Shown: positions 1 through 64,000 of the stretch, in pieces
Layout of the letters: every line of letters begins with the position of its first letter
Numbering within the stretch: the first letter of the stretch is position 1
Source: Spirochaetia bacterium
Lineage (GTDB): Bacteria > Spirochaetota > Spirochaetia > SZUA-6 > Bin103
Direction of reading: 5' to 3'
DNA length: 64,000 bases
NCBI GenBank assembly: GCA_965203905.1
Contig: CBDBDQ010000005.1
Location: 1,216,001 to 1,280,000 of the forward strand
Program-made: the position numbers and the translations under genes
Notes under the pieces: model-generated
What the model saw: the letters and a program-made list of their open reading frames with translations, nothing else
What the model was told of the DNA's origin: nothing
Databases searched by the model: none

Positions 1-122
1 GGGCGAAGATCAACGCAGAGTCACCGGCCCGCTGCCGATGGTTCAGCAACTCAAGTGCCCTGGTGCTCGGCCGGTCGGGCCGGTCGGGGAACGGCGGTCG
101 CAAGTGCACCCCGCGGTGTCCT

Positions 123-330
123 GCAGCGCTACGCAGCAGCCCTGGTAGCGTTACAAACCGCAAGCGACCTCGACCCCGGCAACGTGGACGTCCGGATCAA
201 CCAGGGGCTCGTGCTCCATCACCTGGGCCGAACCGACGAAGCGCTGCAAAGCCTGGACCGGGCGCTCACAATGGCCCCGAACCTGCAACGGGCAAATGAC
301 GCCCGCGCGCAAGTCGTTCACCAGGGGGAT
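123..330 (+). pseudogene. C-terminal TPR fragment, paralogous to the end of the TMTC-like gene at 47605-49317
   Basis: QRYAAALVALQTASDLDPGNVDVRINQGLVLHHLGRTDEALQSLDRAL aligns with QRYEAALAALQTATEINPANVDVWINHGLALHHLGRSDEALQSLDRAL (49111-49310); no matching upstream domain. Confidence 0.6.
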
Positions 331-399
331 ACCGACGCGCCGTGGTCGGAAATCGCACGCACACGGCCGTGGCGCCCGCGGCGCCGGCGTGCTCATGGG

Positions 400-1950
400 T
401 CAGCCGTCGGCCACCTCGAAGGCGGTGACGTTGCGCGTCTTGCGGCTGAACTCCACGCCGATCAGGTGGATCGGCTCCCCCCGGCCTCGGTACTTGGCCG
501 CGTAGTCCCGCTCCTGCAACTGCGCCAGCGCCGACCCCGGTGGCGCCATCTCCGCCACCTTGAACTCGAACAGGTACACGTGCCCGCCGGCGCGCACCGC
601 CATGTCCAGCCGCCCGTGGCTGCTCGACTCCTCGACCGCGATCTCGTAGCCCAGCGCCGCAAAGTACGAGTAGAACACGCTCGCATAGAAGCCCTCGTAA
701 TTCGCTATGTCGTTGCTTGTGTACCACTGGTAGGGAATGCTCGCGAAGAATGCCTGGAACAGTTCCTCCAGCCCGGCGCAGTCGTGCTCCGCAAGCAGGC
801 GCGCCAGGCGCATGCTGTTCGCCATCTGCCGCTCCGCATCCTGCACCAGATGGCGCAGCAGGTGATCGTTCAGACTCTGGCGCACCTCCCGGTTCGGATA
901 GCCCAGCCGGTACAGCGCCATGCCACCCAGCCGCTCCTCCCCCGTGATCGTCAGGTAGCCGGTCTGGAACAGCAGCGCCTCGGTGCCGATGTGATGCACG
1001 TCGAACGACGACAGCAGCGCCTCGGTGCTCACCGTCCGGTCCAGTGACACCGACGCGATGCGGCGCTCGAACAGCGTGTCCACCAGAAACGCCGGCGTAC
1101 CCGTCTCGAACCAGTGCGCGGCGAACTCCCGGCGGTCGAACAGCAAGAGCAGGTCGTACGGATTGTACACCTTGGTCTCGCCGCGCCACCGGTAGCCGTT
1201 GTACCACTCACGCACCTGCTCTCGGTCCAGTCCGTCAAGTTCCGGGGCGAACACCGTGTCGAGGTCATCCTCGGTGTAGCCGCAGATCGACGAGTAGCGA
1301 CGGTGCAGGGTGAGGTCGGTGAGGTTGTTCAGTTGCGAGAAGAGGTTACCCTTCGAGAACTTGCTGATGCCGGTCAGGAAGGTGAACTGCACGTGCGCGT
1401 CGCAGTCCTTGATCACCCCGTACAGGCCGCGCAGGTAGTCGCGGTTGGCGCGCGCCACCTCCGGCGCCTCCACCAGCGCGTCCAGGATCGGCTTGTCGTA
1501 CTCGTCCACCAGCACTGCCACGCGCTTTCCCGTCTGCCCGTGCAGCGCCTCCAGCAGATACGCGAACCGGCCCGCCGCCGTCAGGTACTCGGTTACCAGC
1601 CCGGCCCGCCGCTCGGCGGCCGCGAGCTGCTCCATCACGTTTGCCTCCAGAGTTCCACGCTCCATGAAGGTGCCGCCGCCGAAGCTCAGCCGCACCACCG
1701 GGTGCCGCTGCGACCAGTCGTGCCGGTCGTGGATGTGCAACCCCTCGAACAGCTCCTCGTTGCCCTCGAAGAACTCCTTCAGCGTGTCCAGAAACAGACT
1801 CTTGCCGAACCGCCGCGGCCGCGACAGGAAATAGTGCTTGCCTTCGCGGAGCAGCCGTTCGACGTACGGCGTCTTGTCCACGTAGTAGCAGTCCTCTTCC
1901 CGCAGCTCGCGGAAAGTCTGGATGCCGAGCGGCAGCCGGCGCCTGGTCAT
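400..1950 (-). CDS. AAA-ATPase-like protein with C-terminal PD-(D/E)XK nuclease (PDDEXK_9 type)
   Basis: RLPLGIQTF..YYVDKT start, Walker A SRPRRFGKS, Walker B VLVDEYDKP, C-terminal GRLDM..FEFK..LAQLQERDYA. Confidence 0.9.
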   Translation of the reverse strand: MTRRRLPLGIQTFRELREEDCYYVDKTPYVERLLREGKHYFLSRPRRFGKSLFLDTLKEFFEGNEELFEGLHIHDRHDWSQRHPVVRLSFGGGTFMERGTLEANVMEQLAAAERRAGLVTEYLTAAGRFAYLLEALHGQTGKRVAVLVDEYDKPILDALVEAPEVARANRDYLRGLYGVIKDCDAHVQFTFLTGISKFSKGNLFSQLNNLTDLTLHRRYSSICGYTEDDLDTVFAPELDGLDREQVREWYNGYRWRGETKVYNPYDLLLLFDRREFAAHWFETGTPAFLVDTLFERRIASVSLDRTVSTEALLSSFDVHHIGTEALLFQTGYLTITGEERLGGMALYRLGYPNREVRQSLNDHLLRHLVQDAERQMANSMRLARLLAEHDCAGLEELFQAFFASIPYQWYTSNDIANYEGFYASVFYSYFAALGYEIAVEESSSHGRLDMAVRAGGHVYLFEFKVAEMAPPGSALAQLQERDYAAKYRGRGEPIHLIGVEFSRKTRNVTAFEVADG

Positions 1951-2158
1951 GGACTACTGATTTTCGCAGTAGAGAAGGGCGACGTTCGCAGGGCGATAAA
2001 CGGCTCCATGCTTCCGCAACCGCTCGGGTTGACGCGCTGAGCGGCCATCAACACCCGAGAGCGTCGCCGACAAAGGGCTTCCCGTATTGTCCCCACATCG
2101 GCGCGAGTCTGCACGGCAAGAGGATGGTCCGGATCAAGTTGCTCGGACCGTTGTTCAG

Positions 2159-2557
2159 TCATCGTCGTGTTCCGGGTAGCCTGGCTTCGAGTTCGGCGAT
2201 CCGGGCCTCCGCCTCCTGCCGTGGCTGCCGTTCGCGCTGGCGTCCCTGCTCGGCCTGCTGCCATCTCCGTTCCGCCCGCTCCCGCGCCTGACGTTCCCGC
2301 TGCCGCGCTTCGCGGTGCTCGGTGAGCGACAGCAGGTCGTCGCCCGCCACCGGATCGTGGAAGCGAAAGCCCCGCTCCGTCATCCGTAACTCCAGCCCGA
2401 GCACCCTGCTGTACAGCGCCTGCCTGCCCTCTGCCGACCCACGTTCCGTAATCCGGCGGTACCTGCCTCCTGCGAGGCGCAACCCCTGCAGCCGCGGCTG
2501 CAGACTGTCGTCGGTCAGATTGCCGTCGGTCGGATCGTACTGCCAGTACTCGGACAC
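2159..2557 (-). pseudogene. Uma2-family endonuclease, 3' half only
   Basis: EYWQYDPT..LQGLRL..SRVLGLELR..coiled-coil AEARIAELEARL matches the C-terminal half of 21731-22549; it is joined directly to the Uma2 promoter/RBS module. Confidence 0.75.
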
Positions 2558-2558
2558 T

Positions 2559-2599
2559 ACGCTGCCTCCTGACCACGCCAGCATACCATGCGCCGGCCG
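2559..2599 (-). promoter_or_regulatory. Uma2 promoter/RBS module (TGgTATGCT extended -10, AGGAGG RBS)
   Basis: 41 bp identical to 5401-5441 and similar to 22551-22590, upstream of the intact Uma2 ATG. Confidence 0.6.
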
Positions 2600-2950
2600 C
2601 CACGAGAATCGTACCGCGGCCGGCGCCACCGGGCAGGTGCTTGAAGATGTTGGGCACGGTGGCCAGCCCGAGCACAGCGCCGCGCAGTTCTCCGGCAAGC
2701 GTGGGCGCCAGCATCTGCGCCGACGCTGGCCGACGCCTCGCACCCGGACGAATTGGTGCAGGTCAGCGGGACCGCCACGCGGATGCTACCGAACCGGGAA
2801 CTCTACGCCGGCGGGTGCGAGAACGCGAGAGTGCGAGAAGGGAGCGCGTCACTGTGTGGGGTACTGCCGCTGTCGTCGCCGCCCGTGAGCATCAGCACGA
2901 TGCGATTCGACAGCGTCCAGAGAGGTCACCAACGCTGCCGGTTTACCACC

Positions 2951-3602
2951 TCACGTTGGCCGGGTTGCGCTCTGATTGGTGCGGCCGAAGCTACGCGGCC
3001 GAAAGCCCTCCCGGTTGGTGATGCTGGCGCTGCTGCCGGTCGCTCTGATGACATACAGCCCCTGGCGCTCCGCGTACACGTCCGCCTTTTCATCCGCCTT
3101 CAGGTATGCCACCGCCCCGTAGGTCCGCTTGCCCCGGCTAGACCGCCGGCGCCTCTTCCGGGAACACCTTCAGCGTCTCGATGAAGTCCGCAACCTGCCT
3201 CACCTTGAGGGTGGTCTTCACCTCCACTGCCACCACCTCGTCGCCGTTGGCGGCAATGATGTCGATCTCCCAGCGCGGCGCGCCGTTTCTGCTCTTCAGG
3301 TTGCACACCGTGTGGTCGACCTCGATGCCGCGCTGGCTGAGCAACTTGACCAGGTCGCCTTCCACCAGGGCTTCCATCAGCTTGCCCCACTGACCGTTGA
3401 ACAGCTCGTCCAGCTTCCGCAGGCGTTCATCGGTTTCCTGCATGCGGCCGTCGGTCTCCGGCATGCGGCGGTCGGTCTCCTGCATGCGGCGGTCGGTCTC
3501 CTGCATGCGGCGGTCGGTCTCGCGCTGGCTGGCCGCGACCTCGTGCAGGATTGCCCAGATCTCCTCGGCGGTGGCGCCGTTGGGATGCCCGTTGTCAGCC
3601 AT
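2951..3602 (-). pseudogene. Coiled-coil PD-(D/E)XK protein (DUF3782-like) with a 1-nt frameshift near 3138
   Basis: ETDRRMQ heptad repeats, WGKLMEALVE, EIDIIA..VEVKTTL; after the TAG a shifted frame reads RGKRTYGAVAYLKADEKADVYAERQGLYVIRATGSSASITN to TGA at 2951. Confidence 0.75.
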
Positions 3603-3649
3603 GGAAGTGCCTCAAAGGAGAGTATAGCACTGCCGGCAGCCAGCCTGCC

Positions 3650-4574
3650 GCTCGGAGTTGCCGCGATCGCCGAGGAAGAGAACGTGGTCGCGTTCTACGG
3701 CGACTCGACCGGGTTCGCGCTGCTGTCCGCGTCGGAGGTCAACGAGCGCTACCGGATTCTGATGGGCGGCTCCTCAATGGCTACCGCACTCGCCGATCCG
3801 GTCGAGTATCCGTACCAGTTTCTGACCGGACCCACGTACGCCGAGATGATGGTCCTGCTGCTGGAGTACATCGCGGAACAGGGTGGCGAGGATGGCGCGG
3901 CGCCGCGCGTGGCGCTGTTCTACTCCAACCTGGAGGCAGGCCGGGATCCGATCCCGGCGGCGAAGGAACGGGCGGCGGAACTCGGGATCGAGATTGTCGC
4001 GGAGATCGAGACCCCGCCGGCTGGCATCGATGTGGCACCGGATGTGCTGAAGCTGCGCCGTGCGCGCCCGGACTACGTCATATTCCACGGCTACGTGGTC
4101 ACCGTCTGGCCGGAAGTGATGACGCAGGCGGTACAGTCTGGCGTGGATGCCATGTTCATGGGCACGTTCTGGGCGATGGAGCCGCTGATCATACAGCAGC
4201 TCGGGCCGCTCGCGGACCGCTACATGGGCGTGTTCCCCTACCGCTACTACTGGGAGCAGGAGGAGTCGGCGACGCTGCGGCTGATGAAGCAGGTGACCAG
4301 GCAGGAGTACCTGCCGACCTACGCGTTGCAGGGGTGGTTCTCGGGGATGATCCTCACCGAGGTGATCAAGCGCACGCTGGACGCTGGGCTGGCGCTTACC
4401 GGCGACAACCTCAAGGCGACGCTGGACGCGATCGAGGATTGGGACACCGGCGGCCTGATTGGCGTACCGGTGAGCTTCAAGAACAACTCGATACCAGTGG
4501 GGAGAATCTACCGGGGCAACTCGGCGACTGGGCGCATGGACCCGGTGTCGGACTGGATTCGGCTCGACGACTGA
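3650..4574 (+). pseudogene. Branched-chain amino acid-type ABC substrate-binding protein, N-terminally truncated
   Basis: ENVVAFYGDSTG, YPYQFLTGPTY, GRDPIPAAK, PDYVIFHGY, WDTGGL fit a type 1 periplasmic binding fold; no signal peptide or N-terminus present. Confidence 0.7.
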
Positions 4575-4663
4575 CGTCCGGATCGCATGCTGGGGACTGC
4601 GGCGTGCCCCGGTACGGTCAGATGCGGTGAGACACCTGCAGCGTGCTACGACTCGTCGCTGCT

Positions 4664-5332
4664 TCAGTCGGCGTCTTCGGGCTCCACTACCTCGATCCCG
4701 ATTTGCCGCAACTCCTCCGCGCGCCGACTATGGATCGAGCCGGCGGCCAGGATCATCCGCGCCGGCTCTACCCCGGTCTCCATCGTGTACAACCGCCGCT
4801 TTCGTTCCAGGCGTTGCGCGATCGACGGCCCCACACTGGCGGCGATTTCTACCAGTAGATGCTGCCCGTCGAAGATCAGGAGGTCGAATTGCTCGCCGGC
4901 GATGGTGCGCTGTTCGACGCTGACGCCAAACGATTCCTCCAAGACTGCCGCCATCGTCTGGCGAAACAGGCTCTCGTTGCGGATTCCCCAGCGCGCGCCA
5001 AGCCGATCTATGGCACGACGCAGTTCGTCGAATCCGGCCTCCACCTTGGTCTCGAGATTCGTCAGCCTGGTCTTGAGTCCCGCCACGTCGGTCTTGAGTC
5101 CCGCCACGTCGGTCTTGGTTCCCGCCACGTCGGTCTTGGTTCCCGCCACGTCGGCCTTGATTTCCGCCACGTCCTTCTCGATGCGGTCCAGTCGCGCCGG
5201 CATGCCAAGAAACTCGTTGGTCAGGAGGGCGCGCAGCAACAGCCGCTGAGCGTCCGGGTTGGCCCGCAACTCCGCGATTATCCGCGCTACCAGGGATTCC
5301 GGATCAAGTTGTTCGGACAGTTGCGCGTTCAT
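4664..5332 (-). CDS. Coiled-coil PD-(D/E)XK-like protein (DUF3782 family)
   Basis: KTDVAG(T/L) heptad repeats followed by LGARWGIRNESLFR and QFDLLI..LVEI. Confidence 0.7.
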   Translation of the reverse strand: MNAQLSEQLDPESLVARIIAELRANPDAQRLLLRALLTNEFLGMPARLDRIEKDVAEIKADVAGTKTDVAGTKTDVAGLKTDVAGLKTRLTNLETKVEAGFDELRRAIDRLGARWGIRNESLFRQTMAAVLEESFGVSVEQRTIAGEQFDLLIFDGQHLLVEIAASVGPSIAQRLERKRRLYTMETGVEPARMILAAGSIHSRRAEELRQIGIEVVEPEDAD

Positions 5333-5464
5333 CGTCGTGTTCCGGGTTGCGATCGAAGCAACCTATCCTGTCCCTGCAAGCGCATACCGAGCTTGCCATG
5401 ACGCTGCCTCCTGACCACGCCAGCATACCATGCGCCGGCCGGCTGATGGCGTCGCTTACCAGTC

Positions 5465-5812
5465 TTACTCGCCGCCGTCCGGGAGACTGAACTCCTCCAC
5501 CTGGAGCTGCGCCGGGAATCCGGGGCCGTGCGCCGCCCGCACCACCCGCCCGCGAACGGCCACCCGGCGCTGCTGCAGGTGCCACAGCGCGGGAGCATGC
5601 TCGCCGACCAACTCGTAGTGCTCCTCGGCGCCCACCAGCACCAGCATGACGTGCGGGTCGGAGCCGGTCACCGTTACCCTCCCGCTGATCTCGACCACGT
5701 CATCCCCGCTGCCCTCCGGCACCCGCTCCGGCTCGGGCCGGTCGCCGGACGAGGCGCAGGCCAGCACCACCCCGGCGACCAGGACAACCGCGATCCCGGT
5801 TCGCAACCTCAT
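5465..5812 (-). CDS. Small putative lipoprotein (OB-fold-like)
   Basis: MRLRTGIAVVLVAGVVLAC lipobox; TATGCT 6 nt upstream of the ATG; the longer ORF 5465-7141 is antisense shadow. Confidence 0.6.
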   Translation of the reverse strand: MRLRTGIAVVLVAGVVLACASSGDRPEPERVPEGSGDDVVEISGRVTVTGSDPHVMLVLVGAEEHYELVGEHAPALWHLQQRRVAVRGRVVRAAHGPGFPAQLQVEEFSLPDGGE

Positions 5813-5965
5813 GGCGAGAGCATACCGGTGACCCCGTTCATTGATCGAGCTTGCGCCAGCGGCGAGCTTGACGGGTGCAACGAAATGAGCCACCAATTCC
5901 CTCCTTGTCCCCCATTTGGGGGACCCGACCGACCCGACCCGGCGCACGTACCAAGGAGAGCGACA

Positions 5966-8944
5966 ATGAAATCCAAGCGACCCGGCGAAACGCAACGAGC
6001 ACTTGGACTGCTTGTCCCGGCGCGTTCTGGCCCACGTGATTGCTGGATTGGCGCGCTCCTGGGCGCACTGCTGGTGCTGAGCGGCTGCCAGCAAGGGCCG
6101 GGTACGCCACCCGCGCGCGCAGACGACCATGGGGACAGTCCGGCGACGGCGACGCGGTTGGGGGATGGCGACCGGGTACGAACGAACCGGCTGGTGGCAG
6201 CGACCGCCGACGACATTCTGTCGGTGGAGTTCCGCACCGAAGGAACTCTGACGGAAGGCGACTTCGACTACTTCGTGCTGACGGTAGGCCACGCCGGAAC
6301 CCTGACCGCGCGCACCTCCGGCAGTACCGACACCTACGGGTACCTGGAAGCACGCACCGACCATCACCGCCGCACCGTGTTGGACGAAGACGACAACAGC
6401 GGGGGAGGTGGGAACTTTCGGGTGACTGCCCGGGTAACCCCCGGCATCTACTACATCGGAGTGATGGGCTCCAGCATCACCACGACCGGGTTCTACGAGC
6501 TGTGGGTGAGGTTCAGCGCAACCGCAACGCTGCCGACGTCGGGAACCAAGATGTACTGGACCGACAGCGCAACCGACAAGATACAGCGGGCCAACCTGGA
6601 CGGCTCTCACGTCGAAGATCTCGTAACCGGCCTTGATCTCCCGCTTGGAATCGCCGTTCACAACGACAAGGTGTACTGGACTGACTACGACACGGACAAG
6701 ATACAGCGCGCCAACCTGGACGGCTCCTCCGTCGAAGACCTCGTTAGCGGCCTTGGAAACCCCGAGGGAATCACCATTTACAACGACAAGATGTATTGGA
6801 CTGACCAAGCCACGAACAAGATACAGCGGGCCAACCTGGACGGCTCCTCGGTCGAAGACCTGGTCAGCGGCCTTGCGAACCCCGATGGAATCGCCATTCA
6901 CAACCACAAGGTGTATTGGACTGACGTCGTAACAGACAAGATACAGCGCGCCAACCTGGACGGCTCTCACGTCGAAGATCTGGTTGACGGCCTGGAGCGG
7001 CCGGAAGGAATCGCCATTCACAACGACAAGATGTATTGGACCGACCTCGGCACGGAGAAGATACAGCGGGCCAATCTTGATGGTTCCGATATCGAAGACC
7101 TGGTTACCGGCCTGGCAAGCCCCGATGGAATCGTCATCCACAACGGCAAGATGTACTGGACCGACTTCGGCACGGAAAAGATACAGCGGTCAGACCTTGA
7201 TGGCTCCTATGTCGAAGATCTCGTGACCGACCTGGAAGCACCCAGAGCAATCGCTATCGCGGCGTCCGGCGAGGCGCCGCCACCCGGACCGGAAGACGAC
7301 CGGGAAATCGTGAACACCTACCGTGGGCACGGCGATGAAGTGTTCCACGTCAACCCCAACGGGGAGTCGTTGGAGGACAAGCTCTACACGCTCCAACTGG
7401 GAGACGCGTTCGCCAACGTGTCGTTTGTCGTTACCAATACCAACGCCTACACCGCTCCAGTGACTATCGAGCGCCTCGACACCCCGGCGACACCAACCGA
7501 ACAACGGCCGTCGTTCCCGGAGATGGACGGTCGACTACAATCGGCGGCCGCGCGAACCGAAGTGCCGTGGCGGCAGCGTTGGATCACGGAGTCCAACAAT
7601 TACGGGCGGGTGGCGGTCGGCGGCAGCTTTAACCGCAAGCCACTACCATCGGTGAAACAAAGCGATACCCACATCTTCCTCGACATCAATGACGATGGGC
7701 AGCTTGTGCACATTCCGGCAACTGCGCGCGTGGTGGTGAACGACGGCACGACCACGCTGGTCGTATGGGTTGCCGATACCGACTGGACCACGAGTTGCCC
7801 GCAACCGCCTCCACCGACCTGCGTCGACCGTGCGATGGCCAACGCGGTGGCCGAGCGCTTCCTGCGTCCCGGCAGCGGCAACGACATCTACGACTGGGTG
7901 ACCACGATATTCGGCGAGCCGTGGGGACCGCACTCATACCACGGTCGGATTCCCGCCGAGCATGCGGAACAGATTCACATCCTCGTGTTCGACATCGGTT
8001 TCGACGGCGAAGAAGGCGGGACTGGCGGATTCTTCTGGAGCAAGGATACGGCCATTCGAGACCCTTCATCTCGTTTCAGTTCGAGAGCTTCCAACGAGCG
8101 GCTCATGTTCTACATTGACTCGTATTTCCTGGGACGTGCTGACGGACCAACCTGGGACGTGACCGACTATTCGCCGGCGCGGACGATGGGCACCTTGGCG
8201 CACGAATTCCAGCACATGATACACTACTATCAGAAACGGGTGCGGCACGCGTATGGGCCTGTGAGCGAGTCATGGCTCAACGAGATGGCGTCCGAGGTGA
8301 CCGAGGACCTGGTGGCCCACCAGCTCATGATACACGGTCCGCGCGGGGTCGCGTACGACGATCCCACGGCAGGAAGCCCGCGCAACGGGCGCGGTCGTCT
8401 TCCTCGCTACAACTTCTTCAATTTTATTCAAGTCACGAGATGGGACGGCAGTTTGGTCAACTATTCGACCAGCTACGCGCTGGGCGCGTACCTCGCCCGC
8501 AACTACGGTGGCGCCCCGCTCTTCCGCGAGATCGTGCAGAACAACAAGTCGGGGATCGGAGCCGTGGAGGCGGCGTTGCGTACCCAGGGCCATGCGCTCT
8601 CGTTTGGAGACGTGCTGGCACACTGGGGAGTCGCCAACCTGCTGTCGGACAACACCGGAGCCCCCGCTCCGTATCGATACAACTCCGGCACCTGGAGCAC
8701 CTCCCGTGTCGGCGGCGAGACCTACCGGCTGGGATCGATCAATCTGTACCACTATCGTTACTACTATGAAGAAGACGATTACGCGGACGGGCCAGTCTCT
8801 TTCTGGTTCGAAGGATTCAACGACGGTTTCTGGCAAAACCCGCACTCCAACGTGTACACGACACTGGACCGCAACACCGGTACCGTTCGCCTCCGCATGA
8901 GTGCCGACCCGGGCATCCGGATCACGGCAGTGGTCAAGGAGTGA
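5966..8944 (+). CDS. Lipoprotein: PPC-like domain + YWTD (LDL-receptor class B) beta-propeller + M30-family zinc metallopeptidase
   Basis: AAGGAG RBS then ATG 5966; LSGC lipobox; six KMYWTD..KIQRANLDGS repeats; TLAHEFQHMI and WLNEMASE peptidase motifs. Confidence 0.8.
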   Translation: MKSKRPGETQRALGLLVPARSGPRDCWIGALLGALLVLSGCQQGPGTPPARADDHGDSPATATRLGDGDRVRTNRLVAATADDILSVEFRTEGTLTEGDFDYFVLTVGHAGTLTARTSGSTDTYGYLEARTDHHRRTVLDEDDNSGGGGNFRVTARVTPGIYYIGVMGSSITTTGFYELWVRFSATATLPTSGTKMYWTDSATDKIQRANLDGSHVEDLVTGLDLPLGIAVHNDKVYWTDYDTDKIQRANLDGSSVEDLVSGLGNPEGITIYNDKMYWTDQATNKIQRANLDGSSVEDLVSGLANPDGIAIHNHKVYWTDVVTDKIQRANLDGSHVEDLVDGLERPEGIAIHNDKMYWTDLGTEKIQRANLDGSDIEDLVTGLASPDGIVIHNGKMYWTDFGTEKIQRSDLDGSYVEDLVTDLEAPRAIAIAASGEAPPPGPEDDREIVNTYRGHGDEVFHVNPNGESLEDKLYTLQLGDAFANVSFVVTNTNAYTAPVTIERLDTPATPTEQRPSFPEMDGRLQSAAARTEVPWRQRWITESNNYGRVAVGGSFNRKPLPSVKQSDTHIFLDINDDGQLVHIPATARVVVNDGTTTLVVWVADTDWTTSCPQPPPPTCVDRAMANAVAERFLRPGSGNDIYDWVTTIFGEPWGPHSYHGRIPAEHAEQIHILVFDIGFDGEEGGTGGFFWSKDTAIRDPSSRFSSRASNERLMFYIDSYFLGRADGPTWDVTDYSPARTMGTLAHEFQHMIHYYQKRVRHAYGPVSESWLNEMASEVTEDLVAHQLMIHGPRGVAYDDPTAGSPRNGRGRLPRYNFFNFIQVTRWDGSLVNYSTSYALGAYLARNYGGAPLFREIVQNNKSGIGAVEAALRTQGHALSFGDVLAHWGVANLLSDNTGAPAPYRYNSGTWSTSRVGGETYRLGSINLYHYRYYYEEDDYADGPVSFWFEGFNDGFWQNPHSNVYTTLDRNTGTVRLRMSADPGIRITAVVKE
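6547..7260 (+). repeat. Six ~120-bp intragenic YWTD repeats
   Basis: aagRtgtaYtggac recurs every 120 nt. Confidence 0.85.
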
Positions 8945-9106
8945 GGCGAACGGAAGCATGGCGTTGATCGAACCAACGGGCGAGCGAACGCGGAATCGAT
9001 CCGCTGCCGTCGCCGTTTGCTACCGGCTCCATAGGGCCGGGGTTCACCTGACGTTACCCAATGCCCGTCATCGGGACCAGGAGCACCAACCAAGTATTCG
9101 AATCAC

Positions 9107-10027
9107 TCATGAATTACAGTGCAACGATTTCTGACACCGTGGTCGAACAGTATGGCGGATTATCCCGATATAGATCAGTGCGGTCACGAACATGATTAGA
9201 CTATAGGTGGCGGCCGGCATCTCAGCTTCGCTGGCATTCGTCACAAGCCCGGCCACCGCGATCGCGAGCACCGAGTTCTGTAGACCGCATTCGATAGAGA
9301 TGGCGATACGCTGGCTACGCCCGCTAGCGAACAGCCGCGCCAGCAAATGGGCGAGCACCATCATCACAACATTGAGCACCAAAGCAATTAGCCCCGCTTG
9401 GGCGAAGTAGGCCGCCAAATGCTCGCGGTTCTCGAAGATCGCCAAGGCCACCACCAAAACGAACAGTATTACCGAGACTGTTCGAGCCGTCCGCTGGCGG
9501 CGTCTCACAAAGTTCCCAGCAAGTCTACGCGCAAGGACTCCGAGAGAAAGCGGGACGGTAACCATGAGGAAGACCCCGATCGCGGTGCGAAAGACAGAAA
9601 CGGACGTAACGTCTTGTATGGTCACGATCTGATCATTCGATAGCTCTGGAATCAGCTGATCGTGCGAAAACACTACTATGAACGGGACGGTCACCACACA
9701 GAGCAGACTGATGACCGCGGTGAGCGATATCGAGAGAGCTACGTCGCCACGCGCGAACGCCGTCAGCAGGTTTGAGGTCACGCCTCCCGGCGCCGCTGCA
9801 ATAATCATCACCCCAAGCGCAAGCGCCGGCTCAAGCCGCACAGGCCAGATGGTGACGATCAGCAAGCCGATCAGCGGCAATAGCACCACCTGTGAGAACG
9901 CTCCGACCAGAAGGTCGCGCGGCCGCTGCACCACACGACCGAAATCCGCAAGGGTTAGCCCCATGCCGAGCGTAAACATAATGATGGCAAGAGCGATCCG
10001 CAGAGCTATCTCGGTCCACGATTCCAC
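9107..10027 (-). CDS. Bile acid:sodium symporter family transporter
   Basis: IMFTLGMGLT, QVVLLP, PGGVTSN, GDVALSISLT, IECGLQNS motifs. Confidence 0.9.
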   Translation of the reverse strand: MESWTEIALRIALAIIMFTLGMGLTLADFGRVVQRPRDLLVGAFSQVVLLPLIGLLIVTIWPVRLEPALALGVMIIAAAPGGVTSNLLTAFARGDVALSISLTAVISLLCVVTVPFIVVFSHDQLIPELSNDQIVTIQDVTSVSVFRTAIGVFLMVTVPLSLGVLARRLAGNFVRRRQRTARTVSVILFVLVVALAIFENREHLAAYFAQAGLIALVLNVVMMVLAHLLARLFASGRSQRIAISIECGLQNSVLAIAVAGLVTNASEAEMPAATYSLIMFVTALIYIGIIRHTVRPRCQKSLHCNS

Positions 10028-10248
10028 ATCCTTCCCCCTTCAATCCGAAGCACCACGTCTACAAGCCCCAATTACATCGCATAGCACCCACGCCTCGCCG
10101 CAATGCACACCGTATCCAACAAACACTACCACCGACAACGTTTCTCTTACTGAACGTGAACACTACGCGCCGGGCACTCAACGAACGTTGGGATGATCGT
10201 CAAAGCACTGCAACCCGGCCGAGTGTCCGCTCGGTCCAAGAGATGACC

Positions 10249-12660
10249 TTAACACTTAATCCGCCACTTCCCCTCGCACCACTCTCCACAGCTAATTGAC
10301 GGGATCGCCTCAAGGCCCAAGGAGTAGCCCAGCTCACGATATGCCTCGAATTGGACCTCATCAAAAAATTGGTCTCTAGTCGATTCGTGCGGAAACGCCG
10401 CACTTCGGCTCCTGTACGAGCTCACCTCAGCGTCCAGGCCTTCTGTCACTGTAGCCTTGATGTAAACCAACACGCCCTTCCTTCCACACTCATAAGTTAT
10501 CTGTGCAACGGCAAAACCACGGCGCGCGTCACCCCGACCGTCGATCTCCTTGTCGTCACCAGTATAGGCCGAACGCAAATTGCGTAGCCCGTAGTCTTCG
10601 TCCAGAAACTCAATAAATGCCCGGAAATCGACCTTCACTCGCTCTATAGCAGTTGCAAGGTTTGTAAAATGACTATGGATGTCCGCCGAGCCGTCGCAAA
10701 TCACAATTAGCTTCAGTTTGCGCCTTATCAGCTCATAAAGACCAAGATTTTCGAAGTGTCCAGCGTCCGTTAGATCCAACATCGAATAATCTTCTTTCAA
10801 TCGACGAAAGAGGAAAACCGACCAGATCCCTGGCCACAGGAGATTCGGTATCTCGCTACGAGACCTCTTCCGTGGATTCGGATGCGGTGCCCAGTACCCG
10901 AGCCGCAAGTTCAATGCCGACATCACTACCGATACGTACCGATTTCGCGTCCAGCCAGATCCACCAGCCCCGGCATTAGGATTCGCCATCGCACCCGAGA
11001 TCGCCATCGCAGTAGCCAGAGTCATCCCCGGATCATTTCGTTTCATATAGCTATCGGATTGCACCCAGCCTGTAGCGTCGCTTCCGCAATATAGTGGGGA
11101 TATCACAAAACTAGCACCGCCGCGTTCGCGGTACTTCGCATTCACTGAATCCACAAGCACAACATTAGTATTGATCAAGTGATATGGTCTAGCATTAACA
11201 CCGCGACACATCTCCTCGATCAGCGCACTATTCGCGTCGTCAGATCGCTCCCATCTCTGACGCCTAACTGCCTCGTTGTCCGGCAGAAAGATCTCCATAA
11301 GACGATCCCTATACATTCGGTGGACGCCCAAATAGTTGACGTTGACGGAACGACCTACGACAAAGAGAAAGACAACGAGAAGGGTCAGGACCAATATCAG
11401 CAAGACCGAGCCAACAACAGACGGAAGATCGCCGTCGTGGATCAAGTGCGCCACGAGCTGTATAATGGGTCTCATCAAGGCATAAGAAGCTATCAATAGG
11501 CCGTATAGACACAGTATAGCACCCAGAGTCTTGAGCGGCTTCTCTCCCTTACGGTGTCGCCTGAATTGATTGGCATCAAATGGCACAAACACGAACAGCA
11601 CGCTACTGGCAAAGAGAATCAGCAGAAAAAGAATGTGCGTCCACGGGCGCGTAGCGTCTCCCATATCGCGCAATATTCGATCTACAATCGGCAGAAATCC
11701 GACACTAAACATTACAACTATCCACTTCAAAAAGAAACCAAATATCTTTTGTGAATTTGTTCTTCCTTTATAGCGAATTTCGCTCCACCGGTGTCGCTCG
11801 CTTGTATCCTTTGGTTGCGATTCGGGCGTTCTATAAGTGCACTTCTTGCTTTCTTGGTTTTGTCTAAATTGAAAGTAGAGAGTAAAGGCGGAGTAAATAA
11901 GACTGCACGCGAGAAAGAGCCAGCAAAGGTAGAGAACTATCTCGAAGATTCTTTTTGATATGATTATGTTAACGTCGCCACCCGGTCCATCGACGTCACG
12001 TTGGACGGGACTAGTCGTAGTATCCGTGGGAGAGTCGAGACGTGCTGGTCCTTCGACGAGCTCGTGTATCCATTCGACGCTAGTATGGAGCGGCGAAACG
12101 AAAGAGGGAACTAAGGGTTTTTGTTTGGACACGTTCTCTAAGACGACTATTCCAAAGGACAGGAGCAGCATGGCGATAACTAAGGCGCACAAGTAGACAG
12201 ATAGAGATACGAGGGCGTTGCGGACGAGAATGGCGACTATAGAAGTAGTGTTGAGATCGCGAGTGGGAACGAGGTAGCTGCCGTGAAAGCGAAGAAAGTT
12301 TAAGATTTTGTTCTGTGCGCATGAGTTGCTTTGTGAGAGGAGAGACCCAAATGGAAAGTTCGAAGCGTTGGTTCCCGCGGGTTGGTCGTTGGGTAAACCG
12401 GAGCGGAGCCACCATGTAAGCGCGCTCCCGATAAATCCGCCGCCGGACACGGTGGACATATAGTCGAACATTCGTAGGGCATCGCCTCTGACCAAGGCCT
12501 GTAATACTCCAAGAGCGAAGGCGGCTGAGCGGATGCCTCCGCCGGAGAGGGCGAGGCCAGACATCTCAGTTCGACATCTATCCATATGCTTGGCTTCTGC
12601 TTTAAGTACCTCTTCCGAACACGTTGTATAAACTTCGGCGTCGTTCTTGCTCGCTTCCAC
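10249..12660 (-). CDS. Membrane patatin-like phospholipase
   Basis: LALSGGGIRSA, STVSGGG nucleophile elbow, LTDAGHFENLG, FPHEST.DQFFDE.QFEAYRELG; several TM helices; lower GC than flanks. Confidence 0.85.
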   Translation of the reverse strand: MEASKNDAEVYTTCSEEVLKAEAKHMDRCRTEMSGLALSGGGIRSAAFALGVLQALVRGDALRMFDYMSTVSGGGFIGSALTWWLRSGLPNDQPAGTNASNFPFGSLLSQSNSCAQNKILNFLRFHGSYLVPTRDLNTTSIVAILVRNALVSLSVYLCALVIAMLLLSFGIVVLENVSKQKPLVPSFVSPLHTSVEWIHELVEGPARLDSPTDTTTSPVQRDVDGPGGDVNIIISKRIFEIVLYLCWLFLACSLIYSAFTLYFQFRQNQESKKCTYRTPESQPKDTSERHRWSEIRYKGRTNSQKIFGFFLKWIVVMFSVGFLPIVDRILRDMGDATRPWTHILFLLILFASSVLFVFVPFDANQFRRHRKGEKPLKTLGAILCLYGLLIASYALMRPIIQLVAHLIHDGDLPSVVGSVLLILVLTLLVVFLFVVGRSVNVNYLGVHRMYRDRLMEIFLPDNEAVRRQRWERSDDANSALIEEMCRGVNARPYHLINTNVVLVDSVNAKYRERGGASFVISPLYCGSDATGWVQSDSYMKRNDPGMTLATAMAISGAMANPNAGAGGSGWTRNRYVSVVMSALNLRLGYWAPHPNPRKRSRSEIPNLLWPGIWSVFLFRRLKEDYSMLDLTDAGHFENLGLYELIRRKLKLIVICDGSADIHSHFTNLATAIERVKVDFRAFIEFLDEDYGLRNLRSAYTGDDKEIDGRGDARRGFAVAQITYECGRKGVLVYIKATVTEGLDAEVSSYRSRSAAFPHESTRDQFFDEVQFEAYRELGYSLGLEAIPSISCGEWCEGKWRIKC

Positions 12661-13149
12661 TATTGTCCTCCGTAAGTAATGCTATGACTGTTGGTTCGTG
12701 GCAGCTGAGATGAAGGATATCCGATGGTCGGCTGCACCGGGTGCAAGTGTGGCAGCGCTTGAATCTGACTCTGCTGATCGACGCACGACCGCATTACGTG
12801 CTCCGCGGCCAGCCACGCTACCGTAGTTCATCGTGCGGCCTCTGCAAGGCCACGTTCACGGTACCGCTTGACCCCGCTTTGCCGACGGGGGACGACGCCA
12901 TACCACGGGAAAAACCTCCTGACCAAGCGCTCTGTATCATACCATGAACCGCTGCCGGGACGGAACACAAGCCATAGCTACCTGTCCAATTCTTCGGGAT
13001 GGGCATAGCGCTGCTCTTCGCGACCCTTACACACCACGTGGAGCTGGGCCAGTTCCATGTCGAGCGGAACCCTGGATGCAACGCGCCGTGAATGATCGCC
13101 CTGAGCGTCGGTGTGTCCGTGCCTGTTGAGTTCTTCAGCCGTGGCGGCG

Positions 13150-13400
13150 CGTAGTACGTGCCGGCACTGACCGAGGCCGCCACCCAGAAGTTGTAGCCTT
13201 CCTCGCTGTCATCACCGAAGTCATACCAGAAGCGCTCATGCAGAACTAGACCGATGGTGTCCGTGCCACAGGTGGTGGATGCACTCAGTGTCCCGGATTG
13301 GCTCAACCTGATCACGAACACGTCGCCGAGAGCCAGGGTTCTCGCGGTGGACGAGGAGCCAGCCGCTACCATGGTCGCCGTCGCCCGGTCAATTGGGGCT
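13150..13400 (-). pseudogene. PPC-like domain remnant
   Basis: DVFVIRLSQSGTLSASTTCGTDTIG..DDSEEGYNFWVAASVSAGTYY resembles the PPC domain of 5966-8944. Confidence 0.5.
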
Positions 13401-13493
13401 CTTGTTCGGCAACCGCTGACGCGTTCTGTTATATTGTGGATAGGGCACCTGTACCGCCCGTCCCAAAACGCCCCGAGAGAAGGACCCCGAACG

Positions 13494-16436
13494 TTGTCTG
13501 ATTCGAACAAGGTATTGTTTCACGTTGCGCTGATAGTCCTCGCGCTGGCCCTGGCACTGACCGGCTGCCGCAGAGCCACTCCGGTTGTCGAACCGCCGGC
13601 GCCGGCCGACACCGCCCCGAGCTTTGCCGCCACCGTGGCGGACCAGAACTTCGCGGTGGGAGCGGCGGTCCGCCTTACCCTGCCCGAGGCCAGCGGCGGC
13701 GACGGCGCCTTGCGCTACACCCTGGGCCCGGAGCTGCCGCGGGGGCTGAGCTTCGACGCCGCTGCCCGCGTCCTCAGCGGGACCCCGGAGCTGGAAGGCG
13801 TCTACGAGATGACCTACCGGGTGGAGGATTCGGACGCCAACACGTCGGCCGAGGACTCCGCCACGCTGGCGTTCACCATCACGGTGAATCCCGCGACGGC
13901 GGTAGCCACCGTGGTGACCGCGATGAGCGCCGGAGCCACGGACGGCGTTCTCAGGTTCGACTCCTTGCCACCGCCGGGGACCGGCCCCGGGGTCGTCGAG
14001 GTGGCCGGCAGCGTCGTCATTGTGAACGGTGGCGCGTTCTTCCTGGACGTGGTTGCCGACCCAGGTGCCGACAAGCTGCTGGTGTCACTCGGCGAGGAAC
14101 GCTTCGGCTACTACGAAATCGATCTCCCGGACGGCGCCGCGTCGGCGCAACGCCTGGTCGGTCACGTCGCGTTCGAGCTGGATCCGGCCATGTCGCCGTT
14201 GTGTCTCTCGCTCACGGCGGTGGACCGGGACGGAACGGCCGGACCGACCGTGTGTCATACGCTGTACATCGTTCCGGTGGCCGGCGGCGAGCTGCAGGTC
14301 ACCGTGTCGTGGGACGCGCTCAGCGATCTCGATCTGCACGTCGTGGACGCCCACGGCGACGAGATCTACTACCGGCAGACCGAGGTAGAAAGCGGCGGCA
14401 TACTCGACCTCGAGTCCACCTGTGACGACGACTTCGGTGGCGTCATCCGCAACGAGCACGTGGCGTGGCCGGACCAGAGTCCCCCGCCGGGCGTCTACGT
14501 GGTCCGCGTCAACTACTGGACGAGCTGCGACGTGCCGGAGACGAACTACGTCGTGCGCGTGAACTACCGGGGCGAGATCAGCACCTTCACCGGCACCTTC
14601 ACCGGGGACGGCGAGGGCGGCGGCCGCGGCGCCGGCGAAGTGATCACGATCTTCACGATCCCGGGCGGCGCGCCGCCGGCGCCGGGCGTGAAGGAAGTGC
14701 CTCCCCTGCATTACCGCGGAAGCGGAGACCAGGTGTTCGTGCTCAACCCGGAGGGGGAGACGCTCGACGATGCCCTGGTCACGCTGGAGCTGGGCGACGC
14801 CGACGCGGAGGTGTACCTGGTCGCCGCCAACGGCGCCCACTATCCCATGGAACCGAACGTCGAACGGCTGGACCTCGTGGAGGCGGCGGCGAAGGGGCTG
14901 CGTGCGGCCGCCACCGAGGAGTATCAGCCGCGGGCGCGGCCGGCGATGACCGAGCGGGCGGCGGAGCGGTCCTGGGTGACGGAGTTCAACAACAACCCGC
15001 CGTTGGGGTCCCGCATCGGAGTCGACAGGCGCAGCAGCAGGCTGCTGCAGGGGGTCGAGCCGGTCACCGCGGATGCGCCCGGCGTCATGGAAGGCGACAC
15101 CTTCGCCTTCCTCGACCGCGGCGATGACGGCAGCGTCGTCGAAATCCCCTCGACCGCGCGCCAGGTGGTCACCGACGGCACCACGACGGTGGCGGTGTGG
15201 GTGGCCGACGCGGACTGGACGACCGCCTGCGAGCCCCACGACGACGACAGCGACGGCGACGGCTCCGGCCGCCTGGTGGCGGCGCACTTCGTCCCCAAGG
15301 TGTGCATCACCCAGGAGATGGCGGATGCGGTGGGGACCAGGTTCCTGCAGCCGGGCGCCAGCAACGACATCCACGACTGGGTCACGGCGATCTTCGGCGA
15401 GCCGTGGGGTCCGCACGACGTCCCGTTCCTGATTCCCGCCGAGGCTGTCGGCGAGGTTCATGTCCTGCTGTTCGACATCGAGGGCGACGGGATACCCGAG
15501 CCGGGAGATTCGCGGATCGCCGGTTTCTTCTGGGCCAAGGACAACTTCCTGAACGACCCCGAAGACCCGGTGTTCGCACTGTCCAACGAACGGCTGATGT
15601 TCTATCTCGATGCGCCGCTCCTGACGGTCGCCGAAGGCGACACCTGGGAGGTGACCGACCGGTGGCCGAGCCGCATGTTGGGCACCCTGGCCCACGAGTA
15701 CCAGCACATGATCCATTTCTATCAGAAACCGGTCTTGCGCGGCGCCGGCAGCGAGACCTGGCTCAACGAGATGTCATCGGAAATGGCCGCGGACCTGATC
15801 GCCGACAAGATGGAGGGTGATGGGCCACGCTCGGTGGCCTACGACGACCCCACGGCCGGGGAGCCGGGGAACGTCCGCGGCCGGCTGCCGGGGTTCAACC
15901 TGTACAACGACATTCAGGTCACCAGGTGGGACGGCCTGCTGGCGAACTACGACATCAACTTCGCGCTGGGCGCCTACCTGGCCCGCAACTACGGCGGCGC
16001 GGCACTGTTCAGCGCCATCGTGCAAAGCGAGCACTCCGGCACCGGTGCGATCGAAGCCGCGCTGGAGTCCCTCGGGCACGATATTTCGTTCAGCCAGGCG
16101 CTGGAGAACTGGAGCGTGGCGGTGCTGCGCTCCGACGATACCTCGGCCCCGGTCCCCTACCGCTACAACGCCGGCGACTGGGTCACCTCGCGAACCGGCG
16201 GCCTGGAGTTCCGGCTGGGCTCGATCAACCTGTTCCACTACGTGTACGGGCCGCCCCGGGTACCGGGCCGGCTGGCCTGGGAGGGCCCCTACCTGCACTC
16301 GCTCGACAGCCTGAACGAGCGCACGCAGCCGCCGCACTCCGTCGCCTATGCCACGCTCGGGCGCAACAGCGGAACCGTGCGGCTGAGCGTCAGCGCGCTC
16401 GGCGACAACCGCATCACGGCGGTAGTCAAGGAGTGA
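13494..16436 (+). CDS. Lipoprotein: putative Ig (He_PIG-like) + YfaP/DUF2135-like domain + M30-family metallopeptidase
   Basis: AAGGA RBS, TTG 13494, LTGC lipobox; LPRGLSFD..LSGTP; LQVTVSWDALSDLDLHVVD; TLAHEYQHMI; ends RITAVVKE like 5966-8944. Confidence 0.8.
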   Translation: MSDSNKVLFHVALIVLALALALTGCRRATPVVEPPAPADTAPSFAATVADQNFAVGAAVRLTLPEASGGDGALRYTLGPELPRGLSFDAAARVLSGTPELEGVYEMTYRVEDSDANTSAEDSATLAFTITVNPATAVATVVTAMSAGATDGVLRFDSLPPPGTGPGVVEVAGSVVIVNGGAFFLDVVADPGADKLLVSLGEERFGYYEIDLPDGAASAQRLVGHVAFELDPAMSPLCLSLTAVDRDGTAGPTVCHTLYIVPVAGGELQVTVSWDALSDLDLHVVDAHGDEIYYRQTEVESGGILDLESTCDDDFGGVIRNEHVAWPDQSPPPGVYVVRVNYWTSCDVPETNYVVRVNYRGEISTFTGTFTGDGEGGGRGAGEVITIFTIPGGAPPAPGVKEVPPLHYRGSGDQVFVLNPEGETLDDALVTLELGDADAEVYLVAANGAHYPMEPNVERLDLVEAAAKGLRAAATEEYQPRARPAMTERAAERSWVTEFNNNPPLGSRIGVDRRSSRLLQGVEPVTADAPGVMEGDTFAFLDRGDDGSVVEIPSTARQVVTDGTTTVAVWVADADWTTACEPHDDDSDGDGSGRLVAAHFVPKVCITQEMADAVGTRFLQPGASNDIHDWVTAIFGEPWGPHDVPFLIPAEAVGEVHVLLFDIEGDGIPEPGDSRIAGFFWAKDNFLNDPEDPVFALSNERLMFYLDAPLLTVAEGDTWEVTDRWPSRMLGTLAHEYQHMIHFYQKPVLRGAGSETWLNEMSSEMAADLIADKMEGDGPRSVAYDDPTAGEPGNVRGRLPGFNLYNDIQVTRWDGLLANYDINFALGAYLARNYGGAALFSAIVQSEHSGTGAIEAALESLGHDISFSQALENWSVAVLRSDDTSAPVPYRYNAGDWVTSRTGGLEFRLGSINLFHYVYGPPRVPGRLAWEGPYLHSLDSLNERTQPPHSVAYATLGRNSGTVRLSVSALGDNRITAVVKE

Positions 16437-16470
16437 TGCCCGCGCGGCCCGCCGGTCGCTGAATCCGCTG

Positions 16471-16715
16471 CGCCGCGGCGCCGGTTTCGCCGCGGCGCCG
16501 GTTTCGCCGTGGCGCCGGTTCGCCGTGGCGCCGGGTTTCGCCGTGGCGCCGGTTTCGCCGTGGCGCCGGTTTCGCCGTGGCGCCGGTTTCGCCGTGGCGC
16601 CGGTTTCGCCGTGGCGCCGGTTTCGCCGTGGCGCCGGTTTCGCGCCTCGGCGTGGGGCCGGTTTCGCCTCGGCGCCGGTTTCGCCGTGGCGCCGGTTTCG
16701 CCGCGGCGTGGCGGG
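16471..16715 (+). repeat. Tandem array of ~13 copies of the 17-bp unit cgccgtggcgccggttt
   Basis: Read directly; single copies of the unit occur at 19951-19967 and 22828-22844. Confidence 0.9.
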
Positions 16716-16930
16716 TGGAGTCCGAATACCTGACCGCGGCGGGCCGCTTCGCGTACCTGCTGGAAGCCCTGCACCGGCAGACGGGACAGCGCGTCGCGGG
16801 TGCTGGTGGACGAGTCCCCAACTGGACAACCTCACCGACATCACGCTCGATCCCGTGTACTCTCGATCTGGACACCGTGTTCGCTCCGGAATTCGCCGGA
16901 CTCGACCGGGAGCAGGTGCGGGAGTGGTAT
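16716..16930 (+). pseudogene. Multiply deleted AAA/PD-(D/E)XK remnant
   Basis: Short blocks (ESEYLTAAGRF.., NLTDITLDPVY, DLDTVFAPE..VREWY) nearly identical to 20000/22877 are spliced together. Confidence 0.8.
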
Positions 16931-16937
16931 CTCGGCT

Positions 16938-17418
16938 TGATGATCCCGCGATTCATAGCGCGGCAGGGCCATCCCTTGCTGAACGACGTCCGCATCCCTG
17001 GGGCACGGGATGTTCCGGAAGGTACGGTAGTGGCCGCGGTGATGGCCCCGTGCCTGCCGGATCGCCTCCTTCAGGTGCGTGGGTTCGTTCGCTGTACTAT
17101 GTGTCCAGAAATGAGCGGAGTGCCGCCTCCCGCAACACCGGCGGTCTTCGCCGATGCTTTGCTGCCACGTCGGCGCCGCCGTGCAGGATTCGCAGGATTC
17201 TGCGAAAAAGCGCCAAAAAACGCGCTGAGCACTTGACGGGTTTGGCGCCGCTCGTAACGGCCCCCTGCCGCACGTGCCGGCCCCTCCGACCCTTCGAACA
17301 TCCCGCCACGCCTTCCAGGCTCGTCAGCACCCCGCAAGCGCCGGCCTGAGCCCTGCCCGATGCCCGTCCCGGGACTTGCCGAAACCGGTCATTTCTCAAC
17401 CATGCTTATATTTACGCC
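16938..17418 (+). repeat. Conserved ~480-bp non-coding leader of the HNH gene (copy 1; copy 2 at 24527-25031)
   Basis: Direct alignment of the two copies with several small indels. Confidence 0.8.
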
Positions 17419-19125
17419 ATGGCTACGGTGGCTACCGCGACCCCTACCGGCTTCTCCTCCTCGCTCTCCGGGCTCCCCGACCAGGTGCTGCTGGCACACA
17501 CCAAGTCCCTCGTCCTGCACGAGCAGGCGCTGCAGCTCGCCGTCCTCGACCACCTGCGCGAGATCCACGCACGCCACCTCCACCTGCGCCTCGGGTTCTG
17601 CAGCCTGTTCGACTACGCGGTGCGGGAACTGGGCTACAGCGAAGGCGCCGCCTGGCGCCGCATAAAGGCCATGCGCCTGTGCTCCGATACCGACGGGACA
17701 CGCGAGCGGCTGCAGGACGGCTCGCTCACTCTGAGCGCGGCGGCGCAGTTGCAGAACACCTTCGATCTCCTGCAGCGCACGGCGATCGCCCCCGCGGACC
17801 CCGGCGCGGCGGCGGTGGCACCGGAGCTGCTGCCGGGCGCCACGGGGACGGCGCCGGAGGCGGGGGCTTCCGGGACCGCGGCAGCGGCGGCCGCGCGACC
17901 GGTGCCGGCGCTGGACGCGGCGCAGCGGCAGGAGCTGGTGGCGCAGGCGAGCGGCAAGAGCACCCGCGAGGTGAAGCAGTTGTTGGCCGGGGTGGCTCCC
18001 GAGCTGGCACGGCCGGCGGATCGCATGCGCGCGCTGGGCGAGGACCGCTGGGAGCTGAAGGTGGCGATCGACTCCGCCTGTCAGCGCGGGATCGAGCAGC
18101 TACGGGCCCTGCTGTCGCACGTGGACCCGCACCTGACGCTGGGGCAACTGGTGGAGCGGCTGGTGCAGGACGGCCTGCAGCGCTACGACCCGGGGCGGCC
18201 GCCGCGCGGGCGCAGAGGTGGGCGCCGGGAGGCAAGCACGGGCCAGGCGCCGGAGCCGACGACGCAGGAAGGCTCGGCGGGCGGGGCGACTTCGCCGGCG
18301 AAGCGGGACGCGCAAGAGCAACCCGGAGTGCCGACGCCGCCGGAGGGCACGAGCGCCGGCGGCAGCACCCCGGCGCCGGCAGCGCTGTCCGCAGAGGAAC
18401 CCGCGCGCGGGATTGGCCACGCCGGCCCCTCGGCGGTGGGCGCGCTGGCAGCGCCGCCGTTGGGGCGCGAGACTTGCGGCAGCAGCACGCCGATGAGTGC
18501 CAAGCCAGCGGCGGTGGCGACCGGTACCGCTACTTCGGCGGCGAAGTCAGTGGCCGATCGTGGGTCCCACGGCACCGTACCGGCGCCGCCGGCAGACCAG
18601 AGCAGGCCGACCGCGACGGCAGCGGCGGATTGCGGTCGCCACGCTCCTTCGCCAGCGAAGCCGGCAGGGGTGGCGCAGCGGGCAAGGGTGGCGCAACGGG
18701 CAGGGGTGGCGCAGCGGGCAGGGGTGGCGCAGCGGGCAGGGGTGGCGCAGCGGGCAGGGGTGGCGCAGCGGGTAAGGGTGGCGCAGCGGGCAGGAACGGC
18801 GCAGATCGATGGCCGTTCGGGGCCCCAGCCGCCGCCAGACGGCCTCTCCGGAGGCAGCGCGCAGCCGCCCCACCGGGCGCGTCGATCCCGCTACATTCCC
18901 GCACCGGTGAGGCGCGAGGTGTGGCGCCGCGACGGTGGCCGCTGCAGTTACGTCGATCCGCACAGCGGGCGGCGCTGCGGTTCCCACTTCCTACTGGAGC
19001 TCGACCACATCGTTCCCTTCGCGCTCGGCGGCGGTGCTGAGCCGGGTAATCTCAGGCTTCGTTGTTCTGCTCACCACCGCTTCCGCCATCGGGAGTACGG
19101 ATCGCCACCAGACGGGGCCACGTGA
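17419..19125 (+). CDS. Long HNH endonuclease with helical (DUF222/13E12-repeat-like) N-terminus
   Basis: LDHLREI..LGFCSLFDYAVRELGYSEGAAWRRIKAMRL; C-terminal IPAPVRREVWRRDGGRC..C..LELDHIVPFALGG..NLRLRCSAHH. Confidence 0.85.
   Translation: MATVATATPTGFSSSLSGLPDQVLLAHTKSLVLHEQALQLAVLDHLREIHARHLHLRLGFCSLFDYAVRELGYSEGAAWRRIKAMRLCSDTDGTRERLQDGSLTLSAAAQLQNTFDLLQRTAIAPADPGAAAVAPELLPGATGTAPEAGASGTAAAAAARPVPALDAAQRQELVAQASGKSTREVKQLLAGVAPELARPADRMRALGEDRWELKVAIDSACQRGIEQLRALLSHVDPHLTLGQLVERLVQDGLQRYDPGRPPRGRRGGRREASTGQAPEPTTQEGSAGGATSPAKRDAQEQPGVPTPPEGTSAGGSTPAPAALSAEEPARGIGHAGPSAVGALAAPPLGRETCGSSTPMSAKPAAVATGTATSAAKSVADRGSHGTVPAPPADQSRPTATAAADCGRHAPSPAKPAGVAQRARVAQRAGVAQRAGVAQRAGVAQRAGVAQRVRVAQRAGTAQIDGRSGPQPPPDGLSGGSAQPPHRARRSRYIPAPVRREVWRRDGGRCSYVDPHSGRRCGSHFLLELDHIVPFALGGGAEPGNLRLRCSAHHRFRHREYGSPPDGAT
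18664..18795 (+). repeat. 18-bp intragenic tandem repeat (AGVAQR x~7) in the HNH linker
   Basis: gcaggggtggcgcagcgg repeated; fewer units in the other HNH copies. Confidence 0.85.
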
Positions 19126-19224
19126 TCGGCGCTCGCCGGGGTCGAGTTGGGCGGTTGGGCGTCGGTCCGATGGCAGGGGGAGCAACGATTTGCAGCCCGC
19201 TTGTCGCGCCGCGTGGGATAGTTC

Positions 19225-19758
19225 TCACGGGAACAGAGCTGCCAGCACCCTCTGCATCACGGGAACCAGGATCGTGGCGGCTACCAGAACGGCCAGCAGC
19301 CAGCGGGTCTGTACGGTGGTCTCCTTGCGCACGTCGCCGATCTCCTTCGTGAGGTCGGCCCGCACATTGGCGATCTCCTTGCCCAGGTTGCCGATCTGTT
19401 CCTGGTGCTCAAGGAACTGTTTCTGAACCCCCATGAAGCCGGCGTGCATCTCGCCACGCACTGCCTCCAGACCGGCGTGCATTTCACCCCGCACCTCTAT
19501 GAGGCCGGCGTGCATCTCTCCACGCACCGCCTCGAAACCGGCGTGCATCTCATCCCGCACCGCCTTGAAACCGGTGTGCATCTCTCCACGCACTGCCTCG
19601 CGCGAGTCCGCAACCCGGCGCGCAAAGCGCTCCTCCACCACGCTTATCAGCTCTTCGCGCTGGTCGCGGCCAAACTGATGCAGCAGCTCCACCAGCGAAT
19701 CGGTCGCCGCCTCGCCCAGCCTCTCGCGCAACTCACGACGTACCGAGATCACCGCCAT
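19225..19758 (-). CDS. Coiled-coil protein with C-terminal TM helix (DUF1640/LA_3696-like)
   Basis: LRERLGEAATDSLVELL N-terminus, 11-aa VRGEMHAGFEA repeats, QTRWLLAVLVAATILVP TM. Confidence 0.75.
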   Translation of the reverse strand: MAVISVRRELRERLGEAATDSLVELLHQFGRDQREELISVVEERFARRVADSREAVRGEMHTGFKAVRDEMHAGFEAVRGEMHAGLIEVRGEMHAGLEAVRGEMHAGFMGVQKQFLEHQEQIGNLGKEIANVRADLTKEIGDVRKETTVQTRWLLAVLVAATILVPVMQRVLAALFP

Positions 19759-19999
19759 GACCGATCAACCAGCTTATGTGACCGTGCCGGGGCCGTCAAC
19801 GTGACGCCGCTCGCTCGCACTCCCGAGCCGGGCGCGGCTACGCGTGCTGAGGCGGCCGGCCGCCGGCAGTTCGGGCGATACTTCATGCTACTAGAGCCCT
19901 CCATTGCTCGTAATGAACAACGGCACGCGATTCGTGGCGCTTTGCCGTTGCGCCGTGGCGCCGGTTTCGTGGCTCGGCGTGGCGGGGTACTATCGACCG

Positions 20000-21546
20000 G
20001 TGGGCAAGCGCAGACTGCCGATCGGCATGCAGACCTTCCGCACGCTGCGGGAGCAGAACTGCTACTACGTCGACAAGACGCCCTACATCCGCCGCCTGCT
20101 CGACGAAGGCACGCACTACTTCCTGTCGCGGCCCCGCCGCTTCGGCAAGAGCCTGTTCCTGGACACGCTCAAGGAGCTGTTCGAGGGCAGCGAGGAGCTG
20201 TTCGCCGGGCTGCACATCCACGCCGGCCACGACTGGTCGCAACGCCATCCGGTGGTGCGGCTGAGCTTCGGTGGCGGCACCTTCCGGCGGTTGGACCTGC
20301 TGGAAGCGAACGTCATGGAGCAACTCGCCGCCGCAGAGCGGCGCCTGGGAGTGGAGTCCGAGTACCTGACCGCCGCGGGCCGCTTCGCGTATCTGCTGGA
20401 AGCCCTGCACCGGCAGACGGGACAGCGCGTCGCGGTGCTGGTGGACGAGTACGACAAGCCGATCCTGGACCTGCTGAAGGAACCGGAGGTGGCACTCGCC
20501 AACCGCGACTACCTGCGCGGGCTGTACGGCGTGATCAAGGACAGCGACGCGCACGTGCAGTTCACGTTCCTCACCGGCATCAGCAAGTTCTCGAAGGTGA
20601 ACCTGTTCTCGCAACTGAACAACCTCACCGACATCACGCTCGATCCCGTGTACTCCTCAGTGTGCGGGTACACGGAGGAAGATCTGGACACCGTGTTCGC
20701 TCCGGAACTCGCCGGACTCGACCGCGAGCAGGTGCGGGAGTGGTACAACGGCTACCGCTGGCGTGGCGACGAGAAGGTCTACAATCCCTACGATGTGCTC
20801 CTGTTGCTGCGCGGTCGCGAATTCGATGCGCATTGGTTCGAGACCGGGACGCCGGCGTTCCTCGTGGACACGCTTTTCGACCGCCGCGTGTCCTCGGTGT
20901 CGCTGGGCGAGATGGTGACCACGGGGGGCTGCTGTCGGCGTTCGACGTCGATCACATCGGCACCGAGGCACTGCTGTTCCAGACCGGCTACCTGACGATT
21001 ACGGGAGAAGAGCGACTGGGCGGCAAGGCGCTCTTCCGGCTGGGCTATCCCAACCGGGAGGTGCGCCAGAGCCTGAACGAGTACCTGTTGCGTCACCTGG
21101 TGCAGGACACGACGCAGCAGACGGCCAACGGCATGCGCCTGGCGCGCCTCCTGCAAACGCACGACTGCACCGGCCTGAAAGCGCTGTTCCACGCCTTCTT
21201 CGCCAGCATTCCGTACCATTGGTACACCAACAATGACATCGCCAACTACGAGGGCTTCTACGCCAGCGTGTTCTACTCCTACTTTGCCGCGCTCGGCTAC
21301 GAGATCGCCGTGGAAGAGGCGAGCAGCCACGGGCGCCTGGACATGGCGCTGCGCACCGGCGGTCACGTCTACCTGTTCGAATTCAAGGTGGTGGAGCTGG
21401 CGCCGCCAGGGGCGGCGCTGGCGCACCTCCAGGAGCGCCGCTACGCCGACAAGTACCGCGCCACGGGCGAGCCGATCCACCTGATCGGCGTCGAATTCAG
21501 CCGCGACACCCGCAACGTAACCGCGTTCGAAGTGGCGGACGGCTGA
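20000..21546 (+). pseudogene. AAA/PD-(D/E)XK gene with a -1 frameshift in the G run at 20923-20928
   Basis: GTG 20000 to 20995 and frame-shifted 3' part to 21546; acggggggctg versus acggaggacctg in the paralog. Confidence 0.85.
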
Positions 21547-21730
21547 GAGGATAGTCGTTGTCGGACAGGAGGGATGGCTGACCGCCGCCGTGAACGCGCA
21601 GCCAAGCGGCGTCGCCGCTCAACTGAGCGTTTCATTCGCAAACCGCCGAGGATGGATAAACCGTGTGACATTCGGCAGTGACTCTGTCGACAACGAGGCA
21701 TGACGACCTTCGAACCAGACAGCGGGCATC

Positions 21731-22549
21731 TTACAACGGCTCGGAGTTGTCACGGTCGCGCAGCCGCGCTTCGAGTTCGGCGATTCGCGCCTCCGCCGCC
21801 TGCCGGGCCTCCCGTTCCTGCCGGCGACCCTGTTCGGCGTGCTGGCGCGCGTCCCGCTCCCGCCGACGATCCTGCTCGGCCCGGCGCCACCGCTGCTCCG
21901 CCCGTTCGCGCGCCTGCAGCTCCCGCTCCCACCTCTGCTCGGCCTCCTGCCACGCCGCGTCCGTCTCCCCGAGGTCCGGCAGATCGCGCCCCGTCATCGG
22001 ATCGTGGAACCGCAGCCCGCGCTCCGTCAGCCGCAACTCCAACTCCAGCACCGCGCTCCTCAGCACCAGCGTCCCGTCCCCATGCTCCCGTTCCGGCAGC
22101 CTCGCGTACTCCCCTGCCACCAACTCCAGTCCCTGCAACGCCGGCTCCAGGTAGTCCCCCGTCGGGTCGTACTGCCAGTACTCCCGCACCCCGAGCCTCT
22201 CGTACAGCCTGCGCTTCTTTCCCTGGTCTTCCCGCCGCGTGCTGCGCGACGTCACCTCCAGCACGAAGTCCGGCCCCTTCGGCTCCTCCCACAGCACGTA
22301 GCTCGTTCGCTTCCGCCGCGGCGCGCCCAGCACCACGAACACATCCGGCGCCACTCGCTCCCGCGTCCCTTCCTCGTAGTAGATCAACAGGTTCCCCGCC
22401 ACGTACACGTCCTCGCGCTCGCGATAGTGTTCCCGCAGCCGGTTCGCGGCATAGGTCAGCGGGATGAACTGGTGATCGCTCTCCGCCACCGGCCGGCCGT
22501 CCGACGAGGGGTATTCAACCTGGGCGGGAGCGAGTACCGAGCTTGCCAT
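21731..22549 (-). CDS. Uma2-family endonuclease with C-terminal coiled coil
   Basis: VEYPSSDGRPVAESD.Q, VAPDVFVV, PDFVLEVTSRST..D.G.K..LY..LGVREYWQYDP; AGGAGG RBS. Confidence 0.9.
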   Translation of the reverse strand: MASSVLAPAQVEYPSSDGRPVAESDHQFIPLTYAANRLREHYREREDVYVAGNLLIYYEEGTRERVAPDVFVVLGAPRRKRTSYVLWEEPKGPDFVLEVTSRSTRREDQGKKRRLYERLGVREYWQYDPTGDYLEPALQGLELVAGEYARLPEREHGDGTLVLRSAVLELELRLTERGLRFHDPMTGRDLPDLGETDAAWQEAEQRWERELQARERAEQRWRRAEQDRRRERDARQHAEQGRRQEREARQAAEARIAELEARLRDRDNSEPL

Positions 22550-22876
22550 CACGGTCCCTCCTGACCACCTCAGCATACCACGCCGCGGTCGCCACGAGAA
22601 TCCTGCCGGGGCCGCGGTGCCGGCCTCCGCGATCGGCGAGGTGCCTGAAGATGTTGCGAACCATACCCTCTACAACGGGCGCCGGTTCGCCCGCGCTTTC
22701 AGGAACCTGTGTTCGACGTGAAGTCGGTCGAGATCCTGAGTCGGGCGTGCCTGGACCGCTACCAGGAGAAGAGTGCGCTCTAAGAGTTGATCGCCGAGCT
22801 CTGCCGCTGACTCCGCTACGCCGGCTACGCCGTGGCGCCGGTTTCGTGGCTCGGCGTGGCGGGGTACTATCGGCCG

Positions 22877-24424
22877 GTGGGCAAGCGCAGACTGCCGATC
22901 GGCATGCAGACCTTCCGCACGCTGCGGGAGCAGAACTGCTACTACGTCGACAAGACGCCCTACATCCGCCGCCTGCTCGACGAAGGCACGCACTACTTCC
23001 TGTCGCGGCCCCGCCGCTTCGGCAAGAGCCTGTTCCTGGACACGCTCAAGGAGCTGTTCGAGGGCAGCGAGGAGCTGTTCGCCGGGCTGCACATCCACGC
23101 CGGCCACGACTGGTCGCAACGCCATCCGGTGGTGCGGCTGAGCTTCGGTGGCGGCACCTTCCGGCGGTTGGACCTGCTGGAAGCGAACGTCATGGAGCAA
23201 CTCGCCGCCGCAGAGCGGCGCCTGGGAGTGGAGTCCGAGTACCTGACCGCCGCGGGCCGCTTCGCGTATCTGCTGGAAGCCCTGCACCGGCAGACGGGAC
23301 AGCGCGTCGCGGTGCTGGTGGACGAGTACGACAAGCCGATCCTGGACCTGCTGAAGGAACCGGAGGTGGCACTCGCCAACCGCGACTACCTGCGCGGGCT
23401 GTATGGCGTGATCAAGGACAGCGACGCGCACGTGCGGTTCACGTTCCTCACCGGCATCAGCAAGTTCTCGAAGGTGAACCTGTTCTCGCAACTGAACAAC
23501 CTCACCGACATCACGCTCGATCCCGTGTACTCCTCAGTGTGCGGGTACACGGAGGAAGATCTGGACACCGTGTTCGCTCCGGAGCTCGCCGGACTGGACC
23601 GGGAGCAGGTGCGGGAGTGGTACAACGGCTATAGCTGGCTAGGCGACGAGAGGGTGTACAACCCCTACGACGTGCTGCTACTGCTGCGCCGCGGCAGGTT
23701 CGCCGCGCACTGGTTCGAGACCGGGACGCCGGCATTCCTGGTGGAGACGCTGTTCGAACGTCACGTCTCCTCGGTGTCGCTGGGCGACCTGGTTAGCACG
23801 GAGGACCTGCTGTCGACATTCGACGTGGAGCACATCGGCACCGAGGCGCTGCTGTTCCAGACCGGCTACCTGACCATCACCGGGGAAGAGGACTTGGTCG
23901 GGGAGCCGCTATACCGGCTTGGCTATCCGAACCGGGAAGTACGCCAGAGCCTGAACCGCGTGCTGCTACGCCACCTGGTGCAGGACGCAGGACAACAGAC
24001 GGCCAACAGCACGCGCTTGGCGCGGCTGCTGGAGGCGCACGACTGCGCCGGCCTCCAGGAGCTGTTCCACGCCTTCTTCGCCAGCATTCCCTACCATTGG
24101 TACACCAACAACCACATCGCCAACTACGAGGGCTTCTACGCCAGCGTGTTCTACTCCTACTTTGCTGCGCTCGGCTATGAGATCGCCGTGGAAGAGGCGA
24201 GCAGCCGCGGCCGCCTGGACATGGCGGTGCGCACCGGCGGGCACGTCTACCTGTTCGAGTTCAAGGTAGTCGAGATGACGCCGGACGGTTCGGCGCTGGC
24301 GCAGTTGCAGGAGCGCCGCTACGCCGACAAGTACCGCGCCCGCGGCGAGCCGATCCACCTGATCGGCGTCGAGTTCAGCCGCGACGCGCGCAACGTCACC
24401 GCGTTCGAAGTGGCGGACGGCTGA
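22877..24424 (+). CDS. AAA-ATPase-like protein with PD-(D/E)XK nuclease (intact copy)
   Basis: Same motifs as 400-1950; GTG 6 nt after TACTAT. Confidence 0.9.
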   Translation: MGKRRLPIGMQTFRTLREQNCYYVDKTPYIRRLLDEGTHYFLSRPRRFGKSLFLDTLKELFEGSEELFAGLHIHAGHDWSQRHPVVRLSFGGGTFRRLDLLEANVMEQLAAAERRLGVESEYLTAAGRFAYLLEALHRQTGQRVAVLVDEYDKPILDLLKEPEVALANRDYLRGLYGVIKDSDAHVRFTFLTGISKFSKVNLFSQLNNLTDITLDPVYSSVCGYTEEDLDTVFAPELAGLDREQVREWYNGYSWLGDERVYNPYDVLLLLRRGRFAAHWFETGTPAFLVETLFERHVSSVSLGDLVSTEDLLSTFDVEHIGTEALLFQTGYLTITGEEDLVGEPLYRLGYPNREVRQSLNRVLLRHLVQDAGQQTANSTRLARLLEAHDCAGLQELFHAFFASIPYHWYTNNHIANYEGFYASVFYSYFAALGYEIAVEEASSRGRLDMAVRTGGHVYLFEFKVVEMTPDGSALAQLQERRYADKYRARGEPIHLIGVEFSRDARNVTAFEVADG

Positions 24425-25031
24425 GACCGGAGAACGTTACGCTGCCCCGCGCGCCACAATGGCTTCGCGCGACCCTTCCAGCAAGCCCTCCAGCCTCGCT
24501 TGGCCATGTTCCACCATCGTCGTGAATGATGATCCCGCGATTCATCTTGCCGACCAGGTCGCGGAAGATCTCGGTAGCGCGGGCAGGGCCATCCCTTGCT
24601 GAACGACGTCTGCATCCCTGGGGCAAGGGATGTTCCGGAAGGTAAGGTAGTAGCCGCGGTGATGGCCCCGTGCCTGGCCGGATCGCCTCCTTCCGGTGAT
24701 TGGATTCGTTCGCTGTACTATGTGTCCAGGAACGAGTGGGTTGCCGCCCACGCGCAACGCGCCGGTCTCCGCCGAGGCGTTGCTGCCACGTTGGCGCCAC
24801 GGTGCAGGATTCTGCGAAAGGTGCCAAAAAAAGTGCGCTGAGCACTTGACGGGTTTGGCCCTGCTCGTGACGGCCCCCTGCCGCACGTTCCGGCCCTTCC
24901 GACCCTTCGAACATCCCGCCACGCCTTCCAGGCTCGTCAGCACCCCGCAAGCGCCGGCCTGCACCCTTCCAGGTGCCCGTCCCGGGACTTGCCGAAACCG
25001 GTCATTTCTCAGCCATGCTTATATTTACGCC

Positions 25032-26672
25032 ATGGCTGCCGCGACCGCTGCCGGCTTCGCCTCCTCGCTCTCCGGGCTCCCCGACCAGGTACTGCTGGCG
25101 CATACCAAGTCCCTCGTCCTGCACGAGCAGGCGCTGCAGCTCGCCGTCCTCGACCACCTGCGCGAGATCCACGCCCGCCACCTCCACCTGCGCCTCGGGT
25201 TCTCCAGCCTGTTCGACTACGCGGTGCGCGAACTGGGATATAGCGAGGGTGCCGCGTGGCGCCGTATCAAAGCCATGCGCCTGTGCTCCGAGACCGCCGG
25301 GTCACGCGAGCTGCTGCAGGACGGCTCGCTCACCTTGAGCGCGGCGGCGCAGTTGCAAAACACCTTCGATCTCCTGCAGCGCACGGCGACCGCCGCCGTG
25401 GACCCCGGCTCGCCACCCGCGGCACCCGAGCTGCTGCCGGGCGCCACGGGGACGGCGCCGGAGGCGGGGGCTTCCGGGGCCGCGGCAGCGGCGCCCGCGC
25501 CACCGGTGCCGGCGCTGGACGCGGCGCAGCGGCAGGAGCTGGTGGCGCAGGCGAGCGGCAAGAGCACCCGCGAGGTGAAGCAGTTGCTGGCCGGGGTGGC
25601 TCCCGAGCTGGCGCGGCCGGCTGATCGCATGCGGGCGCTGGGCGAGGGCCGCTGGGAGCTGAAGGTAGTGATCGACGCCGCCTGTCAGCGCGGGATCGAG
25701 CAGCTACGGGCCCTGCTGTCGCACGTGGACCCGCACCTGACGCTGGGGCAACTGGTGGAGCGCCTGGTGCAGGACGGCCTGCAGCGCTACGACCCGGGGC
25801 GACCGCCGCGCGGGCGCAGAGGTGGTGGGCGCCGGGAGGCAAGCGTGGGCCAGGCGCCGGAGCCGAAGGCGCAGCAAGGGCCGGTGGGCGGGGCGGCTTC
25901 GCCGGCGAAGTCGGGCGTGCAAGAGCAAGCCGGAGTGCCGACGCCGTCGGAGGGCACGAGCGCCGGTGGCAGCACCCCGGCGCCGGCAGCGCTGTCCGCA
26001 GAGGAACCCGCGCGCGGGATTGGCGGCGCCGGTACCTCGGCGGTGGGCGCGCTGGCAGCGCCGCCGTTGGGGCGCGAGACTTGCGGCAGCAGCACGCCGG
26101 TGAGTGCCAAGCCAGCGGCGGCGGCGACCGGTACCGCTACTTCGTCGGCGAAGTCGGTGGCCGATCGTGGGTCCCACGGCACCGTACCGACGCCACGGGC
26201 GACGCCGGCGGCGGACCAGAGCATGCCGGCCGCGCTGGCAGCGGCGGATCGCGGTCGCAACGCTGCTTCGCCAGAGAAGCGCGCAGGGGTGGCGCAGCGG
26301 GCACGGGGGACGTAGCGGGCACGGGCGACGCGGCGGGCAGGAACGGCGCGGCTCAATGGCCGTTCGGGTCCGCAGGCGGCGGCAGCCGGCCTCTCCGGAG
26401 GCAGCGCGCAGCCGCCCCACCGGGCGCATCGATCCCGGTACATTCCGGCACCGGTGAGGCGCGAGGTGTGGCGCCCCGACGGTGGCTGCTGCAGTTACGT
26501 CGATCCGCACAGCGGGCGGCGCTGCGGGTCCCGCTTCCTGCTGGAGCTCGACCACATCGTTCCCTTCGCGCTTGGCGGCAGCGCCGAGCCGGGGAATTTG
26601 AGGCTGCATTGTGCAGCTCACCACCGCTTCCGGCATCGAGAGTACGGATCGCCGCCAGACGGGGCCACGTGA
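25032..26672 (+). pseudogene. HNH endonuclease copy 2, interrupted by an in-frame stop at 26313-26315
   Basis: Near-identical N-terminus to 17419; HNH domain lies downstream of the stop (ORF 26454-26672). Confidence 0.8.
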
Positions 26673-26771
26673 TCGGCGCTCGCCGAGGTGCAAGTTGGGC
26701 GGTTGGGCGTCGGTCCGAGGGCACGGGGAGCAACGATTTGCAGCCGGCTTGTCGCGCCGCGTGGGAAGTTC

Positions 26772-27234
26772 TCACGGGAACAGAGCTGCCAGCACCCTCT
26801 GCATCACGGGAACCAGGATCGTCGCGGCTACCAGAACGGTCAGCAACCAGCGGGTCTGTACGGTGATCTCCTTGCGCACCTCGCCGACCTCCTTGCGCAC
26901 CTCGCCGATCGCGATCTCCTCCGTGAGGTCCGCCCGCACATTGGCGATCTCCTTTCCCAGGTTTGCCGATCTGTTCCTGGTGCTCAAGGAACTGTTTCTG
27001 CACGCCCATGAAGCCGGCGTGCATCTCAACCCGCAACGCCTCGAAACCGGTGTGCATCTCGCCACGCACCGCCTCGTCCGAGTCCGCAACCCGGCGCGCA
27101 AAGCGCTCCTCCACCACGCTTATCAGCTCTTCGCGCTGGTCGCGGCCAAACTCATGCAGCAGCTCCACCAGCGAATCGGTGGCCGCCTCGCCCAGCCTCT
27201 CGCGCAACTCACGTCGTACGGAGATCACCGCCAT
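26772..27234 (-). pseudogene. DUF1640-like coiled-coil gene copy 2, 1-nt frameshift near 26962
   Basis: N-terminus MAVISVRRELRERL and C-terminus QTRWLLTVL in different frames; extra T in gttt. Confidence 0.8.
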
Positions 27235-27291
27235 GACCGATCAACCAGCCTATGCGACCGTGCCGGGGCCGTCAACGCGACGCCGCTCGCT

Positions 27292-27480
27292 GGGTGCATT
27301 CCGGTATTGTGGCGCCAGCCGCCAGAGAGCACGCGCGGGATTGGATCGCAGCGAATACAAGCATGCCTACCACAAATGGGAATGCCCGCCCGGACGGACG
27401 CGCCCTGACCGCAGCCCTTCCGGTCGTGCCGGCCACCACGATTGTCTCCGGCCGCCCGCGTAATCGGGGTGATTGCACCC
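27292..27480. mobile_element. MITE-like element copy A
   Basis: Left end gggtgcattc, right end gattgcaccc (imperfect TIR); direct repeat of 28583-28795; preceded by ccgctcgct and followed by cttgatgat. Confidence 0.75.
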
Positions 27481-27528
27481 CTTGATGATGGCGCGCGGCA
27501 GGTAGGGCGGCAGGCGGCTCCTGGCCGG

Positions 27529-28530
27529 CTACCGGCGGTGCAGACGCTTCCGGAAGTCGGCCTCGCTGACGCAGGCGGTGGCGGCCGCGACGATGGCGTG
27601 GCGGGGTAGTTCGGCGAAGCCGGGCACGCCGGGGAATCCGGGCGAGAGCACGATGCCGCGCGCCCCCAACAGCGCTCGTGCAAACTCGATGCGTTCTTCC
27701 GCGCGACCTTCGGCATGACCTTCCGCGCGGCTGCGGCGGCGCTGCGCGCCCAGCAGGGGGTCGTCGTCCGGGCCGGTGCCCTCCCGCTCCCCGAGCGCCG
27801 CTCCCACCCGCTCCAGTACCGCGCTGGTCGGCACCGAAAGCGTGTCCTCGTTCAACGCCACGTGGATCTCCGCCGCCGTCCAGCCAGGAAACGCCCGGCT
27901 CTGCCCCACCTGCCGATACGCCCCATCCTCCAGCAGGTGGATGGTCAGCCCCGAGCGCCGGCTCCGCGGCCGGCTCGGCGCACCCGCATCGGGCACCTCG
28001 ATCCACACTTCCGGGAACCCCCACGCCTCGTACTGCGGCAGCTTGCGCCGGCGCGCGTCGGTGCTGTGGTCCACTTCCAGCACCACCTCCGGGAAGTCGT
28101 GCTCGCCGACCGTCAGCACCGGACGCGGCAACCGCGCGCGCGCCGGGTGCAGGTACACCAACTCGTCCGCCTGCATGATGAGGCGCGCCTTGCCGTGCGC
28201 GTCGCGCTCGGTCAGGTCGGTGCTGCCGAGGCACTTCACCGGCGCGCCGCGCACCTGGGAAATGAGCTTGGCCGACTCCGTCAAGAGGCGCGTGGGGCCT
28301 TCGTGATAGGAGCTCACCGGATCGCAGATCCAGGCGGTCTCGGAGACGGTGTCCCAGTACTCCAGCCGGATCTCGCAGTCGTCGAGTTCCTCGCGCGGCA
28401 GGCGCACCGGCTTGCAGCCGGGGAAGTCCGCCGCCGTGGGCGGCTGGACGCCGGGCGCCGGGTCCGCGGGCTGAGCCGGTCCCGGGGCCGGCGCCTCGAC
28501 CTGCGGACCGAGCGTGCGTACCGAAGCCAT
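27529..28530 (-). CDS. Uma2-family endonuclease (divergent subtype)
   Basis: RLEYWD, H.GP, MQADE.VY, PEVVLEVDHSTDARRRKLPQYEAWGFPEVW; RAEGHAEGRAE tail; TACCGT 6 nt before the ATG. Confidence 0.8.
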   Translation of the reverse strand: MASVRTLGPQVEAPAPGPAQPADPAPGVQPPTAADFPGCKPVRLPREELDDCEIRLEYWDTVSETAWICDPVSSYHEGPTRLLTESAKLISQVRGAPVKCLGSTDLTERDAHGKARLIMQADELVYLHPARARLPRPVLTVGEHDFPEVVLEVDHSTDARRRKLPQYEAWGFPEVWIEVPDAGAPSRPRSRRSGLTIHLLEDGAYRQVGQSRAFPGWTAAEIHVALNEDTLSVPTSAVLERVGAALGEREGTGPDDDPLLGAQRRRSRAEGHAEGRAEERIEFARALLGARGIVLSPGFPGVPGFAELPRHAIVAAATACVSEADFRKRLHRR

Positions 28531-28582
28531 GCCGGCACGGTACGGCATTCCCCCGGCCCGCTGCAACCGCGCGCTCGATGAT

Positions 28583-28795
28583 GGGTGCATTCCGGTATTG
28601 GTGGTGCCAGCGTGGGATTGGATCGCGGCGAACACAAGCGTGCCTACCACAAATGGGAATGCCCCCGGACGGACGCGCCCTGACCGCAGCCCTCTCGGTC
28701 GTGTTCGCCACCACGATTGTCTCCGGCCGCCCGCTTCATCGGGGTGACACCGGTAGTATCGGTACCGTGCGCTACCACACAGAAAGAATGCACCC
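28583..28795. mobile_element. MITE-like element copy B
   Basis: gggtgcattc...gaatgcaccc perfect 10-bp TIR; preceded by ctcgatgat and followed by ccgctcgct. Confidence 0.8.
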
Positions 28796-29017
28796 CCGCT
28801 CGCTCGCACTCCTGAGCCGGGCGCGGCTTCGTGCGCTGAGGCGGACGGCCGCCGGCACTTCGGGCGATACTTCATGCTACTAGAGCCCTCCATTGCTCGT
28901 AATGAACAACGGCACGCGATTCGTGGCGCTTTGCAGGAAGGAGGCGAGGCGTGAGCGAAGGCCGGCAGGTGCCTGGCGAGAGCCGCCGGCCGGTCACCGG
29001 CAACAAAGGTGGAGTGG

Positions 29018-29282
29018 AACCTCACCGACATCACGCTCGATCGGCGTGGAAGAGGGGAGCAGCCACGGACGCCTGGACATGGCGCTGCGCACCGGCGGGC
29101 ACGTCTACCTGTTTGAGTTCAAGGTGGTGGAGTTGGCGCCGCCGGGAGCGGCGCCGGCGCAACTCCAGGAGCGCCGCTACGCCGACAAGTACCGCGCCAC
29201 GGGCGAGCCGATCCACCTGATCGGCGTCGAGTTCAGCCGCGACACCCGCAACGTAACCGCATTCGAAGTGGCGGCCGGCTGA
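29018..29282 (+). pseudogene. AAA/PD-(D/E)XK remnant (short mid-gene block fused to the nuclease C-terminus)
   Basis: aacctcaccgacatcacgctcgatc joined at gatc to ..gtggaagag; same junction at 32213-32245. Confidence 0.8.
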
Positions 29283-29315
29283 GACGATAGTCGTTGCGGG
29301 ATAGCACCCCTCACG

Positions 29316-30260
29316 TCAGGCCCGCGAGGCGGGATCGAAGCGGGCGAGGAACTTGGCGGCGGTGTCGCAGCGCACCAGCCAGTCACCGACCTCGGCCAGC
29401 CGTTCCGGGTCGGCGATCGGCGCCAGCAGGTCGGCCAGGCGGGCGGCGGTGTCGGCATCGAAGCGCGCCGCCGCCTGCCGGCACAGCAGTGTCCGCTGCT
29501 GGTCGACCCCCTGGGTAAGGCCTTCCGCAAGGCCTTGTTCGCGGCCCTCCCGGAGCCATTGCTTGGGCCACTCGGCGACCCGTTCCACCAACGACATACT
29601 CGCCTCCTCCAGCGTCCGTACCGGTGCCACCACGAACCCGCGCCGCAACTCCTCCGCGCCACGCTTCGGCAACCAGCGCTGCAACGCCCCCACCACCCGC
29701 TCGACCTCCTCCCATGACCGGCTCTGCTCCAGCCGCGCCACCGCGCGCAGCAGGTTGCGGTACGGCAGATCATCCGCCGCCACCCGCTGCAGGTCAAGCA
29801 GGTAGTAGCGCTGCGCCGGCTGATACGGCGCCAGCCACCGCCCCACCGGCGTGATCAGTGCGCGCATCTCCGGGGCTGCGGTCCACGGTTCGGTGCCGTT
29901 GTAGAGCACCACCGGCAGCACCGCCGGGAGCCGCTCGCCAGCCACCTCCGGGGCCCGGCTGCGTATCAGTTCCTGGTACAGCAGTCCGCTGTAGTTGAGG
30001 ATGCGCAACGCCATCCAGCGATCATCCTGCGCCTGGAACTCCAGCAGCAACAGAAACACCCGGCGCCGGCCCAGCCGCAGGTGCCAGACGGTGTCGCCGT
30101 GGCGCTTGCGCAGTTCATCGCTGATGTACTCGGGAGAGAGCTTCCCCAGGCTGGAGAAGTCCGCGGCCGCCAGCCGGGGCGCGGGCAGGCAGGCGCGCAG
30201 CACATCCCCGACCATGAGCGGGGAGGCGAACAGGCGCTTGTAGTTCTCGTCGTGCAGCAT
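29316..30260 (-). CDS. Rpn-family recombination-promoting nuclease (YhgA/PD-(D/E)XK) with DUF4351-like tail
   Basis: HDENYKRLF, RHGDTVW, LLEFQAQDDRWMALR..Y, LPAVLPVVLYNG, EGREQG..LCRQAAARF; may carry an internal deletion. Confidence 0.85.
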   Translation of the reverse strand: MLHDENYKRLFASPLMVGDVLRACLPAPRLAAADFSSLGKLSPEYISDELRKRHGDTVWHLRLGRRRVFLLLLEFQAQDDRWMALRILNYSGLLYQELIRSRAPEVAGERLPAVLPVVLYNGTEPWTAAPEMRALITPVGRWLAPYQPAQRYYLLDLQRVAADDLPYRNLLRAVARLEQSRSWEEVERVVGALQRWLPKRGAEELRRGFVVAPVRTLEEASMSLVERVAEWPKQWLREGREQGLAEGLTQGVDQQRTLLCRQAAARFDADTAARLADLLAPIADPERLAEVGDWLVRCDTAAKFLARFDPASRA

Positions 30261-30381
30261 GGTATGGGTTCGTACCCTTGAACAACAGCGCGCCGTCGCC
30301 GGCGCTTTTACGGACCGGGGTCAGGAGACTACCAGTGGCGTCGTTCGAGGACCCGTTGGTGAACCGTGGAACCGTGCCTAT

Positions 30382-31254
30382 CGCGAGGTGAAGCAGTTGT
30401 TGGCCGGGGTGGCTCCCGAGCTGGCGCCGCAGGCCGATCGCATGCGCGCGCTGGGCGAGGGCCGCTGGGAGCTGAAGGTGGTGATCGACGCCGCGTGTCA
30501 GCGCGGGATCAAGCAGCTACGGGCACTGCTGTCGCACGTGGACCCGCACCTGACGCTGGGGCAGCTCGTGGAGCGGCTGGTGCAGGACGGCCTGGAGCGC
30601 TACGACCCGGGGCGGCCGCCGCGCGGGACAGAGGTGGGGCGCCGGGAGGCAAGCGCGGGCCGGGCGCCGGAGCCGAAGGCGCAGCAAGGGCCGGCGGGCG
30701 GGGCAACTTTGCCAGCGAAGCCGGGCACGCAAGAGCAACCCCGAGTGCCGCCGACGCCGGGGGGCACGAGCGCCGGTGGCAGTCCCCCGCGCCGCCAGCG
30801 CTGTCCGCAGAGGAATGCGCCCGCGGGATTGGCGACGCCAGCACCTCGGCGGTGGCAGCGCTGCCCGCGCCGCCGTCAGGACGCGAGACGTGCGGTGGCA
30901 GCACCCGCGGTGAGTGCCAAGCCAGCGGCGGCGACCGGTACCGCTACTTCGGCAGCGAATTGTGTGGCCGATCGTGGGTCCCACGCCCCCGTACCGACGC
31001 CGCCGGCTGACCAGACCTTCCGACCGCGCGGGCAGCGGCGGATCGCGGTCGCAACGCTGCTTCGCCAGCGAAGCGGGCAGGGGTGGCGCTGCGGGCAGGG
31101 GCGTCGCTGCGGGTCCCGCTTCCTGCTGGAGCTCGACCACATCGTTCCCTTCGCGCTTGGCGGCAGCGCCGAGCCGGGGAACTTGAGGCACTGTTCTGCT
31201 CACCACCGCTTCCGGCATCGGGAGTACGGATCGCCGCCAGACGGGGCCACGTGA
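30382..31254 (+). pseudogene. HNH endonuclease copy 3, 5'-truncated with indels
   Basis: Homology to 17419 begins at REVKQLLAG; ends HHRFRHREYGSPPDGAT. Confidence 0.8.
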
Positions 31255-31354
31255 TCGGCGCTCGCCGAGGTGCGAGTTGGGCGGTTGGGCGTCGGTCCGA
31301 GGGCAGCGGGAGCAACGATCTGCAGCCGGCTTGTCGCGCAGCGTGGGATAGTCC

Positions 31355-31930
31355 TCACGGGAACAGAGCTGCCAGCACCCTCTGCATCACGGGAACCAGG
31401 ATCGTCGCGGCTACCAGAACGGTCAGCAGCCAGCGGGTCTGTACGGTGATCTCCTTGCGCACCTCGCCGACCTCCTTGCGCACCTCGCCGATCTCCTTCG
31501 TGAGGTCCGCCCGCACATCGGCGATCTCCTCCGTGAGGTCCGCCCGCACATCGGCGATCTCCTTGCGCGCGTCGCCGATCTCCTTCGTGAGGTCCACCCG
31601 CACATTGGCGATCTCCTCCGTGAGGTCCACCCGCACATTGGCGATCTCCTTGCCCAAGTTGCCGATCTGTTCCTGGTGCTCAAGGAACTGTTTCTGCACG
31701 CCCATGAAGCCGGCGTGCATCTCATCCCGCACCGCCTTGAAACCGGTGTGCATCTCGCCACGCACCGCCTCGTCCGAGTCCGCAACCCCGCGCGCAAAGC
31801 GCTCCTCTACCACGCTTATCAGCTCTTCGCGCTGGTCGCGGCCAAACTCATGCAGCAGCTCCACCAGCGAATCGGTGGCCGCCTCGCCCAGCCTCTCGCG
31901 CAACTCACGTCGTACGGAGATCACCGCCAT
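31355..31930 (-). CDS. DUF1640-like coiled-coil protein copy 3
   Basis: Same termini as 19225-19758 with an expanded EIA(N/D)VR(V/A)DLT repeat. Confidence 0.8.
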   Translation of the reverse strand: MAVISVRRELRERLGEAATDSLVELLHEFGRDQREELISVVEERFARGVADSDEAVRGEMHTGFKAVRDEMHAGFMGVQKQFLEHQEQIGNLGKEIANVRVDLTEEIANVRVDLTKEIGDARKEIADVRADLTEEIADVRADLTKEIGEVRKEVGEVRKEITVQTRWLLTVLVAATILVPVMQRVLAALFP

Positions 31931-32212
31931 GACCGATCAACCAGCTTATGCGACCGTGCCGGGGCGGTCAACGTGACGCCGCTCGCTCGCTTGCTTGCTC
32001 GCACTCCTGAGCCGGGCGCGGCTTCGTGCGCTGAGGCGGACGGCCGCCGGCAGTTCGGGCGATACTTCATGCTACAAGAGCCCTCCATTGCTCGTAATGA
32101 ACAACGGCACGCGATTCGTGGCGCTTTGCAGGAAGGAGGCGAGGCGTGAGCGAAGGCCGGCAGGAGCCTGGCGAGAGCCGCCGGCCGGTCACCGGCAACG
32201 AAGGTGGAGTGG

Positions 32213-32660
32213 AACCTCACCGACATCACGCTCGATCGCCGTGGAAGAGGCGAGCAGCCGCGGCCGCCTGGACATGGCGGTGCGCACCGGCGGGCACGTC
32301 TACCTGTTCGAGTTCAAGGTGGTGGAGTTGGCGCCGCCGGGAGCGGCGCTGGCGCAACTCCAGGAGCGCCGCTACGCCGAGCAGCTACTGGCACACTGCT
32401 GTCGCACGTGGACCCGCACCTGACGCTGGGGCAACTGGTGGCGCGGCTGGTGCAGGACGGCCTGCAGCGCTCCGACCCGGGGCGGCCGCCGCGCGGGCGC
32501 AGAGGTGGACGCCGGGAGGCAAGCGCGGACCAGGCGCGGGAGCCCAAGCCGCAGGAATGGCCGGCGGGCGGGGCGACTTCGCTGGCGAAGCGGGATGCGC
32601 AAGGGCAACCCCGAGTGCCGCCGCCGCCGGAGGGCACGAGCGCCGGTGGCGGCACCCCGC
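32213..32660 (+). pseudogene. Chimeric remnant: PD-(D/E)XK C-terminal fragment fused to an HNH-gene fragment
   Basis: ..gagcgccgctacgccga|gcagctac..ctgctgtcgcacgtggacccgcac junction near 32380. Confidence 0.75.
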
Positions 32661-32833
32661 TTGGCCGGGGCGTGGTTCTTGGTTGGGGCGTGGTTCTTGG
32701 TCGGGGCGTGGTTCTTGGTTGGGGCGTGGTTCTTGGTCGGGGCGTGGTTCTTGGCCGGGGCGTGGTTCTTGGCCGGGGCGTGGTTCTTGGTCGGGGCGTG
32801 GTTCTTGGTTGGGGCGTGGTTCTTGGCCGGGGT
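32661..32833. repeat. Tandem array of ~9 copies of 18-bp ggggcgtggttcttggYY
   Basis: cgtggttctt recurs every 18 nt from 32671 to 32815. Confidence 0.9.
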
Positions 32834-32835
32834 GG

Positions 32836-34308
32836 TCATTCGAAGGTTAGGCGGAAGGGGACGTATAGGGTGCCGCCGGGGGATTCGATGACGATTGAGG
32901 TGCGGATCCAGTAACCGGAGGAGCAGAGGGCGAAGGTGCCGGGCACCAGGTTCATGGTCCAGTTGGTTCGGTAGAACTGGGCCGAGCCGGCGAGGAAGCG
33001 TCCCAGGGCATCGTAGTAGGAGACCAGTTGCCGTGGGTCGTAGGTTTGGCTCAAGGTGCCACCGGTTGCCGCGGCCAGCTCGAACAGCGCGGCGATATCC
33101 GCCTCGTTGGACAGGGCGACCGGGTGGATCTCGACACCGTTCGCCGTAGCGAAGTCGATGACCTGCTGCTGGGTGGCGGTGCTGCCGTCATCGCTGCCGT
33201 CGGTGAAGACGACAACGGCTCGCTGCGCATTGCGGGCACTCTTGCGGGCAAGCTCGACCGCGACCTCGAGGGCGTCAAGGAGGGGCCTGGTGCCGCCTTC
33301 CAGGCTGGCCAGGGAGCGCAGGTAGCTGGCGAACTGATCCGGATTCGTGGTGAAGTCGTTGCCGTCCGTGTCGCGGTAGTTGGTGACGGGGGAGAACGGG
33401 AGTCTGCCGTCGGCGGCGAATGCGAGCAGCGCGACTTCGTCGCCGGAGGAGAGATTGTCCATGAACGCGGCCGCGGCGCCGAGCCGGGCATCGTTCGGAT
33501 CGCTGGTCGACACCGTGCTGCTCTGATCCAGCAACAGCGCGGCGGAATAGGGCTGGGCCGAACCTGGGCCGATCAATTCAGTGCTGGTCGGGGTAAACAC
33601 GTGGCGCTCACCGGCGGGGTATGCCAGCTCGAACTCTTCGATTGCGAAATCGGCAGCACTCAGGCCGGCATAGAGCTGCGAATCGGGACCGACGGCAAGG
33701 AGATCGACCGTGAACTCCGCCGTGGGGCTGGAACAGCTCGTCAGCTCGGCGCTGAGCAATCCCGCGGACGCTTGCGCGGTGGCGGTGTCGCAGGCGTCGC
33801 CCTGGCCGTCGCCGTCGCTGTCGAGCTGGGCGGGGTTGGCGGCGTTCCGACAGTTGTCACGGGCATCGGCGATGCCGTCGCCGTCGCTGTCATCGAAGGC
33901 GTCGCAGGCATCGCCGTGGCCGTCACCGTCGCGGTCGCCCTGATCGGGATTGGGGATGGTCACACAATTGTCGTCGGCGTCGGCAACACCGTCGCCGTCG
34001 CGGTCGGTGAGCGCGTCGCAGGCGTCGCCCTGGCCGTCGCCGTCGCTGTCGCGTTGATCGGGATTCTTGACGGCGGGGCAATTGTCGAATTCATCGGCGA
34101 CGCCGTCGCCGTCACTGTCGTTGCGGAAGTCGCAGGCATCGCCCTGGCCGTCGCCGTCGGTATCGACCTGATCGGGATTCTTGACGACCAGGCAGTTGTC
34201 ATCCTTGTCGTCGACGCCGTCGTGGTCGAGGTCGCGCGGCTCCTCGCAGGCCACGAGAGTCAATACCAGAATGACAACGAACAGGAGCCCGGCTAATCGT
34301 AGTTTCAT
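32836..34308 (-). CDS. Lipoprotein with thrombospondin type-3 repeats and a vWA domain
   Basis: LVAC lipobox; DxDGDGxxDxxDNC..NPDQ repeats; LLDQSST MIDAS-like motif, VVFTDG. Confidence 0.85.
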
Positions 34309-34384
34309 GTGCAATCGGTGAATCGGTAGTGGTTCACAAAACAGTATCGGCGCTCCGCTGGAGCGTCAACGGTCCGCTGGAGCG

Positions 34385-36610
34385 TCAACGGTGCGGCGCG
34401 GCCTCGGCGGCCTCGGCGGCCTCGGCGTCCTCGGCGGCCTCCGCGGCCTCGGCGTCGAGGCGCAGGGCGCGCTCCAGGTGCTCCGCCGCCGCCTCGGGGC
34501 GGCCCAGCTCCTGCGCCGCGCGGCCCATGAGGCGCTGCAGGCGGGCGGCATACGGCGCGTCGGGCTGCAGGGCATACGCGTGCGCCAGCGCCGCCAGTGC
34601 CTCCTCGTAGCGCTGCAGTTGGAACAGCACCACGCCCACGCCGGCATGGGCGGGCGCGTGGGCGGGGTCGACTTCCACTGCCGCGCGGTACGCGGCGAGC
34701 GCCTCCGGGTAGCGTTGCTGGCGCATGCGGGTTTCGGCGACCTGGTACCACCTGCCGCTCTCCGTGACCTGCAGGATGTACACGTCGTCCTCGACCCACA
34801 GGCCGGAATCCGCGGGCAGCGGCGCAAACGCGTGCATGTTGAGCTCCGGCCGCTGCGTCGGGTAGTAGAACACGTCCGGTTGGGCGGCCACCGTGTAGTG
34901 CGCCCCGGCCCATTCCCAGTACTCGTCGATCGATCCCCCGAAGATGACGATCCAGTCGGGAACGTGCTGCCCGAAGTAGAGCGGCGCGCCGAGCGCCTCC
35001 ACCGTGGCGCGCGGCAGTGGGGAGTCCTGGTTCAGCCCGCAGCAGAACAGCACCCGGTGACCGGCGGCGAAGGTGAGCGCCTCGCGGTCGGCGAACACCG
35101 GCACGTACACCAGGTCGTCCTGCTCGGCGTGCTCCAGCAGGTAGTCGGACACCACCCGGATCGAGTCGCGGTAGGGCCGGTGGATCTCGGCGACGAACTG
35201 CAACAGGTGCAGCCCGAGCGTCGGCTTGCCGCTGAAGTAGTTGGTGACGTTGAACGGCCATGCCCCGGCGCTGGAGAACAGCAGCACGGCGATCGCCGCG
35301 GCGCCCGCCGGCCTCGACCGGCGCCAGGCCCACTCGGCGAACAGCCCCTTCATGACCAGCAGCAGCGGCAGCGCCCCCATGTAGTAGCGCAGGTCGGCGG
35401 TCGGGTTCATCCACACCGGTTGCACCGACAGCGCCGCCGAGCACAGCGCGAACAACGCGCCCATCAGCACGATCGCCCCCGCCGCGGCCAGCGGCAGCGC
35501 CTCCCCGGACGCGTGTTCCGGCGCCGTGACCTGCGCGGCGCCCGGTTCGCGCGCCGACCGTGCCGGTGCGTCCGCCTGCCGCAGCCGCCGGTCGCGGCGC
35601 CGCCGGAGCCACGGCAGCGCCAGCATCCCCGCGAACCAGAGCGCGACCGGCCACGAGATCCAGTCCGCGGTGAACAGCTCGCGCAGGTAGATGCCGACGC
35701 GCAGCAGCATGAGCGGCGTCGCTCCCTGGTACTCGCCAATGCCGGGAACTCCCGTGAACGCCAGATACCCGCTGCGCTCCCCGCCGAGCACCCCCAGCCA
35801 GGCGAGATACGCGGTGCCCACCGCCACCACCACGAGCCCGCTGCCGGCCAGCGCCCACCACTGCCGCGGCGCCGTGACGCGGGCGCGGAACAGCAGGTGC
35901 CAGGCGGCCAGCGCCAGCATGGTCGCGGCACCGCCCACGTAGTGGTTGAAGAACGCCAGTACCGCCACCAGCGTCAACGCGCCCAGGTACCCGGCCTTGC
36001 CACTGCGCCACCAGCGCTCGTACAGGTAGAACGCGGCGATCAGCGCGAACGCCAGGAACGCGAAGTAGCGCGACTGGCGAAAGAACAGCAGCAGTTGCGG
36101 CGACCAGGCCGCATAGAGCAGGCACCAGAGGACCAGTCGCGGATGGTCCGGCAGGTGCTGCCGCAGCAGCAGGTAAAGCAGCCCGAGGGTGGCGATCCCG
36201 AGCAGCGCCGGGATGCTGCGCGCGCCGGTCTCGTTGACCCCGAACAGGGCCATGCCCGCCGCGTTGAGCACGTAGGTCAACGGCGGCAGCACGTCGCGCA
36301 ACTCGTGGTTGAGGGTGCGCCCGTTGGTGCCGCCGACCAGGTTGCGGCCGTCCCAGCCGGAGATGTCGCCGCGCTGCAGCAGGTTGCGGCCGATCAGCGC
36401 CGCCGGCGCCTCGTCGTGCCACAGCGCCGCGTAGTCCAGGTTCACCAGGCACAGGTAGGCGGCAACGGCCAGCACGCCCAGCGCAAGTGCCGCGTACGGT
36501 GCCGCGCGCACCCGGCCGAGCAGGCCGGTGCCAAGCGGCGGCCCAGCGGCCTCCATGCGAGGCGCGCCGCCCGCGCCGGGGGCGGCCTGCGTGCGCCTCT
36601 TGTCGGTCAT
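34385..36610 (-). CDS. GT-C membrane glycosyltransferase (ArnT/PMT_2, GT39-like) with C-terminal TPRs
   Basis: LWHDEA loop, PPLTY, GARS..AL.G, QSRYF, many TM helices, TPR tail. Confidence 0.8.
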   Translation of the reverse strand: MTDKRRTQAAPGAGGAPRMEAAGPPLGTGLLGRVRAAPYAALALGVLAVAAYLCLVNLDYAALWHDEAPAALIGRNLLQRGDISGWDGRNLVGGTNGRTLNHELRDVLPPLTYVLNAAGMALFGVNETGARSIPALLGIATLGLLYLLLRQHLPDHPRLVLWCLLYAAWSPQLLLFFRQSRYFAFLAFALIAAFYLYERWWRSGKAGYLGALTLVAVLAFFNHYVGGAATMLALAAWHLLFRARVTAPRQWWALAGSGLVVVAVGTAYLAWLGVLGGERSGYLAFTGVPGIGEYQGATPLMLLRVGIYLRELFTADWISWPVALWFAGMLALPWLRRRRDRRLRQADAPARSAREPGAAQVTAPEHASGEALPLAAAGAIVLMGALFALCSAALSVQPVWMNPTADLRYYMGALPLLLVMKGLFAEWAWRRSRPAGAAAIAVLLFSSAGAWPFNVTNYFSGKPTLGLHLLQFVAEIHRPYRDSIRVVSDYLLEHAEQDDLVYVPVFADREALTFAAGHRVLFCCGLNQDSPLPRATVEALGAPLYFGQHVPDWIVIFGGSIDEYWEWAGAHYTVAAQPDVFYYPTQRPELNMHAFAPLPADSGLWVEDDVYILQVTESGRWYQVAETRMRQQRYPEALAAYRAAVEVDPAHAPAHAGVGVVLFQLQRYEEALAALAHAYALQPDAPYAARLQRLMGRAAQELGRPEAAAEHLERALRLDAEAAEAAEDAEAAEAAEAAPHR

Positions 36611-36662
36611 GGGTACCGCTCCGCCGGGGTAGTGTTCCCGGCGGAGCGGCTGCATTGATTGC

Positions 36663-39600
36663 TTACTGGAGCAGTCTCAGTTGCACCGTGAGGAACTGCT
36701 CGGCGTCGCCGCCGGCCACTTCCTCGTGGGTGCCCTCGGCGCTCAGCTCGAAGCCGTGGTCCAGCTCCAGGCGGGCGCCGAGGTGGTAGACCGTGGGCAC
36801 GTTGTCGGAGAACTTGGCCGCGCCGTAAGGCGTGAGCATGCCGTTCTCGAATACCGCCAGGCCGTAGCCGATCTCGGCGTTCAGGCCGGCGGCACCGATG
36901 ATCCCCGTGCCGCTCCAGGACGGAACGAGGCTGACCTGCGGTCCCACGCCGGTGCCCAGCGGCCGCCAGCGGACCACACCGCTCACGCTCCAGTTGCGGA
37001 GCGCCGGCGCCTCATCCGCGTCGTCGGCCTCTTCCTCCGGCAGGTTGGCCAGGGAGGCCTGACCGCGCGCCTCGACCATCAGGCCGGCCGCCGCGGCATC
37101 GAAGCGCACCGCACCGGCGAGGTCGAGACCGACCCCGGTCTCCGCATCGCCGCCGTCGAAGCGCACGCCGGCCTCCAGCACCGGCGCCAGGCTCACGCCC
37201 TCACCCAACAGGAAGGCGAAGGAGTTTTCCAGCCCCAGGCGCAGGCGGGAGCTGCCGGCTTCCACCGCCGGCATGTCGTCCGTTTCCGCGGACCCCATCT
37301 GCACCACGTTGCCGTCGGCCTGGATCGCCAGGATCCAGGTTTCCGCCAGGCTCAGATCCACCCGCACGTCCGCCGCCGCCATGATCGGCATGCCCATACC
37401 GAGCTCCACGGTCTCGCCACCGGCCTGCTCGATGCGCAGGTCGCCGGTACCGAAGCCGATGCTGCCTCCGATGTGGAACATGTCGTCCACGGTCACGCGC
37501 ACGTAGGGGTGCAGGCTGAACAGGTTGCTCCCGATGTCGCCTTCCGCCGAGCCGGAGCCCAGGCCGCTGAAGGTTCCCGAACCGCCATGGTACGCCAGGG
37601 CAAGGCCCAGCACGTGGTTGGCGCCCTCGTGGTCGACACCGAGGATGGCGGACATCACGCCGCCGTCCATCTCGTAGCTGCCGCGAGGCGTCATCTCGAA
37701 CTGGCCGTAGCCGCCGGCGCCCCAGACGTTCAGGTAGCCCTCGGCGAAGCTGCGCTCCAGGTCGAAGCCGGTGCCGTTGGCCAGCTCCTCGAGAGTCAGC
37801 GCGGTTGCCACGCTCTCCTCCCAGGGCTCGACCACCGGTGCGAGCTGCACCGCCGCCGGCGCCGGTCCCAGCGACACCTGCCGCCCGGCCATCATCAGCG
37901 ACGAGTCGCCGACCGCCGCCGCATCGTTCATGCGCCGGGCGATGGCGTCCAGGGTGGCGTTCGCGGCCCCGCGGCCGAAGCGCGCCATCCAGTCCTTGGC
38001 CACCTGCGGCAGCGGATCGTCGTCCGTGATCGTGCCGGTCGCCTTGCCCTTGCCCGCGGCAATGGTCGCGTTGCTCGGGTTGCGCAGCTCGATCTCTACC
38101 GTCTCGTCTTCCTCGTACTCGTTGTCACCCAGCACCAGCACGCGGATGGTCTGCGTGGTCTGATCCGCCGCGAAGGTCAGCGTGCCCTGCCGGACCGCCC
38201 GGTAGTCGGTACCGGACTCCGCCGTGCCCTTGCCGGTGTCCCGGTAGGAAACGGTCGCCACCCGCTCGGTGGGTCCGCTCTTGGTCACCGTGAACAGCAG
38301 CGCGGTGGTAGAGTCCGCATCGCCCTCGGTGACGGTCGAGCCGCTGATCGCGAGCGTCGGCGCGGCGTCGTCGTTGACGATGATGCCGGATGCCAGGCCG
38401 GTCACGATCACGCCGTGGGTCACGTGGCCCAACACGATGTCGACGGTCTCGTTGTCCTCGAACACGGCGTCGCCGTGCACCACGACGCTGATGGTCATCA
38501 CGTCCTCGTCGGGCGCGAAGGTCAGCATCCCCGGCACGATCTCCTCGTAGTCGGTGCCGGAGGTCGCCGTGCCGGTGCCGGCATCCGCGTACCCGACCGT
38601 CGTCGCCACCTCGCTGGGGAGTCCGGTCTTGGTCACCGTGAACACCAGCTCGACGGTACTGCCCGCGTCGCCCTCGACGACGCCAGTCCCGCTGATCGCG
38701 AGCGCCGGCGCCGCTTCGTCGTTGACGATGGTGCCGGAAGCGGTGCCCGTCGCTATGGTGCCGTGCACCACGTTGCTGAGCACGATGTCCACGGTCTCGT
38801 CATCTTCGTAGATGGTATCGCCGAGCACCGTGATGGTGATCATCTGCTCGAACTCGTCGGCCGCGAAGGTCAGCGTACCCGCCACCACCGCCTCGTAGTC
38901 GGTGCCGGAGGTCGCCGTGCCGCTGCCGGCGTCGGAGAAGTCCACCGTCGTCGCCACCTGGCTCACGGAACCGGTCTTGGTCACCGTGAACACCAGCTCC
39001 GCGGTAGTCCCGTCCGCTCCCTCGGCGACGCGGGCGCCGACGATGGAGAGTTCCGGCGCCGCGTCGTCGTTGGCGATGATGCCGGACGCCATTGCCGTCT
39101 CTATCGTTCCGTGCGTCGCGTTGCTGAGCACGATGTCGACGGTTTCGTCTTCCTCGTAGATGGCGTCACCCAGCACCTTGACGCTGATGTTCTTCTCGGT
39201 CTCACCGGCCGCGAAGGTCAGCGTGCCCGGTACCAGCGCCTCGTAGTCGGTGCCCGACTCCGCCGTGCCGCTAAGCGCATCCGCGTAGTCGACCGTCGTC
39301 GCCACCTGACTCACCGAACCGGTCTTGGTCACGGTGAACACCAGCTCCGACATGGTCCCGTCCGCGCCCTCGTCAATGCTCATGCCGCTGATCGACAGCA
39401 CCGGTTGCGCGTCGTCGTTGAGGATGGTGCCGGAACCGGTCTCCGTCACCAGCGTTGCGTGGTCCGGGTTGCTCAGCCTGATGTCGACGGTCTCGTCTTC
39501 CTCGTAGATGGCGTCGCCGTACACCATGACGGTGATGGTCTGCGAATCCTCGCCCGGGCGAAGGTCAGCATGCCGGGCATGACCGGCTCGTAGTCGGTGC

Positions 39601-42600
39601 CGGAATCCGCCGTGCCGGTGCCGGCATCCACGTACTCGACCGTCGTCGCCACCTCGGTTTCGGCGCCGCTCTTGGTCACGGTGAACACCAGCTCCGACAT
39701 GGTGCCGTCCTCGCCCTCGGTCACGCTGGTCCCGCCGATCGACAGCACCGGCCGGGTATCGTCGTCGACGATGGTGCCGGCAGCGGTACCCACCGCAATC
39801 GTGGCGTGGGTCGCGTTGTTCAGCGAGAGTTCGATGCTCTCGTCAAGCTCGTAGGTAGCGTCTCCGCGCACGATGACGCGGATCTCCTGCGAGGTCTCCC
39901 CCGCGGCGAAGGTCAGCGTACCCGGGGTGACAGCCGTATAGTCGCTGTCCAGGGTAGCCGTGCCTCGAAAGGTGTCCGCGTAGTCGACCGTCGCCACCTC
40001 GCTGGTGGCTCCGCTCTTGGTCACCGTGAACAGCAGCACCGAGTTGGTGCCCGCATCGCCCTCGGCGACGCGCCCGCCGTCGATCGAGAATTCCGGTGCC
40101 GGATCGTCGTTGGTGATGGTGCCGGCGGCCATGGCCGTGGCCAGCTCCCCGTTGATCAGGTTGTCGTTGTCCAGCAGCTCGACGTAGATGGTCTCGTCGA
40201 CCTCGTAGGTGTTGTCGTCCCACACCGTGACCGTGATGGACTTCGCGGTCTCACCGGCGGCGAAGGTCAGGGTCCCCGCCACGAGCGGGGCGTAGTCCAT
40301 CCCCGAGTCCGCGCTGCCGCTAAGGTTATCCCTGTACTCGACCTCCGTCGCCACGGCGCTCTCGGGTCCGCTCTTCGTCACCGTGAACACCAGCTCCGAC
40401 ATGGTCCCGTCCGCGCCCTCGGCAACGTCCGACCCGCTGATGGACAGCACTGGTGCCGCGTCGTTGTCGGTCAGTGCGACCGTGGTGCCGAATACCGCTA
40501 CCCCCGGCAACGTCGCCGCTACCGTGATGCTCTCTTCACCCTCGTACACGAGGTCTTCCCGCGGCTGCAGCGTGAAGGTCGCCGAGGCGCCGGCAGCGCC
40601 GGCGGGGATGGTAATCGTGAAGTCGGCGACGGCAACGTAGTCGGTTCTCGCGGTAGCGCTGTCGCCTCCGGCGCCTACTTGGACGGTGAGCGTCTGCGCA
40701 GTGCCGAAGCGCGTTCCGACCGGGGTCGCCGTCACCGTTATCTGCCGCGCGTTGTCACCCTCGCTCACGCTCGGAACGTCCGTGGTAAGCGTGATTCCCG
40801 CCGGCGCCGCGTCGTCGTCGGTTACGATCACCGCGACCGTCTCCACGGTGCTGTGGCCGGAACCGCTGGGCGTGTGGGAAATGGTCGCCGAGCGCGCGTC
40901 GCCCGGGTTGTCCACGTCGTCATCGACGCCGGTCACGGTAACGCTCTGCGGCGTCGACCAGTTGGTGGACGTGAAGACCAGCTCTTCCGGACTCACCGTG
41001 GCGGCAAACGGATCGCTGCTGGCCAGCGCAACGGTCACGTTGCCGGTGGGTTCGGCCCTCAACGCCAGGGTATAGGAAGCCGTGCCCCCTGCCTCGCCGA
41101 CGGTTACGTCCGCCTGAGACGCCTGCAGGCCCTCGTCGTCCGTTACCGTCACACTCACGCTGACGGGCTCGGTACTGTCGTAGCCGCCACCGCTGGGCGT
41201 GTTCGTGATGCTCGTCGAGCGGCTGCCGCCGGAGTTATCCACGCGGTCGTTCACGCCGTTCACGGTCACGGTCTGCACCGCCGCGTAGTTGGCGGGCGTA
41301 AAGGTCAACTCGGCCGGGCTCACCGTGGCCACGCCGGAATCGCCGCTCTCCAACTCGACGGTCACGTTGCCATTGGGCCTGCCGTCCAGCTTCACTGTGT
41401 ACGTGCCGGTGCCGGTCTCGGAGACCGTTACCGCCTGCGAGGACAGCGCCAGCGTGGCGTCATCCTCCATCACCGTAACGTCCACCGTTGCCGTGTAATC
41501 GTAGTTGTGCTCCCCGCCGTCGGAGGAATGGTTGATCGTTGCCTTGCGGTCGCCGGTGACCACTTCGTCGTCGGTGCCGGTAACGGTGATCTGCTGCGGA
41601 CTGTCCCAGTCTGTCGTCGTGAACGTCAGCGAAGCAGAAGAGACCGTAGCCGCGGGACTCCCGCTTGAGATCGCTACGGTCACGTCGCCCTCGGGCGCGG
41701 CGTTCAACTCGACCGTGTAGGTAGCGGTGGCGCCCTCGACCACCGTCAGCTCTGTCGGCGTTAGCCTCAGCCCCGGCGAGGTGTCTTCCTGCACCGTGAC
41801 GGTGACACGCCCGGTCTGACCCGAGCCGTAGCCCCCGCCGGAGGGTGCGTTGGTAATCGTGGCGGTACGATCACCCCGGGTCGAATCAAGCACGCCGGTG
41901 ACCAGGACGGTCTGCGACCTGTTCCAACCTGTCATTTCGTGGTCATCGGGCGTGAACCTGAGCATACTCTTGTCCACCTTAGCGGCGTCCAAGTTGCTGC
42001 TGCTGACGGCAACATGCACCGTTCCCGTGGGAACGGTCGCAAGCTTCACGACGTAAGACTGAGTACCGCCGTTCTCGTTGATCGACAGGTCGGTTGGCGC
42101 GATATCCAATGCCGCGGTGTCGTCGTCTCTGACCGTTACCCGCTCGGTCTTCGCCAAGGCAGGTCCGTAGTCACCGTCGCCGCTGGGGGTGAACGTAATG
42201 TCGACGCTACGGCTTGTACCGGGGTTGTCGACGTTATCACTTGCAGCGGTAACGGTAATCGTGTGCACCTCAGTGCCGGATGTGAATGCCAAGCCGGTAT
42301 CCGTCAGCGTGTCGGGCACCGTGGCGATGCTCGGATCCGTGCTTACCACGCGTACGTTCACCGAAGTCTCGGGTGCGGAGTTCAGTTTCACTTCGTACTG
42401 GACCGTGCCGCCCTCGGTGACCGCTTCAGGTCCTACGGGCGTAACCAGCAATCGTGCGACGTCGTCGTCAATCACCGTGACCGTCATGTTGGCACCGATG
42501 ATATCGGTTGCCGTGTGGCTGATGCGTGCCGATCGGTTGCCACCGTTGTCGACTTCGTCCGCCACCGGAGTAATGGTGATTGTCTTTCCTTGGGTATAGT

Positions 42601-44737
42601 CACCGCTGTTGAAACTGAGCGACGCAGATGAACCTGGGCTACCGCCTTCGTCGGCTACTTCGACTGCGCTACCGGATACGGCGACGCTTACGTTAACGGA
42701 CGTTCCCGGATCCTCCCGCAGCCTAACCGTGTACGGTATTCCCTGCGACGCGGACTCCCTTAGACTTGCCGAGCTCCGTGAGATCAAAATGCCCGCCGTT
42801 CCGTCGTTGTCGTTGACCGTCACCGCCACGTTCTTCTGCGCGACGCGCTCGTAACCTCCGTCAGTAAACGTATGCTCGATGGTCGCAAGTCGCCGTCCGC
42901 CAGCGTTGTCGATCGTGTCCTCTACGGCGGTAACGGTCACGGTCTGTGCCACGTTCCAATCAGCGGCGGGGAAAGTCACGTTCTGAACGGTAGCTGTACT
43001 GGTATCGGTCGACGTGACGTTTACCGTCACGGTGGCGGTGGGTTCGGAGGTCAGCACGACCGTATAGGTCGCCGTTGTGCCCTCGACGATCGTCAGACGA
43101 GATTCGGAGAGTACTGCGCCAGCGACGTCGTTGTCGTTCACCGTCACCGCGACAGATTCGATGGTGTCATCACCTGCGGTGGTGTATCTGCCACCACTTG
43201 CCGTGTTCGTGATTTGCACCACCCGATTGGGGCCGTCATCGTCTATGTCGTCATCCTGAGCGGTAACGGTGACCGTCTGCGCCTTACTCCAGTCCGAGGC
43301 GGTGAACGTGAGCGTTGCCGGAGACACGTCAGCTACGGCGTCCCCCCCGTCACTCGCCACGTTCACGGTCACCGGATTATTGGATCGCAACGCCACCGTG
43401 TAGGTTGCGGTATTGCCCTCGTCGACCAGCGTGAGCGCCTTGGTAGAAAGCGCCAGCCCGGCGGTGTCGTCGTCCCTTAACCCCACCATCACGTCCAGCC
43501 CATCAGTTGTGACGTAGCCTCCGCCAGAAGGCCGGTGGGTTATTGTCGTCGTTCTTGCGTCGGTGGGGTCGTTGTCCACGTCATCATTGAAACCGGTGAC
43601 TGTAACGGTCTGTACCGTGTCCCAGTTGGCCGTGGTGAACGTCAGGAACTGGGGGCTGATCCTGACGTGGTTGGGTATATTCCTATTCAATTCCACGGTG
43701 ACAGTACTACCGGCGGGTTCGGGTTCGGACATCAACTTCACCGTGTAGGTCGTCTGTTGGCCTTCAGTGACAACCGGGTCTGTGGGAGAAACGACGAGTC
43801 CCTTGGTTTCATCATGTGGGGTTGCAGTTTGCCCTGCGTCTGCCACATTCACCGTCACCATACCAGCCTCGTCGGTCCCGTAGCCGCCACCGGTCGGCAA
43901 GTGGTTGATGGTCACCGATCGGGCAGGGTCATTGTCTACTTTATCGTCCACGCCGGTTACGGTAACCGTCTGCACGTCCATCCACTTCGCCGGGGAGAAC
44001 GTCAACACTGCAGGACTCACCGTGGCGGCGCTGGTATCGCTACTGACTACGTCCACGATCACGTCATCCGTGGGCTTACTAGCCAGCCTCACGAAGTAGG
44101 ACTCCTTCTGGTCCGGACCTCCCTCGTTGACCCCGACCGCATCGGAATCGGACAGCACCGTGGGTGGGTCCATTTGGTCAGAATAAAATAGCAGACCTGC
44201 TACGTCATTGTTGTAGAGGGTCACCTCTACGGACTTGGCAGCGCTGAAACCGCCACCGCTGGGCGTGTTGGTGATATCCACCACGCGCTCGTCACCGGCG
44301 TTGTCCACTTCGTCGTCTACGCCGGCAACGGTAACCTCCTGATCCATGTACCAGTCGGCGGCCGTGAACGTCAGCGTATCAGGACTCACGGTAGCGATTG
44401 CTTTGTCAGCGCTCGCCACGGTGACGGTCACGTCGCTGCTCGGCTGTGTGCTCAGCTTTACTTCGTAGGTAGTGGTGTTGCCCGGGGCGACCTCGGTGAC
44501 CGTCAGCGGGGACTCCGAAGGCGTAAACACCAGGACCCGTTGCACCTGCGCGGCGGCCACAGTCGGCAGGGCCAGGAGCAGGGCGGTGGCCAGGAGCGGG
44601 AGGGCGGCTCCCGTCAGTCTTCGTCGCAGCGTTTCCGTAAAGGTGGAGGCAGGTGTGCGCATCTCACTCCTATTTTCGGCACATTGGGTTGCATTGCTGG
44701 ATAGAAACGTTCGCAGATTGGTGCTAGTCGCGTGCAT
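36663..44737 (-). CDS. Giant Calx-beta/Ig-like repeat adhesin with C-terminal autotransporter-type beta-barrel; 1-nt frameshift near 39553
   Basis: Signal peptide; many YTV.L..P..V.V / LTFT..W...QTVTV and GT.LTFAAGET..DD.YE.DET repeats; ARFGR linker and barrel; adding one C at gcccgggc restores GMLTFAPGEDSQTITVMVYGD. Confidence 0.8.
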
Positions 44738-45124
44738 CGGGGTCCCTCCCTGGCTCCCGACACCGGGGGTGCCGAGTCCTTCCGCTCAAGAGCGTGCTGA
44801 ATGCACACCGATCCTGTCGCGGCGGGTTAACCGCTTCAGGTCGAGTCATGATCCAGCATAATTAGTCGCTGAGGATACCCAGAATGCAGAAAAACTGTCA
44901 ACTGCCTGTTTTGCGCTTTTCAGACGGACAGAATGACATGACTCGGCGCGGCCGAAGCGTCAGCCTCCGGGCAGTTCTAACGATCGGCGGCTACCGTTCC
45001 GCGAAGCGAATCCCGGCGTCGGCCGGAGGTGGCGGGGCTTGGGAGTCGACCTGGCCTATGATCTCGTGCGCGAGTGGATGGATGATGACCGGGGGCGTAC
45101 TCCTGCCACTCGTGCACGGGCGCG

Positions 45125-46270
45125 TCAGTTGCCGCGCGTCTCAGGACGCGGATGGCGCCGAAATCGCGCTCCTGCGAATAGCCCGGGACCGCCAACTCGG
45201 GATCCGCAGTAACCAGGTGCGTGACCGCCGCCGAGACTGTCGCAACGTCGCGGTTGATGGCATGTCCGTGGAAGTGTCGTAGAACGGGATCGCGCGATGC
45301 AGGTAGTAGTAGCCCGACAGGTTGAAGTAGTAGCGGTCCACCTGCCGGCGGCGACGCCGGGCGCACGGGATAGGTAGCGGTAGACGGCGAAGATCGGATC
45401 CTGGTTGCGCACGAAACGCACCAGTGCGGTCTCCCAAGACCAGGCTTGATACACGCGTTCCTGGTACGGAGCGTGTTCAGCACGCCGGCCGCGGAAACTG
45501 CCGCGAACAGAGCCGCCGCTACTCCCGCCACCAGGCGTGAGCGGTCCTCGCTCCCCCGCGCGAGCTGCCACCCAGCCCGCGAAGCGCGTCACCAGGTCAG
45601 CGCCGAGCAGCAGCCACAGCGGAATGACCGCGAAGATGAAGCGGTACTCCTTGTGCGTCTGCAGGGAGTGGCTCAGCAGGACCAGGGAAATCAGCGCCAG
45701 CAGTAGCCCTATCGTCGCGGCCAGCAGTAGGGGCGCGGTGGCCACGAACTCGGTCATCGGCTTGTGCGCGAACCCGACCAACTCGTACCAGAATGCGCCG
45801 GCCAGCAGCGCCGCCCGCGCCGCGGCCTCGCTGAAGTGGCGGCGCGCAAACCGGTACATGCCCACCGGGATCGCCCGCGATAGCGCGCAGAGCAGCAGCT
45901 TGACGGCGCCCACGTACCACCACGGCTGGCCCAGGCCCACCACGTCGAACAGCTTCAGCACCCCGGCCACCACGCCGGCACCAGCCACGAGCGCGCGCTG
46001 TAGAAATACTCCCAGTAGATCACGCCGTTGCCGAACGCCAGGCGGTGGGCCGGCTCCAGGTACTGCATGATCTCGTCCGGGCAGCACGAAGTCGCCAGCC
46101 AGGGCGATGGCCGCACGCACGCCAAAGGCAAGCGCAAGCACCGCCGGCAGGTAGTTCCAGGACGGCTCGGCGGGCACGCGCGCATGCAGCAGCGCCTCCC
46201 CCTGTGCCGCGGCCGTTCGTGCGAGCGCCTTCGCTCGCGCTTTCAACCAGGTCCGACCGGCAGCCTCCAT
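45125..46270 (-). pseudogene. Alg9/PIG-B-like (GT22) mannosyltransferase, fragmented
   Basis: PDEIMQYLEPAHRLAFGNG..WEY..ARSWLVP and HKEYRF in different frames; internal deletion. Confidence 0.7.
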
Positions 46271-46430
46271 TCAAGGCAGCCTATCAGGGCTGCCGGTCCT
46301 CCCGACTGGGTTTGCCCGCGACGCGCGCGGTTGCGTTGCGTTGCGGCGATGCGGTGGCAGTAGGCGGGTACCGGCCACGCGGATATGATTCGTATGCCCG
46401 GTAGCGGAGCGTTCCAGCGGGAGGATTTCT

Positions 46431-47552
46431 TTGAACAAGGACACTTCCACACCACGGGTGTGCTTCGTGATCCCAACCTACAACGAAGCGGACAACATCA
46501 CGCTCCTGTTGCAGCGGCTGAGCGAGCTTTATCGGGACCCGAGCATGATGTTCCTGGTGGTGGACGACGAGAGCCCCGACGGTACCGGACGCCTGGTGCG
46601 GGAGTTTGCGGCGGGAGATGCCCGCGTGCACCTGCTGGAGGGCAAGAAGCGCGGGCTGGGGGCCGCCTACGTACGCGGGATCACGCATGCCATGGATCAG
46701 CTCGATGCCGAGGTGGTGATCCAGATGGACGCCGACTTCTCGCACGACCCGGCGGACGCCGGCCGGCTGGTGGCGCGGGTGGCGGCGGACGCCGACGTGG
46801 CGATCGGCAGCCGCTATGTCCCCGGCGGCTCGGTGGACGAGAGCTGGGGCTTTCGGCGCCGGCAGCTCTCGCTGTGGGGCAACCGCCTGGCGCGCTGGAT
46901 CGCCGGCTTGAGAGGGGTGCGCGACTGCACCGCCGGCTTCAAGGCGATCAGGACGACGGCGCTGAGGGCGGCGAAGGTGGCGGAGATCAGCGTGCTCGGC
47001 TATGCTTTTCAGGTGGCCCTGCTGCACCGCCTGCTGCATGCCGGGGCGCGGGTGGTGGAGGAGCCGATCTACTTCCGCGACCGCGAGCGCGGGGTGACCA
47101 AGCTCGGCATGGACAGCATGCTGGAGTTCTTCTACCACATCTGGTGGCTGCGCCTGACCACCCATCGGACCTTCATCAAGTTCGCTTTGACGGGGCTCAG
47201 CGGGGTGTTCGTCAACCTGGGCTCGTTCCAGCTCCTGACCGTCCTTGGCGTGCACCGCTACCTTGCCTCGCCGATCGCTATCGAGCTGTCCATCATCTCC
47301 AACTTCCTGATCAACAACTACTGGACCTTCGCCGACCGCGAGCTGACCGGCGCCAGGCGGATCCGCGGCCTGAAGTTCCACTTGGTCTCGCTGCTGTCGC
47401 TGGCGGTGAGTTACGGCACCTTTCTGCTGCTGTCGCTGCTGCTGCCGCAGGTGACGCCGGTATGGCTGCAGGGACTGGCGATCGTGCCGGCGGTGCTGGT
47501 CAACTATGGCCTCAACTCCTCGTGGACGTTTCGCGAGTCGAACCGCGAGTAG
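46431..47552 (+). CDS. Polyprenol-phosphate-mannose synthase (DPM1-like GT2) fused to a GtrA domain
   Basis: IPTYNEADN, VDDESPDGT, GLGAAY, MDADFSHDP, GSRY, D.TAGFK, GYAFQV; GtrA-type FIKFAL.G..NF.IN..WTF. Confidence 0.9.
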   Translation: MNKDTSTPRVCFVIPTYNEADNITLLLQRLSELYRDPSMMFLVVDDESPDGTGRLVREFAAGDARVHLLEGKKRGLGAAYVRGITHAMDQLDAEVVIQMDADFSHDPADAGRLVARVAADADVAIGSRYVPGGSVDESWGFRRRQLSLWGNRLARWIAGLRGVRDCTAGFKAIRTTALRAAKVAEISVLGYAFQVALLHRLLHAGARVVEEPIYFRDRERGVTKLGMDSMLEFFYHIWWLRLTTHRTFIKFALTGLSGVFVNLGSFQLLTVLGVHRYLASPIAIELSIISNFLINNYWTFADRELTGARRIRGLKFHLVSLLSLAVSYGTFLLLSLLLPQVTPVWLQGLAIVPAVLVNYGLNSSWTFRESNRE

Positions 47553-47604
47553 GGGCTGAGCGAACCCCGCCCAGCGGGGCGTCACACCGGTCCTGAAGCG
47601 GGAG

Positions 47605-49317
47605 ATGACGCCAAGAGCAATAGCAGGGGTGTGGTACGCGGTACGGGCGCGGCCGTGGCTGGCCCCGCTGGCGCTGTGCCTGCCGGTGCTGGTGAGCTAC
47701 CTGCCGGCGATGCTGTGGGGCGACTTCGTCTGGGACGACCTGATGATGGTCCGCACCCCGGCGGTGCGCGAGGCGGGCGGGCTGCGGACGATCTGGTTGG
47801 CGCCGGACCAGATCAAGGCCGAGGGCCATTACTGGCCGCTGGTCTATACCCTGTTCTGGCTGCAGCACAAGCTGTGGGGCTTCCACCCGGCCGGCTACCA
47901 CGTCGTCAACGTCCTGCTGCACCTGGCCAACACGCTGTTGCTGTGGCAGCTTCTGCGGCGCCTGGCGGTGCCCGGAGCCTGGGTCGTGGCCGCGGTGTTC
48001 TCGGTCCATCCCGTGCGCGTCGAGTCGGTGGCGTGGGTGATCGAGCTCAAGGATGTGCTCTCCGGCCTGCTCTACCTGTCGGCGGCGCTGGCATGGCTGC
48101 GCTTCACCGAGGCGCCGCGGCCGCGGTGGTACGTGGCGTCGGTCGCACTGTACGCCGCCGGCCTGCTGGCCAAGTCGGTGGTGGTCACGCTGCCGGCAGC
48201 CCTGCTGATCCGGCAGTGGTGGAAACAGGGCCGCGTGACCGTGACCGATCTGCTGCGGATGGCGCCGTTCTTCGTGGTGGGCGCGGCCATCACGGCCGCG
48301 GACCTGGCGTTCAACCGATCGCGCGGAGTGGGTGGCTTCGGCTACTCGCTGCTGGAGCGCACCCTGATCGCCGCACGCGCCGTGTGGTTCTACGTGGGCA
48401 AGATCTTCTGGCCGGTCGACGTGGGCCTGATCTACCCGCACTGGGAAGTGAGAGCCGGGGATCCCCTGGCTTGGGCGGGCCTGGCAGGCATAGCCGGCCT
48501 CGTTGCCGCGCTCTGGTTGCTGCGCCACAAGATCGGACGCGGTCCGTTGGCAGGGGTGCTGTTCTTCGGCGTGACGCTGTCGCCGACGCTGGGTTTCGTG
48601 GACTACCACTACATGCTGTCGTCGTTCGTGGCGGACCGCTTTCAGTACCTCGCCGGCATCGGCGTGCTGGCGGTCCTCATTGGGGCCGCCGCGCGCGGTC
48701 TCAGTGCCGATCGTGGCACCGACGGGCCACGGCACTTCGCGTTGACCGCGGTGCTGGTCGCCGCCCTGCTGGGCGTGCTGGGAACGTTGACCTGGCAGCA
48801 CGCGGCCAAGTACCGGGACGGCATCACGTTCTTCCGCTACATCATCGCGCACCACCCGCAGGCACGCGAAGCGCACCTCAATCTCGGCAGCGCGCTACTG
48901 CAGTGGAACCGGCTGGAAGAGGCTCTCGGTGCCTACCGCGTCGCCGAGCAGCAGCGCCCGGAGGACTGCAAGCCCCCGTACGGCGCCGGTCTGGCGCTGT
49001 ATCACCTGGGACGGCTGGAAGAAGCAGAGGATGCTTACCTCCGCGCCCTGCAAACCTGCCCGCGCTACGGCGCCGCGCTTGCGGATCTGGGCGAACTGCG
49101 GCTCACTCGGCAGCGTTACGAAGCAGCCCTGGCAGCGTTACAGACCGCCACCGAAATCAACCCGGCCAACGTGGACGTCTGGATCAACCACGGCCTCGCA
49201 TTGCATCACCTTGGGCGATCCGACGAGGCACTGCAGAGCCTGGACCGCGCGCTGGCGCTCGACCCGAACCTGCACAGAGCGCATGACGTCCGCGCGCAAG
49301 TGCTGCGAGACTCGTAA
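47605..49317 (+). CDS. TMTC-like GT-C glycosyltransferase with TPR tail
   Basis: FVWDD, YWPL, YHVVNVLLH.AN, HPVRVESVAWVIE.KD, ADRFQYL, TPRs. Confidence 0.85.
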   Translation: MTPRAIAGVWYAVRARPWLAPLALCLPVLVSYLPAMLWGDFVWDDLMMVRTPAVREAGGLRTIWLAPDQIKAEGHYWPLVYTLFWLQHKLWGFHPAGYHVVNVLLHLANTLLLWQLLRRLAVPGAWVVAAVFSVHPVRVESVAWVIELKDVLSGLLYLSAALAWLRFTEAPRPRWYVASVALYAAGLLAKSVVVTLPAALLIRQWWKQGRVTVTDLLRMAPFFVVGAAITAADLAFNRSRGVGGFGYSLLERTLIAARAVWFYVGKIFWPVDVGLIYPHWEVRAGDPLAWAGLAGIAGLVAALWLLRHKIGRGPLAGVLFFGVTLSPTLGFVDYHYMLSSFVADRFQYLAGIGVLAVLIGAAARGLSADRGTDGPRHFALTAVLVAALLGVLGTLTWQHAAKYRDGITFFRYIIAHHPQAREAHLNLGSALLQWNRLEEALGAYRVAEQQRPEDCKPPYGAGLALYHLGRLEEAEDAYLRALQTCPRYGAALADLGELRLTRQRYEAALAALQTATEINPANVDVWINHGLALHHLGRSDEALQSLDRALALDPNLHRAHDVRAQVLRDS

Positions 49318-49544
49318 CGTTATGGTATCGTCGCTGGATCGGCTCTTCGTCACCTTACTTAGTCCAGGTGTTATTCCCTCGGCGTCCAGAGGATCCGGAT
49401 ACCGCTGTAAGCGACCTCACTGACCATCTGCCTGCATCGGTGATGAGCGACACAGTGCGAGGACATCGTCCCAACGGATAGTGCCCGTGATGCCAAGGCG
49501 CGCTGAAGAGCCCCCGCGTCTTGCTCAGCGACAATCCCATACGG

Positions 49545-49899
49545 TCCGCCTTCCCCCGTGTTCGGGCTTCGGTCCTGTCGAGTCGACCTACTGTGCTGTT
49601 CCCTCTGCTGACCTTCTGACATCTCAGCCGCGCTCTCGACGCATGCCGCGCTCTCTGACGGCGTTCTGTCAGACCTCCCCAGGATTAGGGGACTTCCACG
49701 CCCTCGTCCCCCGCGGCTGCCTTTCGTATGCAATTCCTGTTCGTCAGGCCAGCGATTTACTTCCGGCTTCCTTCAGGCCCGCCTTACGACGGGCACCCTT
49801 GCCTCTCGCTAACCGTTCCCTTGTCGGCCTGATAGAGGACTTGCGGTCTTCCGCGCGACCCCCGCTCACCTCGAAGTGAAAGCCCATGGTTGGGCGCAC
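49545..49899 (-). mobile_element. Group IIC intron 5' fragment (domains I-III), no RT ORF or domain V seen
   Basis: Starts GTGCGCCC..CATGGG; contains gttagc..gcaagggtg..ctgaaggaagc..ctgacgaaca and gtcagcagagg..gaagcccgaac typical of IIC DI/DIII; sits right after a terminator. Confidence 0.75.
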
Positions 49900-49938
49900 A
49901 AAAAAGGAAGGGGCCGACGAACGATGTCCGCCGACCCC
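49900..49938 (-). terminator. Rho-independent terminator of the collagen-like gene
   Basis: GGGGTCGGCGGA-CATCG-TTCGTCGGCCCC-TTCCTTTTTT on the minus strand. Confidence 0.8.
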
Positions 49939-49975
49939 ATCCAACTTTCCCCCTTGGTGGGGAAGAGCTAACGCG

Positions 49976-51394
49976 TTACTCTGGCAGAACAGTCACAGTG
50001 AACGTGTCTGCTACGGTCTGTCCGAAACCGATGTGAGTATCAACGTCACTATCACTATCGGTATCAGTAGGCTCCTTCGCTGTCACCGTAACAGTTGTCA
50101 TTCCCGCCTTAAGCGGATTGATTCGTAATCCATGGACTCCTGCATCGCACCCACCAGTAGCATTAACCGCCGTCGGCGCCGAGAGGACACCGGCAGTGTC
50201 CGTGACACAGACTACCGAGACCCCAATGTTCTTATTGCTGATAGCGCTCTCATACGTGAGGGCTCCATCCTCGGGATCCTCGAAATGACCGTCGATCCGT
50301 GCCAACCTCAGAGGAGACGACGCGGTCTCCGACAACCTGATAGCTACATCGCGCAACGTGCCAGTGCTGCTCAGCTTCGGAGCCTCATTGACTGAGACGG
50401 TGAAAAGGGACGCCAAGGCCTTGGTCAGACCACCGCTATCGGTTGCCGTCACATCGACAGCAATCGGTTGCTCTTCTGTTCCCGTCGGTCCGGTCCGAGT
50501 AGACTTCAGCCCCTGGACCATGAGGTTTTTCCCGCTCATGACCATTATGAAAGATCCCTTCCCGGCAATGTTCGTTACACCTGAGAGGGTAAGAGCGTCG
50601 TCGTCCATGAAGGCGCCAGCGACACCCGCAGCTGCCGGCTTAGAAGCATTCGGATGCTGAGTGCCAACCCAGAGGACATCGAGAGCAGTGGTAGGAGCGG
50701 TCCCGTCAGGCGCCTTGTTACGCCGCACGGCAACGTCCTTCTTTTCCGATCCGCCATCGCTATCGCCAATGGTAACGGACACCGTGTAATCCGAGTACGG
50801 GAAGTTCACATTGTGAACAAGCGCCACGGACAGCATTCCGTCTGCGGTCACTGACGCGTCCACCGCGTCTGGAGAAGACGTCACTTCGTACGTATAGGGG
50901 GCTACGCCGCCACTCACCAGGCCCGACAAATCGCGCACCATGGCATCGGTGTCCAGCACCTTCCCCGCCTTGTCGTTGAAGACAAATGCATCAATCGCCT
51001 TCACGGCAAACGGACTGATGCCGATCGGTCCTGCGGGTCCTTGCGGCCCTTCCGGTCCTTGCGACCCTTCGGGTCCTGCCGGTCCTTCGGGTCCTTGTGG
51101 TCCTTCCGGTCCTACTGGCCCTTCCGGTCCTGCGGGTCCTTCCGGTCCCATTTCACCCTGCGGGCCTTGCGGTCCCGTTTCACCCTGTGGGCCTGCGGGT
51201 CCTGCCGGTCCTGCGGGGCCCGTTTCGCCCTGCGGCCCAGCCGGTCCGGTGGGTCCAACGGGGCCGGTCACGCCCCCGGGGCCCTCACACGCTACCCAGG
51301 CAAAAGCGGTAATGAGCGAAATGACGCCGAGTGTCAGCCAGCGCCTTACTATTTTTTCGGTCACTTTGTACCTCGTGTATGAAACGTGGCGCAT
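49976..51394 (-). CDS. Collagen-like (Gly-Pro-X) lipoprotein with Ig/cadherin-like C-terminal domains
   Basis: WVAC lipobox, ~27 GXY triplets, NKAP/NEAP and [10 protein letters not shown] motifs. Confidence 0.8.
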
Positions 51395-51396
51395 CA

Positions 51397-51627
51397 CTAC
51401 GCCGTCGATCGCTCAGGCATCACCTGAGCTCCTTTGCCGATGGCCTTGCGGCCCTTGGTGCCCTCGCCATTAGGTGGCCCTGTCTGCCCCACCTCCTCTT
51501 CGTCGTAGGCCGCGTCCTCGATCATCTTCTCGACCGCGGCCCTTACATGTGGAAGGCGTTCGGCGACCATGTACCGCCGCGCGAGATCGAAATGCCGCGC
51601 GGTAAGCGATACTCTGTGCACAGTCAC
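51397..51627 (-). CDS. Small protein, possible ribbon-helix-helix regulator
   Basis: GGAGG RBS + GTG 51627; stop overlaps the collagen gene start; beta-alpha-alpha-like pattern (inference). Confidence 0.4.
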
Positions 51628-51642
51628 GTACCTCCGGGCGTT

Positions 51643-51672
51643 GTTGTACATCAGGAACCTGAGGTATGTCAA
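51643..51672 (-). promoter_or_regulatory. Sigma70-type promoter
   Basis: TTGACA-18 nt-TACAAC upstream of the 51627 RBS. Confidence 0.55.
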
Positions 51673-52108
51673 CACCCTGTGAAGAATTTCGTGAGCAGCA
51701 TGCCTTCCGGCTACACTACCAGGCGATAGACCCAGCGGTGGCCGGGTCCCCTGAGTAGATTTTCGGCACGTAGTGCCGGTTCCTTGACTTTGCCTGCAAC
51801 TCCCCTCCCTGTCGCGCATTACCATAATGACCCACGGGCTGCCAAGTCAAGCACGCCGATTTGCCGGCGAGTCCCGGTGAACAACGCCGCGCAGCGCGCC
51901 CGCTCCGAACCCGTCGAGCACCGCTTAACTATTTTCATAGAACAAGTTGCATCACTCGTCCATGGGTCCCACGATGCTGGCACCTGCCGCGATGGTGCCA
52001 GGCCGCCCACCCTGTCTCCCCGTATTGCGCCGCCGCCCCATGAGGCCCCGGCGGCGGCCGGAGCCGCTCCGCTCGGCGCCGGGCGGTGGTTCTGGTATGT
52101 TGGTGGCG

Positions 52109-52753
52109 ATGCAACCGGTGCCCATGTCGCGGCAAGGTTCAGGTCGCCGGGTTCGCTGCTCCGGGTCGGCAGGAAACGGGAGGGCGGGCGGCGGCCGGAG
52201 CAGGGCGGCCGTCACCCTGTTAGCCGCCCTGCTGACCGCGTGCAGCTTCGAATACTCCGATGCCGACGCATCACCCACGCAACTGCTTGGGCACATACCC
52301 GAAACCGAGCTCACCGAGGTAACCCACACCATCGTACGCAACGGGCGCGTGGCGGCGGAGTTCCGCGCCCGGCAGGTGCGCAACTTCCCCCGCGCGGGGC
52401 GCACGGAGCTGGATGCGGTGAACTACTCCGAATTCGACCGCAATGGCACTCTGGTGACCGCCGGCAACGCCGACCGCGCCGTGTACTTCACTGAGCGCGA
52501 GGACGCCGAGGTGGCCGGCGCGATCCGCCTGCGCTCCCAGTCGCAGGGCGTCTGGCTGGAAGCCGAGACCCTGCGCTGGGAGGATGCCAGCCACCGGCTG
52601 TCCTCCGGCCCCGAGGAGACGGTGGCGGTTACCCGCGACGACGGCTCGCAGGTGACCGGGGTCGGTCTCCAGGTCGACGTGCGCCGCAAGACCATCCGCT
52701 TCTCGGGACCCGTCAGTGGGACCCTGGTCGCGGAAACGAGCGCGGAGGAGTAG
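52109..52753 (+). CDS. lptC: LPS export periplasmic protein LptC-like
   Basis: LTAC lipobox-like segment, beta-jellyroll pattern (LEAETLRWE..LSS..EETV.VTRDDGS.VTG.GL). Confidence 0.7.
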   Translation: MQPVPMSRQGSGRRVRCSGSAGNGRAGGGRSRAAVTLLAALLTACSFEYSDADASPTQLLGHIPETELTEVTHTIVRNGRVAAEFRARQVRNFPRAGRTELDAVNYSEFDRNGTLVTAGNADRAVYFTEREDAEVAGAIRLRSQSQGVWLEAETLRWEDASHRLSSGPEETVAVTRDDGSQVTGVGLQVDVRRKTIRFSGPVSGTLVAETSAEE

Positions 52754-53362
52754 GCGGGAGGCCGCCGCCGGGAGGCGCGGGCGGGGCGGTGTGCGACCGC
52801 TACGGCAATCGGTCATGCGCGGCAGGCGCCGGCAGCCGAACCCGGCGCGTCGGGACCGCTGGCGTAGTTCATCGTGCGCAACGGTTGGGCGCGGGCTGGG
52901 GGTTGGGGCGCCGGCGGCTTCGCCTATGCCGCCGACGACCATGCCGCTGCCGCCATCACGGAGGCCTACGACACGACCCTGTAATGCCACGCTCCCGCAA
53001 CTCGCGCGAAAGCTCGGTAGTGCCTCATTGTGAATATGGGGAAGGGCAGCAGCCCGGCACTGGGCTGGGCTATTCGTCTTCGTCGGTGGTAAACGGGCTC
53101 TCCAACCCGATGCCGCTTGGTAAAGGAGCCTTCTTGCTTCCGCCGCACGCACCCTTGCGCGGGGCTTGGCGCCAAAGGCATCCAAGTCGCGACGACCTTG
53201 CTCGAAGGCCGTTGCTGAGGCACATAGCTCGCGCTCCATGGCAGGATCTGCGCTTCGAACCCGCGAATGGCAGCATCCGCCGGCGATGAGTAAGTTGCGC
53301 CATCCGCCTCTCCTGATGGATGTATTGGGATGCGCAGGGAGCTGCGACTCGGAGGTACGACC

Positions 53363-54250
53363 TTAACCTTGACGGACTACCATCAGCAGGCGGCAATGAT
53401 CGCTGGCCCCCCACTCTGCCACGCTGTTCATGGCCTTCACGTCGATACTTTCGTGAAAGCCCCGTGAGGCGAACACGTAGTCCAGTTGCCGGTCGGCAGC
53501 TTCGGGGCCGCCCTTGTTCGGGGCGAAGGTCACGACATTTTTGTTGTCAGGCTCCATAAAGGGAGGCACGGGGTCAGCCTGGCGCCCGTTGGGGTGCTGC
53601 GGCCCCAGAAACTCCAGACCCAGCACATTCATCCTGTCCCAAACGGTATGTTCGCGCGCCACGTCCCACTTTGGGTCGTGGCCTGCCTTGGAACCGTAGA
53701 CCATGTTCAGATCGCCAGCCGCAAGTATTCGGTGTGTCGAAGGGTCTACGTTGCCGATAAACGCCGACAAGTCAGAGATTATTCGATGCGCTGATCCGTC
53801 GGGAAACCCTACGCGCCACTTGCTGCCAGTAACCGGGTGCGGCGCGATCCACCGGGCGTACATAGACGCAACGATGAATGGTGGCGTAGCGTGGTCTTTG
53901 GGAATGACCCGCGCCGCCGCCACCGTGCCGATTCCGCTAACGGGAAACTGGTTGAGGCCAGGTACCATGATCGGGCTGATTTGTTTGAACCACTCGACAT
54001 CCACCCGGTCCGAAAGGCGTACCACCATAGCCCAGCGGTCGTACAGGAAATCGAATTGAAGCTTCCACCAGCACGAGTTCCAATAGTTGGCGTTCCAGTG
54101 CTCTACGGGGCCGGTGCAGACTTTCCCGGCAACATCTCCCGGCGGCCGGCGGGCTTCCTGTAGCAGGGCTACGTCCGCGTCCATCTCAAGTAGTTGCCTC
54201 CACGGTTCATGCCAAGCGTTTATGTTCCAACTGACTATCTTGATTCCCAA
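53363..54250 (-). CDS. Endonuclease/exonuclease/phosphatase family protein
   Basis: IVSWNI, DVALLQE, AGDLN, LDYVF, SDH motifs. Confidence 0.85.
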   Translation of the reverse strand: MGIKIVSWNINAWHEPWRQLLEMDADVALLQEARRPPGDVAGKVCTGPVEHWNANYWNSCWWKLQFDFLYDRWAMVVRLSDRVDVEWFKQISPIMVPGLNQFPVSGIGTVAAARVIPKDHATPPFIVASMYARWIAPHPVTGSKWRVGFPDGSAHRIISDLSAFIGNVDPSTHRILAAGDLNMVYGSKAGHDPKWDVAREHTVWDRMNVLGLEFLGPQHPNGRQADPVPPFMEPDNKNVVTFAPNKGGPEAADRQLDYVFASRGFHESIDVKAMNSVAEWGASDHCRLLMVVRQG

Positions 54251-54252
54251 AC

Positions 54253-54440
54253 GCGCGGCTGCTACGCAATGGCGAGGGCCAGCAAGTGCACGTGCCGACG
54301 CCAGGGGACCAGGCGGTGCGCGACTATCCGCGCTGCCGGGACGATCTGCGCCAGGAGCTACGCCGCTATCGGCAGCGGTTGCAGCAAGCCCTGATCCGGC
54401 ATGGCTATGGCTACCGTGGCGGACGCAACTGGACGCAGAG
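54253..54440 (+). pseudogene. IS110-family transposase fragment
   Basis: ARLLRNGE..VHVPTPGDQAVRD..RDDLRQEL.R.RQRL..L.RHG.....NW resembles the IS110 N-terminal/linker region. Confidence 0.55.
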
Positions 54441-55065
54441 CTGCAGAGCTACCGGCGCTGATTGGGAGAGCGTGCTGACAAAGGCACATCTCGGCTTCAC
54501 CTCCTTGGGGGCGAGACCGTGGCGAACCACGTCCGCGATGCCTGGGTGGACGTGGAGTTCAAGCTCTGGCAACGCCGGTTGTCGTAGAACTGGATCAATG
54601 GTCTTCCGGCGGGCGCTTGGGCTGCCGCACCCAAGCGACTCACATGCCGACTTCGGTTGGCCGGCGCGGAGCACTTACCAGGAGTGCGCCATCCCGGATT
54701 CCGCCTGATCAGACCACCTTCGGTAAGCTCCGTGGGCGCTGCGCAGGGGCTATCCAGGTGCGACGCGCGCCGCATGGGGGCGCCGCGCAGGGCGGTGAGA
54801 GCCGGCGCGAACAACCCCTGCAACGGATATACCAACGACAACGGGATCCGTACTGACACTTTGATTACGCCCCACGAGCTTGGTTAGCCGCACCCCGGAT
54901 AGTAAGCGCGCGTTGGCAAGGGTTTCCCCTGCATGGAAGATGCGCCCTTCCAGGTTGCCGTGCAACGGGTCAGTCGATCTTTTTGGATCGTTCCTCTGTA
55001 CTCAACTCTCGCGTGTCGATACCTCGTAACTCATTGAGCTATCTGATTTGCACACACTCCCGTTA

Positions 55066-55953
55066 TTAAGGCAGCGATACCGGCCCGTGAGTCCCACCGC
55101 AGAACAACCCTATCGTACTGAGTTCCACTGTCTCGCCGCCAGCAGGGCAAGTTTGACAGCAGGCTTCGCAGCTTTCAGAGCCGTCGATTCCGACGCCCCA
55201 AATATCGACTCCCCATTCATCCTCTGCTCCAAAACAGACCTTCGCATCTGTTCTACACGCAAGATTGTATGAATCTAATTGGTCCAGGGTATATGCACTA
55301 TCGGGTCCCGGCCACACCAAATCATTGGTTACATCAAAAAACCGTATGTAGTTCTGAAGTGCATCGTCGCAGGCATCCACGAACCACCAGATGATATTCC
55401 CGATGGTGGGGCAGCCAGGCACGCGCCCGCTCACATCGCAACCAGACACGGCAGTCAGATTGACACCTCTCATGTCGGCCCTCCGCAGGTCGGCGTCGGT
55501 CAAGGTGGCGGCCGTCAGGTCCACGCCCGCCAAGTTCGCGTCGCGCAGGTTTACCCTGGTCAGGTCAGCTCCCCGCAGAATCGCGCCAGCAAGATTGGCG
55601 TTATTCAGGTTAGCTCCGGTAAGGTCGGCTCCACTCAGGTCAGCACCACGTAGAACGGTCGAGATCATTCTGGCACCACGCAAGTCGGCTCCGCGCAAGT
55701 CGGCCCCGTCGAGGTCCGTGTTGCTCAGATTCGCGCCAGCTAGGCTCGCTTCTCTGAGGTTGGCCTCGCGCAGATTGGTCCCAGCCAAATCCGCATCGTT
55801 TAGATCTGCACCAGAGCAGTCCGGTAGACATGCAAGTCCCGTTGCTTGCGGGTCTTGAGACGTAGTTGTGGCTACTTCGTCGCATCCGCCTATCACCATG
55901 GCTACCAGAGCCAGCAATGCACCTGCGGTCATCGACATCGGATAGTTTCTCAT
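55066..55953 (-). CDS. Pentapeptide-repeat lipoprotein with Cys-rich C-terminal domain
   Basis: IGGC lipobox; A(D/N)L.. pentapeptide repeats. Confidence 0.8.
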   Translation of the reverse strand: MRNYPMSMTAGALLALVAMVIGGCDEVATTTSQDPQATGLACLPDCSGADLNDADLAGTNLREANLREASLAGANLSNTDLDGADLRGADLRGARMISTVLRGADLSGADLTGANLNNANLAGAILRGADLTRVNLRDANLAGVDLTAATLTDADLRRADMRGVNLTAVSGCDVSGRVPGCPTIGNIIWWFVDACDDALQNYIRFFDVTNDLVWPGPDSAYTLDQLDSYNLACRTDAKVCFGAEDEWGVDIWGVGIDGSESCEACCQTCPAGGETVELSTIGLFCGGTHGPVSLP

Positions 55954-56579
55954 CGGGTGAGTCCTCCAGCGCCCGTTTTAGTGTTATAGCCCGAGCAAAC
56001 CGAGGTTAGTACCACGCAACACTGTCCACAAGGGAACAATGTGATCTTTCTGTGACAAGATCCCTTGCTTCAGTGAATATTTTGTGATCTATTGCCGGTT
56101 TCATTTTCCCGAGCCAACTGGTAGCTACCTGCAAGGATGGCACCATCAGCGCTCTTCGCCCGTTCTCCATACTTGAGACTTCGATTACACCGGCTAACAC
56201 TACCTTACCTAAGATGACACTCCATCGGTCCATTCGCGAAATGGCGAATTTCTTGTGCGTTTGGCGACTGTTACGCCAATTCGCGAATTTGACAGATTGA
56301 AGTCTATCTCATTGCTCTACGAATGTTTGACTGTTCTCATCAATTTACTTTCGGAGAGACGATTTACTCGCGCTGGTTTAATATTGTGCATAGAAGTCCG
56401 ACCTATCGCGAAATAGCGAACATCAGAGTAGATTCGCGAACTTTCCGCGAATTCGCGAACTCGCGAATTCGCGAGAGAGAGTTCGGTGCTTAGGCGAGGA
56501 TTTGGGTCGGAAGGCCAAGGGACTGCCCGCCCGCAGTAGTGGCTGTGTGTCGTTCCGCCAACTCCGCCGCCCGCACCTT

Positions 56580-57190
56580 CCCGGATCCATTACCACGCCG
56601 GCATCTCGCAGGTGGCTCGCCCGCGCGATCTGCTGGGCACGCTTGTAGCACTCACGGTCCTCGTGGGGGACGCCCCATCGCCATGGCGACCGACCCGGCC
56701 TGGAGTCGACGTGAGCCAGGTATGGCGAGCCGAGCCCAAGTGTCGCCCGCGCGCGCCCCGCCCACTCCAGGAACTGAACAACGCCGTCAACTGGTTGAAC
56801 GTGATGCACATCTGCGCGCCCCCCCCCCAGGCTGAAGATCGAGCGCAGCCACGGGTCGGTCTCGGCCGCCTCTGGGCTCCCCTCCGCCAGCGCCACCGGC
56901 TGCAAGCCGTCCGCGAACGGCTTGCAGCCGCACAGGTACTGCTGGCCCTGGACGAACAGGTGGTCGATCAGCAACGCCCGGTATCGCCGCCGTCGCGGTC
57001 ACGTCGGGGCGGCGACGACGCGGTCCCGGCCGTCCCGTTCATCGAGCGGGAGCCACGCGACCTCGACGCCTCGTTGGTCGCAGCGCCCGGCAGCGGTCGC
57101 CAAGCAGGGCGGTCTTGCCGAAGCCGCCGTGGGCTTGCAGCACGGTGAGACGGCGGTCCAGAAGACCGCACCGTCCCTCCACCTCTCGAC
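56580..57190 (-). pseudogene. MalT-like ATP-dependent LuxR regulator remnants
   Basis: RLTVLQAHGGFGKTALL and VAWLPLDERD in shifted frames. Confidence 0.5.
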
Positions 57191-57214
57191 AGAGGCGCCA
57201 GCTGTGCGTTCAGA

Positions 57215-57990
57215 ATCGTGAGCACCGTTGCCAGACACACTTTGCGGGCAAACTCCATGTCCAGCGTATCCGGAGTGTCGCTTGGCTGGTGGTAGTGCGG
57301 CGACCGCTGGTCCGCCGTGTCGGTAAGCATGATCGCGGGCAAGCCCCGTTTCCAGAACGAATAGTGATCCGACCGAAACAGATCACGGAAGTGGCACTCC
57401 ATCTTTTTCAGCGGGACATCGACGAAGACAGCAGGAAGGTCTACCCGTCTGCGGCACTGCTCGAAACATTTCCTACCGAGGTCATCCGAGTGCTCGCAAC
57501 TCAGAATGGCGACAGAATTGCAAAATTGCCACGGTTCCGATCAAACCGGTAATTGGGGATACACTCCGGCTCGATACCTGCTGGATAGCTCTGAGAGTCG
57601 GCCACGTAGCCTACCGATTCCAGGTTGATGACGCCGCCAACTTCGATGCCGCGGCAATTCAGGCTGTCCACCCACTCACGACTGCCGATGAACGGCCTCG
57701 ACCGGGCTGCCCACTTCCAAGGTGAAGCCGATGCAACGGATCGGACGGTCGGAGCGGTGTTCGATCAGCAACCGGGCTGCTTCGAGCATCACCGCCACCG
57801 CGCAGGCATTGTCGCCGGCGCCGTGACTGTTGCACACGGTGTCGTAGTGGGCGCAAATGACCAGCTCCAGCCCGGCCGTTCTGGCCGTTCCCGCGTTGAT
57901 CAAGCCCTCGACGTTGCGAAACACTCCGCAAGAGCCGGGTACCGTAAAGAAGTGTTCGCTGAGCGCCGCACCTGCCTCATACAGTCGCTG
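57215..57990 (-). pseudogene. M28-family peptidase, frameshifted
   Basis: VICAHYDTV..GAGDNA..VAVMLEAAR, GFTLE, RSDH..FW..G.PAIMLTDTA..R.PHYH..SDT. Confidence 0.75.
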
Positions 57991-58199
57991 TCCAATGTAG
58001 TTTTGCCGCCCCGTCGAGCCCCTTCGGGCCGATGTTCGGATGACGAATCCCGGTGAGGGCCTCTACGTGCCCCCGAATTCGTGCAACGTCCACCCGCACG
58101 TACTAGCACCTTGCGTTTCCATACTCTGCCTCCCTATAAGTGTTCACGTATGACCCGTACGCGCTCCGAGGGCGACGCCGGCTCTCTGCTTGGCCGCTA

Positions 58200-58690
58200 C
58201 GATGATCAGTTGGTGTTCCTGCCACTGGCGCACCGGCGGCCTGGCGGCATCGCAGCGCATGATGCGGACGTTGCCGCACTCGCGCTCCAGCGAGTAGCCG
58301 GACACGACAAGGTCCGGGGCCGCGGCCACTATGTTGCTCATGGCGGCCGTCAGCGCGCCAAGTCGCGGCGGATACCGCGTCCGAGGAACGCGTCGTACAG
58401 GGGTATCGACTCTGCAAGTAATAGTAGCCCGGCGTGGAGAGTAGCTGCCACACGCCGTCGACTCCGGAGGGCGAGCGCCAGGTAGCGGTAGACGGGGTAG
58501 AGCGGGGCTTGGTTGCGCAGGAAGCCGAACAGCGTGGCCTCGTTCGACCAGCCGCGATACGCCAGCACCTGGGCGGGCAGCACCTTCAGCATGCCGGCGC
58601 AGGACACCACCGGCGAACAGCGCCCCGGCAAGGTACAGCACGCTCAACCCTCCGCCGGCGAGCACCAACCACCACAGCAGCGCATGCGCC
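58200..58690 (-). pseudogene. Second GT22-like glycosyltransferase C-terminal remnant
   Basis: YRGWSNEATLFGFLRNQAPLYPVYRYLA is similar to YQAWSWETALVRFVRNQDPIFAVYRYLS near 45400. Confidence 0.55.
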
Positions 58691-58698
58691 GGATCCCG

Positions 58699-58875
58699 TC
58701 AGACGGTGTCGCCGTGGCGCTTGCGCAGCTCGTCGCTGACGTACTCGGGGGAGAGCTTGCCCAAGCTGGAGAGGTCGGCGGCGGCCAGCCGGTGAGCGGG
58801 CAGGCAGGCGCGCAGCACGTCCTGGACCATGAGCGGGGAGGCGAACAGGCGTTTGTAGTTCTCGTCGTGCAGCAT
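58699..58875 (-). pseudogene. Rpn-family nuclease 5' fragment
   Basis: MLHDENYKRLFASPLMV..RHGDTV near-identical to the start of 29316-30260, then stop. Confidence 0.8.
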
Positions 58876-59212
58876 GGGTACGGGCGGGCGCTCTCCGCAT
58901 AGCCCACTTGACGTACCCCAAAAAGGGCGATGCGCGAAGCGCCGAAAAACCCCACCCTATATGACGATGTGGAACAGCGGCTACGTGCGCAGCTGTCGGA
59001 CGCAGAAGGTAGGCCAGTGAGATTCGGAATTCACGCCAGCGAGGCGTTGTGCCATATCCGAGAGCGGTTCATCGAGCACGTGGACCGGATGGTCCAGGCT
59101 GGCGGCGTGGCGAGGCGGGAGCCGGCATGGCGCGGGGCGCCCGGCACGGGCAACCGCACGGGCGTCCGGCCGTCGGGGGCGAACCCACCGTATCACGCAT
59201 CCAGGAGGAATA

Positions 59213-59938
59213 ATGACACTGCCGACGGCCACGAGGAGCCAGTCTACAGAGACCTGGGAAAAAGCACTCGATGAGTACCGATACCCGGCCGATCTCACGC
59301 TGTTCCGCGATGCCGGAAAGTACCAGAGTTGGTTCAACTGGGACATCAATCTGGGGAATCGGAGCCAGACAATGGAGTTCGAAGCCCGATTCAAGGCACA
59401 GGCCATCCATCATCTGGAGGCATGGGCCGAGGTCATGTTCTGGAAGCTGTATACCACGGGAGAGCGGGCAAGAAATGAAAGAACTCTGCATCTGCTGCAT
59501 TCCAGGATCTCTCCCGGTGAGTTGTGGTCGGCATGCAAGGACTACATCGAAAGCCCTGGCGTAGAAACGTTCAGGGTGTTCAGAAACAAACTGTTTCGCT
59601 CGCCGGTGGTGGCGACAGCTGCCACATTCCCTGCGTTCATCTGTCCCGAGAAGTTTCCGATGGTGGACATGCAGGTGATAAAATGGGCAAGAAAATATGG
59701 TGATCGGCATCGCTACTCAGGAGTCGGCGGCCCTAATCTTGCCGATGTTCCTGCCTTAGAACGAAACGGCAATCTTCAGGAAAGCCACTGGTCGTTCATT
59801 GGTTCTTGGATTGATTGGTGTCGGTTCACTGCACGTAGACTGAATGAACTCACGGAACGGGCATGGCGCGCACGGGACGTAGAGATGGCAGTTTTCACCG
59901 CGCAAAGATTCAAGCTGCCGCTCCAACCGCTAACGTGA
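59213..59938 (+). CDS. Hypothetical protein, possibly HhH/OGG-fold-like
   Basis: AGGAGG RBS; 241-aa ORF with FPMVD.QV and W.ARDVEMAVF; fold is a weak inference. Confidence 0.55.
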   Translation: MTLPTATRSQSTETWEKALDEYRYPADLTLFRDAGKYQSWFNWDINLGNRSQTMEFEARFKAQAIHHLEAWAEVMFWKLYTTGERARNERTLHLLHSRISPGELWSACKDYIESPGVETFRVFRNKLFRSPVVATAATFPAFICPEKFPMVDMQVIKWARKYGDRHRYSGVGGPNLADVPALERNGNLQESHWSFIGSWIDWCRFTARRLNELTERAWRARDVEMAVFTAQRFKLPLQPLT

Positions 59939-60642
59939 AGTGCTGCTGCCGTGGAGCTGATGCCAGCGGTTACAGGTTTCTTGGCGGCAACCATGATCGC
60001 GGGCGCCTTAGCTAGGTATGTGGACGGCTGAGGACATCGTCGGTGAATTGAACCCGACAACCGGTGAGCTAATCGAAGAACGGACATCGTTTATGGCTGG
60101 AGCGATCATATAGGTCCTATGCCGAACCGTCGACTCTCTTTCCGAGAGCGAAGTTCGACACCGAACATGATGCTCCTTCCCACGGCTACATCCGAGTAGC
60201 GCACTTCTTCGTCAGTTTGGGAGTGGCCAGCCCGGCAGCTAGTGTGCACTGGGCTATTCGTGTTCCGACCGGTCTTCGCCACCACCCAGCGTGCCATATC
60301 CACTGATTCACAAAGCGTTGCCAGCGCAGTACCACGCCATCCCCAAGCGCAGTAGATTTAAGCATCCACGCCTCCAGGTTCCAGGCCATTCCCGGTGATT
60401 GCGAAGTACGCCTGATTAGCGGTCAGCGAGCCAGTCGGCACATACGCCATTCCCGGCCCGCACTTACGCCGGGGACCCCTTCAGCGCCATCGCCAACCAT
60501 AGTGACGACCATCAGCTTCGGCGGAGCGGGCGAATCGCTTGGCCGACCGGATCCTGTCGAAGCTTTGGGTCGCGGACTGGAGATCGCGGGCGGTAACGAT
60601 ACACCGAACGTGAATGGTGCGCCGTTTCTTCTCGACCTGCAA

Positions 60643-61189
60643 TCAATAGTTGGCGCTTCGACCCTTTCTCGATCTGACCAGCTGCCACAGGGCATTCAAG
60701 TCGAGGCTGCATCCGTGGAACTCGGGTCGCAGGGTCACGATTCTGCCCAGACCCGATCGAATGGGCTCGCCGAAAGATATCGTCGTGCGGCCCAGAAATG
60801 ATCAAGCTCGCCAAAGCTGTGAGCAACCGATCGGTTTCGGCCTCGCGTTCTTGCAACGGAATCCGAATATGGAGCCACGAATGCACGTTGGGGTCGAACT
60901 CGTCGAAGTCGCGGTCGATCATCAACAAGCTCGGGGTCTTCAGGATCTCCCGCTCCGCGCGGTCCGACCAAGGCTTGTCCAGAACCTGCCCTCGCGTAGC
61001 CTGAATATCGGGAGTGAACGGTCGTACGAGCGCCGCTTCGCTCTTCAGGTTGCGTGCAAAGCGTTCCAAGCTCGCCATCAGTCTTTTCGAGAACTCAAGT
61101 TCTTCCTCAACGTCATCCCGAAGGAGTAGGAAGAAGAGGTAGCTGTAGCGACCGCTAGTGGCAGACAGATACGTGTGGGTGATTACCAT
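60643..61189 (-). CDS. Hypothetical protein, probably frameshifted near its 3' end
   Basis: ATG 61189; protein-like composition to about 60770; alternative frame LRPEFHGCSLDLNALW ends at about 60643. Confidence 0.4.
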
Positions 61190-61226
61190 GGCGCGAGACC
61201 CAGAAAAGGAAAATCTGCCACGCATC

Positions 61227-63317
61227 CTAGCGCAAGTTGATCATTTTTTGGAGAAAGGTGGCGAGATTTGGTGGAGATACCGGTGAAAGGAGCGTCTGAG
61301 GGCGAGAAGATCGGTGCCAGCGGACGGATATTTCGCGTGTAGTTATAACTCACATGGATCTACATTTTTGTATGATCCAATACGTTGACTCATCTTCACC
61401 CCTTTGGTATCTTCCAGGTGCGTGTTCATCGGCCAGCTCAAGGTCTCCCGCAACGGTCGCTCCTACACCTACCACCGCCTCCTGGAGTCGGTACGCACCG
61501 ATAAAGGCCCACGCCAGCGGCTGGTCTTGAGCCTCGGCACCCTCGAGCTGCCCAAGTCCGAGTGGCCGCGCTTGGCCGAGCGCATCGAAGATCTGCTCAA
61601 TCATCAGGAACAGATTCCGTTCGGAGCTTCTGACCTGGACCAACTGGCAGCGCCGTTCGCCGAACGCATCCGCCACAAACAGCAGCGGCGCCGCGCGCAG
61701 CAGGAGGGACAGGGAACGGCCAAGGAGGTATATCCCGAACGCAGCAGCAGTGAGCATGTTCGCGAACTCGGCCCGGAATACGTCGCGCATGTGTTCTGGC
61801 AGCGCCTGCACTGCGACCAGTTGTTGCAGCGCTGCGGATTCTCGCCACGGCAGTGCCGGCTGGCCGAGATCCAGGTGGCCGGCAGACTGATAGCGCCACG
61901 CAGTGAGCGCGGCACCGCGGGCTGGTTTGCGCGCACGGCGCTCGCTGAACTGATGCCCGACCGCGTGCCGAGCGTCAATAAAGATGCGCTGTACCGGATC
62001 TCCGATCAGTTGTATGAGCACCGAGTCGCTATCGAGACCGGGTTGGCAGCGCGCGAGCGCGAACTGTTCGCGCTGGAAGAAACGATCATCCTCTACGACC
62101 TGTCTTCGACGTACTTCGAGGGCATCGCGACGCGCAACAAGAAGGCGGCGCACGGGTACTCGCGCGATCATCGGCCCGACTGCAGGCAGGTGGTGGTCGG
62201 TCTGGTGCTGGATGGCGAGGGGTTCCCGAAGGCGCACGAGGTGTTCACCGGCAACACCAAAGACGAGAACAGCATGCCGCAGATGCTCGCCAGCCTGGAC
62301 CGCCGCAGCGGCAGCATCGCCGGGTGGCCGAGTCAACCCACGGTGATCATGGACCGTGGTCTGGCCAGCGACGAGAATCTGAACCTGCTGCGGGCGCGCG
62401 GCCAGCACTACATCGTTGCCAGCCAGCAGAGCGAGCGCCACGAGTTGTTTCCCGAGATTGACGCCTGCCGATACGTGCCGGTGAAAGTGGACGCGAAAGG
62501 CAGGACCGTGGTCTCCGGCCAGTTGCGGTTACATCAGGGCGAGCTGTATGTGCTGTGCCACAGCGTCGCTCGGGCGGCCAAGGATGGCGCGATACGGCAG
62601 CGGTTCGAGCAACGGTTCGAACAGGATGCCAACAAGCTCACGGCACGGGTGGCGGCTGGTCGGTTGAAGCAGCCGGAGAAGATCAACCAGGCCATCGGGC
62701 GCCTGCTGGGGCGCTATCCGCGCGTGGCGCGCTACTACACGGTGCAGATGCTCACCGATGAGGAGGGCCGAGCAGAGGTCAGGTGGGCCCGGAAGGACGC
62801 CCAGCGGCAACTCGCCGAGGAGCTTGACGGGACTTATCTGCTGCGCACCGATCGCACCGACTTGACGGAAGCCGACCTCTGGAAGCTGTACGTGCTGCTG
62901 GCGCGCATCGAACGCTCATTTCGCTACCTGAAGAGCAACTTGGGGATCCGCCCGGTATTCCATCAGCGCACCGAGCGCGCGGACGCGCACATTTTCATCT
63001 CGTTGCTGGCCTACCACCTGCTGCATGCCATCGAACGGCGCCTGCAGGAGAACGGCGACCATCGCTCCTGGCCGACGATCCGGGACCTGTTGTCAACCCA
63101 TCAGATGGTGACCATCGTGCACCAGTGCACCGACGGGACGGTCCTGCGGGTGCGGCGACCTTCGCAGCCGGAGTTGGAGCAGCGCAAGATTTACCGGGCG
63201 CTGCGGATACCGGCCACCCCGCCGATGCCAGGGAGGAGCCGATTGTAGTGACAAACAAAAATGCCAACTTTCGGCACAGCAACAATATCCGTCTGACAAA
63301 TGCTCAACTTGCGCTAG
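61227..63317 (+). mobile_element. IS1634-family insertion sequence
   Basis: Ends ctagcgcaagttgatcattt / aaatgctcaacttgcgctag (19/20 inverted match; CTAG may be the TSD) enclosing the transposase. Confidence 0.85.
61422..63248 (+). CDS. IS1634-family DDE transposase
   Basis: LYDLSSTYFEG, GYSRDHRPD..QVV, MDRG, IERSFR.LK..L..RPVFH; TTGACT-17-TATCTT promoter 8 nt before the GTG. Confidence 0.9.
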   Translation: MFIGQLKVSRNGRSYTYHRLLESVRTDKGPRQRLVLSLGTLELPKSEWPRLAERIEDLLNHQEQIPFGASDLDQLAAPFAERIRHKQQRRRAQQEGQGTAKEVYPERSSSEHVRELGPEYVAHVFWQRLHCDQLLQRCGFSPRQCRLAEIQVAGRLIAPRSERGTAGWFARTALAELMPDRVPSVNKDALYRISDQLYEHRVAIETGLAARERELFALEETIILYDLSSTYFEGIATRNKKAAHGYSRDHRPDCRQVVVGLVLDGEGFPKAHEVFTGNTKDENSMPQMLASLDRRSGSIAGWPSQPTVIMDRGLASDENLNLLRARGQHYIVASQQSERHELFPEIDACRYVPVKVDAKGRTVVSGQLRLHQGELYVLCHSVARAAKDGAIRQRFEQRFEQDANKLTARVAAGRLKQPEKINQAIGRLLGRYPRVARYYTVQMLTDEEGRAEVRWARKDAQRQLAEELDGTYLLRTDRTDLTEADLWKLYVLLARIERSFRYLKSNLGIRPVFHQRTERADAHIFISLLAYHLLHAIERRLQENGDHRSWPTIRDLLSTHQMVTIVHQCTDGTVLRVRRPSQPELEQRKIYRALRIPATPPMPGRSRL

Positions 63318-63584
63318 TGGGATCATGGCGGGCTGTCAACCAGCCGTCCTGACTCATTCTGACTCATCAAGAATCTAACCCCGCGGAAAGCGTGCCTCAT
63401 TAAATTAAAGTCTAAGCCGAAGTTCCAGAGGGTTTGAGCGCACTTAATCTTTTGTTGTAGAGACAATTAAGGTCCATTGGATCTAAGCGGTATGTGGCTC
63501 ACTTTCTGAGCGGCGTGTGCATCATGCAAGGCGGATCGGAGGAGCATGTTGTAGAAGCCGAAGAACTGGGCCGACGTGGTAGCC

Positions 63585-64000
63585 GGCAAGTTTCACGTTG
63601 CCGGGTTCGCCGGCCCGGATCGGCGGGAAACGGGAAGGCGGGCGGCAGCCGGAGCAGGGCTGCCGTCACCCTGTTCGCCGCCCTGCTGACCGCCTGCAGC
63701 TTCGAGTACTCCGATGCCGACGCATCACCCACGCAACTGCTTGGGCACATACCCGAGACCGAGCTCACCGAGGTACGCCACACCATCGTCCGCAACGGCC
63801 GCGTGGCGGCCGAGTTCCGCGCCCGCCAGGTACGCAATTTCCCCGCGCCGGCCGCACCGAGCCGGATGACGTGCACTACTCCGAATACGACCGCAACGGC
63901 ATCCTGGTCACCGCCGGCAACGCCGACCGCGCCGTGTACTTCACCGAGCGCGAGGACGCCGAGGTGGCCGGTGCGATCCGCTTGCGCTCGCAGTCGCAGG
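63585..64000 (+). pseudogene. lptC: Second lptC-like copy, 1-nt frameshift near 63841, runs off the window
   Basis: High nucleotide similarity to 52131-52548; one C missing in ttcccc(c)gc. Confidence 0.65.

Follow-up and report, generated by a model that had tools for sequence, protein, structure and literature searches.

The locus lies in a 64,000-nt stretch of contig CBDBDQ010000005.1 from a Spirochaetia bacterium (the window; coordinates count from its first base unless a contig is given). An insert of 1,504 bp (27292-28795) can be read directly from the sequence. It is flanked by a perfect 9-bp duplication, CCGCTCGCT, with the left copy at 27283-27291 and the right copy at 28796-28804, and consists of two MITEs in direct orientation that bracket one Uma2-type gene. 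MITE A (189 bp, 27292-27480, + strand; gggtgcattcc...gattgcaccc) is a non-autonomous element of ISKra4 type with its left end at 27292 and its right end at 27480. MITE B (213 bp, 28583-28795, + strand; gggtgcattcc...gaatgcaccc) has the same orientation as A, with its left end, 28583, towards the Uma2 promoter. The inner sides of the MITEs carry a second 9-bp repeat, CTTGATGAT next to A (27481-27489) and CTCGATGAT next to B (28574-28582); four other copies of the cassette read CTCGATGAT where this one has CTTGATGAT. An 8-bp palindrome is split between the two sides of the gene. Its left arm, CCGCGCGC (28567-28574), is conserved upstream of Uma2 homologues in the related genomes G018 and G023. 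Its right arm, GCGCGCGG (27491-27498), is the exact reverse complement of the left and lies 30 nt past the Uma2 stop codon, an arrangement also found in a G018 cassette copy. The initial annotation had placed the duplications, MITEs, inner repeats and arms at the same coordinates.

The gene (27529-28530, - strand) encodes a putative PD-(D/E)XK endonuclease of 333 aa. It is the sole long open reading frame of high GC3 within the insert, and no transposase gene lies inside. The protein scores 23.4 bits against the Pfam Uma2 model, under the 27-bit cut-off; PF05685 is assigned to many of its close homologues, for which some sources use the name 'Uma2 family endonuclease'. The initial annotation had credited the cassette with a promoter of its own, and promoter-like elements are indeed present (28531-28566, - strand): TTGCAG (28566-28561), an 18-nt spacer and TACCGT (28542-28537), followed by 6 nt to the ATG. 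The Uma2 mRNA is probably leaderless. To the left of the insert, a promoter-like region and the start codon of the neighbouring gene (26353-27234, - strand) occupy 27232-27275 on the - strand, with TTGACG (27275-27270), a 17-nt spacer, TAGGCT (27252-27247) and ATG (27234-27232). The -10 hexamers agree with TATAAT solely at TAnnnT, the Uma2 -35 box agrees with its consensus at 3/6 positions, and a strict sigma-70 consensus scanner returned 0 promoters across 27150-28900.

Two sister modules in the window have the site empty, at ~19804 and ~31976 as first proposed. In the 19.8-kb module, the two flanks of the insert overlap by 9 bp at 19807-19815, where the alignment has a single CCGCTCGCT; the 32.0-kb module has an expanded GCT-rich run. 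Such matches are rare by chance: of 2,000,000 random pairs of positions at this spacing, 9-mers agreeing at 8/9 or more bases were seen in 639 and complementary arms of 8 nt in 113.

An ISKra4-type family that inserts upstream of promoters

The outer ends of the unit, GGGTGCATTC and GAATGCACCC, are the ends of an autonomous IS in the same genome, and the similarity reaches past the 10-mer. This IS (C5:2122481-2124038) is 1,558 bp long, has the TSD CCAGGATTG and encodes a 468-aa transposase that scores 239.6 bits against the NCBIfam ISKra4 model NF033572 (cut-off 205); Pfam gives only a sub-threshold UPF0236 match. A search for further elements and for an autonomous transposase with the same ends, suggested by the initial annotation, thus identified real MITEs and, as their partner, an ISKra4-family IS with a 9-bp TSD. 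The genome contains 38 copies of the 10-bp end GGGTGCATTC. Five elements carry 9-bp TSDs (≤1 mismatch), each in a target unlike those of the others. The interiors of the MITEs are unrelated to the IS. At least four comparable elements with an HNH gene are also present in the genome.

MITEs A and B are not sisters. They agree at 154 of 173 aligned bases (89%) and differ by three indels, and A is closer to elements at other loci, namely a mini-MITE at c1866 (69/71) and the right MITE of the cassette copy c1213 (64/67). At positions where B differs from A, both this c1213 MITE and the right-hand stub of another copy, c2303, are A-like.

Insertions of this family lie 16 bp upstream of -35 boxes of sigma-70 type, and their left ends point to the promoter. 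Among 13 independent left ends, a count that leaves out six identical inner left ends of the HNH composites and three Uma2-adjacent left ends, five match TTGACA at 5/6 or more positions precisely at offset 16 (background 0.2%, binomial p = 4e-11), compared with none of nine right ends. At a threshold of 4/6 the counts are 6/13 left ends and 0/9 right ends; seven of the 13 left ends are without a -35 match at this offset. The available part of PMC3942029 describes the same promoter specificity, together with 8-9-bp duplications and conserved orientation, for part of the ISKra4 group, and our counts independently reproduce this promoter-directed insertion in a new genome. Both MITEs at the locus obey the rule with respect to their predicted promoters. 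The left end of A is exactly 16 bp from TTGACG of the neighbouring gene, and the left end of B is 16 bp from TTGCAG of the Uma2 gene, which puts the right copy of the inner repeat at the position expected for the TSD of a promoter-directed insertion upstream of Uma2.

Cassette copies, palindrome and arrays

Five copies of the cassette are found in the genome, 92-96% identical to the window unit by blastn; the copy closest to the window cassette, c1213, is 98% identical to it. The Uma2 gene is intact in all five (331-343 aa), and the CTCGATGAT inner junctions are base-identical across them. Four of the five retain whole, truncated or stub MITE ends, and one is free of MITEs; only 10-, 11- or 23-bp stubs of the IS ends are left in three copies. 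The MITE-cassette junction pattern was found in G000 alone among 24 family genomes.

The MITE-less copy, c6033 (C5:6032853-6033977), reads TGTCAA-GAGGAGG-GCTCGGCCT-CAACTTGGC-CTCGATGAT, cassette, CTCGATGAT-GCTCGGCTG. Its outer duplication matches at 7 of 9 positions and is sited exactly 7 bp from a perfect TTGACA. Since this duplication is promoter-placed, the copy appears to have arrived as an ISKra4-type unit and to have lost its MITEs later. Nine bases on its left side have no explanation, and Smith-Waterman searches for decayed MITE remnants beside it gave no score above those of shuffles. In a tree, c6033 is the first branch among the five G000 copies (87/95 support), and the MITE-less copies of G018 form the sister clade to the G000 copies. 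In the G018 copies, homology stops inside the 9 bases of the inner repeat or at their border. No empty sites of c6033 and c2303 were readable in relatives, where the flanking genes are conserved and the intergenic DNA is unalignable.

The split palindrome was probably once whole, because the relative G023 keeps an intact version, CGCGC-TCGATG-GCGCG, just upstream of the promoter of a homologous Uma2 gene in a non-tandem setting. This agrees with the view in the initial annotation that the two inner flanks, which together rebuild a hairpin, were formerly contiguous. The further expectation of a tandem or circular Uma2 context with an intact hairpin was not borne out in 24 family genomes and a metagenome scan. 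With up to 3 mismatches allowed, the rebuilt hairpin matched once in the 24 genomes, in a coding-like region of G010 with no Uma2 gene; as a 23-nt pattern it matched 27 loci in metagenome contigs, none with a Uma2 match by blastn or tblastn. A looser palindrome pattern gave 27 matches, and the sole Uma2-adjacent one is that of G023. The 17-mer AACCGCGCGCTCGATGA hit 120 loci in genome contigs, none homologous to the cassette, and is too unspecific a pattern for GC-rich genomes. A reading of the cassette as an integron gene cassette was dropped on inspection of the 25-nt palindrome, which has no GTTRRRY-type or attC-like core.

Uma2 genes are abundant in this family of genomes. A search matched 22 of 41 genomes, often at 10-15 places each. 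Head-to-tail arrays of the Uma2 lineage occur in G020, G022 and G023, with neighbouring units ~1.0-1.5 kb apart; in G018, five units are interspersed over a 19-kb region, and a single diverged pair, ~1.7 kb apart, occurs in G000. Intact CCGCGCGC-TCGATGATG-GCGCGCGG spacers were not found in any array, and the array spacers of the relatives are different sequences.

Origin of the insert

Taken together, these data make it probable that 27292-28795 is a pre-formed, MITE-bounded composite transposon that arrived as a unit, most likely not a captured DNA circle. Autonomous ISKra4-family copies would have provided the transposase in trans, which would have acted on the outer ends of the unit, the left one of MITE A and the right one of MITE B. 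The A-Uma2-B unit would have transposed as a whole; its entry 16 bp from the -35 box of gene 26353-27234, on the upstream side, would have generated the 9-bp duplication and conforms to the usual promoter-directed target and orientation of the family. The inner CTYGATGAT repeats are probably older target duplications. The inner junctions are common to all five copies, so they are older than the insertion at this locus. The position 16 bp upstream of the Uma2 -35 box would correspond to the loop of the palindrome. The second palindrome arm follows shortly after the 3' end of the Uma2 gene, suggesting that in the ancestor the promoter-upstream sequence was repeated after the gene, most simply in a head-to-tail Uma2 array. 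The unit was probably assembled there, in that each promoter of the array attracted a MITE and any two neighbouring MITEs then formed a mobile unit.

When a promoter fixes the target, insertions at repeated promoters share one orientation and produce identical 9-bp duplications. Where the target of an element is a promoter that occurs repeatedly, nested duplications of identical sequence can arise without a cointegrate. The initial annotation had taken the order of outer duplication, element, inner duplication, cargo, inner duplication, element and outer duplication to distinguish a cointegrate from an ordinary composite transposon. For a promoter-targeted IS family this argument fails, as indicated by the available part of PMC3942029 and by the target rule in this genome. 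The stub IS ends in three of the copies and the nine extra bases to the left of c6033 are not predicted by a composite transposon and count against it.

An ancient single insertion is a rather unlikely source of the inner repeats. One MITE would have inserted into the hairpin loop of a circular or tandem Uma2 unit, and a cointegrate, a step like that of translocatable units or an unequal crossover would have produced a Uma2 gene between two inner duplications and two initially identical MITEs. Divergence of the MITEs would have been followed by composite transposition, including that to this site. The inner repeat has exactly the 9 bp of the family's TSD, and one MITE type may have stood on both sides in the ancestor, given the A-like c2303 stub and c1213 right MITE. 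In addition, sequencing runs X1 and X19 include contigs in which a right end of B type runs into the cassette left end (28788->27474), and the available part of PMC3942029 reports that the ISKra4 superfamily moves via circular intermediates, not Shapiro-type cointegrates. However, an extra duplication step is needed here, which is unnecessary under the promoter-homing rule. Abutted right and left ends (GAATGCACCC-N0-20-GGGTGCATTC) were found in 0 of 24 family genomes. No circle junction was present among the joints listed from the Logan assembled contigs of four runs, although contigs cannot prove absence, and the listed joints are accounted for by genomic paralogues, namely the mini-MITE, the c1213 junctions and the sister module.

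It is quite improbable that the Uma2 cassette is mobile by itself and the MITEs are secondary. The 8-bp inverted arms and the CTCGATGAT core would in that case mediate movement, for example if the hairpin loop of a circular form were cleaved, perhaps by the Uma2 nuclease. The early branching of the MITE-less c6033, the sister position of the MITE-less G018 copies and the breaks of G018 homology inside or bordering the inner repeat are consistent with such a cassette. Yet the outer duplication of c6033 is promoter-placed and typical of ISKra4 elements, so the absence of MITEs from this copy looks secondary. A self-mobile cassette would also have had to land exactly between two MITE ends, and the only intact hairpin by a Uma2 gene, that of G023, is non-tandem and one of 27 pattern matches.

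The proposal of the initial annotation taken literally, that a 1.1-kb circle with Uma2 and one MITE fused at this site by replicative transposition in a single event that made both MITEs and both pairs of duplications, matches the nested layout, the rebuilt palindrome and the empty site in the sister modules, but it is strongly disfavoured: it predicts A and B to be identical at insertion, whereas their identity is 89%, three indels separate them and MITEs at two other loci resemble A more closely, while the cassette has diverged by only ~2% from its closest copy and the outer TSD remains perfect; four other loci have these inner junctions too; and no listed contig joint fits a circle, with the same limit on what contigs can prove.

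Relation to known systems and implications for Uma2 genes

Translocatable units and cointegrates of the IS26 type have the order element, cargo, element, with direct orientation, an outer duplication and two identical copies of the element. The locus resembles them in layout and differs in that its MITEs are 89% alike. According to the available part of PMC3942029, the ISKra4 group belongs, with TnGBS and ISLre2, to the prokaryotic Mutator-like (p-MULT 4) transposons. The family described here agrees with this group in a transposase that passes the NCBIfam model, in 9-bp duplications and in fixed orientation upstream of sigma-A-type promoters; the insertion distance is 13-17 bp in that part of the source and 16 bp here. 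Unlike the ISKra4 IS, the elements at the locus are non-autonomous MITEs with an interior unrelated to the IS, paired around a cargo gene. The same part of PMC3942029 contains no mention of MITE-bounded composites.

Closer parallels are the TIME-COMPs of the Tn3 family (PMC4133298, PMC13367494) and a MITE-flanked Acinetobacter integron (PMC3934969). As far as the available parts of these sources describe them, two non-autonomous copies bracket a cargo there as well, with a single outer duplication and a transposase acting in trans. They belong to other IS families and carry resistance genes, whereas the cargo here is one nuclease gene with its own predicted promoter. The MITEs of our locus also differ from those elements, as described in the same parts, in being placed by promoter homing. 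Promoter homing accounts for both the direct orientation of the MITEs and the identical inner duplications.

Some bacterial phyla have Uma2-type nuclease genes in very high copy number. To our knowledge, there is no accepted explanation for this abundance. The locus offers a concrete vehicle for their spread, in which non-autonomous derivatives of a promoter-seeking IS family bracket a complete promoter-plus-gene unit and would move it. We tentatively suggest that promoter-homing MITEs of ISKra4 type could package small selfish genes more generally. Genes in arrays would be bracketed by direct MITEs and would move as self-expressed promoter-plus-gene cassettes, and loss of the MITEs would leave 'naked' cassettes with 9-bp direct repeats, such as C5:6032853-6033977. 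The same packaging process may underlie the sharp upstream boundaries of a HEPN/nucleotidyltransferase pair by c2303 and the carriage of the HNH gene. It could thus be a general route for the multiplication and dispersal of Uma2 and similar nuclease genes.

The window unit and its empty sites

Each of the elements that the initial annotation had placed at 27283-28804 matches on our reading of 27000-29100. Two copies of an outer 9-bp repeat, CCGCTCGCT (27283-27291 and 28796-28804), enclose MITE A (27292-27480, 189 bp) and MITE B (28583-28795, 213 bp), which lie in direct orientation, start with GGGTGCATTCC and finish with G(A/T)TTGCACCC / GAATGCACCC. A repeat search found blocks of 19 nt (100%), 55 nt (93%) and 84 nt (92%) common to both. 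The inner sides of the MITEs carry the repeats CTTGATGAT (27481-27489) and CTCGATGAT (28574-28582), between which lies a cassette of a putative promoter and a minus-strand Uma2-type gene (27529-28530, 333 aa). The palindrome arms CCGCGCGC (28567-28574) and GCGCGCGG (27491-27498) are exact complements. At the unit's spacing, 9-mers at least 8/9 alike occurred in 639/2,000,000 random pairs and complementary 8-nt arms in 113/2,000,000; the layout of inner repeats and arms is not explained by chance.

The 1,504 bp between the outer repeats are an insertion. As reported earlier, the empty site is present in paralogous sister modules: the unit's two flanks align to one of them with a 9-bp overlap at 19807-19815, and also to the module near 31987, with its expanded GCT-rich run. 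At 31987-31999 the target-site copy is a short expansion of GCT(C/T) repeats, against a single CCGCTCGCT in the 19.8-kb sister. The window region is rich in nuclease-type selfish genes. Repeated modules for AAA-ATPase_like and PDDEXK_9 proteins or fragments are located at 369-1945, 19904-20995, 22832-24424, 28893-29282 and 31995-32423, and beside them are a further Uma2 gene at 21731-22576, an HNH protein at 17419-19125 and, at 29316-30260, a Transposase_31/Rpn-like gene.

ISKra4-type ends and their promoter target

The anticipated autonomous transposase with the same ends was found. There are 38 sites with the 10-mer GGGTGCATTC in the 7.99-Mb genome, and one copy with MITE ends is a 1,558-bp IS (C5:2122481-2124038, C5 being the window's contig) with a 9-bp duplication, CCAGGATTG. 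Its 468-aa protein scores 239.6 bits with the NCBIfam ISKra4 model (cut-off 205) and has only a weak UPF0236 match in Pfam. Genome-wide end pairing identified five elements whose 9-bp duplications differ at no more than one base: the window unit, the full IS and three 2.2-2.5-kb units with an HNH-domain gene. Their targets are pairwise unlike and also unlike CTCGATGAT. The MITE family in the strict sense has few copies: a BLAST search with A and B gave six places. Besides A and B themselves, these are a mini copy of 72 bp, a solo copy of ~95 bp and two fragments; all length variants keep both ends and differ in internal deletions.

The window unit's ISKra4-type ends also delimit at least four HNH elements, 2.2-2.5 kb long (C5:3696708-3699172, 4835789-4838013, 5227230-5229446 and 6513240-6515721). 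The 9-bp duplications have at most one mismatch in three of them and read as 7/9 at 5227230-5229446. The one dissected, C5:3696708-3699172 (L041:1009-3473), combines a truncated left part of the IS with captured DNA, an HNH-domain gene (443 aa) and a MITE of 225 bp; the rest have the ends and the sequence beside the inner left end in common with it.

In PMC3942029, sigma-A promoters are described as the target of several ISKra4-group elements, which lie upstream of them in conserved orientation with 13-17 bp to the inverted repeat. The paper gives duplications of 8-9 bp for the superfamily, which is thought to use circular intermediates with 6-10 flank-derived bases between the ends. We classed the 38 end sites as 20 left, 9 right and 9 other. 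Left ends adjacent to Uma2 and the 6 identical inner ones of HNH composites were excluded beforehand, and 13 were counted. At exactly offset 16, TTGACA was matched at 5/6 or better in 5/13, three of them perfect (background 0.2%; binomial p 4e-11), and at 4/6 or better in 6/13. Every other offset from 8 to 25 gave at most one match at the 5/6 level, and 0/9 right ends had 4/6 or more of TTGACA at offset 16. The sequence leftwards from 27292 is AGCGAGCGG-CGTCGCG-TTGACG-N17-TAGGCT-N12-ATG of the gene at 26353-27234, and from 28583 it is ATCATCGAG-CGCGCGG-TTGCAG-N18-TACCGT-N6-ATG of Uma2. Both window MITEs obey the target rule relative to these putative promoters. A strict consensus scan of 27150-28900 called no promoter because the -10 hexamers match TAnnnT only, and both promoters are therefore to be read as predicted.

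Five copies of the cassette

BLAST revealed four more near-complete copies of the unit (92-96% identity), at C5:1213867 (c1213), 1866044 (c1866), 2302652 (c2303) and 6032852 (c6033). When aligned with flanks, the homology of all five copies runs exactly from C(C/T)TCGATGAT-G-GCGCGCGG through CCGCGCG-CTCGATGAT. The Uma2 ORF is intact in 5/5; its C-terminal part contains 12-nt units coding AEGH/AEGR (window 27690-27720), 2 to 5 of them across the copies. To the left, c1866 has the 72-bp mini-MITE, c1213 an 11-bp right-end stub within an Rpn-like gene, and c2303 the upstream edge of a nucleotidyltransferase/HEPN gene pair. To the right, they have a 10-bp left-end stub, a MITE with a deleted junction and a 23-bp left-end stub, respectively; c6033 is without IS bases on either side. 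A maximum-likelihood tree of 16 rows groups the five in one clade (support 94/100), with the topology (c6033,((win,c1213),(c1866,c2303))), where win is the window copy; its cassette is 98% identical to that of c1213.

The initial annotation had read the unit as a cointegrate footprint, left by a 1.1-kb Uma2 circle captured via the MITE. A single such event at the window site conflicts with the junctions and with the MITEs. All five copies share the inner junctions, and by this comparison the inner repeats are part of the cassette's history and were not made here. A and B agree at 154 of 173 aligned bases, with three indels between them, and A is nearer to MITEs of other loci (69/71 with the c1866 mini-MITE, 64/67 with the c1213 right MITE); therefore, A and B do not come from one replicative event here. 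Our alignments indicate that the window unit came pre-assembled.

The c6033 site reads TGTCAA-GAGGAGG-GCTCGGCCT-CAACTTGGC-CTCGATGAT-cassette-CTCGATGAT-GCTCGGCTG, in which TGTCAA, on the opposite strand, is a perfect -35. The outer repeats GCTCGGCCT and GCTCGGCTG agree at 7/9, a modest match, and the left one lies exactly 7 bp off the -35, the position required of an ISKra4-type duplication. We take this as evidence that c6033 arrived MITE-bounded and that both MITEs were later lost, cleanly at the right and with nine unexplained bases kept at the left, where no MITE remnant is detectable. If c6033 is so read, on a 7/9 match, the chief reason to think that the cassette moves autonomously falls away. 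The spacer at this site is a recurrent landing site: the orthologous intergenic region in G008 (C191, L046) contains a different MITE with a GGGTGCATTCC end in a divergent-promoter spacer, and that in G003 an unrelated two-gene insertion.

Outside the window, a Uma2 copy of lower similarity (85% identity) lies at C5:3334606-3335630 between diverged direct repeats of ~70 bp. These look like a host gene 3' end, and the arrangement resembles an element that restores an interrupted gene end. The nucleotidyltransferase/HEPN pair (C5:2303802 onward; L038:3303-4365) has several copies in the relatives G001, G004, G005 and G006. Its homology has a constant start base ~7 bp upstream of the would-be -35 relative to the extended -10 (TGGTATTCT), and the pair may be another discrete mobile cassette.

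The palindrome and the origin of the unit

The split palindrome was probably once whole. A Uma2 homologue in G023 (79% aa identity) has CAACCGCGCCGCGCTCGATGGCGCGCGCCGG immediately upstream of a -35-like TTGAAG, with a predicted hairpin fold of -11.7 kcal/mol (DNA parameters); this locus alone, of the 27 matches to the pattern across 24 family genomes, adjoins a Uma2 gene. The G018 cassette copies, which form the sister clade, are permuted likewise, with one arm past the 3' end; their homology stops inside the same nine bases or at their margin, and no IS ends are found at them. The proposal that the gene's flanks were once contiguous gains from the whole palindrome in G023, and an intact hairpin in a tandem or circular context was not found in the 24 family genomes or the metagenome contig scan.

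Head-to-tail arrays of the window Uma2 lineage are present in G020, G022 and G023, with neighbours ~1.0-1.5 kb apart; G018 has five units interspersed across 19 kb, and the source genome one diverged pair. The arrays of these four relatives (L031-L034, L036) contain 3-9 paralogues, with several spacer types alternating per array. We propose that the unit was probably built by MITE homing to the promoters of arrayed Uma2 genes. The supposed ancestor would be a head-to-tail array with the palindrome in every spacer, where promoter homing would place a MITE upstream of every gene, in the same loop and orientation. Identical 9-bp duplications, direct but unlike MITEs and a split palindrome would result, no circle being needed, and the transposase could then move any MITE-gene-MITE unit. 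Because the spacer sequences of the arrays in the relatives show no relationship to the hairpin, no array of the postulated kind was seen among them.

A less likely alternative is that a MITE inserted once, into a circular or tandem Uma2 unit, with duplication afterwards. The right-hand MITE pieces of c2303 and c1213 are A-like, and in contigs of two runs the cassette's left end is joined to a right end of B type; therefore, the ancestral left and right MITEs may have been alike. The survey drew on four of 24 runs found, all as assembled contigs, in which rare circles are invisible. Among the joints listed, 27291->28798, 27356->27491, 27447->28751 and 28575->27390 correspond to sister module, mini-MITE and c1213 junctions, and 28788->27474 reflects another organism or strain, one whose left MITE is full-length.

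MITE-bounded composites are already known in other families, as TIME-COMPs (PMC4133298, PMC13367494) and a MITE-flanked integron (PMC3934969), and promoter-directed insertion is likewise known for the ISKra4 group (PMC3942029). A title-level search found no literature linking Uma2 genes to MITEs, composites or mobile elements. The HNH genes represent a second nuclease cargo of the window unit's IS family. Homing to promoters may package arrayed nuclease genes as mobile, self-expressed cassettes.
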